Below are positions 1 through 64,000 of a DNA stretch of 64,000 nucleotides, piece by piece (the first letter of the stretch is position 1; the number at the start of each line of letters is the position of its first letter). The notes below the pieces were generated by a model that was not told the DNA's origin, did not search any database, and saw nothing but the letters and a program-made list of their open reading frames with translations. The translations under genes were made by a program, and so were the position numbers. The DNA comes from Escherichia coli (lineage in GTDB: Bacteria; Pseudomonadota; Gammaproteobacteria; Enterobacterales; Enterobacteriaceae). The stretch lies in the NCBI RefSeq assembly GCF_016026235.1, contig NZ_CP065613.1. One strand, written 5' to 3'.

Positions 1-222
1 TGTCGCGGTTAAACCACTCTTTCGATAGGATCACCGTAATATTGCCGGATGGTGACGATTACGCGCGATTCGGCAATAATACGTTACAGTGTCACGTTTT
101 TTTATCTCTTAAAGCACGCACTGCTTTTGCGGCTGGCCTCTTTTGCCGCAAAATAGTCGCCCGTGTTTCATTGCCCATTTCTGCTCATGCATCATCTACA
201 CATCTATCCGGATCTGCGCACT

Positions 223-1479
223 ATGTTCCGCCGTCTGCTTATCGCAACAGTCGTCGGTATTCTCGCGGCCTTTGCCGTTGCCGGGTTTCGTCATGCGATG
301 CTGCTACTGGAGTGGTTGTTCCTCAATAATGACTCGGGCAGTCTGGTCAATGCAGCGACAAATCTTTCCCCGTGGCGACGGCTGCTAACTCCGGCGCTCG
401 GCGGACTGGCGGCGGGTTTGTTGCTGATGGGCTGGCAGAAATTTACCCAGCAACGCCCTCATGCGCCGACCGATTATATGGAAGCGTTGCAAACCGAGGG
501 TCAGTTTGATTACGCAGCAAGCCTGGTTAAATCGCTTGCCTCTCTGCTGGTAGTAACCAGCGGTAGTGCAATTGGTCGCGAAGGTGCGATGATTCTTTTA
601 GCTGCCCTTGCCGCCTCCTGTTTTGCCCAACGTTTTACGCCACGCCAGGAGTGGAAATTATGGATCGCCTGTGGGGCCGCGGCGGGAATGGCTGCAGCCT
701 ATCGCGCCCCGCTTGCTGGCAGTTTATTTATAGCCGAAGTGCTGTTTGGCACTATGATGTTGGCCTCTCTCGGCCCGGTGATTATTTCCGCCGTCGTGGC
801 ATTGCTGGTTAGCAATCTGATTAATCATAGCGACGCGTTACTCTACAGCGTACAACTCTCAGTGACGGTTCAGGCTCGTGACTATGCGCTGATTATCAGT
901 ACAGGTGTGCTGGCAGGTCTGTGCGGACCACTGTTGTTAACGTTAATGAACGCCTGTCATCGTGGATTTGTGAGTCTCAAACTTGCGCCGCCCTGGCAAC
1001 TGGCACTAGGCGGGTTGATCGTGGGTTTGCTTTCCCTGTTCACACCTGCAGTGTGGGGCAACGGCTATAGCACCGTACAATCCTTTTTAACCGCCCCGCC
1101 ACTGTTAATGATCATTGCCGGGATCTTCCTTTGTAAACTGTGTGCCGTGCTGGCGAGTAGCGGTTCCGGCGCACCCGGTGGTGTCTTTACACCGACGCTA
1201 TTTATCGGTCTTGCCATTGGCATGTTGTATGGTCGTAGCCTAGGATTATGGTTCCCTGATGGCGAAGAAATTACGCTTTTACTCGGATTGACCGGGATGG
1301 CGACACTGTTGGCGGCAACCACGCACGCGCCGATTATGTCGACGTTGATGATATGTGAAATGACCGGGGAGTATCAGCTACTCCCCGGTTTATTGATTGC
1401 CTGCGTAATTGCGTCGGTAATCTCGCGGACGTTACACCGTGACTCTATCTACCGCCAGCACACTGCGCAGCATAGCTAA
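223..1479 (+). CDS. clcB: ClC-family voltage-gated chloride channel / H+-Cl- antiporter
   Basis: ORF 163..1479; ClC-like membrane protein; start moved to internal Met (MFRRLL...) giving 418 aa, the K-12 ClcB length as I recall; gene order clcB-ynfK-mlc matches K-12. Confidence 0.85.
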
Positions 1480-2127
1480 GCGGATGTATTGCCCCAGTTC
1501 ACGCTGTTCGGCGCGCGGCAGATAAGGCAGTTCACCAATGAGCGGTGCCGGAAGTTTTTTACCGAGCACATCAATGATTTCCGCATAATGCGCCAGTCCT
1601 GGGTTGATTCGGTTAGCCACCCAGCCAATGAGCGGCAGCCCGTCGTTGGCAATCGCCTGAGCTGTTAGCAGTGCATGGTTAATGCAACCTTCCTGAATAC
1701 CGACAACCATCAACACCGGCAGTTGTTCCTGCACCACCCATTCAGAGAGTGGACGCAAATCATTCATCAGACTGCGCCAGCCGCCAGTCCCTTCTACCAC
1801 GACATGATCGACTTTTTCGGTCAGGTTTGCCAGGCCGTTTGAAATGAGGGTGTAATTGATTGGGCAACTGTGCGCCACGCTACTTTCTTCTTCGCTTAAC
1901 GCGATAGGATTAACTGCTTCATAAGGCAGTTCGATGGTTGAAACACTCTGCAACACCAGGGCATCTTTATTACGCAGCCCTTCGGGTGTCTCTTTGCTCC
2001 CCTTCGCTACGGGTTTATATCCCGCAACCGTTTTTCCCTGGGAGGCTAACGCTTGTAGCAATGCGCGGGAAACCACCGTTTTCCCTACAGAAGTGTCTGT
2101 ACCGGTAATAAAGAAACGTTTCAGCAT
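1432..2127 (-). CDS. ynfK: dethiobiotin synthetase paralogue (BioD-like)
   Basis: ORF 1432..2139; P-loop motif GTDTSVGKT near N-terminus; start set at MLKRFF (231 aa). Confidence 0.8.
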
Positions 2128-2251
2128 CACTAACTCCACCGTTATGCTTCACAAATATAAACCAGCAAGATAATTAATCTTGAAAGTCTAAGTTATGCTT
2201 TCCTGGCCCAAATTGAGATAGCGCAAATTTTGGTAGAACAGTTAAAAAATG

Positions 2252-3472
2252 TTAACCCTGCAACAGACGAATCAACAAAGAACCGTTATACATCGCGTCT
2301 TTTACCAGCGCAGCGCCTGCCATCGTACCCTGGTTAGAAAACTGAGTACTCTCAACGCTAATGTGCTGACTATACGCAGGAAGGGCCTGCTGACGGATGC
2401 TATCTGAGATGACCGGGAAGAGGATATCTGCAGCTTTACTTAACGGTGAGCCAATCAGTATTTTTTGTGGGTTAAATAAATTCACCATGATGGCAAGAAT
2501 GCGCCCGACATGCGCGCCTACCCCGGTAATGATGTCTTTTGCCAGTAGATCGCCACGCAATGCCGCCTGACACAATGAGTCCACGGTTAACGGCTGTCCA
2601 TGTAACATCGAGCTCATGGATTGATTGAGACGCAGCTGTGCCAGCTCAAGAATACTGTCCACACTGGCGATGGTTTCGAGGCAGCCGTGGTTCCCGCAAT
2701 AACAGCGTTTACCATATGGGTCTACCTGTGTGTGACCTATTTCCACGAGGCTACTGCTGCCTGCGTGTAGCAGATGACCATCGGTAATGACGCCCGCCCC
2801 CACGTTGTGATCGATAACCACCTGAATCACATCGCGCGCCCCGCGTGAGGCACCAAACAAGGCCTCTGCCATCGTCCATGCGCTGATATCATGCTGTATA
2901 TAAACCGGAACGCCGGTATGCTGCTCCAGAGCCTCGCCGAGCGGCATCTCTTTTACATCCTCGTAGAACGGCATGCGATGTACAATGCCATTTTCCGTAT
3001 CAATAATTCCCGGCAGGGTTATGGCAATCGAAGTTAGACGCTCAAGTTTTTTCTGGTGGCGGATAAAAAACTGATCGATATGGGAAATGATACGATCCAG
3101 CAATGGCGAGTCATCTTTTAACGCCAGTTCCTGCGACTCTTCCACCACCAGTTTGCTGCTCAGATCGCGCAGAGCAAGGAAAATCTCCCCGCGACTAATG
3201 CGCAGAGAAAGATAGTGCCAGGCTTCAGTTTCAACCACCAGCCCCACCGCCGGACGGCCACGGTTCCCCGCTTCTTTGATTTCCAGCTCTTGCACCAGGT
3301 GTGCTTCGAGCATCTCACGGACAATTTTAGTGATACTGGCAGGAGCCAGCTGCGCCAGACGGGAAAGATCGATACGCGAGACTGGACCAAGCTGATCAAT
3401 CAGGCGATAAACCGCGCCCGCGTTGGTCTGCTTTATTTGATCAATGTGCCCAGGCTGGTTTTCAGCAACCAC
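2252..3472 (-). CDS. mlc: ROK-family transcriptional repressor Mlc (DgsA)
   Basis: 406-aa ORF; NagC/ROK-like protein with C-terminal Cys/His cluster (CYCGNHGC); position between ynfK and ynfL. Confidence 0.88.
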   Translation of the reverse strand: MVAENQPGHIDQIKQTNAGAVYRLIDQLGPVSRIDLSRLAQLAPASITKIVREMLEAHLVQELEIKEAGNRGRPAVGLVVETEAWHYLSLRISRGEIFLALRDLSSKLVVEESQELALKDDSPLLDRIISHIDQFFIRHQKKLERLTSIAITLPGIIDTENGIVHRMPFYEDVKEMPLGEALEQHTGVPVYIQHDISAWTMAEALFGASRGARDVIQVVIDHNVGAGVITDGHLLHAGSSSLVEIGHTQVDPYGKRCYCGNHGCLETIASVDSILELAQLRLNQSMSSMLHGQPLTVDSLCQAALRGDLLAKDIITGVGAHVGRILAIMVNLFNPQKILIGSPLSKAADILFPVISDSIRQQALPAYSQHISVESTQFSNQGTMAGAALVKDAMYNGSLLIRLLQG

Positions 3473-3606
3473 CGCATACTCCCTATATTTTCGCGCTCCG
3501 AAATAATCTGTAGGCTATGGTGAAGCACTTCAATACGTGTCGTCAAATTTTTACTTAGGCATGTGATTAACAGCACATTTTTCGGGCTTTTTCGCTGAAA
3601 TTTCCC

Positions 3607-4500
3607 TCACCTGAGAGCATTCAGCAGATGAATACGAAAGTTACGCGCAGCTGGACTTTGTTCATGATGTTTCGGCCAGACCAACCACATTTCAGAAACC
3701 GCATCCTCTTCAGCAATCGGCACCCAGCGCATTTCGTTGAGCTGAACACGTTTAAATGACGCAGGCAAAATTGAAACACCCAGACCGGCGGAAACCAGAC
3801 CGATGATGGTCATTGCCTCGCCCACCTCCTGAGTGATGACGGGCGTCAAATGGTAACGTCGCATCAGCCCGAGAATATCGTCATACAGCCCTGTCCCGAC
3901 GTGCGGATCAAAAAAGACAAAGGGTTCTTTCGCCAGTTCAGCCAGCGTTACATTCGGGTTATTTGCCAGGGGATGATCGTGCGGGATCATCGCCATAAGC
4001 GGTTCATGGACGATGACTGCGTGTTCAAGCGTCTCCGGTAACGCTGTGTTACGCAGCAATCCCATATCCAGCGTTCCTTCAATGAGCGGAGCGATTTGCT
4101 CGCGAGTGTTCATTTCGCGGGTTTGTAAATGGACATCGGGATAATCTCGGCGAAACAGCGATAACGTATCGGACACCGCCCGAATAAAAGGAGCCGACGA
4201 AGTAAAACCAATGCGCAACTCCCCCGCTTCACCCTGATGCAGTCTTTCAGCGCGAGCGGCAGCGTCATCCACCATAGACAGGATTTGCCGACTATCTGCA
4301 AGAAACTGTTTTCCTGCTGCCGTCAGCAATACACTGCGATTGGTTCGTGCCAGCAGTCGGGCACCAATTTGTTGCTCCAGCGCCTGAATCTGCTGACTTA
4401 GCGGCGGTTGCGAAATATTCAGGCGGGCAGCGGCGCGCCCGAAATGCAGCTCTTCCGCAACAGCAACAAAGTAACGCAGATGACGAAGTTCAATATTCAT
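3607..4500 (-). CDS. ynfL: LysR-family transcriptional regulator
   Basis: 297-aa ORF; N-terminal LysR HTH (LRHLRYFVAVAEELHFGRAA); divergent from ynfM. Confidence 0.85.
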   Translation of the reverse strand: MNIELRHLRYFVAVAEELHFGRAAARLNISQPPLSQQIQALEQQIGARLLARTNRSVLLTAAGKQFLADSRQILSMVDDAAARAERLHQGEAGELRIGFTSSAPFIRAVSDTLSLFRRDYPDVHLQTREMNTREQIAPLIEGTLDMGLLRNTALPETLEHAVIVHEPLMAMIPHDHPLANNPNVTLAELAKEPFVFFDPHVGTGLYDDILGLMRRYHLTPVITQEVGEAMTIIGLVSAGLGVSILPASFKRVQLNEMRWVPIAEEDAVSEMWLVWPKHHEQSPAARNFRIHLLNALR

Positions 4501-4606
4501 ATTTAAAACATCTTATTTGAGATTATTAATATATTAGACAGAACAATTCGATTTTCCTAACCTATGTATAAGCCTGATCCACAGGCATATTTAGCAAGGA
4601 TTTCAA

Positions 4607-5860
4607 GTGAGCCGTACTACAACTGTTGATGGCGCTCCGGCAAGCGACACTGACAAGCAAAGCATTTCTCAGCCAAATCAATTTATTAAACGCGGTACGC
4701 CGCAATTTATGCGCGTCACCCTGGCGCTGTTCTCTGCCGGACTGGCAACATTTGCACTTCTCTATTGTGTGCAGCCTATCCTTCCGGTGCTTTCGCAGGA
4801 GTTTGGCTTAACGCCCGCGAACAGTAGTATTTCACTGTCCATTTCCACGGCGATGTTGGCTATTGGTTTGCTGTTTACTGGCCCCCTATCCGATGCCATT
4901 GGTCGCAAACCAGTGATGGTCACGGCGCTACTGTTGGCCTCCATTTGTACGTTACTTTCGACAATGATGACCAGCTGGCACGGCATTTTGATTATGCGCG
5001 CCTTGATTGGGCTTTCGTTAAGTGGCGTGGCAGCTGTTGGCATGACTTATCTTAGCGAGGAAATCCACCCCAGTTTCGTGGCCTTTTCGATGGGGTTGTA
5101 TATCAGCGGCAACTCAATTGGCGGCATGAGCGGACGCTTAATTAGCGGTGTCTTCACGGACTTTTTCAACTGGCGAATTGCTCTGGCGGCTATCGGTTGT
5201 TTCGCGTTAGCCTCGGCGTTGATGTTCTGGAAAATCCTCCCGGAATCACGCCATTTTCGCCCGACTTCGCTGCGACCTAAGTCGTTGTTTATCAACTTTC
5301 GTCTGCACTGGCGTGACCGGGGATTACCGTTATTGTTCGCAGAAGGCTTTTTGCTGATGGGGTCGTTCGTCACGCTGTTTAATTACATCGGCTATCGGTT
5401 GATGCTCTCCCCCTGGCATGTCAGTCAGGCCGTGGTTGGCTTATTATCGCTGGCTTATTTGACCGGTACATGGAGCTCCCCCAAAGCCGGAACCATGACC
5501 ACCCGCTATGGGCGTGGTCCAGTGATGTTGTTTTCGACGGGGGTTATGCTGTTTGGTTTACTGATGACCTTATTCAGCTCGCTGTGGCTGATCTTTGCCG
5601 GAATGTTACTCTTCTCAGCCGGATTCTTCGCAGCCCACTCAGTAGCCAGCAGCTGGATCGGCCCCCGCGCAAAACGCGCTAAAGGCCAGGCCTCCTCGCT
5701 GTATCTGTTCAGTTACTATCTGGGGTCGAGTATTGCCGGGACGCTGGGTGGTGTTTTCTGGCATAACTATGGCTGGAACGGCGTCGGCGCATTTATTGCT
5801 CTGATGCTGGTCATTGCTCTGCTGGTCGGGACGCGTTTGCATCGTCGTCTGCACGCCTGA
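4607..5860 (+). CDS. ynfM: MFS transporter
   Basis: 417-aa ORF; multi-TM hydrophobic profile; divergent pairing with LysR regulator ynfL. Confidence 0.85.
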   Translation: MSRTTTVDGAPASDTDKQSISQPNQFIKRGTPQFMRVTLALFSAGLATFALLYCVQPILPVLSQEFGLTPANSSISLSISTAMLAIGLLFTGPLSDAIGRKPVMVTALLLASICTLLSTMMTSWHGILIMRALIGLSLSGVAAVGMTYLSEEIHPSFVAFSMGLYISGNSIGGMSGRLISGVFTDFFNWRIALAAIGCFALASALMFWKILPESRHFRPTSLRPKSLFINFRLHWRDRGLPLLFAEGFLLMGSFVTLFNYIGYRLMLSPWHVSQAVVGLLSLAYLTGTWSSPKAGTMTTRYGRGPVMLFSTGVMLFGLLMTLFSSLWLIFAGMLLFSAGFFAAHSVASSWIGPRAKRAKGQASSLYLFSYYLGSSIAGTLGGVFWHNYGWNGVGAFIALMLVIALLVGTRLHRRLHA

Positions 5861-5863
5861 AAA

Positions 5864-5902
5864 ATAAGTCCGGACTGCGGTAAATACCCGTCCGGACTTA
5901 TT
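5864..5902 (+). terminator. stem-loop immediately downstream of ynfM stop (putative terminator)
   Basis: Inverted repeat taagtccggac ... tccggactta read directly after the ynfM stop; no strong T-run, so only a possible terminator. Confidence 0.4.
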
Positions 5903-6166
5903 GCCTGCTCAAACCAACGTTAATAGCCATCCTAAAATAGACGAAGCGCCAGCCAATTCCCGCAGCGCGTCTAGCGTCATCAGGATTATAAGTACCCAAA
6001 TAAACGGATTCATTTTGCTGTGTGTCATTTATTACTGATGCGCAGTTATTCTACCGCTTTGTAAGTAGTAAAATAGTTAACCCGATCAAGACTACTATTA
6101 TTGGTAGCTAAATTTCCCTTAAGTCACAATACGTTATTATCAACGCTGTAATTTATTCAGCGTTTG

Positions 6167-6180
6167 TACATATCGTTACA
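6167..6180 (+). promoter_or_regulatory. RstA box upstream of asr
   Basis: Sequence TACATATCGTTACA fits the RstA box consensus TACATNTNGTTACA as I recall it; lies ~115 bp upstream of the asr start; asr is a known RstA/PhoB-controlled acid-induced gene. Confidence 0.5.
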
Positions 6181-6283
6181 CGCTGAAACCAACCACTCAC
6201 GGAAGTCTGCCATTCCCAGGGATATAGTTATTTCAACGGCCCCGCAGTGGGGTTAAATGAAAAAACAAATTGAGGGTATGACA

Positions 6284-6592
6284 ATGAAAAAAGTATTAGC
6301 TCTGGTTGTTGCCGCTGCTATGGGTCTGTCTTCTGCCGCCTTTGCTGCAGAGACTGCGACCACACCTGCTCCGACTGCGACGACCACCAAAGCAGCGCCG
6401 GCGAAAACTACACATCATAAAAAACAGCATAAAGCAGCACCTGCCCAGAAAGCGCAGGCGGCTAAAAAGCATCATAAAAATACGAAAGCTGAACAGAAAG
6501 CCCCTGAACAAAAAGCGCAGGCAGCGAAGAAACACGCCGGGAAACACAGCCATCAGCAACCGGCAAAACCTGCTGCACAACCCGCAGCGTAA
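6284..6592 (+). CDS. asr: acid shock protein Asr (periplasmic, Lys/Ala/His-rich)
   Basis: ORF 6257..6592; signal peptide [21 protein letters not shown] followed by a low-complexity K/A/Q/H-rich region; start set at MKKVLAL (102 aa). Confidence 0.85.
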
Positions 6593-6684
6593 GTTTTCAA
6601 CAGTAATGCTGGCGCGCCCCCTCGCGCCTGAAAATTACGGTGCTAAGCGGGTAACGTTTAGCACCGCCTTTAGCGGAGGGTAGT

Positions 6685-6768
6685 ATGGTGGGCCGTTATC
6701 GCTTTGAGTTCATTCTTATCATCCTTATTTTATGCGCACTGATTGCCGCCCGTTTTTATCTTTCCTGA
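6685..6768 (+). CDS. ydgU: small hydrophobic protein (27 aa)
   Basis: ATG...TGA read from the sequence: MGRYRFEFILIILILCALIAARFYLS; below the 60-aa cutoff of the ORF track; matches the K-12 small protein YdgU at this position from memory. Confidence 0.6.
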   Translation: MVGRYRFEFILIILILCALIAARFYLS

Positions 6769-6867
6769 CTGTAGTTATCTGATTTTACTCCCACTTTCAT
6801 CCCGTCCCGTCTATAGTATTTATGAGGGTTTGCTTTTAATAATCATAATTACCCACCAGAGTGTGAT

Positions 6868-7689
6868 ATGCGTACAACCATTGCTGTAGTGTTGGGTGCA
6901 ATTAGTTTGACGTCTGCTTTTGTGTTTGCAGATAAACCAGACGTTGCCAAATCGGCAAACGATGAGGTCAGCACCCTGTTTTTTGGTCATGATGATCGTG
7001 TGCCAGTGAATGACACGACCCAATCACCGTGGGATGCGGTTGGGCAACTGGAAACGGCCAGCGGCAATTTATGTACGGCGACGCTGATTGCACCCAATCT
7101 GGCATTAACGGCAGGACACTGTTTATTGACACCTCCAAAGGGTAAAGCCGATAAAGCAGTGGCGCTGCGTTTTGTGTCAAATAAAGGTCTTTGGCGCTAT
7201 GACATCCACGACATAGAAGGCCGCGTTGATCCGACACTGGGAAAGCGGTTAAAAGCAGATGGGGATGGTTGGATTGTACCTCCCGCAGCCGCGCCGTGGG
7301 ACTTCGGATTGATTGTGCTACGTAATCCCCCTTCTGGCATTACGCCGTTGCTGTTATTTGAGGGAGATAAAGCCGCGCTTACCGCCGCATTAAAAGCGGC
7401 AGGTCGTAAAGTGACTCAGGCAGGATACCCTGAAGATCATCTCGATACGTTGTACAGTCATCAAAACTGTGAAGTGACTGGCTGGGCGCAAACGTCGGTG
7501 ATGTCACATCAGTGCGATACCTTGCCGGGTGACAGCGGTTCGCCTCTGATGTTGCATACCGATGACGGCTGGCAATTAATTGGGGTGCAAAGTTCGGCTC
7601 CTGCCGCGAAAGATCGCTGGCGCGCCGATAACCGGGCCATTTCTGTTACCGGTTTTCGCGACAAGCTGGATCAACTGTCGCAAAAATAA
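6868..7689 (+). CDS. ydgD: secreted trypsin-like serine protease
   Basis: 273-aa ORF; N-terminal signal peptide; motifs TAGHC (His) and GDSGSPL (Ser) typical of the chymotrypsin fold. Confidence 0.85.
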
Positions 7690-7727
7690 TGTTCAAACGC
7701 TGCCCGACAGCGCGGGCAGCGTGTTCA

Positions 7728-8057
7728 TCAGGCAAGTTTCACCATGATCATTCCAGCCAACAGCAAGACCAGGCCAATCCAGCCTTTACGATTTAACCGT
7801 TGACCAAACAAGATCCAACCTGCGGCTAACGTGGCGGCAATACCAAACCCGCCCCACAATGCATAAGCGACAGACAAGTCGATCCCTTTAACGGCTTGAG
7901 AAAGCGCACTAAAGGCAGCCAGCACCGCCGCCAGGGAGAGCAAGCCAAATATTTTGCGACGAAAGCCGTCAGAAAATTTCAAAAAGACGTTAGCAACGAT
8001 TTCCAGCACGATTGCCAATGCCAGCCAGGCGGCGTGAACCCATTCAAACTGCGCCAT
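7728..8057 (-). CDS. mdtI: SMR-family spermidine exporter subunit
   Basis: 109-aa four-TM small multidrug resistance protein; overlaps the upstream mdtJ stop. Confidence 0.85.
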
Positions 8058-8409
8058 GGTTCACCTCCAGTTCAGGTTTACGCGCTTTACGGGTACCTGA
8101 TTTTATCAACACAATCCCGGCGACCAGGGTGGTTAACCCGGCAATTTTCATCAGCGATAAACTTTCGTCGAATAACAAAACGCTAAACAAGGTAATAAAT
8201 AAAATACCGATACCTTCCCACAGCGCATAAGCTACGCCTAAGGCGATTTTTTTAACGGCGAAAGAGAGAAATATATACGACAGAGAAATCATCACCAGCA
8301 TTAAAATAAAGCCGCCATTTCCCTCACTGACGCTCGCCCATTTCATGGACAGCGTACCGGTAATTTCTGTAGCAATAGCCAGACCTAATAAAATCCAATA
8401 AATATACAT
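8044..8409 (-). CDS. mdtJ: SMR-family spermidine exporter subunit
   Basis: 121-aa SMR protein paired with mdtI in one operon. Confidence 0.85.
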
Positions 8410-8820
8410 TGTCCTTCTCCTGCAAGAGAATTATTTTAATTTTCGCTTAATTCAGCGAAACCAAAGTAAAGTGGTCAAGCCCCGCGCTTAGCGCAAGCTT
8501 TGGCAGAAGAAAGGACTAAAGCGCGTTGCGCCAGTGCTGCTCACCTACGAGCAAGATAGTGGATGAGGTACGAAGATGGGTAAATGTAGAAAATAACGTC
8601 CTGAACAAATTGTCCATAATATTACAATTATCCGCAGTGTTGCTTCTCGTCATCGCGGATGATAATTGTCCTCGGTAGTTGAACACGCCTGATTTGTATC
8701 ATAGCTTAAGAATTAACTCAAAATATTTTCACTTCTTTACCTGAGCGGTTTGATTTTCGTTATGATGATGGAGCGAAAAAGACATTATTATTAGCAAAGG
8801 AAGAAAAAACGGGGACAAGC

Positions 8821-9855
8821 ATGGCAAAGCCGATCATCACGCTCAATGGCCTAAAAATCGTCATTATGTTGGGAATGCTGGTCATTATTCTCTGCGGTAT
8901 CCGTTTTGCCGCCGAGATCATCGTGCCGTTTATTCTCGCATTATTTATTGCTGTTATTCTTAACCCGCTGGTGCAACACATGGTCCGCTGGCGAGTGCCG
9001 CGTGTACTGGCGGTGTCGATTTTGATGACCATCATCGTGATGGCTATGGTGTTGCTGTTAGCTTATCTGGGTTCCACGCTCAACGAGTTGACGCGGACGT
9101 TACCGCAATATCGCAACTCTATTATGACGCCGCTGCAAGCTCTTGAGCCGTTGTTGCAACGCGTAGGGATTGACGTCTCAGTTGACCAACTGGCGCATTA
9201 CATTGATCCGAACGCGGCGATGACGTTGCTCACCAACTTATTGACGCAGTTATCTAATGCCATGTCATCAATATTTTTATTGCTGCTGACGGTGCTGTTT
9301 ATGCTGCTCGAAGTGCCACAATTGCCCGGAAAATTTCAGCAAATGATGGCGCGTCCGGTTGAAGGGATGGCGGCGATTCAGCGTGCGATTGACAGTGTGT
9401 CTCATTATCTGGTGCTGAAAACAGCCATCAGCATCATCACCGGCCTGGTCGCATGGGCGATGCTCGCCGCCCTCGATGTTCGCTTCGCTTTTGTCTGGGG
9501 ATTGCTGGCCTTTGCACTTAATTACATCCCTAATATTGGTTCAGTTCTCGCGGCAATCCCCCCTATCGCTCAGGTACTGGTATTTAATGGCTTCTACGAA
9601 GCGTTGCTGGTGCTGGCGGGATATCTGCTGATTAATCTGGTCTTCGGCAATATTCTGGAGCCGCGCATCATGGGGCGTGGGCTGGGTCTTTCCACATTGG
9701 TGGTATTTTTGTCGTTGATTTTTTGGGGATGGTTGTTAGGACCGGTGGGTATGCTGCTTTCCGTGCCGTTGACAATTATTGTCAAAATTGCGCTTGAACA
9801 AACAGCGGGAGGTCAAAGCATCGCCGTTCTGTTAAGCGATCTCAATAAAGAGTGA
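8821..9855 (+). CDS. tqsA: AI-2 exporter family membrane protein (TqsA/YdgG)
   Basis: 344-aa polytopic membrane protein; K-12 synteny between mdtJ and pntB. Confidence 0.85.
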
Positions 9856-9879
9856 CGGCCTCCGCAGAGGCCGTCAGGG

Positions 9880-11271
<1,392 letters not shown>

Positions 11272-11278
11272 TTACCCC

Positions 11279-12874
<1,596 letters not shown>

Positions 12875-13334
12875 TCATGTACGAGCTAAATGTTACTCCG
12901 TTAAAATAAATTAGTAACAAACGCCCTATAACGTACTGAAAATTATGCCTGTGATCTAGCGCCAAAAATGAGTATTTCGGCGTGAACTCGCAAAATATTA
13001 ACGATTCAGCCGTGATAGTGGGATAAACACCTTAGAACGCCGGATAAAGACTGATAATTGTCTTCGACGGTCGGGTAAAACGAGACATCGCCCCGGCACG
13101 ATTCACTACTTAACATTAAATTAACTTATACAATTCAGTTGCTTCAGTAGTAATGATGCTGACACGGCTGTTTTTTAAGCATAGACGGTCATTTGAGCAG
13201 GATTAAAATTGGCTTAAGGAATGTGATATGAAAAATGACGCAGACAGTTACACCGTTTAAATGCAATAATCAGCCACGTTTCTCGTTAATAACAATACCA
13301 GTACCTGGTTTGCGCAAGGCGAAGGATTATTTTT

Positions 13335-14279
13335 ATGAAGCTTAAGAACACCCTCCTGGCGTCGGCACTGCTTTCTGCTACGGCATTCTCCGTTAACGCA
13401 GCAACAGAACTGACACCGGAGCAAGCGGCAGCGGTTAAACCTTTTGACCGTGTAGTGGTTACCGGTCGTTTTAATGCTATTGGCGAAGCGGTGAAAGCCG
13501 TTTCTCGTCGCGCAGATAAAGAAGGTGCCGCCTCTTTTTATGTTGTCGACACTTCTGATTTTGGTAACAGCGGTAACTGGCGTGTGGTCGCTGACCTCTA
13601 TAAAGCCGATGCTGAAAAAGCAGAAGAAACAAGTAATCGCGTAATTAACGGTGTTGTCGAACTGCCGAAAGATCAGGCTGTTCTGATTGAACCGTTTGAC
13701 ACGGTCACCGTCCAGGGCTTCTATCGTAGCCAGCCAGAAGTCAATGATGCCATCACCAAAGCAGCAAAAGCGAAAGGTGCCTACTCTTTCTACATTGTTC
13801 GTCAAATCGATGCCAACCAGGGCGGCAACCAGCGTATTACTGCATTCATCTATAAAAAAGATGCTAAGAAACGTATCGTCCAGAGCCCGGATGTGATCCC
13901 GGCAGATTCCGAAGCAGGACGTGCAGCTCTGGCTGCCGGTGGCGAAGCCGCGAAGAAAGTTGAGATCCCAGGTGTTGCGACTACCGCATCACCAAGTTCT
14001 GAAGTCGGTCGTTTCTTTGAAACCCAGTCATCAAAAGGCGGACGTTACACTGTCACGCTTCCTGACGGCACTAAAGTCGAAGAACTGAACAAAGCGACAG
14101 CAGCGATGATGGTCCCGTTCGACAGCATCAAATTCTCTGGCAACTACGGCAACATGACCGAAGTCTCCTATCAGGTTGCGAAACGTGCCGCGAAGAAAGG
14201 TGCTAAGTATTACCACATCACCCGCCAGTGGCAGGAACGTGGTAATAACCTGACCGTCAGCGCAGATCTGTATAAATAA
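13335..14279 (+). CDS. ydgH: periplasmic protein of the YdgH/BhsA/McbA family (three DUF1471 repeats)
   Basis: 314-aa ORF with signal peptide and three internally repeated domains. Confidence 0.8.
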   Translation: MKLKNTLLASALLSATAFSVNAATELTPEQAAAVKPFDRVVVTGRFNAIGEAVKAVSRRADKEGAASFYVVDTSDFGNSGNWRVVADLYKADAEKAEETSNRVINGVVELPKDQAVLIEPFDTVTVQGFYRSQPEVNDAITKAAKAKGAYSFYIVRQIDANQGGNQRITAFIYKKDAKKRIVQSPDVIPADSEAGRAALAAGGEAAKKVEIPGVATTASPSSEVGRFFETQSSKGGRYTVTLPDGTKVEELNKATAAMMVPFDSIKFSGNYGNMTEVSYQVAKRAAKKGAKYYHITRQWQERGNNLTVSADLYK

Positions 14280-14298
14280 CTATTCAATTACTCCTATG

Positions 14299-14328
14299 AG
14301 GCGGCTTGATGCCGCCTTTCGCATTTTT
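14299..14328 (+). terminator. Rho-independent terminator downstream of ydgH
   Basis: Hairpin aggcggc-ttgat-gccgcct followed by a T-rich tract (ttcgcattttt). Confidence 0.6.
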
Positions 14329-14464
14329 AGTCACAAATTTCCCCGCGACCATTGCATGCAGACACATCTCTTCGTAAAATCCCGCGCTTCAGTGGCAAAC
14401 TCCATTTTTATGCGTTTTGCCCTAATATTTATTCTTCTTATCACGTTTTAATCACTGGATATCG

Positions 14465-15847
14465 ATGGAAAAGAAACTGGGACTGAGCGCACTCACCGCG
14501 CTGGTATTAAGCTCAATGCTGGGCGCGGGTGTTTTCAGTCTGCCGCAAAATATGGCGGCAGTTGCCAGCCCGGCAGCACTGCTCATCGGCTGGGGTATTA
14601 CTGGCGCTGGCATTTTATTGCTGGCCTTTGCCATGCTGATCCTCACGCGCATTCGTCCCGAACTTGACGGCGGTATCTTTACCTATGCCCGCGAAGGGTT
14701 TGGCGAGCTAATCGGCTTTTGTTCCGCATGGGGATACTGGCTGTGCGCAGTCATCGCCAACGTCTCCTATCTGGTGATCGTTTTTTCCGCGTTAAGCTTT
14801 TTTACGGACACGCCGGAATTGCGCCTGTTCGGCGATGGTAATACCTGGCAATCGATAGTCGGTGCATCGGCTTTATTGTGGATTGTTCACTTTTTGATCC
14901 TGCGCGGGGTGCAAACCGCTGCCAGCATTAACCTGGTGGCGACACTGGCAAAATTGTTGCCGCTGGGTCTGTTTGTTGTGCTGGCGATGATGATGTTCAA
15001 ACTGGATACCTTCAAGCTCGACTTCACCGGACTTGCACTTGGCGTACCCGTTTGGGAACAGGTGAAAAACACCATGCTGATCACCCTGTGGGTTTTCATT
15101 GGTGTGGAAGGTGCCGTGGTTGTTTCTGCGCGTGCGCGTAATAAACGTGATGTTGGCAAAGCGACACTGCTGGCGGTTCTCTCCGCTCTGGGCGTTTACT
15201 TGCTGGTAACGCTGCTTTCGCTGGGTGTGGTGGCACGTCCTGAACTGGCTGAAATTCGTAACCCGTCAATGGCCGGTCTGATGGTGGAAATGATGGGACC
15301 ATGGGGCGAAATCATCATCGCTGCCGGTTTGATCGTTTCCGTTTGCGGCGCGTACTTAAGCTGGACCATCATGGCGGCAGAAGTTCCGTTCCTGGCTGCC
15401 ACTCATAAAGCATTCCCACGCATTTTTGCGCGCCAGAACGCACAAGCTGCGCCATCCGCCTCACTGTGGTTGACCAACATCTGCGTGCAAATTTGTCTGG
15501 TACTCATCTGGCTGACCGGTTCCGATTACAACACGTTGCTGACCATCGCCTCAGAAATGATTCTGGTGCCCTATTTCCTGGTCGGCGCGTTCTTGCTGAA
15601 AATCGCAACCCGTCCACTGCATAAAGCGGTAGGTGTCGGTGCCTGCATTTATGGCTTATGGTTATTGTACGCCTCTGGTCCAATGCACTTGCTGTTATCC
15701 GTTGTTCTGTATGCACCGGGGCTGCTGGTTTTCCTGTATGCGCGCAAAACGCATACACATGATAATGTACTGAACCGTCAGGAAATGGTGCTGATTGGCA
15801 TGCTGTTAATTGCCTCAGTTCCGGCGACCTGGATGCTGGTGGGATAA
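14465..15847 (+). CDS. ydgI: APC-family amino acid antiporter (arginine:ornithine antiporter-like)
   Basis: 460-aa, 12-13 TM amino-acid/polyamine/organocation family protein. Confidence 0.85.
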   Translation: MEKKLGLSALTALVLSSMLGAGVFSLPQNMAAVASPAALLIGWGITGAGILLLAFAMLILTRIRPELDGGIFTYAREGFGELIGFCSAWGYWLCAVIANVSYLVIVFSALSFFTDTPELRLFGDGNTWQSIVGASALLWIVHFLILRGVQTAASINLVATLAKLLPLGLFVVLAMMMFKLDTFKLDFTGLALGVPVWEQVKNTMLITLWVFIGVEGAVVVSARARNKRDVGKATLLAVLSALGVYLLVTLLSLGVVARPELAEIRNPSMAGLMVEMMGPWGEIIIAAGLIVSVCGAYLSWTIMAAEVPFLAATHKAFPRIFARQNAQAAPSASLWLTNICVQICLVLIWLTGSDYNTLLTIASEMILVPYFLVGAFLLKIATRPLHKAVGVGACIYGLWLLYASGPMHLLLSVVLYAPGLLVFLYARKTHTHDNVLNRQEMVLIGMLLIASVPATWMLVG

Positions 15848-15883
15848 CGTTCATCCCATCGTTGGATAGCAAAGGAGATAACG

Positions 15884-16606
15884 ATGGGTAAAACCCAGCC
15901 CTTGCCAATATTAATTACTGGCGGAGGTCGTCGCATCGGCCTCGCCCTCGCATGGCATTTCATTAATCAAAAGCAACCGGTGATTGTCAGCTATCGGACA
16001 CACTATCCAGCCATTGATGGACTGATTAATGCAGGTGCGCAGTGTATTCAGGCTGATTTTTCGACCAACGACGGTGTGATGGCGTTTGCCGATGAAGTAC
16101 TAAAAAGCACCCATGGTCTGCGTGCTATTTTGCATAACGCCAGTGCGTGGATGGCGGAAAAACCGGGTGCGCCACTGGTCGACGTACTGGCTTGCATGAT
16201 GCAGATCCACGTTAATACCCCATACCTGCTCAACCATGCGCTGGAAAGATTACTGCGTGGGCACGGACACGCCGCCAGCGATATCATTCACTTTACCGAT
16301 TATGTGGTGGAGCGCGGTAGCGACAAACATATTGCGTATGCTGCAAGCAAAGCGGCACTGGATAATATGACCCGCTCGTTTGCCCGCAAGCTGGCACCGG
16401 AAGTGAAAGTGAATTCTATTGCGCCATCGCTGATCCTGTTTAATGAACATGATGATGCCGAATATCGACAACAGGCGCTGAATAAATCACTGATGAAAAC
16501 CGCGCCTGGCGAGAAAGAAGTGATCGACCTGGTCGATTACTTACTTACCAGTTGCTTTGTCACCGGACGCAGTTTCCCACTTGATGGCGGTCGTCATCTG
16601 CGTTAA
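15884..16606 (+). CDS. folM: dihydromonapterin/dihydrofolate reductase (SDR family)
   Basis: 240-aa short-chain dehydrogenase fold; Gly-rich NADP motif (ITGGGRRIG) at N-terminus. Confidence 0.88.
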   Translation: MGKTQPLPILITGGGRRIGLALAWHFINQKQPVIVSYRTHYPAIDGLINAGAQCIQADFSTNDGVMAFADEVLKSTHGLRAILHNASAWMAEKPGAPLVDVLACMMQIHVNTPYLLNHALERLLRGHGHAASDIIHFTDYVVERGSDKHIAYAASKAALDNMTRSFARKLAPEVKVNSIAPSLILFNEHDDAEYRQQALNKSLMKTAPGEKEVIDLVDYLLTSCFVTGRSFPLDGGRHLR

Positions 16607-16938
16607 TGCAGCTTTATCCAGCATATAATCAACACCCATGCGCTTATCCCCCAACACGCAACAGAACCAACAAAAGCGGCGGGCAAGCGCATCATTCCGG
16701 TGAAATACCACAGCGACACCAGGTAAACAAAATAGGGAATAATCGACCACATACTAAAAATGATGGTTGCGCGTAAGGCTTCAATGCCGCGTTCGCTGGC
16801 AACAATATAATGCGCGATAAGCGCAAAGGTCGGGAAAAGTGGAATCAGCCCGGCGATATAATAATTTTTCGTTTTTGCTAAAACACCAATCAACAGCACT
16901 ACCAGCGCACCGAGCGCGGCTTTGATTACCAGCCCCAT
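16603..16938 (-). CDS. ydgC: GlpM-family inner membrane protein
   Basis: 111-aa hydrophobic ORF convergent with and overlapping the folM stop by 4 bp. Confidence 0.8.
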   Translation of the reverse strand: MGLVIKAALGALVVLLIGVLAKTKNYYIAGLIPLFPTFALIAHYIVASERGIEALRATIIFSMWSIIPYFVYLVSLWYFTGMMRLPAAFVGSVACWGISAWVLIICWIKLH

Positions 16939-17066
16939 CTTTTTACCTTAACACTTCCATAACAAGTCATCAGTAGAATACCTGATGAAAACTTGTTTAG
17001 AAACGATTGATAGTAAGTAAAAACAGCGCGGTGTATTGTGACGTTTTTATATCTACCGTGAATGTT

Positions 17067-17786
17067 ATGAACACTATCGTATTTGTGGAAGATGATGCGG
17101 AAGTCGGTTCACTGATTGCCGCGTACCTGGCAAAACATGATATGCAGGTTACCGTAGAGCCGCGCGGCGACCAGGCCGAAAAAACCATTTTGCGAGAAAA
17201 TCCGGATTTGGTGTTACTCGACATCATGCTACCAGGCAAGGACGGCATGACCATTTGTCGTGATTTACGCGCAAATTGGTCCGGACCGATTGTTCTTCTA
17301 ACCTCTCTCGATAGCGATATGAACCACATCCTGGCACTGGAAATGGGTGCCTGCGACTATATTCTCAAAACGACGCCCCCTGCTGTTTTGTTAGCGCGTT
17401 TACGTTTGCATTTGCGTCAGAATGAGCAAGCCACGCTTACCAAAGGTCTTCAGGAAACGTCACTGACTCCCTACAAAGCCCTGCATTTCGGCACGTTGAC
17501 CATCGATCCTATCAACCGCGTAGTCACCCTGGCTAACACTGAAATCTCGCTCTCGACAGCTGATTTCGAATTATTGTGGGAATTAGCAACCCATGCCGGG
17601 CAAATCATGGACCGCGATGCATTGCTGAAAAATTTACGCGGCGTCAGTTATGACGGACTGGATCGTAGCGTGGACGTGGCTATTTCGCGGTTAAGAAAAA
17701 AACTGCTCGATAACGCCGCAGAACCTTATCGCATTAAAACTGTGCGTAACAAAGGCTATCTTTTTGCGCCTCATGCATGGGAATAA
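17067..17786 (+). CDS. rstA: OmpR-family response regulator RstA
   Basis: ORF 17007..17786; start set at MNTIVFVEDD (239 aa); receiver domain plus winged-helix domain; followed by sensor kinase rstB. Confidence 0.9.
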   Translation: MNTIVFVEDDAEVGSLIAAYLAKHDMQVTVEPRGDQAEKTILRENPDLVLLDIMLPGKDGMTICRDLRANWSGPIVLLTSLDSDMNHILALEMGACDYILKTTPPAVLLARLRLHLRQNEQATLTKGLQETSLTPYKALHFGTLTIDPINRVVTLANTEISLSTADFELLWELATHAGQIMDRDALLKNLRGVSYDGLDRSVDVAISRLRKKLLDNAAEPYRIKTVRNKGYLFAPHAWE

Positions 17787-17789
17787 GCG

Positions 17790-19091
17790 ATGAAAAAACT
17801 GTTTATCCAGTTTTACCTGTTATTGTTTGTCTGCTTCCTTGTGATGTCTCTGCTGGTTGGGCTGGTGTACAAATTTACCGCCGAACGCGCGGGCAAACAG
17901 TCGCTGGATGATTTGATGAACAGTTCGCTGTATCTGATGCGCAGCGAATTGCGTGAGATCCCCCCACACGACTGGGGTAAGACGCTGAAAGAGATGGATT
18001 TAAATCTCTCTTTCGATCTGCGAGTCGAGCCACTGAGTAAATACCATCTTGATGATATTTCCATGCACCGACTGCGTGGCGGCGAAATTGTCGCCCTGGA
18101 CGATCAGTACACGTTTTTGCAGCGTATCCCGCGCAGCCACTACGTGCTGGCAGTTGGTCCTGTTCCTTATCTTTATTATCTCCATCAGATGCGATTGCTG
18201 GATATCGCCCTGATCGCTTTTATTGCTATTTCCCTCGCCTTTCCGGTGTTTATCTGGATGCGTCCGCACTGGCAGGATATGTTAAAACTGGAAGCAGCGG
18301 CGCAACGATTTGGCGATGGGCATCTCAATGAACGTATCCACTTTGATGAGGGTTCGAGCTTTGAACGACTTGGTATCGCATTTAACCAGATGGCGGACAA
18401 TATCAACGCCTTGATTGCCAGCAAAAAACAGCTTATTGACGGTATCGCTCACGAACTGCGAACACCGTTAGTGCGCCTGCGTTATCGACTGGAGATGAGC
18501 GATAACCTGAGCGCCGCCGAATCCCAGGCGTTGAATCGTGATATCAGTCAACTTGAAGCTTTAATTGAAGAGCTGCTGACTTATGCCCGACTCGATCACC
18601 CACAAAACGAGCTTCATCTTAGCGAACCAGACCTGCCGTTGTGGCTGTCAACGCATCTGGCAGATATTCAGGCAGTAACGCCCGATAAAACGGTACGGAT
18701 AAAAACGCTCATGCAAGGCCATTATGCGGCGTTGGATATGCGCTTAATGGAGCGCGTGCTGGATAATTTGCTCAATAATGCCCTGCGCTACTGCCATTCA
18801 ACGGTTGAAACCAGCCTGCTACTGTCGGGGAATAGAGCGACATTAATTGTTGAGGATGATGGCCCAGGGATTGCCCCAGAAAACCGCGAACATATCTTTG
18901 AACCTTTTGTTCGCCTCGATCCCAGCCGGGATCGCTCAACCGGCGGCTGCGGGCTGGGGCTGGCAATTGTCCACTCTATAGCACTGGCAATGGGCGGTAC
19001 GGTTAATTGTGACACCAGCGAACTGGGTGGTGCCCGCTTCTCGTTTAGCTGGCCGTTGTGGCATAACATCCCGCAATTTACCTCTGCTTGA
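17790..19091 (+). CDS. rstB: sensor histidine kinase RstB
   Basis: 433-aa ORF; two TM segments, HAMP, H-box (GIAHELRTPL) and ATPase G-box motifs. Confidence 0.9.
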   Translation: MKKLFIQFYLLLFVCFLVMSLLVGLVYKFTAERAGKQSLDDLMNSSLYLMRSELREIPPHDWGKTLKEMDLNLSFDLRVEPLSKYHLDDISMHRLRGGEIVALDDQYTFLQRIPRSHYVLAVGPVPYLYYLHQMRLLDIALIAFIAISLAFPVFIWMRPHWQDMLKLEAAAQRFGDGHLNERIHFDEGSSFERLGIAFNQMADNINALIASKKQLIDGIAHELRTPLVRLRYRLEMSDNLSAAESQALNRDISQLEALIEELLTYARLDHPQNELHLSEPDLPLWLSTHLADIQAVTPDKTVRIKTLMQGHYAALDMRLMERVLDNLLNNALRYCHSTVETSLLLSGNRATLIVEDDGPGIAPENREHIFEPFVRLDPSRDRSTGGCGLGLAIVHSIALAMGGTVNCDTSELGGARFSFSWPLWHNIPQFTSA

Positions 19092-19133
19092 CACTACGCG
19101 CACGGTGGTCAAGTCACCACCACTGTGCTATAA

Positions 19134-21496
<2,363 letters not shown>

Positions 21497-21609
21497 GGCC
21501 AGCTCCTCACCTGATTAATTTTTTCTTTCTGTTTTGCTTTCGTTAAGCAACTTTTAGCTCACTCATTATTTACCATTTGATAACAAATGTTTGGTCTTTC
21601 GTGCCATGT

Positions 21610-21632
21610 AAAAAAACCGCCCCGAAGGGCGG
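21610..21632 (-). terminator. Rho-independent terminator of fumA
   Basis: Perfect GC hairpin CCGCCC-CGAA-GGGCGG flanked by an A7 run on the plus strand (a T7 run on the minus strand), placed directly after the fumA stop. Confidence 0.7.
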
Positions 21633-21638
21633 CTCTGT

Positions 21639-23285
21639 TTATTTCACACAGCGGGTGCATTGTGTGAGTTGTATCTGCTGAAAGAAGTCATTTCCTTTAT
21701 CATCCACAAGAATAAACGCCGGGAAATCTTCCACTTCAATTTTCCAGATGGCTTCCATTCCCAGTTCCGGATATTCAACACATTCCAGGCTCTTAATACT
21801 TCCCTGCGCCAATACAGCGGCCGGACCACCGATACTGCCAAGGTAGAAGCCGCCGTGTTTTTTACAGGCATCCGTCACCTGCTGGCTGCGGTTGCCTTTC
21901 GCCAGCATGATCATACTTCCGCCCTGCGCTTGCAGTTGATCGACATAAGAATCCATCCGTCCGGCGGTCGTTGGGCCAAGAGAACCGGAGGCATAACCTT
22001 CCGGCGTTTTGGCCGGACCCGCGTAGTAAATCGGATGATCTTTAATGTATTGCGGCAGCCCTTCACCGTTATCCATCCGCTCTTTCAGTTTGGCGTGAGC
22101 AATATCACGACCAACGATAATCGTGCCGTTAAGCGATAAGCGTGTAGAAACGGGATACTGCGACAACTGTGCGAGGATCTCTTTCATCGGACGGTTAAGG
22201 TCAACGCGCACCGCTTCGCCTTCTCCCGCTTTGCGCAGCTCTTCCGGGATATATTTGCCTGGATTATGTTCCAGTTTTTCGATCCAGATCCCCTGACGGT
22301 TGATCTTCGCTTTGATATTACGGTCAGCAGAACAGGAGACGCCCATACCGACCGGGCAGGATGCGCCGTGACGTGGCAGGCGAATCACGCGGATGTCGTG
22401 AGCGAAGTATTTACCACCAAACTGCGCACCCAGACCAAGATTTTGCGCTTCGATCAGCAATTCTTTTTCCAGTTCCACATCGCGGAACGCCTGACCGTGC
22501 TCATTCCCTTCCGTTGGCAGTTCATCATAGTATTTAGCGGAAGCCAGTTTCACCGTTTTAAGGTTCGTTTCTGCAGAAGTTCCACCAATAACGAACGCAA
22601 TATGATACGGAGGACAGGCCGCCGTACCCAGCGTGCGCATCTTCTCAACCAGGTAATTTTTCAGTTTCCCCGGCGTCAGTAACGCTTTGGTTTCCTGATA
22701 GAGATACGTCTTGTTTGCCGAACCACCACCTTTGGCGATACAGAGGAATTTGTATTCGTCGCCATCAACGGCATAAAGATCGATCTGCGCTGGCAGATTG
22801 GTGCCGGTATTCACTTCTTTATACATATCCAGCGGCGCGTTTTGCGAGTAGCGCAGATTATCTTCGATATAAGTGTTATAGACACCGCGCGCCAGCGCCG
22901 CTTCATCACCACCACCGGTCCATACACGCTGCCCTTTTTTACCAACAATAATCGCGGTGCCGGTATCCTGACAGGTTGGCAGAACGCCTTTCGCCGCGAT
23001 GTCGGAGTTACGCAGGAATTGCAGCGCCACATATTTATCATTTTCGCTGGCCTCCGGGTCACGCAGAATGTCGGCCACCTGTTGTTGGTGCGCCGGACGC
23101 AGCATAAACGACGCATCATGAAACGCCTGACGCGCCAACAGAGTTAACGCTTCGGGTGCGACTTTCAAAATCTCCTGCCCTTCAAATTCAGATACGCTAA
23201 CGTGTTCGCTGGTTAGCAGGTAATACTCAGTATCATCTTTTTTGAGTGGAAAAGGAGCCTGATAATGAAAGGGTTTGTTTGACAT
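21639..23285 (-). CDS. fumA: class I (Fe-S) fumarate hydratase
   Basis: 548-aa ORF; K-12 order tus-fumC-fumA-manA. Confidence 0.92.
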
Positions 23286-23483
23286 TGTTCTCTCACTTAC
23301 TGCCTGGTTTGGTTATGCTCTGGGCGGGTGTTCCGTTGCCCTGTTAAAAGCGAGTAACAATATCCTACACACTTTTTTAACAAAAACTGAGACTAGTACG
23401 ACTTTTTGCGGCTCCAGGTTACTTCCCGTAGGATTCTTGCTTTAATAGCGGGATTAATTTCCACATTAAAACAGGGATTGATC

Positions 23484-24659
23484 ATGCAAAAACTCATTAA
23501 CTCAGTGCAAAACTATGCCTGGGGCAGCAAAACGGCGTTGACTGAACTTTATGGTATGGAAAATCCGTCCAGCCAGCCGATGGCCGAGCTGTGGATGGGC
23601 GCACATCCGAAAAGCAGTTCACGAGTGCAGAATGCCGCCGGAGATATCGTTTCACTGCGTGATGTGATTGAGAGTGATAAATCGACTCTGCTCGGAGAGG
23701 CCGTTGCCAAACGCTTTGGCGAACTGCCTTTCCTGTTCAAAGTATTATGCGCAGCACAGCCACTCTCCATTCAGGTTCATCCAAACAAACACAATTCTGA
23801 AATCGGTTTTGCCAAAGAAAATGCCGCAGGTATCCCGATGGATGCCGCCGAGCGCAACTATAAAGATCCTAACCACAAGCCGGAGCTGGTTTTTGCGCTG
23901 ACGCCTTTCCTTGCGATGAACGCGTTTCGTGAATTTTCCGAGATTGTCTCCCTACTCCAGCCAGTCGCAGGTGCACATCCGGCGATTGCTCACTTTTTAC
24001 AACAGCCTGATGCCGAACGTTTAAGCGAACTGTTCGCCAGCCTGTTGAATATGCAGGGTGAAGAAAAATCCCGCGCGCTGGCGATTTTAAAATCGGCGCT
24101 CGACAGTCAGCAGGGTGAACCGTGGCAAACGATTCGTTTAATTTCTGAATTTTACCCGGATGACAGCGGCCTGTTCTCTCCGCTGTTGCTGAATGTGGTG
24201 AAATTGAATCCTGGCGAAGCGATGTTCCTGTTCGCTGAAACACCGCACGCTTACCTGCAAGGCGTGGCGCTGGAAGTGATGGCAAACTCCGATAACGTGC
24301 TGCGTGCGGGTCTGACGCCTAAATACATTGATATTCCGGAACTGGTTGCCAATGTGAAGTTCGAAGCCAAACCGGCTAACCAGTTGTTGACCCAGCCGGT
24401 GAAACAAGGTGCAGAACTGGACTTCCCGATTCCTGTTGATGATTTTGCCTTCTCGCTGCATGACCTTAGTGATAAAGAAACCACCATTAGCCAGCAGAGT
24501 GCCGCCATTTTGTTCTGTGTCGAAGGCGATGCAACGCTGTGTAAAGGTTCTCAGCAGTTACAGCTTAAACCGGGTGAATCAGCGTTTATTGCCGCCAACG
24601 AATCACCGGTGACTGTTAAAGGCCACGGCCGTTTAGCGCGTGTTTACAACAAGCTGTAA
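23484..24659 (+). CDS. manA: mannose-6-phosphate isomerase
   Basis: ORF 23406..24659; start set at MQKLINSVQNYAWGSK (391 aa); type I PMI. Confidence 0.92.
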   Translation: MQKLINSVQNYAWGSKTALTELYGMENPSSQPMAELWMGAHPKSSSRVQNAAGDIVSLRDVIESDKSTLLGEAVAKRFGELPFLFKVLCAAQPLSIQVHPNKHNSEIGFAKENAAGIPMDAAERNYKDPNHKPELVFALTPFLAMNAFREFSEIVSLLQPVAGAHPAIAHFLQQPDAERLSELFASLLNMQGEEKSRALAILKSALDSQQGEPWQTIRLISEFYPDDSGLFSPLLLNVVKLNPGEAMFLFAETPHAYLQGVALEVMANSDNVLRAGLTPKYIDIPELVANVKFEAKPANQLLTQPVKQGAELDFPIPVDDFAFSLHDLSDKETTISQQSAAILFCVEGDATLCKGSQQLQLKPGESAFIAANESPVTVKGHGRLARVYNKL

Positions 24660-24759
24660 GAGCTTACTGAAAAAATTAACATCTCTTGCTAAGCTTATTA
24701 AAGGCTTATAACACCTTCAGGCGGCCAGTCCGCCTGATTTCATTTTATGGATAATCATT

Positions 24760-26268
24760 ATGAATAAATCGCTGGTAGCGGTAGGCGTCATTGTTGCGCT
24801 AGGCGTAGTCTGGACAGGCGGCGCATGGTATACAGGCAAGAAGATTGAAACCCATCTCGAAGAGATGGTCGCGCAGGCGAACGCGCAACTCAAACTGACC
24901 GCTCCTGAATCCAACCTGGAAGTGAGTTATCAAAACTATCATCGCGGCGTATTCAGCAGCCAGTTGCAACTGTTGGTGAAACCCATTGCCGGGAAAGAAA
25001 ATCCGTGGATTAAAAGCGGTCAGAGCGTCATCTTCAACGAATCGGTTGATCATGGTCCCTTCCCGCTTGCCCAGCTTAAAAAACTGAACCTGATCCCGTC
25101 GATGGCATCAATTCAAACCACGCTGGTTAATAACGAAGTAAGCAAACCACTGTTTGATATGGCAAAAGGTGAAACGCCTTTTGAGATTAACTCGCGCATT
25201 GGTTACAGCGGTGATTCCAGTTCCGATATTTCGCTCAAGCCACTGAATTACGAGCAAAAGGATGAAAAAGTCGCCTTTAGCGGCGGCGAGTTCCAGTTAA
25301 ATGCTGACAGAGACGGCAAAGCTATCTCCCTTTCCGGGGAGGCGCAAAGTGGTCGGATAGACGCAGTTAACGAATATAACCAGAAAGTGCAGTTGACCTT
25401 TAATAATCTGAAAACCGACGGTTCCAGCACGCTGGCAAGTTTTGGTGAGCGCGTAGGAAACCAAAAACTGTCACTGGAAAAAATGACCATTTCAGTGGAA
25501 GGCAAAGAACTGGCACTGCTGGAAGGCATGGAGATCAGCGGTAAATCGGATCTGGTCAATGATGGTAAAACGATCAATAGCCAACTGGATTACTCGCTAA
25601 ACAGCCTGAAGGTACAGAATCAGGATCTGGGCAGCGGCAAGCTGACTTTAAAAGTCGGCCAGATTGATGGTGAAGCCTGGCATCAGTTTAGCCAGCAATA
25701 TAACGCGCAAACTCAGGCGCTGCTGGCACAGCCAGAAATTGCCAACAATCCCGAACTTTATCAGGAGAAAGTGACGGAAGCCTTCTTTAGCACCCTGCCG
25801 CTGATGTTGAAAGGCGATCCGGTGATTACTATCGCGCCGCTAAGCTGGAAAAACAGTCAGGGTGAAAGTGCGCTGAATCTGTCGCTGTTCCTGAAAGATC
25901 CGGCAACGACTAAAGAAGCGCCGCAAACGCTGGCGCAGGAAGTAGATCGTTCGGTTAAATCTCTGGATGCGAAACTGACCATTCCGGTGGGTATGGCAAC
26001 TGAGTTGATGACTCAGGTAGCGAAGCTGGAAGGTTATCAGGAAGATCAAGCGAAAAAACTGGCGAAACAGCAAGTTGAAGGTGCATCAGCAATGGGGCAG
26101 ATGTTCCGTCTGACCACCTTGCAGGACAATACCATCACCACCAGCCTGCAATATGCTAACGGTCAGATAACGTTAAATGGGCAGAAAATGCCACTGGAAG
26201 ATTTCGTTGGTATGTTTGCAATGCCGGCATTAAACGTTCCGGTCGTACCCGCTATTCCGCAGCAGTAA
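24760..26268 (+). CDS. ydgA: DUF945-family periplasmic/inner membrane-anchored protein
   Basis: 502-aa ORF with N-terminal signal/anchor; K-12 synteny between manA and uidC. Confidence 0.8.
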   Translation: MNKSLVAVGVIVALGVVWTGGAWYTGKKIETHLEEMVAQANAQLKLTAPESNLEVSYQNYHRGVFSSQLQLLVKPIAGKENPWIKSGQSVIFNESVDHGPFPLAQLKKLNLIPSMASIQTTLVNNEVSKPLFDMAKGETPFEINSRIGYSGDSSSDISLKPLNYEQKDEKVAFSGGEFQLNADRDGKAISLSGEAQSGRIDAVNEYNQKVQLTFNNLKTDGSSTLASFGERVGNQKLSLEKMTISVEGKELALLEGMEISGKSDLVNDGKTINSQLDYSLNSLKVQNQDLGSGKLTLKVGQIDGEAWHQFSQQYNAQTQALLAQPEIANNPELYQEKVTEAFFSTLPLMLKGDPVITIAPLSWKNSQGESALNLSLFLKDPATTKEAPQTLAQEVDRSVKSLDAKLTIPVGMATELMTQVAKLEGYQEDQAKKLAKQQVEGASAMGQMFRLTTLQDNTITTSLQYANGQITLNGQKMPLEDFVGMFAMPALNVPVVPAIPQQ

Positions 26269-26281
26269 TTCACAGCCAAAA

Positions 26282-26312
26282 CGCCGGAGGTTTTTCTCTC
26301 CGGCGTTATTTC
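26282..26312. terminator. bidirectional terminator between convergent ydgA and uidC
   Basis: Hairpin cgccggag-gtttttct-ctccggcg followed by ttatttctt; lies between two convergent stop codons. Confidence 0.65.
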
Positions 26313-27578
26313 TTACTTCAGCATAAAGTCATACTGAATACTCATTTTCACATCCCAGTAATTCAGGCGATCGCCCAGCGTACTGCCATCGCGCTTTTCC
26401 CGCCCTTTATCGGCAGCAAGAAAGAAATTCATCCCTTGTAACGGCCCTTCGCTGACCCGATAGTTCATACCACCTAAGATACCCGCGCCTTCAATCCGCA
26501 CATCTCGTTTACTGGATTCATAGCCGCGAGTCACAATCGGTGCAAATGTCAGCGTAAATTGCGGGGTTAAACGATAGTTGACACCCAATTGCCAGGACTG
26601 CATTCCTTCACGGTTACGATCTAGACTTAATGAAAAGGGATAGCCAATGTCGGTATCCACCACGGCACCCTTAATTGCATGGCGCAAATAACCACCACTG
26701 CCAAATACGCTTCCCCACGGCGCATTCCAGGTTAATTGTCCACTAACCAACGCCGTTTCATTGGGCTGGCTGGTATTACGACTTAAACCTTCGATTTGCG
26801 CGTAAAAGCCGAGCAACTCCCCTTTCAACGTATAATTCGGGTCGAGCGGTATACTTTTCTCGAGAATACTTTGTATCTGATTGGAAACATCTTTCTGTAC
26901 CGATGCCCCCAGAGAATAGCGACTGGTATCATCATGCCAACTGGCGGCTAAAAAAGAACGTGCGCGATGTTTATCGTATTTTCCCGTCTGGCTGTTATAC
27001 ACCCCTTCATCACGAATACCGGTTGTTGAATCAGTCCATAAAAATACTCGTGAACGCCACATTCCCCACAGATCAATATTTGGCGTTAAAGCCCAATAAC
27101 CTAATGCTCCTTCAGAAACTGTCGGTAATGTACGTTGCGAACTGCCAGCCATTAACGGAATACGATAAGGTAAGCTACCATAACTATAATCCGTCCCGAA
27201 GCGACCTAATTTAAGCAGGCTATTTTCACTGGGTTTTATTTTTACTGCCCCGAGGGCAAAGCCAAAACTTTTATCACCATCAAGATACCACCGGGTACTC
27301 ATATCAGCACGAGCACCTAATTTATAAACATAATACGCTCCGCCTTCAACGCCAATAATATTGGAATAATAACCACTATTGAAATCGAGCAATCCTCCCT
27401 GTACCCATGCGTAAATATCTCTTCCCGCGCCAGCACTGGGCTTATCCGCCCTGCGCAATTCGTTTTTCAGTCTGATGCGTAGTCCCGCTTCATCGTCAGC
27501 CAGTTGCGCCGCGTAAGCAGAGGTAAGGCCAGAGGCAGCCGTCAGGCAAATAACGGCCATGGCCACTATTTTTCTCAT
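26313..27578 (-). CDS. uidC: outer membrane porin-like protein of the glucuronide operon
   Basis: 421-aa ORF with signal peptide and beta-barrel-like C-terminus (terminal aromatic residue region); downstream of uidB. Confidence 0.85.
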   Translation of the reverse strand: MRKIVAMAVICLTAASGLTSAYAAQLADDEAGLRIRLKNELRRADKPSAGAGRDIYAWVQGGLLDFNSGYYSNIIGVEGGAYYVYKLGARADMSTRWYLDGDKSFGFALGAVKIKPSENSLLKLGRFGTDYSYGSLPYRIPLMAGSSQRTLPTVSEGALGYWALTPNIDLWGMWRSRVFLWTDSTTGIRDEGVYNSQTGKYDKHRARSFLAASWHDDTSRYSLGASVQKDVSNQIQSILEKSIPLDPNYTLKGELLGFYAQIEGLSRNTSQPNETALVSGQLTWNAPWGSVFGSGGYLRHAIKGAVVDTDIGYPFSLSLDRNREGMQSWQLGVNYRLTPQFTLTFAPIVTRGYESSKRDVRIEGAGILGGMNYRVSEGPLQGMNFFLAADKGREKRDGSTLGDRLNYWDVKMSIQYDFMLK

Positions 27579-27616
27579 AGTTGCACCTTTGATGTTCTGA
27601 TTATTTTTATTGAATA

Positions 27617-30849
<3,233 letters not shown>

Positions 30850-31100
30850 TTAACCAATTCTGTGTTGCACACAGTTATCTGTGAGAAACCCATGGAAGAG
30901 AAATGGAAATAAAAAGAACTGACACCGCGATCAAAAAACCAAAAACTGCAATACCCACAGCGTGATATTGATCGCATTAATCTTTAAAACGGCGTTGACA
31001 GAAGCCATAAAATAAGCAACCGAACGTTCGTTCGAGCATATTGGGAACGATAAACTCTCATGACATATGGCTACGGTGAATATTTTTGGGGGGAATTCTC

Positions 31101-32394
31101 CTGAGGGATCCCCAGAAAATTTAGTAAACCATTATCATATTGGTATACCGTTGCTGTAGAACTTTCAGCCCTGCGTCAAGTGACAGTGTGTTTAGTATGA
31201 GTGGAGAATGTCGAATCACATTCTCCGCCAGTTTTAATAACGAGATGACTCGCCTGTGCTTCACTGTATTTGCCTGATATTTATGATGTATCCCTTTGTT
31301 TTCCAGGCTGAAACCGCTTAACCACATAATGATACTGGCTAATGTTGCGATCAGACTCAATACCGTGACCCGCCCGGATGAATGACTGGCACCAAACCGT
31401 AGTCCAAATCCCCAGCGAGGATTTTTTTCATCCCTGAAATTTTGCTCAATTTGCATTCTACGGCTGTATAATTTCATTACCTGTTTTGGCGAGAACTCAG
31501 TACTGTTTGTGAAAATAAACCATGGTGATTTCCCGGCAGTACGAGCTTTAGCCGTCACCGATGGTCTGGTTGCTCTTTCCTTCGAGCGTTTAAATCTACG
31601 ACCTTTAGGCTTACTTTTATAAAGATAAAAATGCCCTTCATGTTGTGCATTTTTATCTCGACCCAGCAGGCCTTCACCTAAATAAATTGCTGTCGTTGAT
31701 GCTTTTGTGCCTGAGTCCGACACCTTTTCCCAGCCATTACCAACATTGTAATAATGATTGCCCAGTACCCGGCAAATATAGGTCCAGCCACGGGAGCGGA
31801 GCTGTTGGAACCATCGCCCCTGAAAACCGGCATCTGTAATAACAATGACATCAGTCCCGGGGGAAAAGCACTCAGCAAGCGATTCCAGAAAACGCTCATG
31901 TACATCTGCATTCGCTGTCTGTGATGATGGAACGACACAACTCATCAACGGTAAAGAACGCCCGTCACATGCCAGGCTTGCCCGCAAAAGCTGAAAACGA
32001 GAGGCATGATAAGCACTCCAGTCAATGAGTATCACAACACGAGACATTCCCCGCGTAATCTTTTGGGTAATTCGCTGAAAAATGGTGGAAACCTCATTTT
32101 GCAAATGTCGATTCCCCAACAGTCGATCCACCCGCTTTATTTTGTTTTTAACTGATGCCGTACCGGTTAAATGACGCCCGATACTGGTAAGTGTGAGGGA
32201 AGCGCCATTTATTACAGCATTAGTTGCGTCAATCAGTGATTTTTGACGGTAAAGATGCAAAGGGGCCAGTATGTTGTTAAGGAAATTTTGGCATAATGAA
32301 CGTGCAGGCATAGTGGTGATCTCCTTGAAATTGTTAGCACAATCAATTAGATCACATCTCACTATGCCTGTCTTGTTTTCTGGGGATTCCTCAG
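31101..32394 (-). mobile_element. IS10-like insertion sequence (IS4 family) inserted between uidR and uidA
   Basis: Left end CTGAGGGATCCCCAGAAAAT and the reverse complement of the right end CTGAGGAATCCCCAGAAAAC form an 18/20 imperfect inverted repeat resembling IS10 termini (CTGA-N3-ATCCCC); the element is flanked by a direct repeat GGGAATTCTC (31091-31100 and 32395-32404); it carries a single DDE transposase gene; length ~1294 bp. Confidence 0.85.
31121..32311 (-). CDS. IS4-family (IS10-group) DDE transposase
   Basis: ORF 31121..32362; alignment by eye to IS10 transposase shows conserved blocks KIKRVDRLLGNRH, IDWS (D), TDAGF (D) and YSRRMQIEQNFRDEK (Y-2-R-3-E-6-K signature); the likely start is the internal ATG (MPARS...) preceded by GGAG, giving 396 aa, which aligns with the IS10 Tnp start. 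Confidence 0.85.
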   Translation of the reverse strand: MPARSLCQNFLNNILAPLHLYRQKSLIDATNAVINGASLTLTSIGRHLTGTASVKNKIKRVDRLLGNRHLQNEVSTIFQRITQKITRGMSRVVILIDWSAYHASRFQLLRASLACDGRSLPLMSCVVPSSQTANADVHERFLESLAECFSPGTDVIVITDAGFQGRWFQQLRSRGWTYICRVLGNHYYNVGNGWEKVSDSGTKASTTAIYLGEGLLGRDKNAQHEGHFYLYKSKPKGRRFKRSKERATRPSVTAKARTAGKSPWFIFTNSTEFSPKQVMKLYSRRMQIEQNFRDEKNPRWGFGLRFGASHSSGRVTVLSLIATLASIIMWLSGFSLENKGIHHKYQANTVKHRRVISLLKLAENVIRHSPLILNTLSLDAGLKVLQQRYTNMIMVY

Positions 32395-32489
32395 GGGAAT
32401 TCTCCGATCCCGGCTAGATTGTATTTTGTACAGGGAAATTAAAGTATGAAACGCGGGCACAGTTATCACCAGCCCGCGAAATGAGAGGA

Positions 32490-33080
32490 TCAGGATGCGG
32501 TTAAGATACCGCCAATCATCGCGCGTAATCCCTGAGCAAACGACGCTTCACGCGCCAGATCTTCCGCTTCGATATCGGCCAGTACACCGTAGGTCAGATC
32601 CAGCAGTAAACGTGAAGTCATTGACGTGTTGATGTCTGGGCTTATCTCGCCTTTTTGCTGGGCATCACGCATCCGCTCGGCAACAAATTCAGTGATCGTC
32701 ATATGCTTATTTTTAAGCATGGCGGCGACCTGTGGGTTACGCATCCCTTCCGCCATAATTTCGACCACCAGCGCCCGTTGCCCAAAGGCTTCATGGGTGA
32801 GAGAGACAATAGACTCGACCATATAGTCAACAAAATGAATCCCTTCAATCGGTTCCCGGAAACGGGCCAGCGCCCTCTCCTGGTCCTGTAAGATAATCGC
32901 CTGAATCAAGGCTTCTTTGGAGATGAAATGGTGATAGAGCGTCCCGGGACTAATGGCGCAGGATTTACAGATGGCTTTCATCGAGGCACTGTGAAATCCA
33001 TTTTCTGAAAAAATCTCTCTGGCAGCATTGAGGATCCGGGTCCGTGTCGGTTGTGCTTCAGTCTGCATGTTATCCATCAT
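32490..33080 (-). CDS. uidR: TetR-family repressor of the glucuronide operon
   Basis: 196-aa ORF with N-terminal TetR HTH; upstream of and in the same orientation as uidA. Confidence 0.9.
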   Translation of the reverse strand: MMDNMQTEAQPTRTRILNAAREIFSENGFHSASMKAICKSCAISPGTLYHHFISKEALIQAIILQDQERALARFREPIEGIHFVDYMVESIVSLTHEAFGQRALVVEIMAEGMRNPQVAAMLKNKHMTITEFVAERMRDAQQKGEISPDINTSMTSRLLLDLTYGVLADIEAEDLAREASFAQGLRAMIGGILTAS

Positions 33081-33308
33081 TAAACCATTATAGTTAGCGT
33101 GAATAACTAGTTTACCGCGTTGTCAGGTGAGCGCCTATCATTGCTGTTGAATAGTGCGAAGGCACACTCTATCCGTATGCTTTTCATCCAGCTATTGGTT
33201 AACCAATAGCCGTGATTTGGCTGCCAGTTGTTTAGCAGAGACGTTGATGAATTGCACACGCTATCCCGGTAAACAACACATACGGCTGTTTACCGGTTCG
33301 TTAGTGTA

Positions 33309-34076
33309 TTAATTGAGCTCCTGTACCCCACCACCGGAGACGGTGAGAATTTGTCCGCTTACCCAGCTGGCTGCAGGCGAGCAAAGGAACAGCGCCGCGT
33401 TAGCAATATCTTGCGGTTGGCCCAGACGTCTGATCGGCGTGTGCTGTAACATTTTTTGTTCAATTTCTGGTGTAATAACGGATTTCAGGGCATCGGTTAA
33501 TATTGCCCCCGGCGCAATGCCATTCACCCGAATATTTTTTTCACCCAGGTCAAATGCCATATTTCTGACCAGATGACTGGCCGCAGCTTTAGATGATGCA
33601 TAGGAAGTCATGTTTATATTTTTATTTTCTGCCGCCATAGAAGTGATGGTCAGAATAACGCCACCGCCATTTTTTTCCATTTCTGGCGCAACAAGTTGTG
33701 ACAGATGGAAAAAAGAAAACACATTCAGTTCATAAGCACGGCGAAAATCCGCCATTGGCATATCAAACGGTTTAGGTCCACCGCCACCGGCGTTGTTAAC
33801 CAGAATATCAACTTTACCCAGCTTACTGATAGCAAAGTCTGCCAGTGCAGAGAGTTCCTGTTCGGAAGTAATATCACAACGGCAGGCAAATGCCTGACCA
33901 CCCAGTTGTTGAATTTCGTCTACAACATGGTTAGCTGCGTCGGCGTTAATATCACTGACCACCACAGATGCGCCAGCTGTCGCGAATGTAATGGCGATTT
34001 CTTTACCAATACCTGCACCCGCACCTGTGATGATGGCGCATTTTCCGTCGAGTCTCAGGTTGTCAGAATTAAACAC
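33309..34076 (-). CDS. hdhA: 7-alpha-hydroxysteroid dehydrogenase (SDR family)
   Basis: 255-aa SDR with Gly-rich motif ITGAGAGIGKE and catalytic Y-x3-K (YASSKAA). Confidence 0.9.
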   Translation of the reverse strand: MFNSDNLRLDGKCAIITGAGAGIGKEIAITFATAGASVVVSDINADAANHVVDEIQQLGGQAFACRCDITSEQELSALADFAISKLGKVDILVNNAGGGGPKPFDMPMADFRRAYELNVFSFFHLSQLVAPEMEKNGGGVILTITSMAAENKNINMTSYASSKAAASHLVRNMAFDLGEKNIRVNGIAPGAILTDALKSVITPEIEQKMLQHTPIRRLGQPQDIANAALFLCSPAASWVSGQILTVSGGGVQELN

Positions 34077-34187
34077 ATAAACCTCCTGTGAACTTCAGTA
34101 AAAATAAAAGGCACCGCCTGTGTGCCACATTTTTTATCATTAACCTTGAGGAAAGGACACTACCAGGTATAGCAGATAAAGAGAGGA

Positions 34188-36983
<2,796 letters not shown>

Positions 36984-36992
36984 GGATAAGAT

Positions 36993-38165
36993 ATGTTCGA
37001 TTTTTCAAAGGTCGTGGATCGTCATGGCACATGGTGTACGCAGTGGGATTATGTCGCTGACCGTTTCGGCACTGCTGACCTGTTACCGTTCACGATTTCA
37101 GACATGGATTTTGCCACTGCCCCCTGCATTATCGAGGCGCTGAATCAGCGCCTGATGCACGGCGTGTTTGGCTACAGCCGCTGGAAGAACGATGAGTTTC
37201 TCGCGGCTATTGCCCACTGGTTTTCCACCCAGCATTACACCGCCATCGATCCTCAGTCGGTGGTGTATGGTCCTTCTGTTATCTATATGGTCTCAGAACT
37301 GATTCGTCAGTGGTCTGAAACAGGTGAAGGCGTGGTGATCCACACACCCGCCTATGACGCATTTTACAAGGCCATTGAAGGTAATCAGCGCACAGTAATG
37401 CCCGTTGCTTTAGAGAAGCAGGCTGACGGCTGGTTTTGCGATATGGGCAAGCTGGAAGCCGTGTTGGCGAAACCAGAATGTAAAATTATGCTCCTGTGTA
37501 GCCCACAGAATCCTACCGGGAAAGTGTGGACGTGTGATGAGCTGGAGATCATGGCTGACCTATGCGAGCGTCATGGTGTGCGGGTTATTTCCGATGAAAT
37601 CCATATGGATATGGTTTGGGGCGAGCAGCCGCATATTCCCTGGAGTAATGTGGCGCGGGGAGACTGGGCGTTGCTAACGTCGGGATCGAAAAGTTTCAAT
37701 ATTCCCGCCCTGACCGGTGCTTACGGGATTATAGAAAATAGCAGTAGCCGCGATGCCTATTTATCGGCACTGAAAGGCCGTGATGGGCTTTCTTCCCCTT
37801 CGGTACTGGCGTTAACTGCTCATATCGCCGCCTATCAGCAAGGCGCGCCGTGGCTGAATGCCTTACGCGTCTATCTGAAAGATAACCTGACGTATATCGC
37901 AGATAAAATGAACGCCGCGTTTCCTGAACTCAACTGGCAGATCCCGCAATCCACTTATCTGGCCTGGCTTGATCTACGTCCGTTGAATATTGACGACAAC
38001 GCCTTGCAAAAAGCGCTTATTGAGCAAGAGAAGGTCGCGATCATGCCGGGGTATACCTACGGTGAAGAAGGTCGTGGTTTTGTCCGACTCAATGCCGGCT
38101 GCCCACGTTCGAAACTGGAAAAAGGTGTGGCTGGATTAATTAACGCCATCCGCGTTGTTCGTTAA
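36993..38165 (+). CDS. malY: PLP-dependent cystathionine beta-lyase / MalT-antagonist MalY
   Basis: 390-aa aminotransferase class I/II fold protein immediately after malX. Confidence 0.9.
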   Translation: MFDFSKVVDRHGTWCTQWDYVADRFGTADLLPFTISDMDFATAPCIIEALNQRLMHGVFGYSRWKNDEFLAAIAHWFSTQHYTAIDPQSVVYGPSVIYMVSELIRQWSETGEGVVIHTPAYDAFYKAIEGNQRTVMPVALEKQADGWFCDMGKLEAVLAKPECKIMLLCSPQNPTGKVWTCDELEIMADLCERHGVRVISDEIHMDMVWGEQPHIPWSNVARGDWALLTSGSKSFNIPALTGAYGIIENSSSRDAYLSALKGRDGLSSPSVLALTAHIAAYQQGAPWLNALRVYLKDNLTYIADKMNAAFPELNWQIPQSTYLAWLDLRPLNIDDNALQKALIEQEKVAIMPGYTYGEEGRGFVRLNAGCPRSKLEKGVAGLINAIRVVR

Positions 38166-38268
38166 CCCCAATTGCGCAACGTAAAAAATCGTTGCGCAAT
38201 CGTGGATTTTTACCCTGCTTTGTTTTTATAATGGTGCGCACTTTTATATCCAGAAAAAGAGTGCGACC

Positions 38269-39270
38269 ATGATTGATACCACCCTGCCATTAACTGATAT
38301 CCATCGCCACCTTGATGGCAACATTCGTCCCCAGACCATTCTTGAACTTGGCCGCCAGTATAATATCTCGCTTCCTGCACAATCCCTGGAAACACTGATT
38401 CCCCACGTTCAGGTCATTGCCAACGAACCCGATCTGGTGAGCTTTCTGACCAAACTTGACTGGGGCGTTAAAGTTCTCGCCTCTCTTGATGCTTGCCGCC
38501 GCGTGGCATTTGAAAACATTGAAGATGCAGCCCGTAACGGCCTGCACTATGTCGAGCTGCGTTTTTCACCGGGCTACATGGCAATGGCACATCAGCTGCC
38601 TGTAGCGGGTGTTGTCGAAGCGGTGATCGATGGCGTACGTGAAGGTTGCCGCACCTTTGGTGTGCAGGCGAAGCTTATCGGCATTATGAGCCGGACCTTC
38701 GGCGAAGCCGCCTGTCAGCAAGAGCTGGAGGCCTTTTTAGCCCACCGTGACCAGATTACCGCACTTGATTTAGCCGGTGATGAACTTGGTTTCCCGGGAA
38801 GTCTGTTCCTTTCCCACTTCAACCGCGCGCGTGATGCGGGCTGGCATATTACCGTCCATGCAGGCGAAGCTGCCGGGCCGGAAAGCATCTGGCAGGCGAT
38901 TCGTGAACTGGGTGCGGAGCGTATTGGACATGGCGTAAAAGCCGTTGAAGATCGGGCGCTGATGGATTTTCTCGCCGAGCAACAAATTGGTATTGAATCC
39001 TGTCTGACCTCCAATATTCAGACCAGCACCGTGGCTGAGCTGGCTGCACATCCGCTGAAAACGTTCCTTGATCATGGCATTCGTGCCAGCATTAACACTG
39101 ACGATCCCGGCGTACAGGGAGTGGATATCATTCACGAATATAACGTTGCCGCGCCAGCTGCTGGGTTATCCCGCGAGCAAATCCGCCAGGCACAGATTAA
39201 TGGTCTGGAAATGGCTTTCCTCAGCGCTGAGGAAAAACGCGCACTGCGAGAAAAAGTCGCTGCGAAGTAA
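38269..39270 (+). CDS. add: adenosine deaminase
   Basis: 333-aa ORF; metal-binding HxH motif near the N-terminus (DIHRHLDG) and SINTDDP motif near the C-terminus. Confidence 0.92.
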
Positions 39271-39305
39271 CAAAACTGGATGGTGCAAATTGCACCATCC
39301 ATTTT

Positions 39306-40346
39306 TCACGCAAGGCACAAAGTCGCGCGATGTTTGGCGGATTCGATGCCCAGCTCAATCAACTCCATTACCTGGATTGCCTGGCTTGCCGGAACTGGAT
39401 TTTCACCATCGCCATTTAACGCATCACGAATCGCCGCATAGTAAGCCGGATAATTCCCAGGCACCGTCAACAGCGTTTCTTCGACACGTTCCTCACCTTC
39501 CACGCGGGTAAGTACGCCATCACGCATATCGTAGCCCCAGTCTTCCTGCGGCAGACGCTCGCCATTTTTCAGACGTTCTTCCTGTGGATCGAGGCCATAT
39601 TTCACATAACTGCCTCGGGATCCATGCACGATATACCGTGCTGACTCAGCGGCTGCCAGCATGGTACCGTGTAAAATGACTCGCCGCTGCGGATAGGACA
39701 AGATGGCGTGGAAATAATCGGTCGACTGCGCTCCGGGCCGTAACTGTGCCAAATCTACCGTCATGCTGACCGGTAAACCAAATAGCGTAATGGCCTGATC
39801 AAGAAGATGTGGTGCTAAATCGTACCAGATACCGCTGCCTGGGCCGCCCTGTTCACGCCAACGATCGCGCACCTGCGGACGGAAACGGTCAAAATGAGAC
39901 TCAAAGTAAGCAACTTCACCCAGCACGCCTTCCGCGAGCAAACCTTTTAGCGTCAAGAAATCGCTATCCCAACGACGGTTATGGAATACAGACAGCACAC
40001 GCCCCAGGCTTTTTGCCAGCGCATCCAGCTCTCGCGCTTGTGACAGTGTCACGGTAAAGGGTTTATCAACGACCACATGTTTACCCGCCTCAAGCGCTGC
40101 TTTGGCTAACGGGAAATGGGTATCGTTGGGTGTAGGAATAACAATCAGGTCTATGTTGGGATCGTTAAACAGATGCTTCGGCTCAGAGACAACCGTAACC
40201 GTTGGCCAGTCGGCTTTTACTTTTGTTTCATCACTGCTGGAGATTACCGCCAGTTCCAGCCCGGGCGTGCCCGCAATCAGGGGCGCATGGAAGGTTTTGC
40301 TCGCATAACCATACCCAATCAACCCAACACGGATGTTGTCGCTCAT
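39306..40346 (-). CDS. ydgJ: Gfo/Idh/MocA-family NAD(P)-dependent oxidoreductase
   Basis: ORF 39306..40385; start set at MSDNIRVGLIGYGYASK (346 aa); Rossmann motif at N-terminus. Confidence 0.85.
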   Translation of the reverse strand: MSDNIRVGLIGYGYASKTFHAPLIAGTPGLELAVISSSDETKVKADWPTVTVVSEPKHLFNDPNIDLIVIPTPNDTHFPLAKAALEAGKHVVVDKPFTVTLSQARELDALAKSLGRVLSVFHNRRWDSDFLTLKGLLAEGVLGEVAYFESHFDRFRPQVRDRWREQGGPGSGIWYDLAPHLLDQAITLFGLPVSMTVDLAQLRPGAQSTDYFHAILSYPQRRVILHGTMLAAAESARYIVHGSRGSYVKYGLDPQEERLKNGERLPQEDWGYDMRDGVLTRVEGEERVEETLLTVPGNYPAYYAAIRDALNGDGENPVPASQAIQVMELIELGIESAKHRATLCLA

Positions 40347-40588
40347 GTCATTGCCTCTCATTGAAGTATGATGGCTATTTGACACTATCCTTTACCCTCG
40401 CTCAACAGTTTAATAACCTGCCAGCAATAAGGTATGTTGTTTAACTTAAGTCAAAAAAATAGCGAATTTTCCAACGACAAAAGCTAAATATCGCAAAAAC
40501 CTCAGTAAAAATCTTGCTGGAGCTATTATTGCTAAGTAACATTTACCCCCTGAAGTTAATGGATCAATCAACAGAGATGTGAGTTGTA

Positions 40589-40714
40589 ATGAATCGTCTT
40601 ATTGAATTAACAGGTTGGATCGTTCTTGTCGTTTCAGTCATTCTTCTTGGCGTGGCGAGTCACATTGACAACTATCAGCCACCTGAACAGAGTACTACGG
40701 TACAACACAAGTAA
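40589..40714 (+). CDS. blr: small membrane protein Blr (41 aa)
   Basis: ATG..TAA read from sequence: MNRLIELTGWIVLVVSVILLGVASHIDNYQPPEQSTTVQHK; below the ORF-track size cutoff; matches K-12 Blr from memory. Confidence 0.7.
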   Translation: MNRLIELTGWIVLVVSVILLGVASHIDNYQPPEQSTTVQHK

Positions 40715-40986
40715 GCTATGCGCTTGTAGAGCGACATGCTGCCCGTCCGGGTGCATGTTTTCACTTGTCGGATATTAAACCAGGAATTTATTATCTTGTT
40801 CGGTGTTGTTGGTGATTGTCAGGGATAGTAAAGCGCGTTACTCTTTTCATAGCAGTTTTTCATCCCTGAATATTTACCATCAGCGCATTCTTATTATTGT
40901 AATAACACAAGCGTTCACTTTTGGTGAAATTTTATCATCACTAATAATACCTACCCCTTTGGTATTAATTATTTTATGGACCTTTT

Positions 40987-41202
40987 ATGACTGTTCAGGA
41001 CTACTTATTAAAATTTCGCAAAATCAGTTCACTCGAAAGTCTGGAAAAACTCTACGACCATCTTAATTACACCCTGACGGACGATCAGGAACTGATCAAT
41101 ATGTATCGTGCTGCCGATCACCGTCGCGCAGAGCTGGTTTCTGGCGGGCGTTTGTTTGACCTCGGCCAGGTACCGAAGTCCGTCTGGCACTATGTCCAAT
41201 AA
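40987..41202 (+). CDS. cnu: Hha-family nucleoid-associated protein Cnu (YdgT)
   Basis: 71-aa [31 protein letters not shown]..., Hha/YmoA family. Confidence 0.9.
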
Positions 41203-41287
41203 AGAAAGTAGCGATCGGTTATAAAAGCCTTATAATAACGCCCCTAAAATTAGATTTGCCTGTTTGCGTCGCTATTCTGGAGAACCT

Positions 41288-41728
41288 ATGACCACCACAA
41301 CGCCACAACGTATTGGAGGCTGGTTGCTTGGCCCGTTGGCCTGGCTTTTAGTCGCTCTGTTAAGTACGACGCTGGCGTTGTTGCTGTATACCGCTGCGTT
41401 ATCTTCTCCGCAAACATTTCAAACGCTCGGCGCACAAGCACTGACGACACAAATCTTATGGGGCGTTTCTTTTATTACCGCTATCGCCATGTGGTATTAC
41501 ACACTGTGGTTGACCATCGCTTTCTTTAAACGTCGGCGTTGTGTTCCTAAACACTATATTATCTGGCTGCTTATTTCCGTATTGCTGGCAGTAAAAGCGT
41601 TCGCTTTTTCACCCGTGGAAGATGGCATAGCCGTTCGCCAGTTGCTGTTTACTTTGTTGGCAACCGCATTGATCGTCCCCTATTTCAAACGCTCGTCGCG
41701 GGTGAAAGCGACGTTTGTGAATCCGTAA
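41288..41728 (+). CDS. ydgK: inner membrane protein YdgK (DUF2569)
   Basis: ORF 41264..41728; start set at MTTTTPQR (146 aa); precedes the rsx operon. Confidence 0.8.
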   Translation: MTTTTPQRIGGWLLGPLAWLLVALLSTTLALLLYTAALSSPQTFQTLGAQALTTQILWGVSFITAIAMWYYTLWLTIAFFKRRRCVPKHYIIWLLISVLLAVKAFAFSPVEDGIAVRQLLFTLLATALIVPYFKRSSRVKATFVNP

Positions 41729-41804
41729 TAACCTTACAGTTAACCTGTTGTCGCCTGCTCTGGATTAACGGATAATAGGCGGCTTTTTTATTTCAGGCCG
41801 AAAA

Positions 41805-42385
41805 ATGACTGACTACCTGTTACTGTTTGTCGGAACTGTACTGGTCAATAACTTTGTACTGGTCAAGTTTCTCGGTCTCTGTCCGTTTATGGGGGTTTCC
41901 AAAAAGCTGGAAACCGCGATGGGCATGGGGCTGGCAACAACGTTTGTGATGACGCTGGCGTCTATTTGCGCCTGGCTTATCGATACGTGGATTTTGATCC
42001 CACTTAATCTGATTTACCTGCGCACCCTGGCATTTATTCTGGTGATTGCTGTGGTCGTGCAGTTCACCGAGATGGTGGTGCGCAAAACCAGCCCGGTGCT
42101 TTACCGTTTGCTGGGGATTTTTTTGCCGCTTATCACCACCAACTGTGCCGTGCTCGGCGTGGCGTTGCTGAATATCAATCTCGGGCACAATTTCTTGCAG
42201 TCGGCGCTGTACGGTTTTTCCGCCGCTGTCGGTTTTTCGCTGGTGATGGTTCTCTTCGCCGCCATCCGCGAACGCCTTGCCGTGGCTGATGTCCCGGCAC
42301 CTTTTCGCGGTAATGCCATTGCGTTAATTACCGCAGGTCTTATGTCTCTGGCCTTTATGGGCTTTAGTGGTTTGGTGAAGTTGTA

Positions 42386-42386
<1 letters not shown>
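41805..42386 (+). CDS. rsxA: Rnf/Rsx electron transport complex subunit A
   Basis: 193-aa polytopic membrane protein; first gene of rsxABCDGE. Confidence 0.92.
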
Positions 42387-45275
<2,889 letters not shown>

Positions 45276-46334
45276 ATGGTATTCAGAATAGCTAGCTCCC
45301 CTTATACCCATAACCAGCGCCAGACATCGCGCATTATGCTGTTGGTGTTGCTCGCAGCCGTGCCAGGAATCGCAGCGCAACTGTGGGTTTTTGGTTGGGG
45401 TACTCTCGTTCAGATCCTGTTGGCATCGGTTAGTGCTCTGTTAGCCGAAGCTCTCGTACTCAAACTACGCAAACAGTCGGTAGCCGCCACGTTGAAAGAT
45501 AACTCAGCATTGCTGACAGGCTTATTGCTGGCGGTAAGTATTCCCCCCCTCGCGCCATGGTGGATGGTCGTGCTGGGTACGGTGTTTGCGGTGATTATCG
45601 CTAAACAGTTGTATGGCGGTCTGGGACAAAACCCGTTTAATCCGGCAATGATTGGTTATGTGGTCTTACTGATCTCCTTCCCGGTGCAGATGACCAGCTG
45701 GTTACCGCCACATGAAATTGCGGTCAACATCCCTGGTTTTATCGACGCCATACAGGTTATTTTCAGCGGGCATACCGCCAGTGGTGGTGATATGAACACA
45801 CTACGCTTAGGTATTGATGGCATTAGTCAGGCGACACCGCTGGATACATTTAAAACCTCTGTCCGTGCCGGTCATTCGGTTGAACAGATTATGCAATATC
45901 CGATCTACAGCGGTATTCTGGCGGGCGCTGGTTGGCAATGGGTAAATCTCGCCTGGCTGGCTGGCGGCGTATGGTTGCTATGGCAGAAAGCGATTCGCTG
46001 GCATATTCCCCTCGGCTTCTTAGTAACGCTGGCGTTATGCGCAACGTTGGGCTGGTTGTTCTCACCAGAAACACTGGCAGCACCGCAAATTCATCTGCTG
46101 TCTGGAGCGACCATGCTCGGCGCATTCTTTATTTTGACTGACCCGGTTACCGCTTCTACGACCAATCGTGGTCGTCTTATTTTCGGCGCGCTGGCGGGCT
46201 TATTGGTCTGGTTGATCCGCAGTTTCGGCGGCTATCCTGACGGCGTGGCTTTTGCCGTCCTGCTGGCGAACATCACGGTTCCTCTGATCGATTACTACAC
46301 GCGTCCGCGCGTCTACGGCCATCGCAAAGGGTAA
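45276..46334 (+). CDS. rsxD: Rnf/Rsx complex subunit D
   Basis: 352-aa membrane protein of the NqrB/RnfD family. Confidence 0.92.
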
Positions 46335-46337
46335 ACC

Positions 46338-46958
46338 ATGCTGAAAACTATCCGAAAACACGGCATTACGTTGGCGCTATTTGCAGCGGGTTCAACAGGG
46401 TTAACTGCGGCCATCAACCAGATGACCAAAACGACGATTGCTGAACAGGCCAGTCTGCAACAAAAGGCGTTATTTGATCAGGTGCTGCCAGCCGAACGCT
46501 ATAACAATGCGCTGGCACAGAGTTGCTATCTGGTAACTGCGCCAGAGTTAGGTAAAGGTGAGCATCGGGTTTACATCGCCAAACAGGATGACAAACCGGT
46601 AGCCGCCGTTCTGGAAGCAACCGCGCCAGATGGCTATTCCGGTGCGATTCAGCTGCTGGTGGGAGCCGATTTTAACGGCACGGTACTTGGCACGCGCGTG
46701 ACAGAGCACCACGAAACGCCAGGGCTTGGCGATAAAATCGAACTGCGCCTTTCTGACTGGATCACCCATTTTGCGGGTAAAAAAATCAGTGGTGCGGATG
46801 ATGCGCACTGGGCGGTGAAGAAAGATGGTGGTGATTTCGACCAGTTCACCGGCGCGACGATTACTCCCCGCGCGGTGGTTAATGCGGTAAAACGCGCCGG
46901 ATTGTACGCTCAGACGTTACCGGCACAACTTTCTCAACTTCCTGCCTGTGGAGAATAA
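46338..46958 (+). CDS. rsxG: Rnf/Rsx complex subunit G (FMN-binding)
   Basis: 206-aa ORF, NqrC/RnfG family. Confidence 0.9.
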
Positions 46959-46961
46959 AGC

Positions 46962-47657
46962 GTGAGCGAAATTAAAGACGTTATTGTTCAGGGGTTGTGG
47001 AAAAACAACTCTGCGCTGGTCCAGTTGCTCGGCCTTTGTCCTCTGTTGGCGGTCACGTCCACTGCCACTAACGCTCTGGGTTTAGGACTTGCGACTACGC
47101 TGGTACTGACGCTGACCAACCTGACCATTTCGACGCTGCGTCACTGGACGCCAGCCGAGATCCGCATTCCCATTTACGTGATGATCATCGCCTCGGTGGT
47201 CAGCGCTGTACAGATGCTGATCAACGCCTACGCCTTTGGCCTGTATCAATCATTAGGGATTTTTATTCCGCTGATTGTCACTAACTGTATCGTTGTGGGC
47301 CGCGCTGAAGCCTTCGCCGCCAAAAAAGGTCCGGCGCTTTCGGCACTGGACGGCTTTTCAATTGGTATGGGCGCAACCTGCGCCATGTTCGTGCTGGGTT
47401 CTCTACGCGAAATTATCGGCAATGGCACGTTGTTTGACGGTGCAGATTCGCTGTTAGGTAGCTGGGCAAAAGTATTACGCGTGGAGATTTTCCACACCGA
47501 CTCCCCTTTCCTGTTGGCGATGCTGCCACCAGGTGCATTTATTGGCCTGGGACTGATGCTGGCAGGAAAATACCTGATTGATGAAAGAATGAAAAAGCGC
47601 CGTACTGAAGCAGCTGCCGAACGTGCATTGCCAAACGGTGAAACAGGGAGTGTCTGA
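46962..47657 (+). CDS. rsxE: Rnf/Rsx complex subunit E
   Basis: 231-aa membrane protein (GTG start), NqrD/RnfE family. Confidence 0.9.
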
Positions 47658-48292
47658 TGAACAAAGCAAAACGCCTGGAGATCCTCACTCGCCTGCGTGA
47701 GAACAATCCTCATCCCACCACCGAGCTTAATTTCAGTTCGCCTTTTGAATTGCTGATTGCCGTACTGCTTTCCGCTCAGGCGACCGATGTCAGTGTTAAT
47801 AAGGCGACGGCGAAACTCTACCCGGTGGCGAATACGCCTGCAGCGATGCTTGAACTGGGCGTTGAAGGGGTGAAAACCTATATCAAAACGATTGGGCTTT
47901 ATAACAGCAAAGCAGAAAATATCATCAAAACCTGCCGTATCTTACTGGAGCAGCATAATGGCGAGGTTCCGGAAGATCGTGCTGCGCTTGAAGCCCTGCC
48001 CGGCGTAGGTCGTAAAACAGCCAACGTCGTATTAAACACTGCATTCGGCTGGCCGACTATTGCTGTCGACACGCACATTTTCCGCGTTTGTAATCGTACT
48101 CAATTTGCGCCGGGGAAAAACGTCGAACAGGTAGAAGAAAAGCTACTGAAAGTGGTTCCGGCAGAGTTTAAAGTCGACTGCCACCATTGGTTGATCCTGC
48201 ACGGGCGTTATACCTGCATTGCCCGCAAGCCCCGCTGTGGCTCTTGTATTATTGAAGATCTTTGTGAATACAAAGAGAAAGTTGACATCTGA
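47657..48292 (+). CDS. nth: endonuclease III (DNA glycosylase/AP lyase)
   Basis: 211-aa ORF; HhH-GPD fold with C-terminal 4Fe-4S Cys cluster (CIARKPRCGSCIIEDLC). Confidence 0.93.
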   Translation: MNKAKRLEILTRLRENNPHPTTELNFSSPFELLIAVLLSAQATDVSVNKATAKLYPVANTPAAMLELGVEGVKTYIKTIGLYNSKAENIIKTCRILLEQHNGEVPEDRAALEALPGVGRKTANVVLNTAFGWPTIAVDTHIFRVCNRTQFAPGKNVEQVEEKLLKVVPAEFKVDCHHWLILHGRYTCIARKPRCGSCIIEDLCEYKEKVDI

Positions 48293-48902
48293 AGAAAAGG
48301 GGTAACACCGATTACCCCATTGATAACCTTTCTTTATCCTCTTTTAAAACATCTTTTTAACGTCAATGATGCCATTGCTTAGCGTTATCATCAGGTAATC
48401 CGTTTGCGGATAACCAAAAATGCAGGTTAATTGTTTTTTTAATAGCGAAATTTTCTATTCATTCGTGATCAAGATCACGATGCTGTGGCAATGTAAAAAC
48501 ATTGCAAGAATCAGGTTAAAATCATTTAAATTTACACACGCAACAAATATTGACCTACAAAACATTACACTGGCTATTTTTCAGAAACTGGACTATCTCA
48601 CTAGGAAAAACGCTAAATAGCAGAACATATCGCCGTCAAGCCATCATCCCCCTCTCAATGCAGTGAAAAAATCTGCCGTTACGTTTTTTGAAAAATTTAA
48701 CGCTGGATAACATTTCCCGGAATGGTTGAATTCCCCGCCTCAGTTATATGTAACAGATTATTACAAAGGACTTGTCTGAAAGTGCAAGATAGTGAACATT
48801 ACCTGCCGTTTCCCCTCCCACTATAACAATTGCGCGTATGTTTTTTAGACATAACGCGAGAAAGCACCCCCGTTAATATGGGATGTAAAAAAAGAGGTAA
48901 AA

Positions 48903-50405
48903 GTGTCCACTGCAAACCAAAAACCAACTGAAAGCGTCAGTTTGAACGCTTTCAAACAACCGAAGGCGTTCTATCTCATCTTCTCGATTGAGTTATGGGA
49001 ACGTTTTGGTTATTACGGCCTACAAGGAATTATGGCTGTTTACCTGGTTAAACAACTGGGTATGTCTGAAGCGGATTCAATCACCCTTTTCTCTTCCTTT
49101 AGTGCCCTGGTTTATGGTCTGGTCGCTATCGGCGGCTGGTTAGGTGACAAGGTACTGGGTACTAAACGCGTAATTATGCTCGGCGCTATTGTGCTGGCGA
49201 TTGGTTATGCTCTGGTTGCCTGGTCTGGTCACGACGCCGGTATCGTTTATATGGGTATGGCGGCTATTGCGGTCGGTAACGGCCTGTTTAAAGCTAACCC
49301 GTCTTCTCTGCTTTCTACATGCTATGAGAAAAACGACCCGCGTCTGGACGGTGCATTCACCATGTACTACATGTCCGTCAACATCGGCTCTTTCTTCTCT
49401 ATGATTGCTACGCCGTGGCTGGCCGCGAAATACGGCTGGAGCGTTGCGTTTGCATTGAGCGTTGTAGGCCTGCTGATCACTATCGTTAACTTCGCCTTCT
49501 GCCAACGCTGGGTTAAACAGTACGGTTCAAAACCAGACTTCGAGCCTATCAACTACCGTAACCTGCTGCTGACCATTATTGGTGTTGTGGCACTGATCGC
49601 TATCGCCACCTGGCTGCTGCACAATCAGGAAGTTGCGCGTATGGCGCTGGGCGTTGTTGCCTTCGGTATCGTGGTTATCTTCGGTAAAGAAGCCTTCGCG
49701 ATGAAAGGTGCTGCGCGTCGTAAAATGATCGTTGCCTTCATCCTGATGCTCGAAGCCATTATCTTCTTCGTGCTGTACAGCCAGATGCCAACGTCACTGA
49801 ACTTCTTTGCGATTCGTAACGTTGAACACACCATTCTGGGCCTGGCCGTAGAACCTGAGCAGTATCAGGCACTGAACCCGTTCTGGATCATCATTGGTAG
49901 CCCGATTCTGGCCGCTATCTATAACAAGATGGGCGATACCCTGCCGATGCCAACCAAGTTTGCAATCGGTATGGTGATGTGTTCTGGTGCGTTCCTGATT
50001 CTGCCGCTGGGTGCGAAATTCGCGTCTGACGCAGGTATCGTGTCTGTAAGCTGGCTGGTCGCGAGCTATGGCCTGCAGAGTATCGGGGAACTGATGATCT
50101 CTGGTCTGGGTCTGGCAATGGTTGCACAACTCGTTCCGCAGCGTCTGATGGGCTTCATTATGGGTAGCTGGTTCCTGACCACTGCCGGTGCAAACCTGAT
50201 TGGTGGTTATGTTGCGGGTATGATGGCTGTGCCGGATAACGTTACCGATCCGCTGATGTCACTGGAAGTCTATGGTCGCGTATTCTTGCAGATTGGTGTC
50301 GCTACTGCCGTTATTGCAGTACTGATGCTGCTGACCGCGCCGAAACTGCACCGCATGACGCAGGATGACGCTGCAGACAAAGCGGCGAAAGCAGCCGTAG
50401 CGTAA
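48903..50405 (+). CDS. dtpA: proton-dependent di/tripeptide permease (POT family)
   Basis: 500-aa ORF (GTG start) with the POT signature region [10 protein letters not shown]... and ExxERFxYYG-like motif ([10 protein letters not shown]). Confidence 0.92.
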
Positions 50406-50426
50406 AATTCAGGGAAACTCTTTTAC

Positions 50427-50461
50427 AAGCCGCTAACTTTTCGTTAGCGGCTTTTTTTTTG
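50427..50461 (+). terminator. Rho-independent terminator of dtpA
   Basis: Hairpin aagccgctaac-tttt-cgttagcggctt followed by a T9 run. Confidence 0.8.
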
Positions 50462-50510
50462 TTCAGCAACGCACTACCATACTTTAAACCACAGACAAAA
50501 GGAGTTACCG

Positions 50511-51116
50511 ATGAAATTGTTCTACAAACCGGGCGCCTGCTCTCTCGCTTCCCATATCACCCTGCGTGAGAGCGGAAAGGATTTTACGCTCGTCAGTGTG
50601 GATTTAATGAAAAAGCGTCTCGAAAACGGTGACGATTACTTTGCCGTTAACCCTAAGGGACAGGTGCCAGCATTGCTGCTGGACGATGGTACTTTGCTGA
50701 CGGAAGGCGTTGCGATTATGCAGTATCTTGCCGACAGCGTCCCCGACCGCCAGTTGCTGGCACCGGTAAACAGTATTTCCCGCTATAAAACCATCGAATG
50801 GCTGAATTACATCGCCACCGAGCTGCATAAAGGTTTCACACCTCTGTTTCGCCCTGATACACCGGAAGAGTACAAACCGACAGTTCGTGCGCAACTGGAG
50901 AAGAAGCTGCAATATGTGAACGAAGCACTGAAGGATGAGCACTGGATCTGCGGGCAAAGATTTACAATTGCTGATGCCTATCTGTTTACGGTTCTGCGCT
51001 GGGCATACGCGGTGAAACTGAATCTGGAAGGGTTAGAACACATTGCGGCATTTATGCAACGTATGGCTGAACGTCCGGAAGTACAAGACGCGCTGTCAGC
51101 GGAAGGCTTAAAGTAA
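50511..51116 (+). CDS. gstA: glutathione S-transferase
   Basis: 201-aa [23 protein letters not shown]..., a GST N-terminal thioredoxin-like fold. Confidence 0.92.
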
Positions 51117-51159
51117 TAGCCATCGGCCCACAGATCGTTGTGGGCCGAAATGAGATAAT

Positions 51160-52023
51160 TCAGAGCTTTGTTGCGCTGAAGTAATGTTCTGGTTTGGCAA
51201 TACGATCCTGAGCAGCCACCACTTGCAGCTCATATTCCTGCATTGCTTTGGTGGTCACCATGATTTCGTAGACTGCAGCGGTCACATGTTCCAGGGCCTC
51301 CTGCAGCGTTGCCCCCTGAAGCAGTTTCACCAGCAGTAAACCGCTCGTCACATCACCAACACCTACCGGCTGGCGCATACCAAAATCCACCAGCGGACGG
51401 CTGATATGCCAGGCTTCATCGGCGGTGACCAGCAGCATTTCAAAACGGTCACGGCTGTAGCCAGCTCGCGCCAGGTGTTTAACCAACACAATTTGTGGCC
51501 CTTGCGCAATGAGTTCGCGCGCTGCCAGAACCGCTTCTTCGACGTTATTTACCGCATGCTCACAGAGTATTTCCAGCTCAACCAGATTCGGCGCAATGAT
51601 ATCGCTGGCAGGCAAACCGTGCCGCACATGAAACTCTGCGACACCCGGTGCAACGATACAGCCTTTTTCCGGATGACCCATTACCGGATCGCAAAAATAT
51701 TTCGCCTGCGGATTCGCTGCTTTCACCTGACGGACGATACCGAGGATATGTTCACCCTGCTCCGCCGATCCCAGATAGCCACTTAATACGGCATCACAGG
51801 TGTGTAATTTATCAATGGCGGCAATGCCTTGCACAATTTCGGTTAAATGGCTGGGCGGCATCACGCAGCCAGTCCATTTGCCGTATTGGGTGTGATTAGA
51901 AAATTGAACGGTGTTCAGCGGCCAGACGTTCGCGCCCAGGCGGCGCATCGGAAACTCTGCCGCACTGTTACCCGCATGACCATAAACAACGTGAGACTGG
52001 ATAGCGAGAATATTTTTCATCAT
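51160..52023 (-). CDS. pdxY: pyridoxal kinase 2
   Basis: 287-aa ribokinase-family ORF; downstream of tyrS in the pdxH-tyrS-pdxY cluster. Confidence 0.9.
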
Positions 52024-52081
52024 GTTCCCTGTATAAAAACCAGGGGGAGTGATTTCTCACTCCCCCTTTCCACTTAATGCA

Positions 52082-53356
52082 TTATTTCCAGCAAATCAGA
52101 CAGTAATTCTTTTTGCCGCGACGCAGTAAGGTAAAACGACCAAACAGACGATCTTCTTCTTTAAAGAAGTATTCAGGAGCGGACTGTTTTTCACCGTTAA
52201 TGGTGATGGCATTGGAGGCGATAGTTTTACGCGCCTGACCACGGGAAGGTTGCAGTTCAGAATCGACCAGCGCCTGCATCAGGTCTGCGCCCTTTTCCAT
52301 CTCAACCATCGGTACGCCGTCCTGCGCCAGCTGTTCGAAGTCCGCTTCACTCAGCGCACTCAAGGAACCGCTGAACAGGCATTCGGTAATACGTTTTGCC
52401 GCCTGTAAACCTTCTTCACCGTGAACCAGACGAGTCACCTGCTCCGCCAGTACATACTGGGCGCGCGGTGCTTTACCGCTGTTTTTATCTTCTTCTTCCA
52501 GGGCGTTGATCTCTTCAATGCTCATAAAGGTGAAGAACTTCAGGAAGCGGTAAACGTCGGCATCCGCAGTGTTGATCCAGAACTGGTAGAATTTGTACGG
52601 GCTGGTTTTCTTCGGATCCAACCAGACTGCGCCGCCTTCAGTTTTACCAAATTTGGTGCCGTCTGCTTTGGTGATCAGCGGAACGGTCAGGCCAAACACC
52701 TGATTCTGATGCAGACGACGGGTCAGGTCGATACCAGAAGTGATGTTACCCCACTGGTCAGAACCACCAATTTGCAGCACCACACCGTACTGTTTGTTCA
52801 GACAGGCGAAGTCATAACCCTGCAACAGGTTGTAGGAAAACTCAGTGAACGAAATCCCCTGATCTTCACGGTTGAGACGCTGCTTAACCGCTTCTTTGTT
52901 GATCATCTGGTTAACGGAGAAGTGTTTGCCAATATCGCGCAGGAAGGTCAGCACATTCATATTGCCGAACCAGTCATAGTTGTTCGCCGCGATAGCAGAG
53001 TTTTCTCCACAGTCGAAATCGAGGAACGGGGCAACCTGCTTGCGGATTTTGTCCACCCACTCCTGAACAGTTTCTTCGGTGTTCAGCTTACGCTCGGCAG
53101 CTTTGAAGCTCGGGTCGCCAATCAGACCCGTCGCGCCGCCTACCAGCGCAACCGGCTTGTGGCCCGCCTGCTGGAAGCGTTTCAGGCATAACAATGGAAC
53201 AAGATGCCCCAAATGCAAGCTGTCAGCGGTAGGATCGAAGCCGCAATAGAGCGCGATCGGGCCTTGCGCCAGTCGCTCTGCTAACGCTTCCTCGTCCGTC
53301 ACCTGGGCTACCAGCCCCCGCTCTTGCAATTGTTTAATCAAGTTACTGCTTGCCAT
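52082..53356 (-). CDS. tyrS: tyrosyl-tRNA synthetase
   Basis: ORF 52082..53368; start set at [11 protein letters not shown] (424 aa); class I HIGH motif (HLGHLVP) and KMSKS-like motif (KFGKT). Confidence 0.93.
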
Positions 53357-53484
53357 CAAAATCTCCATGTATATAACGACTGCACCTTTGCCGGTACACG
53401 ACTTTTCGCCAGATGCGAAAGAGACATAGAATAAAGTGCCAGAATCAGGAGTACCAGCGATTAAAGCAAGATTTTTGCATCTTT

Positions 53485-54141
53485 TCAGGGTGCAAGACGA
53501 TCAATCTTCCACGCATCATTTTCACGCTGGTACAAAAAGCGGTCATGCAGGCGATGCTCACCACCCTGCCAGAACTCAATCTGTTCAAGGCTGACGCGAA
53601 AACCGCCCCAAAAGCTCGGCAATGGCACTTCGCCCTGTTGAAACTTCTGCTTCAGCTCCAGGAATTTACTTTCAAGGATACCGCGGGCAGAAATGCGACT
53701 GGACTGCTTCGAAACCCATGCACCAATCTGGCTATCACGCGGGCGGCTATGAAAATATTTCATCACTTCGAGAGTCGAAAGTCGTTCCGCTTTACCGATC
53801 ACCATCACCTGGCGCTCAAGGGTATGCCACGGGAATAGCAGGCTAACGCGCGGATTATTTTCGATTTGATGTGCTTTACGGCTGCCGAGGTTGGTGTAAA
53901 ACACCATGCCTTTTTCGTCGTAATGTTTGAGTAAAACGATGCGTTGATAAGGCTGAGCATGTTCATCCACGGTAGCGACCACCATCGCGGTAGGGTCTGC
54001 CAGTTTGGCTTCACACGCCTGAGAGAGCCAACGTTCAAAAAGGGTTAATGGATCGGCGGGAAGATCGCGACGGCGTAACCCGCCTTTGGTGTATTCACGG
54101 CGCAGATGCGCGATTTGCTGCAATTCGTCGTTATCAGACAT
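53485..54141 (-). CDS. pdxH: pyridoxine/pyridoxamine 5'-phosphate oxidase
   Basis: 218-aa FMN-binding split-barrel ORF; upstream of tyrS. Confidence 0.92.
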
Positions 54142-54199
54142 GGTTTTCTTTACGGATTGTCAGTGGGTGACGCTATTGTGCGCCGCCCATGGAAAAATC

Positions 54200-54529
54200 T
54201 CAACGCTGTGGATTTTGTAACTGACAGTTATTCAAGACGATGCGGTCGCGTTTATAGACAGTCGCTTCCTCGCCTTTCGACCAGAAAACATAGATTCCGT
54301 CAGTGTAACGTGCACCAGACGCTGAAATGCCCTGTTTGAGATGCAGTAGTTGATTATCGTAAACAAAACTGACTTCCTGGCGCGGATTATTCAGTTTGAC
54401 CGTCAACGGTTTTTCATCACACTGGTATTCCAGCGTAGCGGTTTGCATGTGCTCAACCAGTTGATTGAACGCGCTACAGCCGGTGAGAAGCACCGGCAAA
54501 CAGATCAGTAACAGTTTTTTCATAGACAT
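54200..54529 (-). CDS. mliC: membrane-bound lysozyme inhibitor of C-type lysozyme (lipoprotein)
   Basis: 109-aa ORF with lipoprotein signal peptide and lipobox (LTGCSA). Confidence 0.85.
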
Positions 54530-54626
54530 TTCCCGAAGACTTTCCTGGTCTGGAGGGCAATACGCCCTCCCTAACGTTCCAAGTGTAACGGCAGACGCGG
54601 TAAGAAAAATTCAGTTAACTCTGATA

Positions 54627-55736
54627 TCACGGGTTAGCAGGGAAAATAGCCCCCAGTACCGTCTCCTGGCTTGCGCCAGTGACGGAAGGCAGATTTCCTG
54701 GTAATCCCGCCAGCGTCCGCCAGGCAAGCCAGGCGAAAGCCAATGCTTCCATGTCATCGCCACTAATGCCAACGGCATCGGTGGTGGTGACTTCTGTGCC
54801 TGGCAGTAATGCCGCCAGACGCGCCATGAGTAGCGGATTACGACTACCTCCACCACATACCATCAATCGTTCGCAGCCACCGCTCAACAAAACTTGTTCA
54901 GAAATGGTCACGGCGGTGAGTTCTGCCAGTGTGGCCTGAACATCACGGGGATCAACACCCGGAAAATGGCGTAAATGGCGCTCCAGCCAGCCGTAGTTAA
55001 AGTATTCGCGTCCGGTGCTTTTCGGTGCAGGTTGCGAGAAATATGGGGCGCTGAGCATATTTTGCAGCAGTGGGAGAATAACTTTACCCGCCCGTGCCCA
55101 CTCGGCATCTTTATCGTAAGGTTTACCGGCCTGACGCCAGATCCAGGCATCCATCAGCATGTTACCAGGACCGGTATCGTAGCCGCCAACCGGCTGCCCA
55201 GGAATGAGCAGTGACAGATTGGCGATGCCGCCAATATTGAGCACCATTCGTCGCTCGGATGGGTGAGCCAGCAAGGCATGATGGAACGCAGGTACCAGCG
55301 GTGCGCCTTGTCCTCCCAAGGCAATATCGCGACGGCGAAAATCACCGACAACCGTAATTCCGGTGCGTGCCACAATTTGATTGTTATCGCCAATCTGTAA
55401 AGTGTGTGGTGCCACGCCCGTCGGTTCATGCCAGACGGTTTGACCGTGACAGCCGATCGCAACTATATCTCTCGCCTGCAGGTTTTGTTCCTTAAGCAAG
55501 GCATTGACCGCATCAGCAAAAAGTCGCCCGAGTTGAGTATCAAGCTGTCCAAACTGCGAAAGTGTAAGCTGCTGGCCCTGGCAAATATCCAGTACAGCCT
55601 GTTTCAGAGACACCGGGATCGGCCAGCTCAAACTTGCCAGCTGTGCGACCCGGTGTTCATCAATTGTCGCCAACACAACATCAACACCATCAAGGCTGGT
55701 GCCTGACATAACGCCAATAAAGCGGCCCGATTTCAT
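54627..55736 (-). CDS. anmK: anhydro-N-acetylmuramic acid kinase
   Basis: 369-aa [26 protein letters not shown]...; ASKHA-fold kinase. Confidence 0.9.
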
Positions 55737-55869
55737 AGTTCATCCTTTTTCAATCTGACGTTTGCGCACCACTCAAACATAAACTTTTCGTGAATACCAT
55801 GCGGAATGACCGATTTTTACCGTTGGTAGTAAAACATTATCTTCAAATCAATAATCATCATGAATGTTT

Positions 55870-55886
55870 TGTTTATAATTGGTTGA
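55870..55886 (+). promoter_or_regulatory. PhoP box upstream of slyB
   Basis: TGTTTA-taatt-GGTTGA direct repeat with 5-bp spacer matches the PhoP box pattern (T/G)GTTTA-N5-(T/G)GTTTA with one mismatch; slyB is a known PhoP-activated gene. Confidence 0.5.
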
Positions 55887-56009
55887 TCCTACTTTCATTA
55901 TGATTTGCTCATATTTGGTAGAACATGTAACCATGGATTCACATATGCCATATACTTTGACCATGAGGGATGCTTGCGTGGCGTTTCATGGTGAACAGGA
56001 GATTTTTCA

Positions 56010-56477
56010 ATGATTAAACGCGTATTGGTTGTTTCAATGGTAGGTCTGTCTCTTGTCGGTTGTGTTAATAACGACACCCTGTCAGGGGATGTTTATACCG
56101 CTTCTGAAGCGAAACAAGTACAGAATGTCAGCTATGGAACCATCGTTAACGTACGTCCGGTACAGATTCAGGGCGGTGATGATTCCAACGTTATCGGTGC
56201 AATTGGCGGTGCTGTTCTTGGTGGTTTCCTGGGAAATACTGTTGGTGGCGGAACCGGGCGTTCTCTGGCTACTGCAGCAGGCGCTGTTGCAGGTGGCGTA
56301 GCTGGTCAGGGCGTACAGAGTGCAATGAACAAAACGCAAGGTGTCGAGCTGGAAATTCGTAAAGACGATGGTAATACCATCATGGTGGTACAGAAACAAG
56401 GCAACACTCGTTTCTCTCCGGGCCAACGTGTCGTACTGGCCAGCAATGGCAGTCAGGTGACCGTTTCTCCGCGCTAA
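56010..56477 (+). CDS. slyB: outer membrane lipoprotein SlyB
   Basis: 155-aa ORF; lipoprotein signal (LVGCVN) and Gly-rich segment. Confidence 0.9.
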   Translation: MIKRVLVVSMVGLSLVGCVNNDTLSGDVYTASEAKQVQNVSYGTIVNVRPVQIQGGDDSNVIGAIGGAVLGGFLGNTVGGGTGRSLATAAGAVAGGVAGQGVQSAMNKTQGVELEIRKDDGNTIMVVQKQGNTRFSPGQRVVLASNGSQVTVSPR

Positions 56478-56485
56478 ATAAGTTT

Positions 56486-56513
56486 GCGTGTGGTCAGGTT
56501 ACTGACCACACGC
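56486..56513. terminator. stem-loop between convergent slyB and slyA (putative bidirectional terminator)
   Basis: 12-bp perfect inverted repeat gcgtgtggtcag-gtta-ctgaccacacgc; no flanking T-run, so termination function is uncertain. Confidence 0.45.
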
Positions 56514-56523
56514 CCCCTTCATT

Positions 56524-56964
56524 TCACCCTTTGGCCTGTAACTCAATGATATTATGCTCAAGTTTTGCGATGAGCGTAATCAGTTGTTCCAGTTCCTCTG
56601 CGGAGATGCCATGTAAGATTTCCGCGCGGGTTTTGTTAATAACAGCTTCCATTTCGCTGATCAGTGGCTCTGCCTTTTCCGTCAGTTTAATACGTTTAGC
56701 CCGACGATCGCTGGCACAAGTTTGACGCGAAATTAACCCTTTTTCTTCCAGTTGGTCCAGAGTACGGACCAGTGATGGCTGCTCGATGCCAATCGCTTTT
56801 GCCAGTTGAATTTGCGACTGGTCTGGAGGTAACTGATGGATATTGTGTAACGTAACCCAATGGGTTTGTGTTAACTCCAGCGGTTTCAGGCGATGGTCTA
56901 TCAGAGCACGCCATATGCGCACCAACCGTGCCAGATCAGAACCTAGTGGTGATTCCAATTTCAT
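56524..56964 (-). CDS. slyA: MarR-family transcriptional regulator SlyA
   Basis: 146-aa ORF (annotated start may be 2 codons downstream); MarR winged helix. Confidence 0.9.
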
Positions 56965-56974
56965 CTCCTTATAA

Positions 56975-56986
56975 TTAGCTTGCTAA
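56975..56986 (-). promoter_or_regulatory. SlyA binding site in the slyA promoter region
   Basis: Plus-strand TTAGCTTGCTAA is the reverse complement of the SlyA consensus TTAGCAAGCTAA; it lies ~10 bp upstream of the slyA start, consistent with autoregulation. Confidence 0.55.
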
Positions 56987-57158
56987 GATATTATGCGGCT
57001 TTTAGAATAGTGTGCAGCAATTGTATTGCTAAAACAAATGTATTGCTGCATTTGGTTACCGTCAGACATATTTTTCAGAAATTGCGCGTAAATTTTTCGC
57101 ACTTAAAGAATATTTATTAATCTAACGCAATATATTCGGTCGTAAAGGAATCTACTTT

Positions 57159-57395
57159 GTGAAGTTTATGCTCAATGCAACAGGATTGCCCTTACAAGAT
57201 CTGGTGTTCGGTGCGTCCGTCTACTTTCCTCCGTTTTTCAAAGCCTTCGCGTTTGGATTCGTCATCTGGCTTGTCGTACACCGCCTGCTTCGTGGCTGGA
57301 TCTACGCCGGTGACATCTGGCATCCCTTGTTAATGGATTTATCGCTGTTTGCGATTTGCGTTTGCCTTGCTCTGGCAATACTGATTGCGTGGTAA
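57159..57395 (+). CDS. ydhI: small inner membrane protein (DUF1656)
   Basis: 78-aa two-TM ORF preceding ydhJK. Confidence 0.75.
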
Positions 57396-57397
57396 CT

Positions 57398-58255
57398 ATG
57401 TCAATTAAAACAATTAAGTATTTCTCAACAATCATTGTAGCGATAGTTGCGGTTCTTGCCGGATGGTGGCTGTGGAATTATTACATGCAATCTCCGTGGA
57501 CACGCGACGGGAAAATACGCGCAGAACAGGTTTCTATCACCCCACAGGTGTCGGGACGTATTGTTGAGCTGAATATAAAAGACAACCAACTGGTTAACGC
57601 GGGGGATCTTCTGCTCACGATCGATAAAACGCCCTTTCAGATCGCCGAGCTGAATGCACAGGCTCAGCTGGCGAAAGCGCAATCTGACCTCGCAAAAGCC
57701 AATAACGAAGCGAATCGTCGTCGTCATCTCTCACAAAATTTTATTTCTGCCGAAGAACTCGATACCGCTAACCTCAATGTTAAAGCGATGCAGGCCAGTG
57801 TTGATGCCGCACAGGCGACGCTGAAACAGGCACAATGGCAACTGGCGCAAACGGAAATTCGCGCCCCAGTGAGTGGATGGGTGACTAACCTTACTACCCG
57901 CATCGGCGATTACGCTGATACCGGGAAACCGCTGTTTGCCCTTGTCGACAGCCACTCGTTTTACGTCATTGGTTATTTTGAAGAAACCAAGTTGCGCCAT
58001 ATCCGCGAAGGTGCACCAGCACAAATTACCCTCTATAGTGATAACAAAACGTTACAGGGTCACGTTTCCAGTATCGGTCGGGCGATTTATGATCAGAGCG
58101 TTGAAAGTGACTCAAGCCTTATTCCGGATGTGAAACCTAACGTCCCCTGGGTTCGTCTCGCCCAACGCGTTCCCGTCCGCTTTGCGCTGGATAAAGTTCC
58201 AGGCGATGTCACGCTGGTGTCGGGCACCACCTGTAGCATTGCCGTAGGTCAATAA
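57398..58255 (+). CDS. ydhJ: HlyD-family membrane fusion protein
   Basis: ORF 57356..58255; start set at MSIKTIKYF (285 aa); N-terminal TM anchor, coiled-coil and beta-barrel domains. Confidence 0.85.
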
Positions 58256-60267
58256 TGAACGCATCGTCATGGTCCTTGCGCAACTTGCCCTGGTTCAGGG
58301 CCACGCTGGCGCAATGGCGTTATGCGTTACGCAATACCATTGCTATGTGTCTGGCGCTGACGGTTGCCTATTATTTGAATCTGGATGAACCCTATTGGGC
58401 GATGACCTCGGCTGCAGTGGTTAGCTTTCCCACCGTTGGCGGTGTCATCAGCAAAAGCCTCGGACGCATCGCTGGCAGTTTACTGGGAGCCATTGCGGCA
58501 CTGCTTCTTGCCGGGCATACGCTCAATGAGCCGTGGTTTTTTCTATTGAGCATGTCGGCGTGGCTTGGCTTTTGTACCTGGGCCTGTGCGCACTTCACGA
58601 ATAACGTCGCGTATGCATTTCAACTGGCGGGCTACACGGCTGCCATCATCGCCTTTCCGATGGTTAATATTACTGAGGCCAGCCAGCTGTGGGATATCGC
58701 TCAGGCGCGCGTTTGCGAGGTGATTGTCGGTATTTTGTGCGGCGGCATGATGATGATGATCCTGCCGAGCAGTTCCGATGCTACAGCCCTTTTAACCGCA
58801 TTGAAAAACATGCACGCCCGATTACTGGAACATGCCAGTTTACTCTGGCAGCCTGAAACAACCGATGCCATTCGTGCAGCACATGAAGGGGTGATTGGGC
58901 AGATACTGACCATGAATTTGCTGCGTATCCAGGCTTTCTGGAGCCACTATCGTTTTCGCCAGCAAAACGCGCGCCTTAATGCGCTGCTCCACCAGCAATT
59001 ACGTATGACCAGTGTCATCTCCAGCCTGCGACGTATGTTGCTCAACTGGCCCTCACCGCCAGGTGCCACGCGAGAAATTCTCGAACAGTTGCTGACGGCG
59101 CTCGCCAGTTCGCAAACAGATGTTTACACCGTCGCACGTATTATCGCCCCGCTACGCCCGACCAACGTCGCCGACTATCGGCACGTCGCCTTCTGGCAGC
59201 GACTACGTTATTTTTGCCGCCTTTATCTGCAAAGTAGTCAGGAATTACATCGTCTGCAAAGCGATGTAGATGATCATGCCAGACTCCCACGGACATCCGG
59301 CCTGGCTCGTCATACCGATAACGCCGAAGCTATGTGGAGCGGGCTGCGTACATTTTGTACGTTGATGATGATTGGCGCATGGAGTATTGCTTCGCAATGG
59401 GATGCCGGTGCCAATGCATTAACGCTGGCAGCGATTAGCTGCGTACTCTACTCCGCCGTCGCAGCACCGTTTAAGTCGTTGTCACTGCTGATGCGCACGC
59501 TGGTGTTACTTTCGCTATTCAGCTTTGTGGTCAAATTTGGTCTGATGGTCCAGATTAGCGATCTGTGGCAATTTTTGTTGTTTCTCTTTCCACTGCTGGC
59601 GACAATGCAGCTTCTTAAATTGCAGATGCCCAAATTTGCCGCGTTGTGGGGGCAACTGATTGTTTTTATGGGTTCTTTTATCGCCGTCACTAATCCCTCG
59701 GTGTATGATTTTGCTGATTTTCTTAACGATAATCTGGCGAAAATCGTTGGCGTCGCGTTGGCGTGGTTAGCGTTCGCCATTCTGCGTCCAGGATCGGATG
59801 CTCGCAAAAGCCGCCGCCATATTCGCGCGCTGCGCCGGGATTTTGTCGATCAACTAAGCCGCCATCCAACACTGAGTGAAAGCGAATTTGAATCGCTCAC
59901 TTATCATCACGTCAGTCAGTTGAGTAACAGCCAGGATGCGCTGGCTCGCCGTTGGTTATTACGCTGGGGTGTAGTGCTGCTGAACTGTTCTCATGTTGTC
60001 TGGCAATTACGCGACTGGGAATCGCGTTCCGATCCGTTATCGCGAGTACGGGATAACTGTATTTCACTGTTGCGGGGAGTGATGAGTGAGCGTGGCGTTC
60101 AGCAAAAATCACTGGCGGCCACACTTGAAGAATTACAGCGGATTTGCGACAGCCTTGCCCGTCATCATCAACCTGCCGCCCGTGAGCTGGCGGCAATTGT
60201 CTGGCGGCTGTACTGCTCGCTTTCGCAACTTGAGCAAGCACCACCGCAAGGTACGCTGGCCTCTTAA
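58255..60267 (+). CDS. ydhK: FUSC-family (aromatic acid exporter-like) inner membrane protein
   Basis: 670-aa ORF with two hydrophobic domains; translationally coupled to ydhJ. Confidence 0.85.
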
Positions 60268-60789
60268 TTACTTAATTACACCACAGGCATAGCGTTCACC
60301 GCCACCGCCCAGCGGTTTAGGTTGATCGGACATATTATCGCCGCCAACGTGGACCATCAGCGCTTTGTCTTTGATTTCATCCAGTGATTTCAGACGAGGC
60401 GCGATGACGGCATCGGTAGCTTTGCCGTCATTATTGACGACCAGTGCAGGCAGATCGCCTAAATGCCCGGCACCTTCTGGCCCTTCATGTTTACCGGTAT
60501 TTTGTGGATCAAGATGCCCGCCTGCGGATTCCGCGGCGCTGGCTTTGCCATCTTTGGTGGCTGGCTGGCAGCTTCCTTTGGCATGAATATGGAAGCCATA
60601 TTCACCGGGGGGTAATGCTTTCAGATCGGGCGAAAACTCCAGACCTTTATCGGTTTCAGTAATGGTGACGCTACCAATTGACTGCCCAACCCCTTGCGAC
60701 GTGACGAGGTTCATCTCGACTTTTTCACTGGCAGCTTGTGCGCCGGTCGCAACAACCAGCGCCAGAATGGCCAGACTAAAACGTTTCAT
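60268..60789 (-). CDS. sodC: periplasmic Cu,Zn superoxide dismutase
   Basis: ORF 60268..60840; start set at MKRFSLAILALVVATGAQA (173 aa); His-rich metal-binding motifs (GFHIHAKGSC, GGHLDP). Confidence 0.9.
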   Translation of the reverse strand: MKRFSLAILALVVATGAQAASEKVEMNLVTSQGVGQSIGSVTITETDKGLEFSPDLKALPPGEYGFHIHAKGSCQPATKDGKASAAESAGGHLDPQNTGKHEGPEGAGHLGDLPALVVNNDGKATDAVIAPRLKSLDEIKDKALMVHVGGDNMSDQPKPLGGGGERYACGVIK

Positions 60790-60869
60790 AGGACCTCCGT
60801 TCATTGTGCATTCCTGAATAAGTGTAAACCAGTGACACATTTTTGAACGGCGGCTATTCCTAAAAGTGC

Positions 60870-61766
60870 TTACGGTACGTCGTACCCCAGTGCCGCTTTA
60901 CGGATACGAAACCATTGTTGACGGGTCATTTTCAGTGTTTCTGCTTCGACAGCTGCCCGTACGCGCTCAATTTTACCTGAGCCGATAATTGGCAGCGGCT
61001 GCGACGGTAAACGTAATACCCAAGCGTAAACCACCTGTTCAATCGAGCCCGCGTTTAACTCCTCCGCCACCACAGCCAGTTCATCACGCAGCGGCTGGAA
61101 ATAATCATCATTAAACAGACGACCACCACCAAGGCAGGACCACGCCATCGGACGAACACGCAGTTGTTGCAGTTGGTCGAGCGTGCCATCCAGCAGTAAC
61201 GGCTGATGTACCGGGGATATTTCCACCTGATTAGTGGCAAGGGTAAACGGCAGACGTGATTGCAACAGGGCAAATTGCGCAGGCGTAAAGTTCGATACGC
61301 CAAAATGACGCACTTTGCCGCTCTGATGCAGATGTTTGAACGCGTCCGCCACTTCATCGGCATCCATTAACGGGTCCGGGCGGTGGATTAACAGCAGATC
61401 CAGATGATCGGTCGCAAGATTAATTAGCGACTGTTCGGCGCTCTTAATGATGTGATCGCGGTCAGTGATGTAATGACCAATGACGTTTTCTTCACGCGCG
61501 GTCGTCGCGATACCGCATTTACTGACGATTTCCATCCGCTCACGCAGGTGAGGTGCCAGTTTCAGCGCCTCGCCAAACGCCGCTTCGCACTGATAGCCAC
61601 CATATATATCAGCATGGTCCACGGTGGTCACGCCGAGATCCAGATGCTCTTCAATAAAACTGACCAGCTGGCGGGCGGACATGTTCCAGTCCATCAATCG
61701 CCAGTAGCCCATCACAAAACGGGAAAACTCCGGGCCTTGCGGCGCAATAGTAATACGCTGAACCAT
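60870..61766 (-). CDS. ydhF: aldo-keto reductase family oxidoreductase
   Basis: 298-aa AKR-fold ORF. Confidence 0.88.
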   Translation of the reverse strand: MVQRITIAPQGPEFSRFVMGYWRLMDWNMSARQLVSFIEEHLDLGVTTVDHADIYGGYQCEAAFGEALKLAPHLRERMEIVSKCGIATTAREENVIGHYITDRDHIIKSAEQSLINLATDHLDLLLIHRPDPLMDADEVADAFKHLHQSGKVRHFGVSNFTPAQFALLQSRLPFTLATNQVEISPVHQPLLLDGTLDQLQQLRVRPMAWSCLGGGRLFNDDYFQPLRDELAVVAEELNAGSIEQVVYAWVLRLPSQPLPIIGSGKIERVRAAVEAETLKMTRQQWFRIRKAALGYDVP

Positions 61767-61814
61767 AATCGCTTCCTCTTATCAGATATGAGAGGAGTAT
61801 ACGCAAGATTAGGC

Positions 61815-62054
61815 TCAAAAGAGTGATGGTTGCTCCGGTTCGTCTGATGACGCTGGCTTATTTGCACGTAATTTGCGCATTAATCGCTGCCGACAAAGGC
61901 GCAGCACCTCTTGTTTTTCGCCATCGCTCATTTTATTCCAGTTAAAACGCTCATCCCGGCTTCGAAAACAGCCGCGACAAAACCCGCGTTCGTCAGACTG
62001 GCAAATTCCCCGGCACGGGCTCTGGACGGGAAAGAACTCTAATTGCTCCGCCAC
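61815..62054 (-). CDS. ydhL: DUF1289-family small Cys-rich protein
   Basis: ORF 61815..62225 is N-terminally extended; a GTG start at VAEQLEFF gives the 79-aa Cys-rich protein (CRGICQ...CRGCFRS). Confidence 0.7.
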   Translation of the reverse strand: MAEQLEFFPVQSPCRGICQSDERGFCRGCFRSRDERFNWNKMSDGEKQEVLRLCRQRLMRKLRANKPASSDEPEQPSLF

Positions 62055-62126
62055 TTCGCCCTCCTCAAATAAGATTATTACCATTATTGAAGCTGTTAAT
62101 GCCCAAAGTAGCAACTTTGCTTGCAC

Positions 62127-62142
62127 TAGACCGACTGGTCTA
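62127..62142 (+). promoter_or_regulatory. NemR operator (NemR box) upstream of nemR
   Basis: Inverted repeat TAGACC-GACT-GGTCTA about 15 bp upstream of the nemR start; matches the NemR box as I recall it. Confidence 0.5.
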
Positions 62143-62156
62143 CTACACTCCAGCGC

Positions 62157-62756
62157 ATGAACAAACACACCGAACATGATACTCGCGAACATCTCCTGGC
62201 GACGGGCGAGCAACTTTGCCTGCAACGTGGATTCACCGGGATGGGGCTAAGCGAATTACTAAAAACCGCTGAAGTGCCGAAAGGGTCCTTCTATCACTAC
62301 TTTCGCTCTAAAGAGGCGTTTGGCGTTGCCATGCTTGAGCGCCATTATGCCGCATATCACCAGCGACTGACTGAGTTGCTGCAATCCGGCGAAGGTAACT
62401 ACCGCGACCGCATACTGGCTTATTACCAGCAAACACTGAACCAGTTTTGCCAACATGGAACCATCAGTGGTTGCCTGACAGTAAAACTCTCTGCCGAAGT
62501 GTGCGATCTGTCAGAAGATATGCGTAGCGCGATGGATAAAGGCGCTCGCGGCGTGATCGCCCTGCTCTCGCAGGCTCTGGAAAATGGCCGTGATAGCCAT
62601 TGTTTAACCTTTTGTGGCGAACCGCTGCAACAGGCACAAGTGCTTTACGCACTATGGCTTGGCGCGAATCTGCAGGCCAAAATTTCGCGCAATTCCGAGC
62701 CACTGGAAAACGCGCTGGCACATGTAAAAACCATTATTGCGACGCCTGCCGTTTAG
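62157..62756 (+). CDS. nemR: TetR-family electrophile-responsive repressor NemR
   Basis: 199-aa TetR-family ORF cotranscribed with nemA. Confidence 0.9.
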   Translation: MNKHTEHDTREHLLATGEQLCLQRGFTGMGLSELLKTAEVPKGSFYHYFRSKEAFGVAMLERHYAAYHQRLTELLQSGEGNYRDRILAYYQQTLNQFCQHGTISGCLTVKLSAEVCDLSEDMRSAMDKGARGVIALLSQALENGRDSHCLTFCGEPLQQAQVLYALWLGANLQAKISRNSEPLENALAHVKTIIATPAV

Positions 62757-62792
62757 CAGGCATTTTTTATCACCAGACGACCGGGAGCCTTT

Positions 62793-63890
62793 ATGTCATC
62801 TGAAAAACTGTATTCCCCACTGAAAGTGGGCGCAATAACTGCGGCAAACCGTATTTTTATGGCACCGCTGACGCGTCTGCGCAGTATTGAACCGGGTGAC
62901 ATCCCTACCCCGTTGATGGCGGAATACTATCGCCAACGTGCCAGTGCCGGTTTGATTATTAGCGAAGCCACGCAAATTTCTGCCCAGGCAAAAGGGTATG
63001 CTGGTGCACCTGGCATCCATAGTCCGGAGCAAATTGCCGCATGGAAAAAAATTACCGCTGGCGTTCATGCTGAAAATGGTCATATGGCCGTACAGCTGTG
63101 GCACACCGGACGCATTTCTCACGCCAGCCTGCAACCTGGCGGTCAGGCACCGGTAGCGCCTTCAGCACTTAGCGCGGGAACACGTACTTCTCTGCGCGAT
63201 GAAAATGGTCAGGCGATCCGTGTTGAAACATCCATGCCGCGTGCGCTTGAACTGGAAGAGATTCCAGGTATCGTCAATGATTTCCGTCAGGCCATTGCTA
63301 ACGCGCGTGAAGCCGGTTTTGATCTGGTAGAGCTCCACTCTGCTCACGGTTATTTGCTGCATCAGTTCCTTTCCCCTTCTTCAAACCATCGTACCGATCA
63401 GTACGGCGGCAGCGTGGAAAATCGCGCACGTTTGGTACTGGAAGTGGTCGATGCCGGGATTGAAGAATGGGGTGCCGATCGCATTGGCATTCGCGTTTCG
63501 CCAATCGGTACTTTCCAGAACACGGATAACGGCCCGAATGAAGAAGCCGATGCACTGTATCTGATTGAACAACTGGGTAAACGCGGCATTGCTTATCTGC
63601 ATATGTCAGAACCAGATTGGGCGGGAGGTGAACCGTATACTGATGCGTTCCGCGAAAAAGTACGCGCCCGTTTCCACGGTCCGATTATCGGCGCAGGTGC
63701 ATACACGGTAGAAAAAGCCGAAACGCTGATTGGCAAAGGGTTAATTGATGCGGTGGCATTTGGTCGTGACTGGATTGCGAACCCGGATCTGGTCGCCCGC
63801 TTGCAGCGCAGAGCTGAGCTTAACCCACAGCGTGCCGAAAGTTTCTACGGTGGCGGCGCGGAAGGCTATACCGATTACCCGACGTTGTAA
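62793..63890 (+). CDS. nemA: N-ethylmaleimide reductase (Old Yellow Enzyme family, FMN)
   Basis: 365-aa OYE-fold ORF ([14 protein letters not shown] motif). Confidence 0.92.
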
Positions 63891-63970
63891 TCCAACATTG
63901 CGAGCGGCGTAAAGCCGCCGCTATACTAAAACAACATTTTGAATCTGTTAGCCATTTTGAGGATAAAAAG

Positions 63971-64000
63971 ATGCGTCTTCTTCATACCATGCTGCGCGTT
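63971..64000 (+). CDS. gloA: glyoxalase I, 5' fragment truncated by window end
   Basis: ATG followed by MRLLHTMLRV, the GloA N-terminus; only 10 codons are in the window. Confidence 0.7.
   Translation, partial: MRLLHTMLRV

Follow-up and report, generated by a model that had tools for sequence, protein, structure and literature searches.

An ISEc60 insertion with a 10-bp target-site duplication at a palindromic target between uidR and uidA of Escherichia coli

Described relatives and the element in the uidR–uidA spacer

The definition of the IS4 family of insertion sequences includes a Y-2-R-3-E-6-K signature of the transposase and a target duplication of about one helical turn, and the IS10 subgroup of this family is listed with a length of 1200–1350 bp, CT ends, and a direct repeat of 9 bp (PMC2266710, Table 1). 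Palindromic targets are documented for Tn10 (9 bp, GNNGCTNAGCNNC) and for IS231A, which has the target GGGNNNNNCCC and generates an 11-bp duplication, and the termini of the P element have been described as restoring the target motif (PMC2577343).

We analyzed an insertion in the spacer between uidR and uidA of Escherichia coli, which is part of a 64-kb stretch of DNA that is referred to as the window in its full length. The features of the locus are the following:

28987–30798, minus strand: uidA (beta-glucuronidase), an intact open reading frame of 603 aa, with its start codon 302 bp from the insertion
31090, no strand: left arm base G of the 12-bp target motif, unduplicated and equal to the last base of the element; of 51 flanks of the ISEc60 subgroup, 40 have G at this position (-11)
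31091–31100, no strand: left copy of the target-site duplication confirmed below, GGGAATTCTC, 10 bp, read directly and present as a single copy in the empty site
31101–32394, minus strand: ISEc60, 1294 bp, fitting the IS10 subgroup of the IS4 family; several RefSeq E. coli genomes and plasmids contain copies that are 100% identical to it
31101–31119, plus strand: terminal inverted repeat beside uidA, CTGAGGGATCCCCAGAAAA, from repeat finding and a pattern scan
31121–32311, minus strand: transposase gene, 396 aa, with the ATG start as in RefSeq WP_001111632.1, from the open reading frame and profile matches
32376–32394, minus strand: terminal inverted repeat beside uidR, CTGAGGAATCCCCAGAAAA on the minus strand, from repeat finding and a pattern scan
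32395–32404, no strand: right copy of the target-site duplication, GGGAATTCTC, 10 bp, read directly
32405, no strand: right arm base C of the target motif, unduplicated and equal to the first base of the element
32490–33080, minus strand: uidR (repressor), an intact open reading frame of 196 aa, with its stop codon 85 bp from the right duplication copy

A megablast search recovered 1294-bp copies with 100% DNA identity that are annotated by NCBI PGAP as 'IS4-like element ISEc60 family transposase', and by this identity to copies so named, the element is ISEc60. Identical copies are found in CFSAN029787, in RMDEC and VL46 strains, and in FDAARGOS_943, which carries ISEc60 at about 38 places. 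Only 14 of 5426 complete E. coli genomes contain an ISEc60 copy with at least 80% coverage, and in the literature searched, ISEc60 is named by just two papers, neither of which goes beyond a passing mention. The inverted ends of 19 bp agree at 18 of the 19 positions, and with up to three mismatches allowed, no other place in the window shows the pattern of the end (0.01 expected by chance). The open frame of the transposase extends to a GTG at 32362, corresponding to 413 aa.

As expected for the IS4 family, ISEc60 contains a single open reading frame for a DDE transposase with the Y-2-R-3-E-6-K signature (YSRRMQIEQNFRDEK, aligned with IS10A), and its duplication, here 10 bp, corresponds to about one helical turn. 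The transposase matches the NCBIfam IS4-family model NF033591 with 360 bits at a cut-off of 152 as well as Pfam DDE_Tnp_1 (PF01609), and the DWS, TDAGF, and Y-2-R-3-E-6-K blocks are conserved in an alignment with the transposases of IS10A and ISSfl1. By its size (1294 bp within 1200–1350 bp), its 5'-CT ends (CTGAGG...), and the similarity of its transposase, ISEc60 fits the IS10 subgroup, from which it deviates in that it duplicates 10 bp, occasionally 11, instead of the listed 9 bp. No PDB sequence matched the transposase at E ≤ 0.01, and hence there is no sequence-based link to the Tn5 transposase.

The closest named relative is ISSfl1 from the Shigella flexneri virulence plasmid pWR501, with a transposase that is 52.3% identical to that of ISEc60 and with the same kind of end, ...GGGGATCCCTCAG, of which only the right one was recognized in the pWR501 stretch compared. 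After ISEc60 and ISSfl1, the best named transposase matches were IS10A and ISVsa5, with 36–37% over 85–89% of the length in pairwise hits only. IS10, IS10A, and ISVsa5 share with ISEc60 the 5'-CTGA...ATCCCC termini, a single DDE/YREK transposase of about 400 aa, the size range of the subgroup, and a symmetric target motif, but IS10 duplicates 9 bp where ISEc60 duplicates 10 bp, and the IS10/Tn10 target GCTNAGC differs from the GGGNWWNCCC of ISEc60. The IS10A copy compared has unrelated flanks, GCCGAGCA and TGCTGAACG, and the 9-bp rule is taken from the literature. An earlier reading of the window, in the following called the original prediction, had framed the element in terms of IS10. This framing had to be given up, as the compared IS10A copy has 1328 bp (IS10 about 1329 bp) versus the 1294 bp of the element, the IS10A transposase, although alignable end to end, is only 35.5% identical, and the RefSeq name is ISEc60. 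The impression of an IS10 arose because the ends are so similar: CTGAGGRATCCCC of ISEc60 matches 12 of the first 13 bases of the IS10A ends, which are CTGAAGAATCCCC and CTGAAGGATCCCC (CTGAAGRATCCCC).

In its target, ISEc60 also resembles IS231A from Bacillus thuringiensis, an IS4-family member of the IS231 subgroup that shares the GGG-spacer-CCC arrangement and whose duplication spans the whole motif. ISEc60 likewise gives 11 bp when the spacer has five bases (GGGATTTTCCC). However, IS231A differs from ISEc60 by its subgroup, its CAT ends, its duplication of 10–12 bp, and its larger size (PMC2266710), and the resemblance is one of behavior and not of membership.

Junctions and the empty site

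Both copies of GGGAATTCTC directly abut the inverted ends of the 1294-bp element, and the junctions read ...TTTTTGG GGGAATTCTC / CTGAGGGATCCCCAGAAAA ... TTTTCTGGGGATTCCTCAG / GGGAATTCTC CGATCC.... Direct reading thereby bore out the original prediction that the 10 bp at 31091–31100 and at 32395–32404 are identical, and the GAATTC that it had pointed out is present in the block. The probability that 10 nt match by chance at two fixed positions is about 4^-10, or roughly 1e-6. The exact direct repeat comprises 12 nt, GGGGAATTCTCC, at 31090–31101 and 32394–32405, because the terminal C and G of the element equal the adjoining target bases, and the same coincidence causes the inverted repeat to seemingly run into the flanks, with arms of 30 nt at 90%. 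The repeat period between the two duplication copies is fixed at 1304.

For the empty site, positions 31101–32404 were deleted in silico, and the resulting 1000-bp reconstruction was searched against the 5426 complete E. coli genomes. In 5412 of these, K-12 included, at least 80% of the reconstruction was covered in one piece, and the best matches were 99.9% identical over the 1000 bp and annotated as uidA and uidR. K-12 MG1655 and strain E2865 have one copy of the motif each, ...GGGGGGAATTCTCCGA..., also read as ...TTTTGGGGGGAATTCTCCGA.... In a BLAST comparison, the window was collinear end to end with K-12 positions 1662000–1732000, and the segments flanking the element overlapped at K-12 1696362–1696373, which is the 12-mer. 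The element was the only large insertion or structural difference from K-12 across the 64-kb window. As the exact empty site contains a single copy, these comparisons confirm that the repeat is a true target-site duplication from a transposition event. The original prediction had proposed such a comparison with K-12 MG1655 and relatives, and the outcome was as anticipated, an uninterrupted spacer with one copy of the repeat. Its further claim of a genuine transposition, and neither a rearrangement nor an assembly artefact, agrees with the exact empty site and with the presence of the same structure in three independent complete assemblies.

The insertion follows the stop codon of uidR at a distance of 85 bp and leaves 302 bp to the start codon of uidA, which is downstream of it, with the transposase gene oriented towards uidA, and no terminator-like site that could serve uidR was found at the target. 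The uidR–uidA spacer holds a clean, recent, and simple insertion of an intact ISEc60, and both genes are whole. The insertion is an ordinary event that is already catalogued in public annotated genomes. For the annotation of the window, the label IS10 changes to ISEc60 and the expected duplication from 9 to 10 bp.

Duplication length and target preference

At seven further distinct E. coli sites, complete copies of ISEc60 are flanked by 10-bp duplications. Duplications of this length were found at GGTAAATCCC, GGGGAAACCC, GGGCTACCCC and its reverse complement, GGGATTTTCC, GGGATAACCA, and GAGAAATCCT, and GGGATATCCC is a 10-bp ISEc60 duplication inside mscL. At a plasmid hairpin, GGCGGGGATTTTCCCCGCC, in which the G-run and the C-run are five bases apart instead of four, L136 has an 11-bp duplication, GGGATTTTCCC, as well, and L138 has the reverse complement of it, GGGAAAATCCC, with opposite orientations of the IS in the two. 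A scan of species-representative genomes gave 97 stretches with the 19-bp end, in Photorhabdus, Xenorhabdus, Serratia, Kosakonia, Pragia, Arsenophonus, Erwinia dacicola, and others. Among the complete copies of these relatives, 10 bp are duplicated in L006, L014, and L053 (Photorhabdus) and in L024 (a Pluralibacter metagenome-assembled genome), all of which share the 19-bp ends, and the length is unambiguous in L006 and L053, where the neighboring bases differ from the C and G of the element. Exceptions among the relatives are L025 with 7 bp and L090 with 9 bp, the 9-bp copy being deleted. Judged by these copies, the normal duplication of ISEc60 is 10 bp, occasionally 11, and the ISEc60 clade departs from the 9-bp duplication that is listed for the IS10 subgroup (PMC2266710, Table 1). 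The 9-bp norm of IS10, which the original prediction had applied to this element, does not hold for it.

In many other ISEc60 copies, the match to the junction query began already some 12 nt outside the element, which was a first hint of a target preference. Flanks were collected from E. coli, Kosakonia, Erwinia dacicola, and 30 metagenome stretches, and ends were kept if the interior was at least 70% like ISEc60. The resulting 51 unique flanks are partly dependent, as in some cases both sides of the same insertion are included, and a single genome may be the source of some of the metagenome contigs. At positions -11 to -8, G was found in 40, 46, 44, and 46 of the 51 flanks, T or A predominated at -6 and -5, and at -3 to -1, C was present in 48, 39, and 46 flanks, with T at -2 in 10 of the 51. 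According to these alignments, the target of ISEc60 and its closest relatives is G-GGGNWWNCCC-C (written also GGGNNNNCCC), which is symmetric about the center of the 10-bp stagger. With C in 46 of 51 flanks at -1 and G in 40 of 51 at -11, these positions are target bases and do not belong to the element, and therefore the 12-bp and 8-bp readings of the duplication are out. The target in the window, GGGG-AATT-CTCC, has one deviation from the consensus, the T for C at -2, which is the minor variant seen in 10 of 51 flanks.

A log-odds matrix was built from 46 flanks, with every copy from the uidA site excluded, and used to score the two strands of the window in its reconstructed empty form. The true site ranked second of 62,684 positions, with a score of 24.4 at a mean of -28 and a standard deviation of 12. 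The top-scoring site, at position 18867 inside rstB, is empty in the window and also in the ISEc60-rich FDAARGOS_943, and the motif is therefore a preference and not a sufficient signal. As the outer G/C of the motif equals the terminal G/C of the element, each junction rebuilds the 12-bp motif. Head-to-tail ISEc60 copies that are one exact 10-bp block apart were found at two loci (L133, 590|601; L142, 3005|3016).

Relatives outside the ISEc60 subgroup have targets of opposite polarity, with a C-run followed by a G-run or GCG. The one flank of ISSfl1 that was read, CCTGAAGGGG, is likewise opposite to ISEc60, with the C-run first and the G-run last, and resembles in this respect the Photorhabdus and Xenorhabdus relatives. 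This opposite polarity argues for a reading of the sequence over the mere recognition of hairpins. Recognition of a hairpin rather than of a sequence was considered, as many targets are GC-rich stem-loops, but an extended stem is lacking in the window target and in several others, and a purely structural signal would not distinguish the opposite G/C polarities of the sister groups. In the searchable literature, we found no description of the target preference, the 10/11-bp stagger, or a hotspot; ISfinder may record part of this, such as the duplication length.

We are highly confident that the structure goes back to the transposition of one ISEc60 copy into the uidR–uidA spacer, with 10-bp staggered cuts at a preferred motif that made the duplication. 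Within this explanation, the sequence comparisons described above show the repeat and the empty site as well as what the element is, that 10-bp duplications are its rule, and which target motif it prefers, and we infer the cut-and-paste chemistry and the half-site reading from IS10, IS50, and IS231A. A single ISEc60 copy would thus enter the spacer, the DDE transposase would cut the target GGGG-AATT-CTCC with a 10-bp stagger, and the filling of the two single-stranded gaps would double the central 10 bp, GGGAATTCTC, on either side of the element. The site was not a random one, as the near-palindromic G-GGGNWWNCCC-C, centered on the 10-bp stagger, is selected, and such a near-palindrome would be expected for a symmetric two-subunit transposase complex that reads two half-sites. 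The identity of the element termini C...G with the outer bases of the motif gives rise to the 12-nt repeat, the extended inverted repeat, and the target-like junctions.

As the ends resemble those of IS10A, the size lies in the range of the IS10 subgroup, and the duplication listed for that subgroup is 9 bp, one could alternatively think of IS10 or an isoform with a true duplication of 9 bp, one terminal base having been miscounted. This is extremely improbable. Besides the length, the transposase, and the RefSeq name already mentioned, the target is unlike the Tn10 consensus, and since the period is fixed at 1304, moving both boundaries symmetrically yields 8 or 12 bp but never 9. The original prediction had arrived at 9 bp by counting the terminal C/G with the inverted repeat, but shifting both ends in this way leaves 8 bp; the 9-mers that abut the ends, GGAATTCTC and GGGAATTCT, differ from each other, and other copies have duplications of 10 or 11 bp. 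Just as improbable is the view that nothing was duplicated and that the 12-mer GGGGAATTCTCC belongs to the element, as the tip of a longer inverted repeat. The extension of the inverted repeat to 30 nt at 90%, which covers the 12-mer, and the many copies that match the window about 12 nt outside the end are in line with it, but it is refuted by the empty site in 5412 genomes, which already has one copy of the 12-mer. Moreover, the four central bases, and in some cases also the outer ones, vary between copies (GGGGAAACCC, GGGCTACCCC, GGGATATCCC, GAGAAATCCT), and the palindromic target preference accounts for the outward extension. An element of 1292 bp (TGAGG...CCTCA) with a duplication of 12 bp could be read from the exact 12-nt repeats of the window and of L024, and we consider this very unlikely as well. 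It would need every target to be G...C, even in sister groups with different targets, whereas L006 and L053 have repeats of exactly 10 nt adjoined by bases unlike the C and G of the element, and the base at -11 is not G in 11 and that at -1 not C in 5 of the 51 flanks, while the C of CTGAGG is always present.

Occupation of the same site in other genomes

ISEc60 is found at the same position between uidA and uidR and in the same orientation in three RefSeq genomes, FDAARGOS_943, RMDEC364, and RMDEC332. The window strain is not in the collection of complete genomes, in which the best match to the junction was 99.3%. FDAARGOS_943 is the closest sequenced relative of the window, with 99.8% over 24 kb. 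Its uidA-side copy is arranged as GGGAATTCTC|IS|GGGAATGCCT, and a second copy beside ompG as GGGAATGCCT|IS|GGGAATTCTC next to uidR. These swapped duplication pairs point to an IS-mediated inversion by recombination between two inverted copies, and the window, with its intact pair, therefore keeps the unrearranged state. In RMDEC364 and RMDEC332, the IS has no differences in 1294 bp, and the flanks deviate from the window by 0.4–1.8%, with SNPs 56–63 bp from the left junction; these two genomes also differ from each other.

Independent re-use of one site by ISEc60 is proven, at the sequence level, for a hairpin site in a fimbrial operon, where two strains with identical flanks share the duplication but have the IS inserted in opposite directions. 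The plasmid hairpin GGCGGGGATTTTCCCCGCC was re-used likewise, again with the IS in opposite orientations. For the uidR–uidA spacer, the diverged RMDEC flanks together with the identical IS suggest a recurrent hotspot that was independently hit, which we regard as the simpler reading. It would also be conceivable that the insertions in the window strain, FDAARGOS_943, RMDEC364, and RMDEC332 all stem from one ancestral event and spread by descent or recombination without any hotspot, and we give this a smaller but appreciable likelihood. Position and orientation are alike in all four, the window and FDAARGOS_943 almost certainly share one event, given their 99.8% identity over 24 kb, and homologous recombination can shuffle flanks while gene conversion can keep IS copies identical. 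However, a single event does not readily account for RMDEC flanks that have diverged by 0.4–1.8% up to SNPs 56–63 bp from the left junction around an IS with 0 differences in 1294 bp, and the rank of the target as second of 62,684 positions as well as the re-use of the fimbrial site in opposite orientations also stand against it.

As a joint reading, we lean slightly towards ISEc60 and its nearest relatives being a site-selective lineage of the IS10 subgroup. This lineage would make 10-bp duplications at a GGGG-N4-CCCC palindrome that is often the loop of a GC-rich hairpin, would make 11-bp duplications at a spacer of five, and would rebuild the target with its termini, which would permit head-to-tail re-insertion. 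Sister lineages that share the 19-bp ends would prefer CCC-N4-GGG, and the uidR–uidA spacer would be a recurrent natural hotspot that several E. coli lineages hit independently. The target preference modestly extends the well-known behavior of the IS4 family and is, like the 10/11-bp stagger and the probable hotspot, a by-product of limited weight. The palindromic target preference predicts landing sites and could aid the reading of IS expansion in ISEc60-rich E. coli, and ISEc60 might be a candidate for a semi-targeted insertion tool. As a side aspect, a weak promoter-like match, based on the consensus only, lies at 31160–31131 on the minus strand of the window and faces uidA.

Exchanged duplications and an inversion in the closest relative

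In FDAARGOS_943, the closest sequenced relative of the window, two ISEc60 copies carry unlike flanks, and together they form the counterpart of window 31091-32404:
L002 3152-4445: ISEc60 copy with exchanged duplication
L147 2298-3591 (reverse complement): ISEc60 copy with exchanged duplication

The copy on the uidA side is flanked as GGGAATTCTC|IS|GGGAATGCCT. The copy adjoining ompG is flanked as GGGAATGCCT|IS|GGGAATTCTC, with uidR alongside. An exchange of duplications of this kind marks an inversion in FDAARGOS_943: two ISEc60 copies in inverted orientation recombined and flipped about 254 kb.

An IS1A copy interrupts uidC in the same genome (L150 34347-36389), and a second IS1A is found past the rearranged ISEc60 (L002 4557-5254). 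The uidC region of the window contains no comparable large insertion when compared with K-12.

Re-use of target sites by ISEc60

In a fimbrial operon (L135, L137; CS1-type major subunit and TcfC-like usher), the same 10-bp sequence GGGCTACCCC, which sits within the hairpin AAGGGAGGGCTACCCCTCCCTT, is occupied by ISEc60 in E. coli strains RMDEC332 and RMDEC364 in opposite orientations, with flanks that are 100% and 99.8% identical between the two strains. Likewise, the plasmid hairpin GGCGGGGATTTTCCCCGCC, which adjoins an antirestriction gene, holds ISEc60 in both orientations in several plasmids (L136, L138, L139, L141); two of these copies have a duplication of 11 bp and one has a duplication of 10 bp, and one more copy at this hairpin is decayed and has unequal flanks. 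Two further stretches (L133 590-601 and L142 3005-3016) show head-to-tail ISEc60 copies with just a single 10-bp block (GGTAAATCCC) between them, an arrangement that, going by its sequence, fits re-insertion into a target motif that would have been rebuilt by the end of the first copy.

When the reconstructed empty window was scored with the ISEc60 target matrix (motif G-GGGNWWNCCC-C), a site within rstB (18866-18877, AGGGATTGCCCC) scored slightly higher than the real target between uidR and uidA; it carries no ISEc60 in the window and none in FDAARGOS_943.

Among the species-representative stretches (L006-L102), relatives with identical 19-bp ends and other interiors (Photorhabdus, Xenorhabdus, Serratia, Pragia, and ISSfl1) have flanks of reversed polarity, CCC...GGG or CCGC...GCG. 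Many of these flanks resemble terminator hairpins, such as AAAAAAGGGGCTTAGGCCCCTTTTTT in a Pluralibacter metagenome-assembled genome (L024).

Further features of the window

Two features lie near the uidA-proximal end of ISEc60:
31131-31160, minus strand: weak sigma-70-like match (TCTACA, 18-nt spacer, GATAAT), a consensus match only
31201-31228, plus strand: hairpin of 11 base pairs with a T-rich tail after it, about 100 bp inward of this end

The putative sigma-70-like match sits just within the element and points outward to uidA.

Between ydgA and uidC, where a 29-nt repeat marks the junction (about 26279-26307), the window falls 181 bp short of the K-12 length and lacks K-12 1691400-1691551; this length difference probably reflects a variable intergenic repeat element. 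The tandem array of 96-bp repeats in rsxC (44613-45228) is longer than that of K-12 by one 96-bp unit.

Follow-up and report, generated by a model that had tools for sequence, protein, structure and literature searches.

The IS4 family of insertion sequences is defined by a single DDE transposase that carries the motif Y-2-R-3-E-6-K (YREK) around its catalytic glutamate (PMC2266710). Within this family, the IS10 subgroup as delimited by De Palmenaer et al. comprises elements of 1200-1350 bp that have CT ends, the YREK motif, and a 9-bp direct repeat (PMC2266710, Table 1). As the IS10 reference for our comparisons, we used the true IS10 from Tn10 on plasmid R27, which is annotated as ISVsa5 family in RefSeq. 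The hot-spot consensus of IS10 is NGCTNAGCN, and in IS10 and other insertion sequences, fold-back structures limit the translation of read-through transcripts. A consensus target for IS186, an IS4-family element of E. coli K-12, is said to have been reported by SaiSree et al. in 2001.

Here, we analyze a 64,000-nucleotide stretch of E. coli DNA, referred to as the window, in which the spacer between uidR and uidA is longer than that of K-12. We conclude, with a probability of approximately 95%, that the additional 1.3 kb in this spacer represents an intact copy of the named insertion sequence ISEc60.

The extra DNA between uidR and uidA

Positions 1-31101 of the window align to positions 1665093-1696373 of K-12 and positions 32394-64000 align to positions 1696362-1727866, with 98.4-98.9% identity. 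A preliminary description, made from the letters of the window, had considered everything outside of the uid locus to be collinear with K-12, and this view holds, since besides the extra DNA we find only two small indels across the window. In the ydgA-uidC spacer (window positions 26279-26307), approximately 181 bp of K-12 (1691399-1691552) are absent from the window, and a 29-nt repeat, possibly a repetitive extragenic element, borders the breakpoint. In the interior of rsxC (window positions 44612-45228), a tandem array of 96-bp repeats has one unit more in the window than in K-12. The uidA-uidR spacer is 390 bp long in K-12 and 1691 bp long in the window, which has thus gained 1301 bp net, in line with the excess of about 1.3 kb previously estimated. 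The features of the locus are as follows.

31101..32394, minus strand: complete copy of ISEc60, 1294 bp (from end to end, 100% identical at the nucleotide level to copies annotated as ISEc60)
31091..31100, no strand: left copy of the 10-bp target-site duplication, GGGAATTCTC (direct repeat, 1304-bp spacing)
32395..32404, no strand: right copy of the 10-bp target-site duplication, GGGAATTCTC
31101..31119, plus strand: transposase-distal terminal inverted repeat, CTGAGGGATCCCCAGAAAA, with a GATC at 31107-31110 as in the IS10 inside end
32376..32394, minus strand: transposase-proximal terminal inverted repeat, CTGAGGAATCCCCAGAAAA on the minus strand
28987..30798, minus strand: uidA (beta-glucuronidase), intact, 603 aa; context, outside of the element (open reading frame and annotation of the locus in RMDEC364 and K-12)
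32490..33080, minus strand: uidR (TetR-family repressor), intact, 196 aa; context, outside of the element (open reading frame and annotation)

The terminal inverted repeats are 19 bp each, they match at 18 of 19 positions, and both begin with CTGAGG. They are the sole two matches to these sequences in the 64-kb window, with a chance expectation of 0.01. The raw direct repeat that flanks the element is 12 nt long (GGGGAATTCTCC). It is reported at this length because the outer base on each side coincides with the terminal base of the element, and the true duplication is the 10-bp GGGAATTCTC. K-12 carries a single GGGGAATTCTCC at the junction, and the two spacers align from end to end once positions 31101-32404 are removed from the window. 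The empty site thus contains one copy of the target where the window has a duplication flanking ISEc60, as the preliminary description had anticipated in suggesting this comparison; its placement of an IS10-type element at 31101-32394, between uidR and uidA, is also borne out by the ends and by a 396-aa open reading frame.

Since IS10 forms the composite transposon Tn10 and ISEc60 occurs as tandem pairs in some genomes, one might suppose that this element is not a solitary insertion sequence and instead bounds one side of a larger structure, either a composite transposon or a genomic island. However, the window holds only the one pair of ends and no second copy of the element, and both flanks are collinear with K-12 right up to the 10-bp duplication, which leaves the composite reading with next to no probability.

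The identification as ISEc60 comes from comparisons with other genomes. The exact 396-aa protein is present at NCBI as WP_001111632.1, "MULTISPECIES: IS4-like element ISEc60 family transposase", which is found on 202 contigs, is listed in 512 blocks of a public-assembly collection, and is also annotated at the uid locus in RMDEC364. When the 1294 bp were compared by megablast to 5426 complete E. coli genomes, full-length copies with 100% identity were found in chromosomes and plasmids from CFSAN029787, RMDEC332, RMDEC364, and VL46, and the chromosome of FDAARGOS_943 contains 100%-identical ISEc60 in 38 places. All of these 100% copies are annotated "IS4-like element ISEc60 family transposase". 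A plasmid collection contains ISEc60 at 99.8-100% identity in E. coli and Shigella dysenteriae and at approximately 98-99.5% identity on many plasmids of Escherichia albertii. The intact copies that we fetched from other loci are all exactly 1294 bp long with the same ends.

ISfinder treats as isoforms those elements that share >95% nucleotide or >98% amino-acid identity with a reference. From the NCBI naming and the use of the name in the literature, we infer that our element corresponds to ISfinder's ISEc60 reference; the name appears, for instance, in a table of a MobileElementFinder-based survey (PMC11325645). Relative to the annotated copies of ISEc60, the element in the window has no detectable difference, and what is particular to a few strains is only where it is inserted, in the spacer between uidR and uidA.

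These results bear directly on the suggestion in the preliminary description that the element may be a distinct or undescribed member of the IS10 group. An identity to the IS10 transposase of only 36%, together with the lack of any nucleotide alignment to IS10 at E <= 1e-3, would speak for such a member. Against this, RefSeq already applies the name ISEc60 to the exact protein and to 100%-identical elements in many genomes, and the name is in the literature, so we regard an undescribed member as extremely unlikely. The RefSeq-annotated 100% copies provide, in substance, the identity of >95% to a named insertion sequence that marks a known element. Because the exact protein and identical elements already bear the name ISEc60, what we have is a correct annotation, not a discovery: the element is real, already known, and an ordinary mobile element. 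For the preliminary description as a whole, its anatomy of the element and its IS10-type assignment stand, and only the suggestion of undescribed status has to be given up.

The transposase and the relationship of ISEc60 to IS10

The element contains a single long open reading frame on its minus strand, which can be read as 413 aa from a GTG or as 396 aa from the ATG at 32311, with a stop at 31121. The 396-aa form is the RefSeq choice for the transposase at the uid locus of RMDEC364 (WP_001111632.1).

31121..32311, minus strand: transposase gene, 396 aa plus stop (open reading frame list; NF033591; PF01609; alignment to IS10; exact match to the ISEc60 family transposase)

The protein scores 360.5 bits against NCBIfam NF033591 (IS4 family transposase), for which the cutoff is 152, and Pfam PF01609 (DDE_Tnp_1) is on record for the product. 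Its motifs IDWS, TDAGF, and YSRRMQIEQNFRDEK are present at residues 96, 159, and 282, respectively. The last of these, at residues 282-296, is the IS4 family signature Y-2-R-3-E-6-K, consisting of Y282, R285, E289, and K296; the catalytic residues are D97, D160, and E289. A PDB sequence search with the transposase returned nothing meaningful at E <= 1 and no match to the Tn5/IS50 transposase.

We compared this transposase to that of IS10 and obtained 36% identity over 375 aa (E = 9e-75), within the 35-45% that had been guessed by eye. The preliminary description had also recognized the IS10 catalytic blocks in the protein, and here the triad and the YREK residues do align residue for residue: D97, D160, and E289, and Y282, R285, and K296, of ISEc60 pair with D97, D161, and E292, and Y285, R288, and K299, of IS10. 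The two elements are similar in size (1294 bp for ISEc60 and 1329 bp for IS10), and both have a single transposase gene that starts near one end. Their ends are likewise similar. The transposase-proximal end of ISEc60, CTGAGGAATCCCC, matches the IS10 outside end, CTGATGAATCCCC, at 12 of 13 positions, and the distal end, CTGAGGGATCCCC, matches the IS10 inside end, CTGAGAGATCCCC, at 12 of 13 positions, with the GATC common to both. Outside of the termini, no nucleotide similarity was detectable between ISEc60 and IS10 by blastn, which gave no alignment at E <= 1e-3. The level of protein identity and this blastn result rule out IS10 itself as the identity of the element.

With respect to the family as a whole, ISEc60 has a DDE_Tnp_1 transposase with YREK, terminal inverted repeats, and a target duplication of approximately 10 bp. 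With respect to the IS10 subgroup, its length of 1294 bp lies within 1200-1350 bp, its termini are 5'-CT, and it has YREK, whereas its direct repeat is 10 bp rather than the 9 bp typical of the subgroup, a value that is still within the range of the IS4 family. In pairwise comparisons, the transposase groups with IS10 (E = 9e-75) and not with other IS4 subgroups; the match to IS186 covers only 22 aa, and Tn5/IS50 gave no match in the PDB search. Judged from its sequence, ISEc60 belongs to the IS4 family, and its transposase and ends place it in the IS10 subgroup.

Two relatives of ISEc60 share its end sequences and carry no annotation beyond "IS4 family transposase". One, which we call L020, is on a plasmid of E. 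coli G6/7 (NZ_CP060062.1) and is 85% identical to ISEc60; the other, L021, is on the chromosome of E. coli TC24 (NZ_CP171637.1) and is 82% identical. Both are frameshifted, and the target of L020 is of the GGGG...CCCC kind, as in ISEc60. L020 and L021 may belong to unnamed sister elements.

Transposition and choice of target

The independent intact copies of ISEc60 at other loci are flanked by 10-bp duplications, one of which is ambiguous and could be 10 or 11 bp. Copies that are 100% identical are numerous at different loci, and each of them has a 10-bp duplication of its own, a pattern that indicates that the element has been recently active. The preliminary description had considered the copy in the window to be transposition-competent on account of its intact inverted repeats and DDE triad, and competence is plausible, the more so with the many identical copies elsewhere.

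By analogy with IS10, transposition could have proceeded as follows. ISEc60 would have entered the uidR-uidA spacer by ordinary DDE-transposase transposition, in which the 396-aa transposase would bind both of the 19-bp CT-ended inverted repeats and excise the element by a cut-and-paste reaction through hairpin intermediates, the chemistry being that of IS10. Joining to a target cut with a 10-bp stagger, followed by repair, would have produced the GGGAATTCTC duplication, and the choice of this site would follow from its agreement with the symmetric target preference G|G-N8-C|C described below.

The activity of the window copy is a prediction, and the relatives with 82-85% identity are frameshifted pseudogenes, so one could argue that what looks like an intact copy is a dead relic that no longer transposes. 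Several observations make this very unlikely: the open reading frame is intact with its full catalytic triad, both ends are intact, the sequence is identical to that of dozens of copies at different loci with their own 10-bp duplications, and the uid site is also occupied, in the opposite orientation, in another lineage. Taken as a whole, they point to recent activity of this exact sequence.

At the uid junction, ISEc60 is present in only 3 of the 5426 complete E. coli genomes, a rarity that points to a recent and polymorphic insertion. A further occupied site is in GCA_031665585.1 (JARKNL010000002.1 766730-770920), where an identical ISEc60 lies at the same uidR-uidA 10-bp target in the opposite orientation. 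Its 10-bp duplication is the same as that in the window, and on the uidA side its flank shares only 98.05% identity with the window. The opposite orientation and the divergence of this flank suggest an independent insertion at a hot spot.

We examined the targets at approximately 10 independent intact sites. The base that precedes the duplication and the first base of the duplication are almost always G, the last base of the duplication and the base that follows it are almost always C, and the center is AT-rich, giving the pattern G|G-N8-C|C, unlike the IS10 hot-spot consensus. Many of the sites are terminator-like hairpins with a GC stem, such as AAAAACCGGGGAATTATCCCCGGCTTTTTT. IS186 resembles ISEc60 in having a 10-bp duplication and in inserting at palindromes of a G-run and a C-run. 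In contrast, the IS186 transposase is essentially unrelated to that of ISEc60, with only a 22-aa local match around YREK (E = 0.017), and the ends of IS186 (CATAAGCG) differ from the CTGAGG of ISEc60.

The two elements have also been found at the same place. In one of the fetched loci (L015, positions 1418-2711), ISEc60 has dnaJ on one side and a hok-family gene on the other and sits in the dnaJ-hokC hairpin GGCGGGGATCACTCCCCGCC, and IS186A of K-12 (L018, 15387-16731) occupies the same hairpin downstream of dnaJ. The 10-bp duplications of these two insertions, GGGATCACTC for ISEc60 and GGATCACTCC for IS186A, are offset by 1 bp. On balance, we favor the reading that ISEc60, while belonging to the IS10 subgroup by its transposase and ends, has an IS186-like choice of target, in which G|G-N8-C|C sites, often in GC-stem terminator hairpins, are cut with a 10-bp rather than a 9-bp stagger. 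In the searchable literature, we found no description of a target preference for ISEc60, although ISfinder may record one.

Several copies of ISEc60 lack matching duplications, which indicates recombination between insertion sequences. In FDAARGOS_943 (NZ_CP065615.1 1104104-1111715), the uidR-side junction is identical to that in the window (99.9% over 4.6 kb), and the far side of the element is ompG instead of uidA, with no matching duplication. Here, ISEc60 has mediated a rearrangement, and the genome carries approximately 38 copies of the element. Among strains that have ISEc60, the number of copies per chromosome ranges from 1 to approximately 38. In GCA_031665585.1 (JARKNL010000002.1, approximately 1013937-1019431), two ISEc60 copies lie head to tail with exactly 10 bp between them (GGTAAATCCC) and with the outer flanks GGAAAATCCC, an arrangement that looks like a second insertion into the duplicated target of the first copy. 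In the CFSAN029787 chromosome, two ISEc60 copies are 1632 bp apart, each following an ibs toxin gene and each with the same duplication, GGGGAAACCC.

Possible regulation and significance at the uid locus

Two putative regulatory features can be read from the sequence, a leader hairpin and a pair of GATC sites. A stem-loop is predicted in the leader of the transposase mRNA, at the following position.

32305..32371, minus strand: predicted transposase-mRNA leader stem-loop (inverted repeats and RNA fold)

The leader folds with an energy of -37.9 kcal/mol (z = -5.3), and none of 200 shuffled sequences folds as well. In the predicted structure, both the Shine-Dalgarno sequence AAGGAGA and the ATG are base-paired to upstream sequence. 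The hairpin is mostly invariant in the two diverged relatives (82% and 85%), both of which are pseudogenes, with few changes, none of them compensatory. By analogy with the fold-back structures of other insertion sequences, we infer only that a leader hairpin burying the Shine-Dalgarno sequence and the ATG may control translation of the transposase.

GATC sites are present at 31107, in the distal inverted repeat, and at 32350, in the leader, and both are kept in the relatives with 82-85% identity. The sequence AAGACA-17-TCTAAT, which has an upstream TG and overlaps the GATC at 32350, was picked out by eye as a candidate promoter; it fails the scan criteria and is speculative. A scan for sigma-70 promoters and terminators gave no convincing transposase promoter in the leader. 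Control by Dam methylation, through the conserved GATC in the distal end and the one near the putative -10 element, is possible by analogy with IS10. An Rfam search of positions 30800-32700 at a permissive E-value yielded no RNA-OUT-like antisense RNA and only one chance-level match to a lncRNA (E = 0.92). Taken together, the Rfam result, the silent promoter scan, and the uninformative pseudogene relatives mean that IS10-style regulation of ISEc60 is only an analogy.

The transposase of ISEc60 is encoded in the same direction as uidR and uidA. One end of the element sits 302 bp upstream of the uidA start codon, and 85 bp separate the uidR stop codon from the right copy of the duplication downstream. 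The proximal control region of uidA is intact despite the insertion. Because the insertion leaves uidA, uidR, and the 302 bp of spacer next to uidA intact, it is probably neutral or nearly so.

At the uid locus, the window contains no non-K-12 DNA other than ISEc60, a catalogued insertion sequence. Because it lies upstream of uidA, on which beta-glucuronidase (GUS) assays rely, it is relevant to those who use GUS phenotypes in these strains, and its presence between uidR and uidA is a practical lineage marker. The element is abundant in S. dysenteriae and in enteroinvasive E. coli, for example CFSAN029787, an O96:H19 enteroinvasive strain with the plasmid pINV (PMC10470518). If its choice of target is indeed like that of IS186, a few intergenic sites, including the uidR-uidA spacer, would be recurrent hot spots of independent insertion in different lineages. 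The target preference and the repeated use of sites add modestly to the knowledge of target choice in the IS4 family.

Follow-up and report, generated by a model that had tools for sequence, protein, structure and literature searches.

Roberts et al. (1985, Cell 43:117) are said to have established that Dam methylation couples transposition of the insertion sequence IS10 to replication. According to the same work, methylation of the inside end reportedly affects IS10 as well, with two hemimethylated forms that differ in activity. At the level of transcription, Dam restricts synthesis of the IS10 and IS50 transposase messages via methylated promoter elements (PMC4265352), and the limitation of IS10 transposase transcription by this route has also been described elsewhere (PMC9296519). 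The IS10 Dam site overlaps the -10 element of the transposase promoter pIN, and the antisense RNA-OUT is 69 nt long, is complementary to RNA-IN over its first 35 nt and ends at nt 47 (Ellis et al. 2015, PMC5006887). Members of the IS10 subgroup of the IS4 family measure 1200-1350 bp and have 5'-CT termini and 9-bp direct repeats (PMC2266710, Table 1). For this subgroup, the same survey of the IS4 family makes no mention of GATC, Dam or antisense RNA (PMC2266710).

Here, we analysed a 64-kb stretch of Escherichia coli DNA (hereafter the window) that carries ISEc60, an already catalogued element. A literature search for work on its regulation returned no such study, and the mentions that we found were in two survey papers only. 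A preliminary description of this DNA had drawn attention to GATC sites at one end of the element and upstream of its transposase start, and had read them as an IS10-type arrangement under hemimethylation-dependent control.

Results

A complete ISEc60 copy between uidA and uidR

The window contains a complete ISEc60 copy of 1294 bp (31101-32394, minus strand) that belongs to the IS10 subgroup of the IS4 family. Its insertion point is intergenic, between uidA (28987-30798, minus strand) and uidR (32490-33080, minus strand), and both flanking genes are 100% identical to E. coli genomes. The empty uidA-uidR site of E. coli E2865 reads ...TTTTTGGGGGGAATTCTCCGATCCCGG... and sets the boundaries of the element: GGGAATTCTC, of which the empty site has a single copy, flanks ISEc60 in the window immediately on the left (31091-31100) and on the right (32395-32404) and represents the target-site duplication. 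With its 1294 bp and both ends starting with CTGAGG, the element falls within the size range of the subgroup and shares its 5'-CT termini, while the duplication comprises 10 bp rather than the 9 bp listed for the subgroup (PMC2266710, Table 1). The same length was read for six other ISEc60 copies (with CTGAG...CTCAG termini), in place of the 9-bp duplication that had been expected; since the target is always G-N10-C, the boundaries of the 10 bp are ambiguous by 1 nt. The target sites of some of the elements surveyed below also contain TCCCC.

The transposase gene (31121-32311, minus strand) is a single open reading frame of 396 amino acids, with its ATG at 32311 and its stop codon at 31121-31123. 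The product displays DDE and YREK motifs and matches the models NF033591 (IS4-family transposase, 360.5 bits versus a cut-off of 152) and PF01609 (74 bits versus a cut-off of 23). The Y-(2)-R-(3)-E-(6)-K signature of the IS4 family (PMC2266710) is present as Y282, R285, E289 and K296, which are invariant in our alignment A2 with IS10 included. The transposases of ISEc60 and IS10 share 36% identity over 375 amino acids.

Full-length copies that are 100% identical to ISEc60 occur on chromosomes and plasmids of 14 complete E. coli genomes and are annotated as 'IS4-like element ISEc60 family transposase'. Up to 38-39 copies per genome were counted in some enteroinvasive or clinical E. coli, on chromosomes as well as on large plasmids; ISEc60 is actively expanding.

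Two GATC sites match the Dam sites of IS10

Within its 1294 bp, ISEc60 holds five GATC sites (positions 42, 74, 267, 1043 and 1285 in coding orientation), which is exactly the rate of the window, where 250 sites in 64 kb amount to one per 256 bp. The host DNA of the window is not depleted in this tetramer either (250 observed versus 208 expected from shuffles). As the count equals the background rate it is uninformative, and only the positions of the sites carry information. Taken by itself, the count would suit the view that a common tetramer happens to lie near one end of the element and near a start codon by coincidence.

One site lies at the inside end, distal to the transposase start, where the preliminary description had placed a GATC in the left inverted repeat. 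The 19-bp inverted repeat at this end (CTGAGGGATCCCCAGAAAA, 31101-31119, plus strand) equals the outside-end repeat at 18 of 19 positions and, counted from the terminus, carries its GATC at bp 7-10 (31107-31110), embedded in GGGATCCCC and in the same place as the IS10 GATC at 1320-1323. The outside-end repeat (CTGAGGAATCCCCAGAAAA, 32376-32394, minus strand) reads AATC at bp 7-10. This single difference between the two repeats, an A at position 7 of the outside end versus a G at the inside end, destroys the GATC, so that the outside end has no Dam site and is not methylatable. Because the terminal GATC lies at least 11 nt past the stop codon, it is under no coding constraint. In ISEc60, as in IS10, the transposase-binding part of the inside end thus carries a GATC that the outside end lacks.

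The second site (32350-32353) is located 42 nt 5' of the A of the transposase ATG (minus strand, 32311), in agreement with the GATC noted before at about 40 bp from the start codon. By homology to IS10, pIN of ISEc60 is predicted to consist of a -35 element AAGACA (32369-32374), a 17-bp spacer and a -10 element TCTAAT with a preceding TG (32374-32346 in total, minus strand), from which the transposase transcript should start near 32339. The -35 element was read from the sequence, and its AGACA is kept across Enterobacterales lineages. Mapping of the -35 and -10 elements relative to the GATC had been proposed as a check; in this homology-based assignment, the site lies inside the predicted extended -10 element TGATCTAAT (32346-32354, minus strand), which aligns with TGATCAAAT of IS10. 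That is, a GATC overlaps the -10 of the predicted transposase promoter, as it does in IS10. A second, outward-reading promoter is predicted from the extended -10 element TGGCATAAT (32289-32297, plus strand), which aligns with the pOUT -10 of IS10 (TAAAAT) at an equal offset from the ATG; the corresponding start is predicted at 32304 on the plus strand. The pOUT -10 alignment holds although the encoded amino acids differ. A generic scan of the window for sigma-70 promoters and terminators called neither pIN nor pOUT, both of which have a non-consensus base at position 2 of the -10, and the assignment of the two promoters therefore rests on homology to IS10.

We compared these positions with an IS10 reference sequence recovered from plasmid R27. 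IS10 has two GATCs only, at 67 and 1320. As in ISEc60, its inside end shows a GATC at bp 7-10 and its outside end AATC, so that the suggested alignment to the IS10 ends places the site at the inside end only, at the same positions in both elements. The 13-bp terminal cores are nearly identical, with CTGAGGGATCCCC in ISEc60 versus CTGAGAGATCCCC in IS10 at the inside end and CTGAGGAATCCCC versus CTGATGAATCCCC at the outside end. Upstream of the gene, the distance from the GATC to the ATG is 41 nt in IS10 versus 42 nt in ISEc60, and the G, A, T and C columns of the promoter site are invariant in a MAFFT alignment of ISEc60, its 85% and 82% identical relatives and IS10. These two GATCs sit at the positions of Dam control in IS10 because ISEc60 is related to IS10, though diverged from it, and has its control region laid out in the same way; judged by alignment, the sites in the promoter and at the inside end are the homologues of the two IS10 Dam sites.

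Conservation of both sites among related elements

A protein search revealed hundreds of relatives of the ISEc60 transposase, of which the best 120 listed range from 91% to 52% identity, and an alignment-driven scan of species-representative genomes yielded 80 loci. Element ends were located by inverted-repeat matching, blind to GATC, and were then re-anchored. For 18 of the 80 loci the ends were undetectable or automatic detection failed, and these were left out of the counts: no repeat was detected for L014, L028, L031, L034, L057 and L060, further loci lay on truncated contigs, matches were spurious for L008, L050, L063, L069, L079 and L085, and L051, L054 and L073 were lost on re-anchoring. 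Clustering at 90% nucleotide identity collapsed 67 elements to 42 lineages.

In 35 of the 42 lineages, the inside end has GATC at bp 7-10 and the outside end does not. Both ends carry it in three lineages (Dryocola L082, the gammaproteobacterial MAG L070 and Legionella anisa L068), neither end in two (Citrobacter L036 and L. pneumophila L066), and the outside end only in another two, both from Oceanimonas. Position 7 is G at the inside end of 40 lineages and A at the outside end of 32, with 37 outside ends being free of GATC. A mismatch between the two ends is seen at position 7 in 30 of the 42 lineages, whereas each of positions 9-13 is mismatched in 0-2 lineages only. Upstream of the gene, the motif TGATCTA(A/C)T was detected in 40 of the 42 lineages and is missing only in the two from Oceanimonas; it mostly lies 39-45 nt 5' of the ATG (49-61 nt in three lineages).

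These positions decide against coincidence. The ISEc60 sites deviate by no more than 1 nt from the positions of the sole two GATCs of IS10, and they persist in 35-40 of the 42 lineages, down to 34-36% protein identity. Because of this positional conservation we reject chance as an explanation, despite a raw count that equals the expectation, and regard it as scarcely credible.

An RNA-OUT-like hairpin as the likely explanation of the third GATC

The Shine-Dalgarno sequence AAGGAG (32321-32326) overlaps at its 3' edge with a third GATC (32318-32321; 32318-32326 together, minus strand), which lies 10 nt 5' of the ATG and was correctly assigned to the ribosome-binding region in the preliminary description. 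This part of the element can form a long hairpin on the outward strand (32304-32385; minimum free energy -31.6 kcal/mol, z = -5.7), which is comparable to the fold of IS10 RNA-OUT (-23.9 kcal/mol, z = -5.1). Using cmscan, model positions 1-70 of the RNA-OUT family RF00240 were placed at 32304-32374 with 16.8 bits (E = 7.7). Measured against the gathering score of 41, membership in RF00240 is rejected. The ISEc60 hairpin nevertheless resembles RNA-OUT in location, strand, length and overall stem-loop, whereas the sequence has diverged; what is conserved between the two is structure and position, not sequence.

Folding, covariation and the sub-threshold RF00240 match together point to an RNA-OUT-like antisense hairpin at 32304-32374 (plus strand). 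Across 34 lineages, the basal stem of 11 pairs is 91.7% paired, versus 24-52% with partners slid, and compensatory changes occur in 10 of the 11 pairs; none of 500 shuffles reached the observed values. G-U pairs outnumber A-C mismatches on the outward strand, which favours this strand, that of RNA-OUT, as the one that folds. ISEc60 thus possesses a stable, covarying outward stem-loop over its ribosome-binding site and ATG, as would a functional analogue of RNA-OUT, with transcription being predicted. Read on the sense strand, this helix has the AUG in its 3' arm, and the 5' arm with which it pairs lies upstream of the predicted pIN start; only read-through transcripts from outside would therefore have their AUG occluded. 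Fold-back inhibition of this kind, which the ISEc60 helix matches, was reportedly described for IS10 by Davis, Simons and Kleckner in 1985.

The hairpin also bears on the third GATC. About 17 lineages share a GATC placed 10 nt 5' of the ATG, and the site can thus be rejected as an idiosyncrasy of ISEc60. It is always 30-32 bp from the promoter GATC and, in per-lineage folds, always pairs with it; where it is missing, its place is taken by a bulge or, as in IS10, by GAUU, which forms a G.U wobble. Given that GATC is its own reverse complement and that the two sites always pair, the site at the ribosome-binding region appears to be a structural echo of the promoter site. Most likely it is no separate Dam switch but results from pairing perfectly with a tetramer that is palindromic.

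Alternatively, this GATC could be a functional third Dam site which, together with the promoter GATC, forms a SeqA-binding pair when hemimethylated. Such a pair would change the duration of promoter hemimethylation and would be additive to an IS10-type switch rather than exclusive of it. Hemimethylated GATC pairs are bound by SeqA if both sites face roughly the same side of the helix (PMC2691817), and the 30-32 bp spacing that recurs in the 17 or so lineages corresponds to about three helical turns, that is, to roughly the same face. Yet pairing within the hairpin fully accounts for the presence of the site. Neither IS10 nor the closest ISEc60 relatives, at 85% and 82% identity, nor the Photorhabdus/Xenorhabdus clade have it, and GAUU or a bulge is found there instead. 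We consider a SeqA pair to be very doubtful. The claim that ISEc60 conserves the IS10 arrangement stands for the inside-end and promoter GATCs, which occupy homologous positions, but not for the GATC at the ribosome-binding site, which IS10 does not have.

Asymmetry of the ends and depletion of GATC

The main rival to control by Dam is that both conserved GATCs are maintained for other reasons, TGATCTAAT as a -10 element and arm of the antisense hairpin and GGGATCCCC as an ancestral core of transposase binding, with methylation having little or no regulatory effect in ISEc60. That the promoter motif is part of a covarying hairpin fits this proposal, as does the existence of several lineages with GATC at both ends or at neither. 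The two Legionella elements retain TGATCTAAT while their ends are symmetric, and the motif may therefore be kept partly for promoter or hairpin function rather than for methylation; Legionella hosts are not known to belong to the Dam/SeqA/MutH clade. However, if G7 and A8 were needed for binding, the outside end should retain both bases, and three substitutes for GATC are tolerated there (AATC, GTTC and GCTC). With changes accepted at positions 7 and 8 of one end, transposase binding alone is an unlikely reason for the constancy of the other, where GATC is present in 38 of the 42 lineages. The direction of the asymmetry is likewise constant except for Oceanimonas.

Elsewhere in the element bodies, GATC is depleted about threefold (55 observed versus 177 expected under a first-order model), to a level as low as that of CTAG and below that of eight other palindromic tetramers. 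This purge fits GATC as a functionally 'visible' sequence for these elements and likewise speaks against a Dam-unrelated origin of the pattern, as does the experimental Dam sensitivity of the same two sites in IS10 (PMC5006887, PMC4265352), which Roberts et al. (1985) reportedly observed as well. Conservation without a role for Dam thus seems unlikely to us, albeit worth serious consideration.

Discussion

Our results indicate that ISEc60 is a diverged member of the IS10 subgroup that has retained the whole control region of IS10 and that is probably under the same hemimethylation-dependent control. Homology and conservation thereby support what the preliminary description had read from the GATC sites, namely that transposition of ISEc60 may respond to the methylation state of its DNA.

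E. coli is Dam+; the dam gene itself is not within the 64-kb window. In such a host, full methylation would hold the promoter and the inside end of ISEc60 at low activity. Passage of a replication fork, or a new strand after conjugal entry, would leave both sites briefly hemimethylated, and transposase synthesis and inside-end activity would rise transiently and jointly. This joint rise would, as we propose, limit transposition to DNA that has just been replicated. In addition, an RNA-OUT-like antisense RNA from the hairpin may cause multicopy inhibition, and in read-through transcripts the same hairpin could occlude the AUG.

A more far-reaching interpretation is that the Dam switch is ancient and has been maintained by selection throughout the IS10 subgroup in Dam+ gammaproteobacteria. 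Selection would then have retained GATC in the pIN -10 as well as at the inside end; the outside end would have lost it through several substitutions that arose independently, and the rest of the element would have been purged of it about threefold. Pairing within the hairpin would add a second GATC about three turns off in ISEc60 and about 40% of the lineages, which could recruit SeqA, and Oceanimonas, with its reversed asymmetry and no promoter GATC, would be a case of natural rewiring. We regard this interpretation as quite unlikely in its entirety.

Should ISEc60 follow the rules of IS10, its movement would be tied to replication and conjugal transfer, its copy number would be self-limited by antisense RNA, and a sharp increase in its activity would be expected wherever cells are dam-deficient or Dam-limited. 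Beyond this element, the survey provides comparative evidence for selection that keeps both IS10 Dam sites across a subgroup of insertion sequences. Subgroup-wide conservation, directional asymmetry and GATC depletion are modest comparative additions. Mechanistically, there is no departure from the known IS10 scheme: this is a known arrangement in another element.

Comparison with IS10, IS50 and IS903

Both IS10 and ISEc60 are members of the IS10 subgroup of the IS4 family with 'CT' ends. Common to both are a -10 region TGATC(T/A)AAT that holds a GATC 41-42 nt 5' of the ATG, an outward -10 element within codons 5-7, and an antisense hairpin of about 70 nt that starts 5 nt 3' of the ATG. They differ in length (1294 bp for ISEc60 versus 1329 bp for IS10) and in the duplication that they generate (10 bp versus 9 bp). 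A 24-bp segment that lies between terminal core and promoter in IS10 and contains its IHF site is missing from ISEc60, where the alignment shows a gap. ISEc60, unlike IS10, has a second GATC at the ribosome-binding site and a U-rich tract after the hairpin (at about 32374-32384), in which an antisense RNA of about 70-80 nt is predicted to end. Dam dependence has been demonstrated for IS10 and is predicted for ISEc60.

The inside-end GATC sites of IS50 are reportedly involved in its control as well, as Yin, Krebs and Reznikoff are said to have found in 1988. In IS50 (Tn5) and IS903, methylation of promoter GATCs by Dam confines expression to the time just after replication (PMC4265352, PMC9296519). 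Compared to ISEc60, these two elements belong to another subgroup or family, have unrelated ends and lack an antisense hairpin of the RNA-OUT type. Their likeness to ISEc60 is therefore functional and does not reflect positional homology, whereas the sites that ISEc60 shares with IS10 are found at corresponding positions.

GATC content and its arrangement in IS10-subgroup elements

We analysed GATC frequency in the coding bodies of 42 IS10-subgroup lineages (67 elements clustered at 90% nucleotide identity), including that of ISEc60 itself (window 31114-32308). GATC was roughly three-fold rarer than expected (55 sites versus 177, with a first-order expectation only and lineages that are mutually non-independent), a scarcity equal to that of CTAG in the same bodies. 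The host window is slightly GATC-rich, with 250 sites observed and 208 expected. Elsewhere in the window, a tandem repeat at 44613-45226 (6.4 copies of a 96 bp unit, 92% identity) starts every unit with GATC. It is contained in an open reading frame of 772 aa (42957-45275, plus strand), presumably as the repeat region of rsxC, and it has no connection to the GATC finding in ISEc60.

In ISEc60, positions 7-10 read GATC at the inside end and AATC at the outside end, and a further GATC (32350-32353) lies within the predicted pIN extended -10, 42 nt upstream of the transposase ATG. Several relatives depart from this pattern. The asymmetry is reversed in three elements of Oceanimonas baumannii and Oceanimonas sp. 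CHS3-5 (loci L053, L055 and L058), where the outside end carries GATC and the inside end reads GCTC. The promoter GATC is missing from them as well, TTTTCTCTTT taking the place of TGATCTA. These elements seem to represent a naturally rewired form of the GATC arrangement. Symmetric ends were found in Legionella, namely AATC/AATC in Legionella pneumophila subsp. fraseri (L066) and GATC/GATC in L. anisa (L068), while both retained TGATCTAAT 41-43 nt upstream of the ATG. With two Legionella elements only, this is consistent with end asymmetry relaxing outside the Dam clade. GATC is likewise present at both ends of the Dryocola boscaweniae element (L082), where an 18-nt expansion of repeated CAACAAATTCAA-type units between promoter GATC and ATG shifts the former to 58 nt upstream of the start codon.

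Upstream of the ATG, the transposase frame runs without a stop through 32312-32362 (minus strand), as far as a GTG at 32362. Gene callers have predicted 'fusion' proteins of 557-680 aa (P0001-P0008) in which the ISEc60 transposase is linked to the product of a neighbouring gene, such as aldA or ydbC. They are probably annotation artefacts, although translation by read-through is conceivable.

Insertion sites and target-site duplications

The window copy of ISEc60 (31101-32394, minus strand) shares its orientation between uidA and uidR with three complete genomes (RMDEC364, RMDEC332 and FDAARGOS_943). Another E. coli (GCA_031665585.1, JARKNL010000002.1, 768030-769620; L087) carries ISEc60 in the identical target (window 31091-32404) and with the same duplication, GGGAATTCTC, but in the opposite orientation, which suggests either independent insertions into a hot-spot or an inversion.

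Two further copies (L092 and L094) are without duplications and are probably recombinant, and another two (L088 and L089) form a tandem pair spaced by 10 bp. In the 38-copy genome of FDAARGOS_943, a copy adjoining ampH (L006, 2454225-2459436) is split by a nested IS5-family element, 80 bp from the ISEc60 outside end.

ISEc60 duplications span 10 bp in the window (31091-31100 and 32395-32404) and at L090, L091, L093, L095 and L096. A G stands directly before every one of them and a C directly after, so that the target has the quasi-palindromic form G|G-N8-C|C. For the IS10 subgroup a 9-bp duplication is listed, whereas we read 10 bp for ISEc60.
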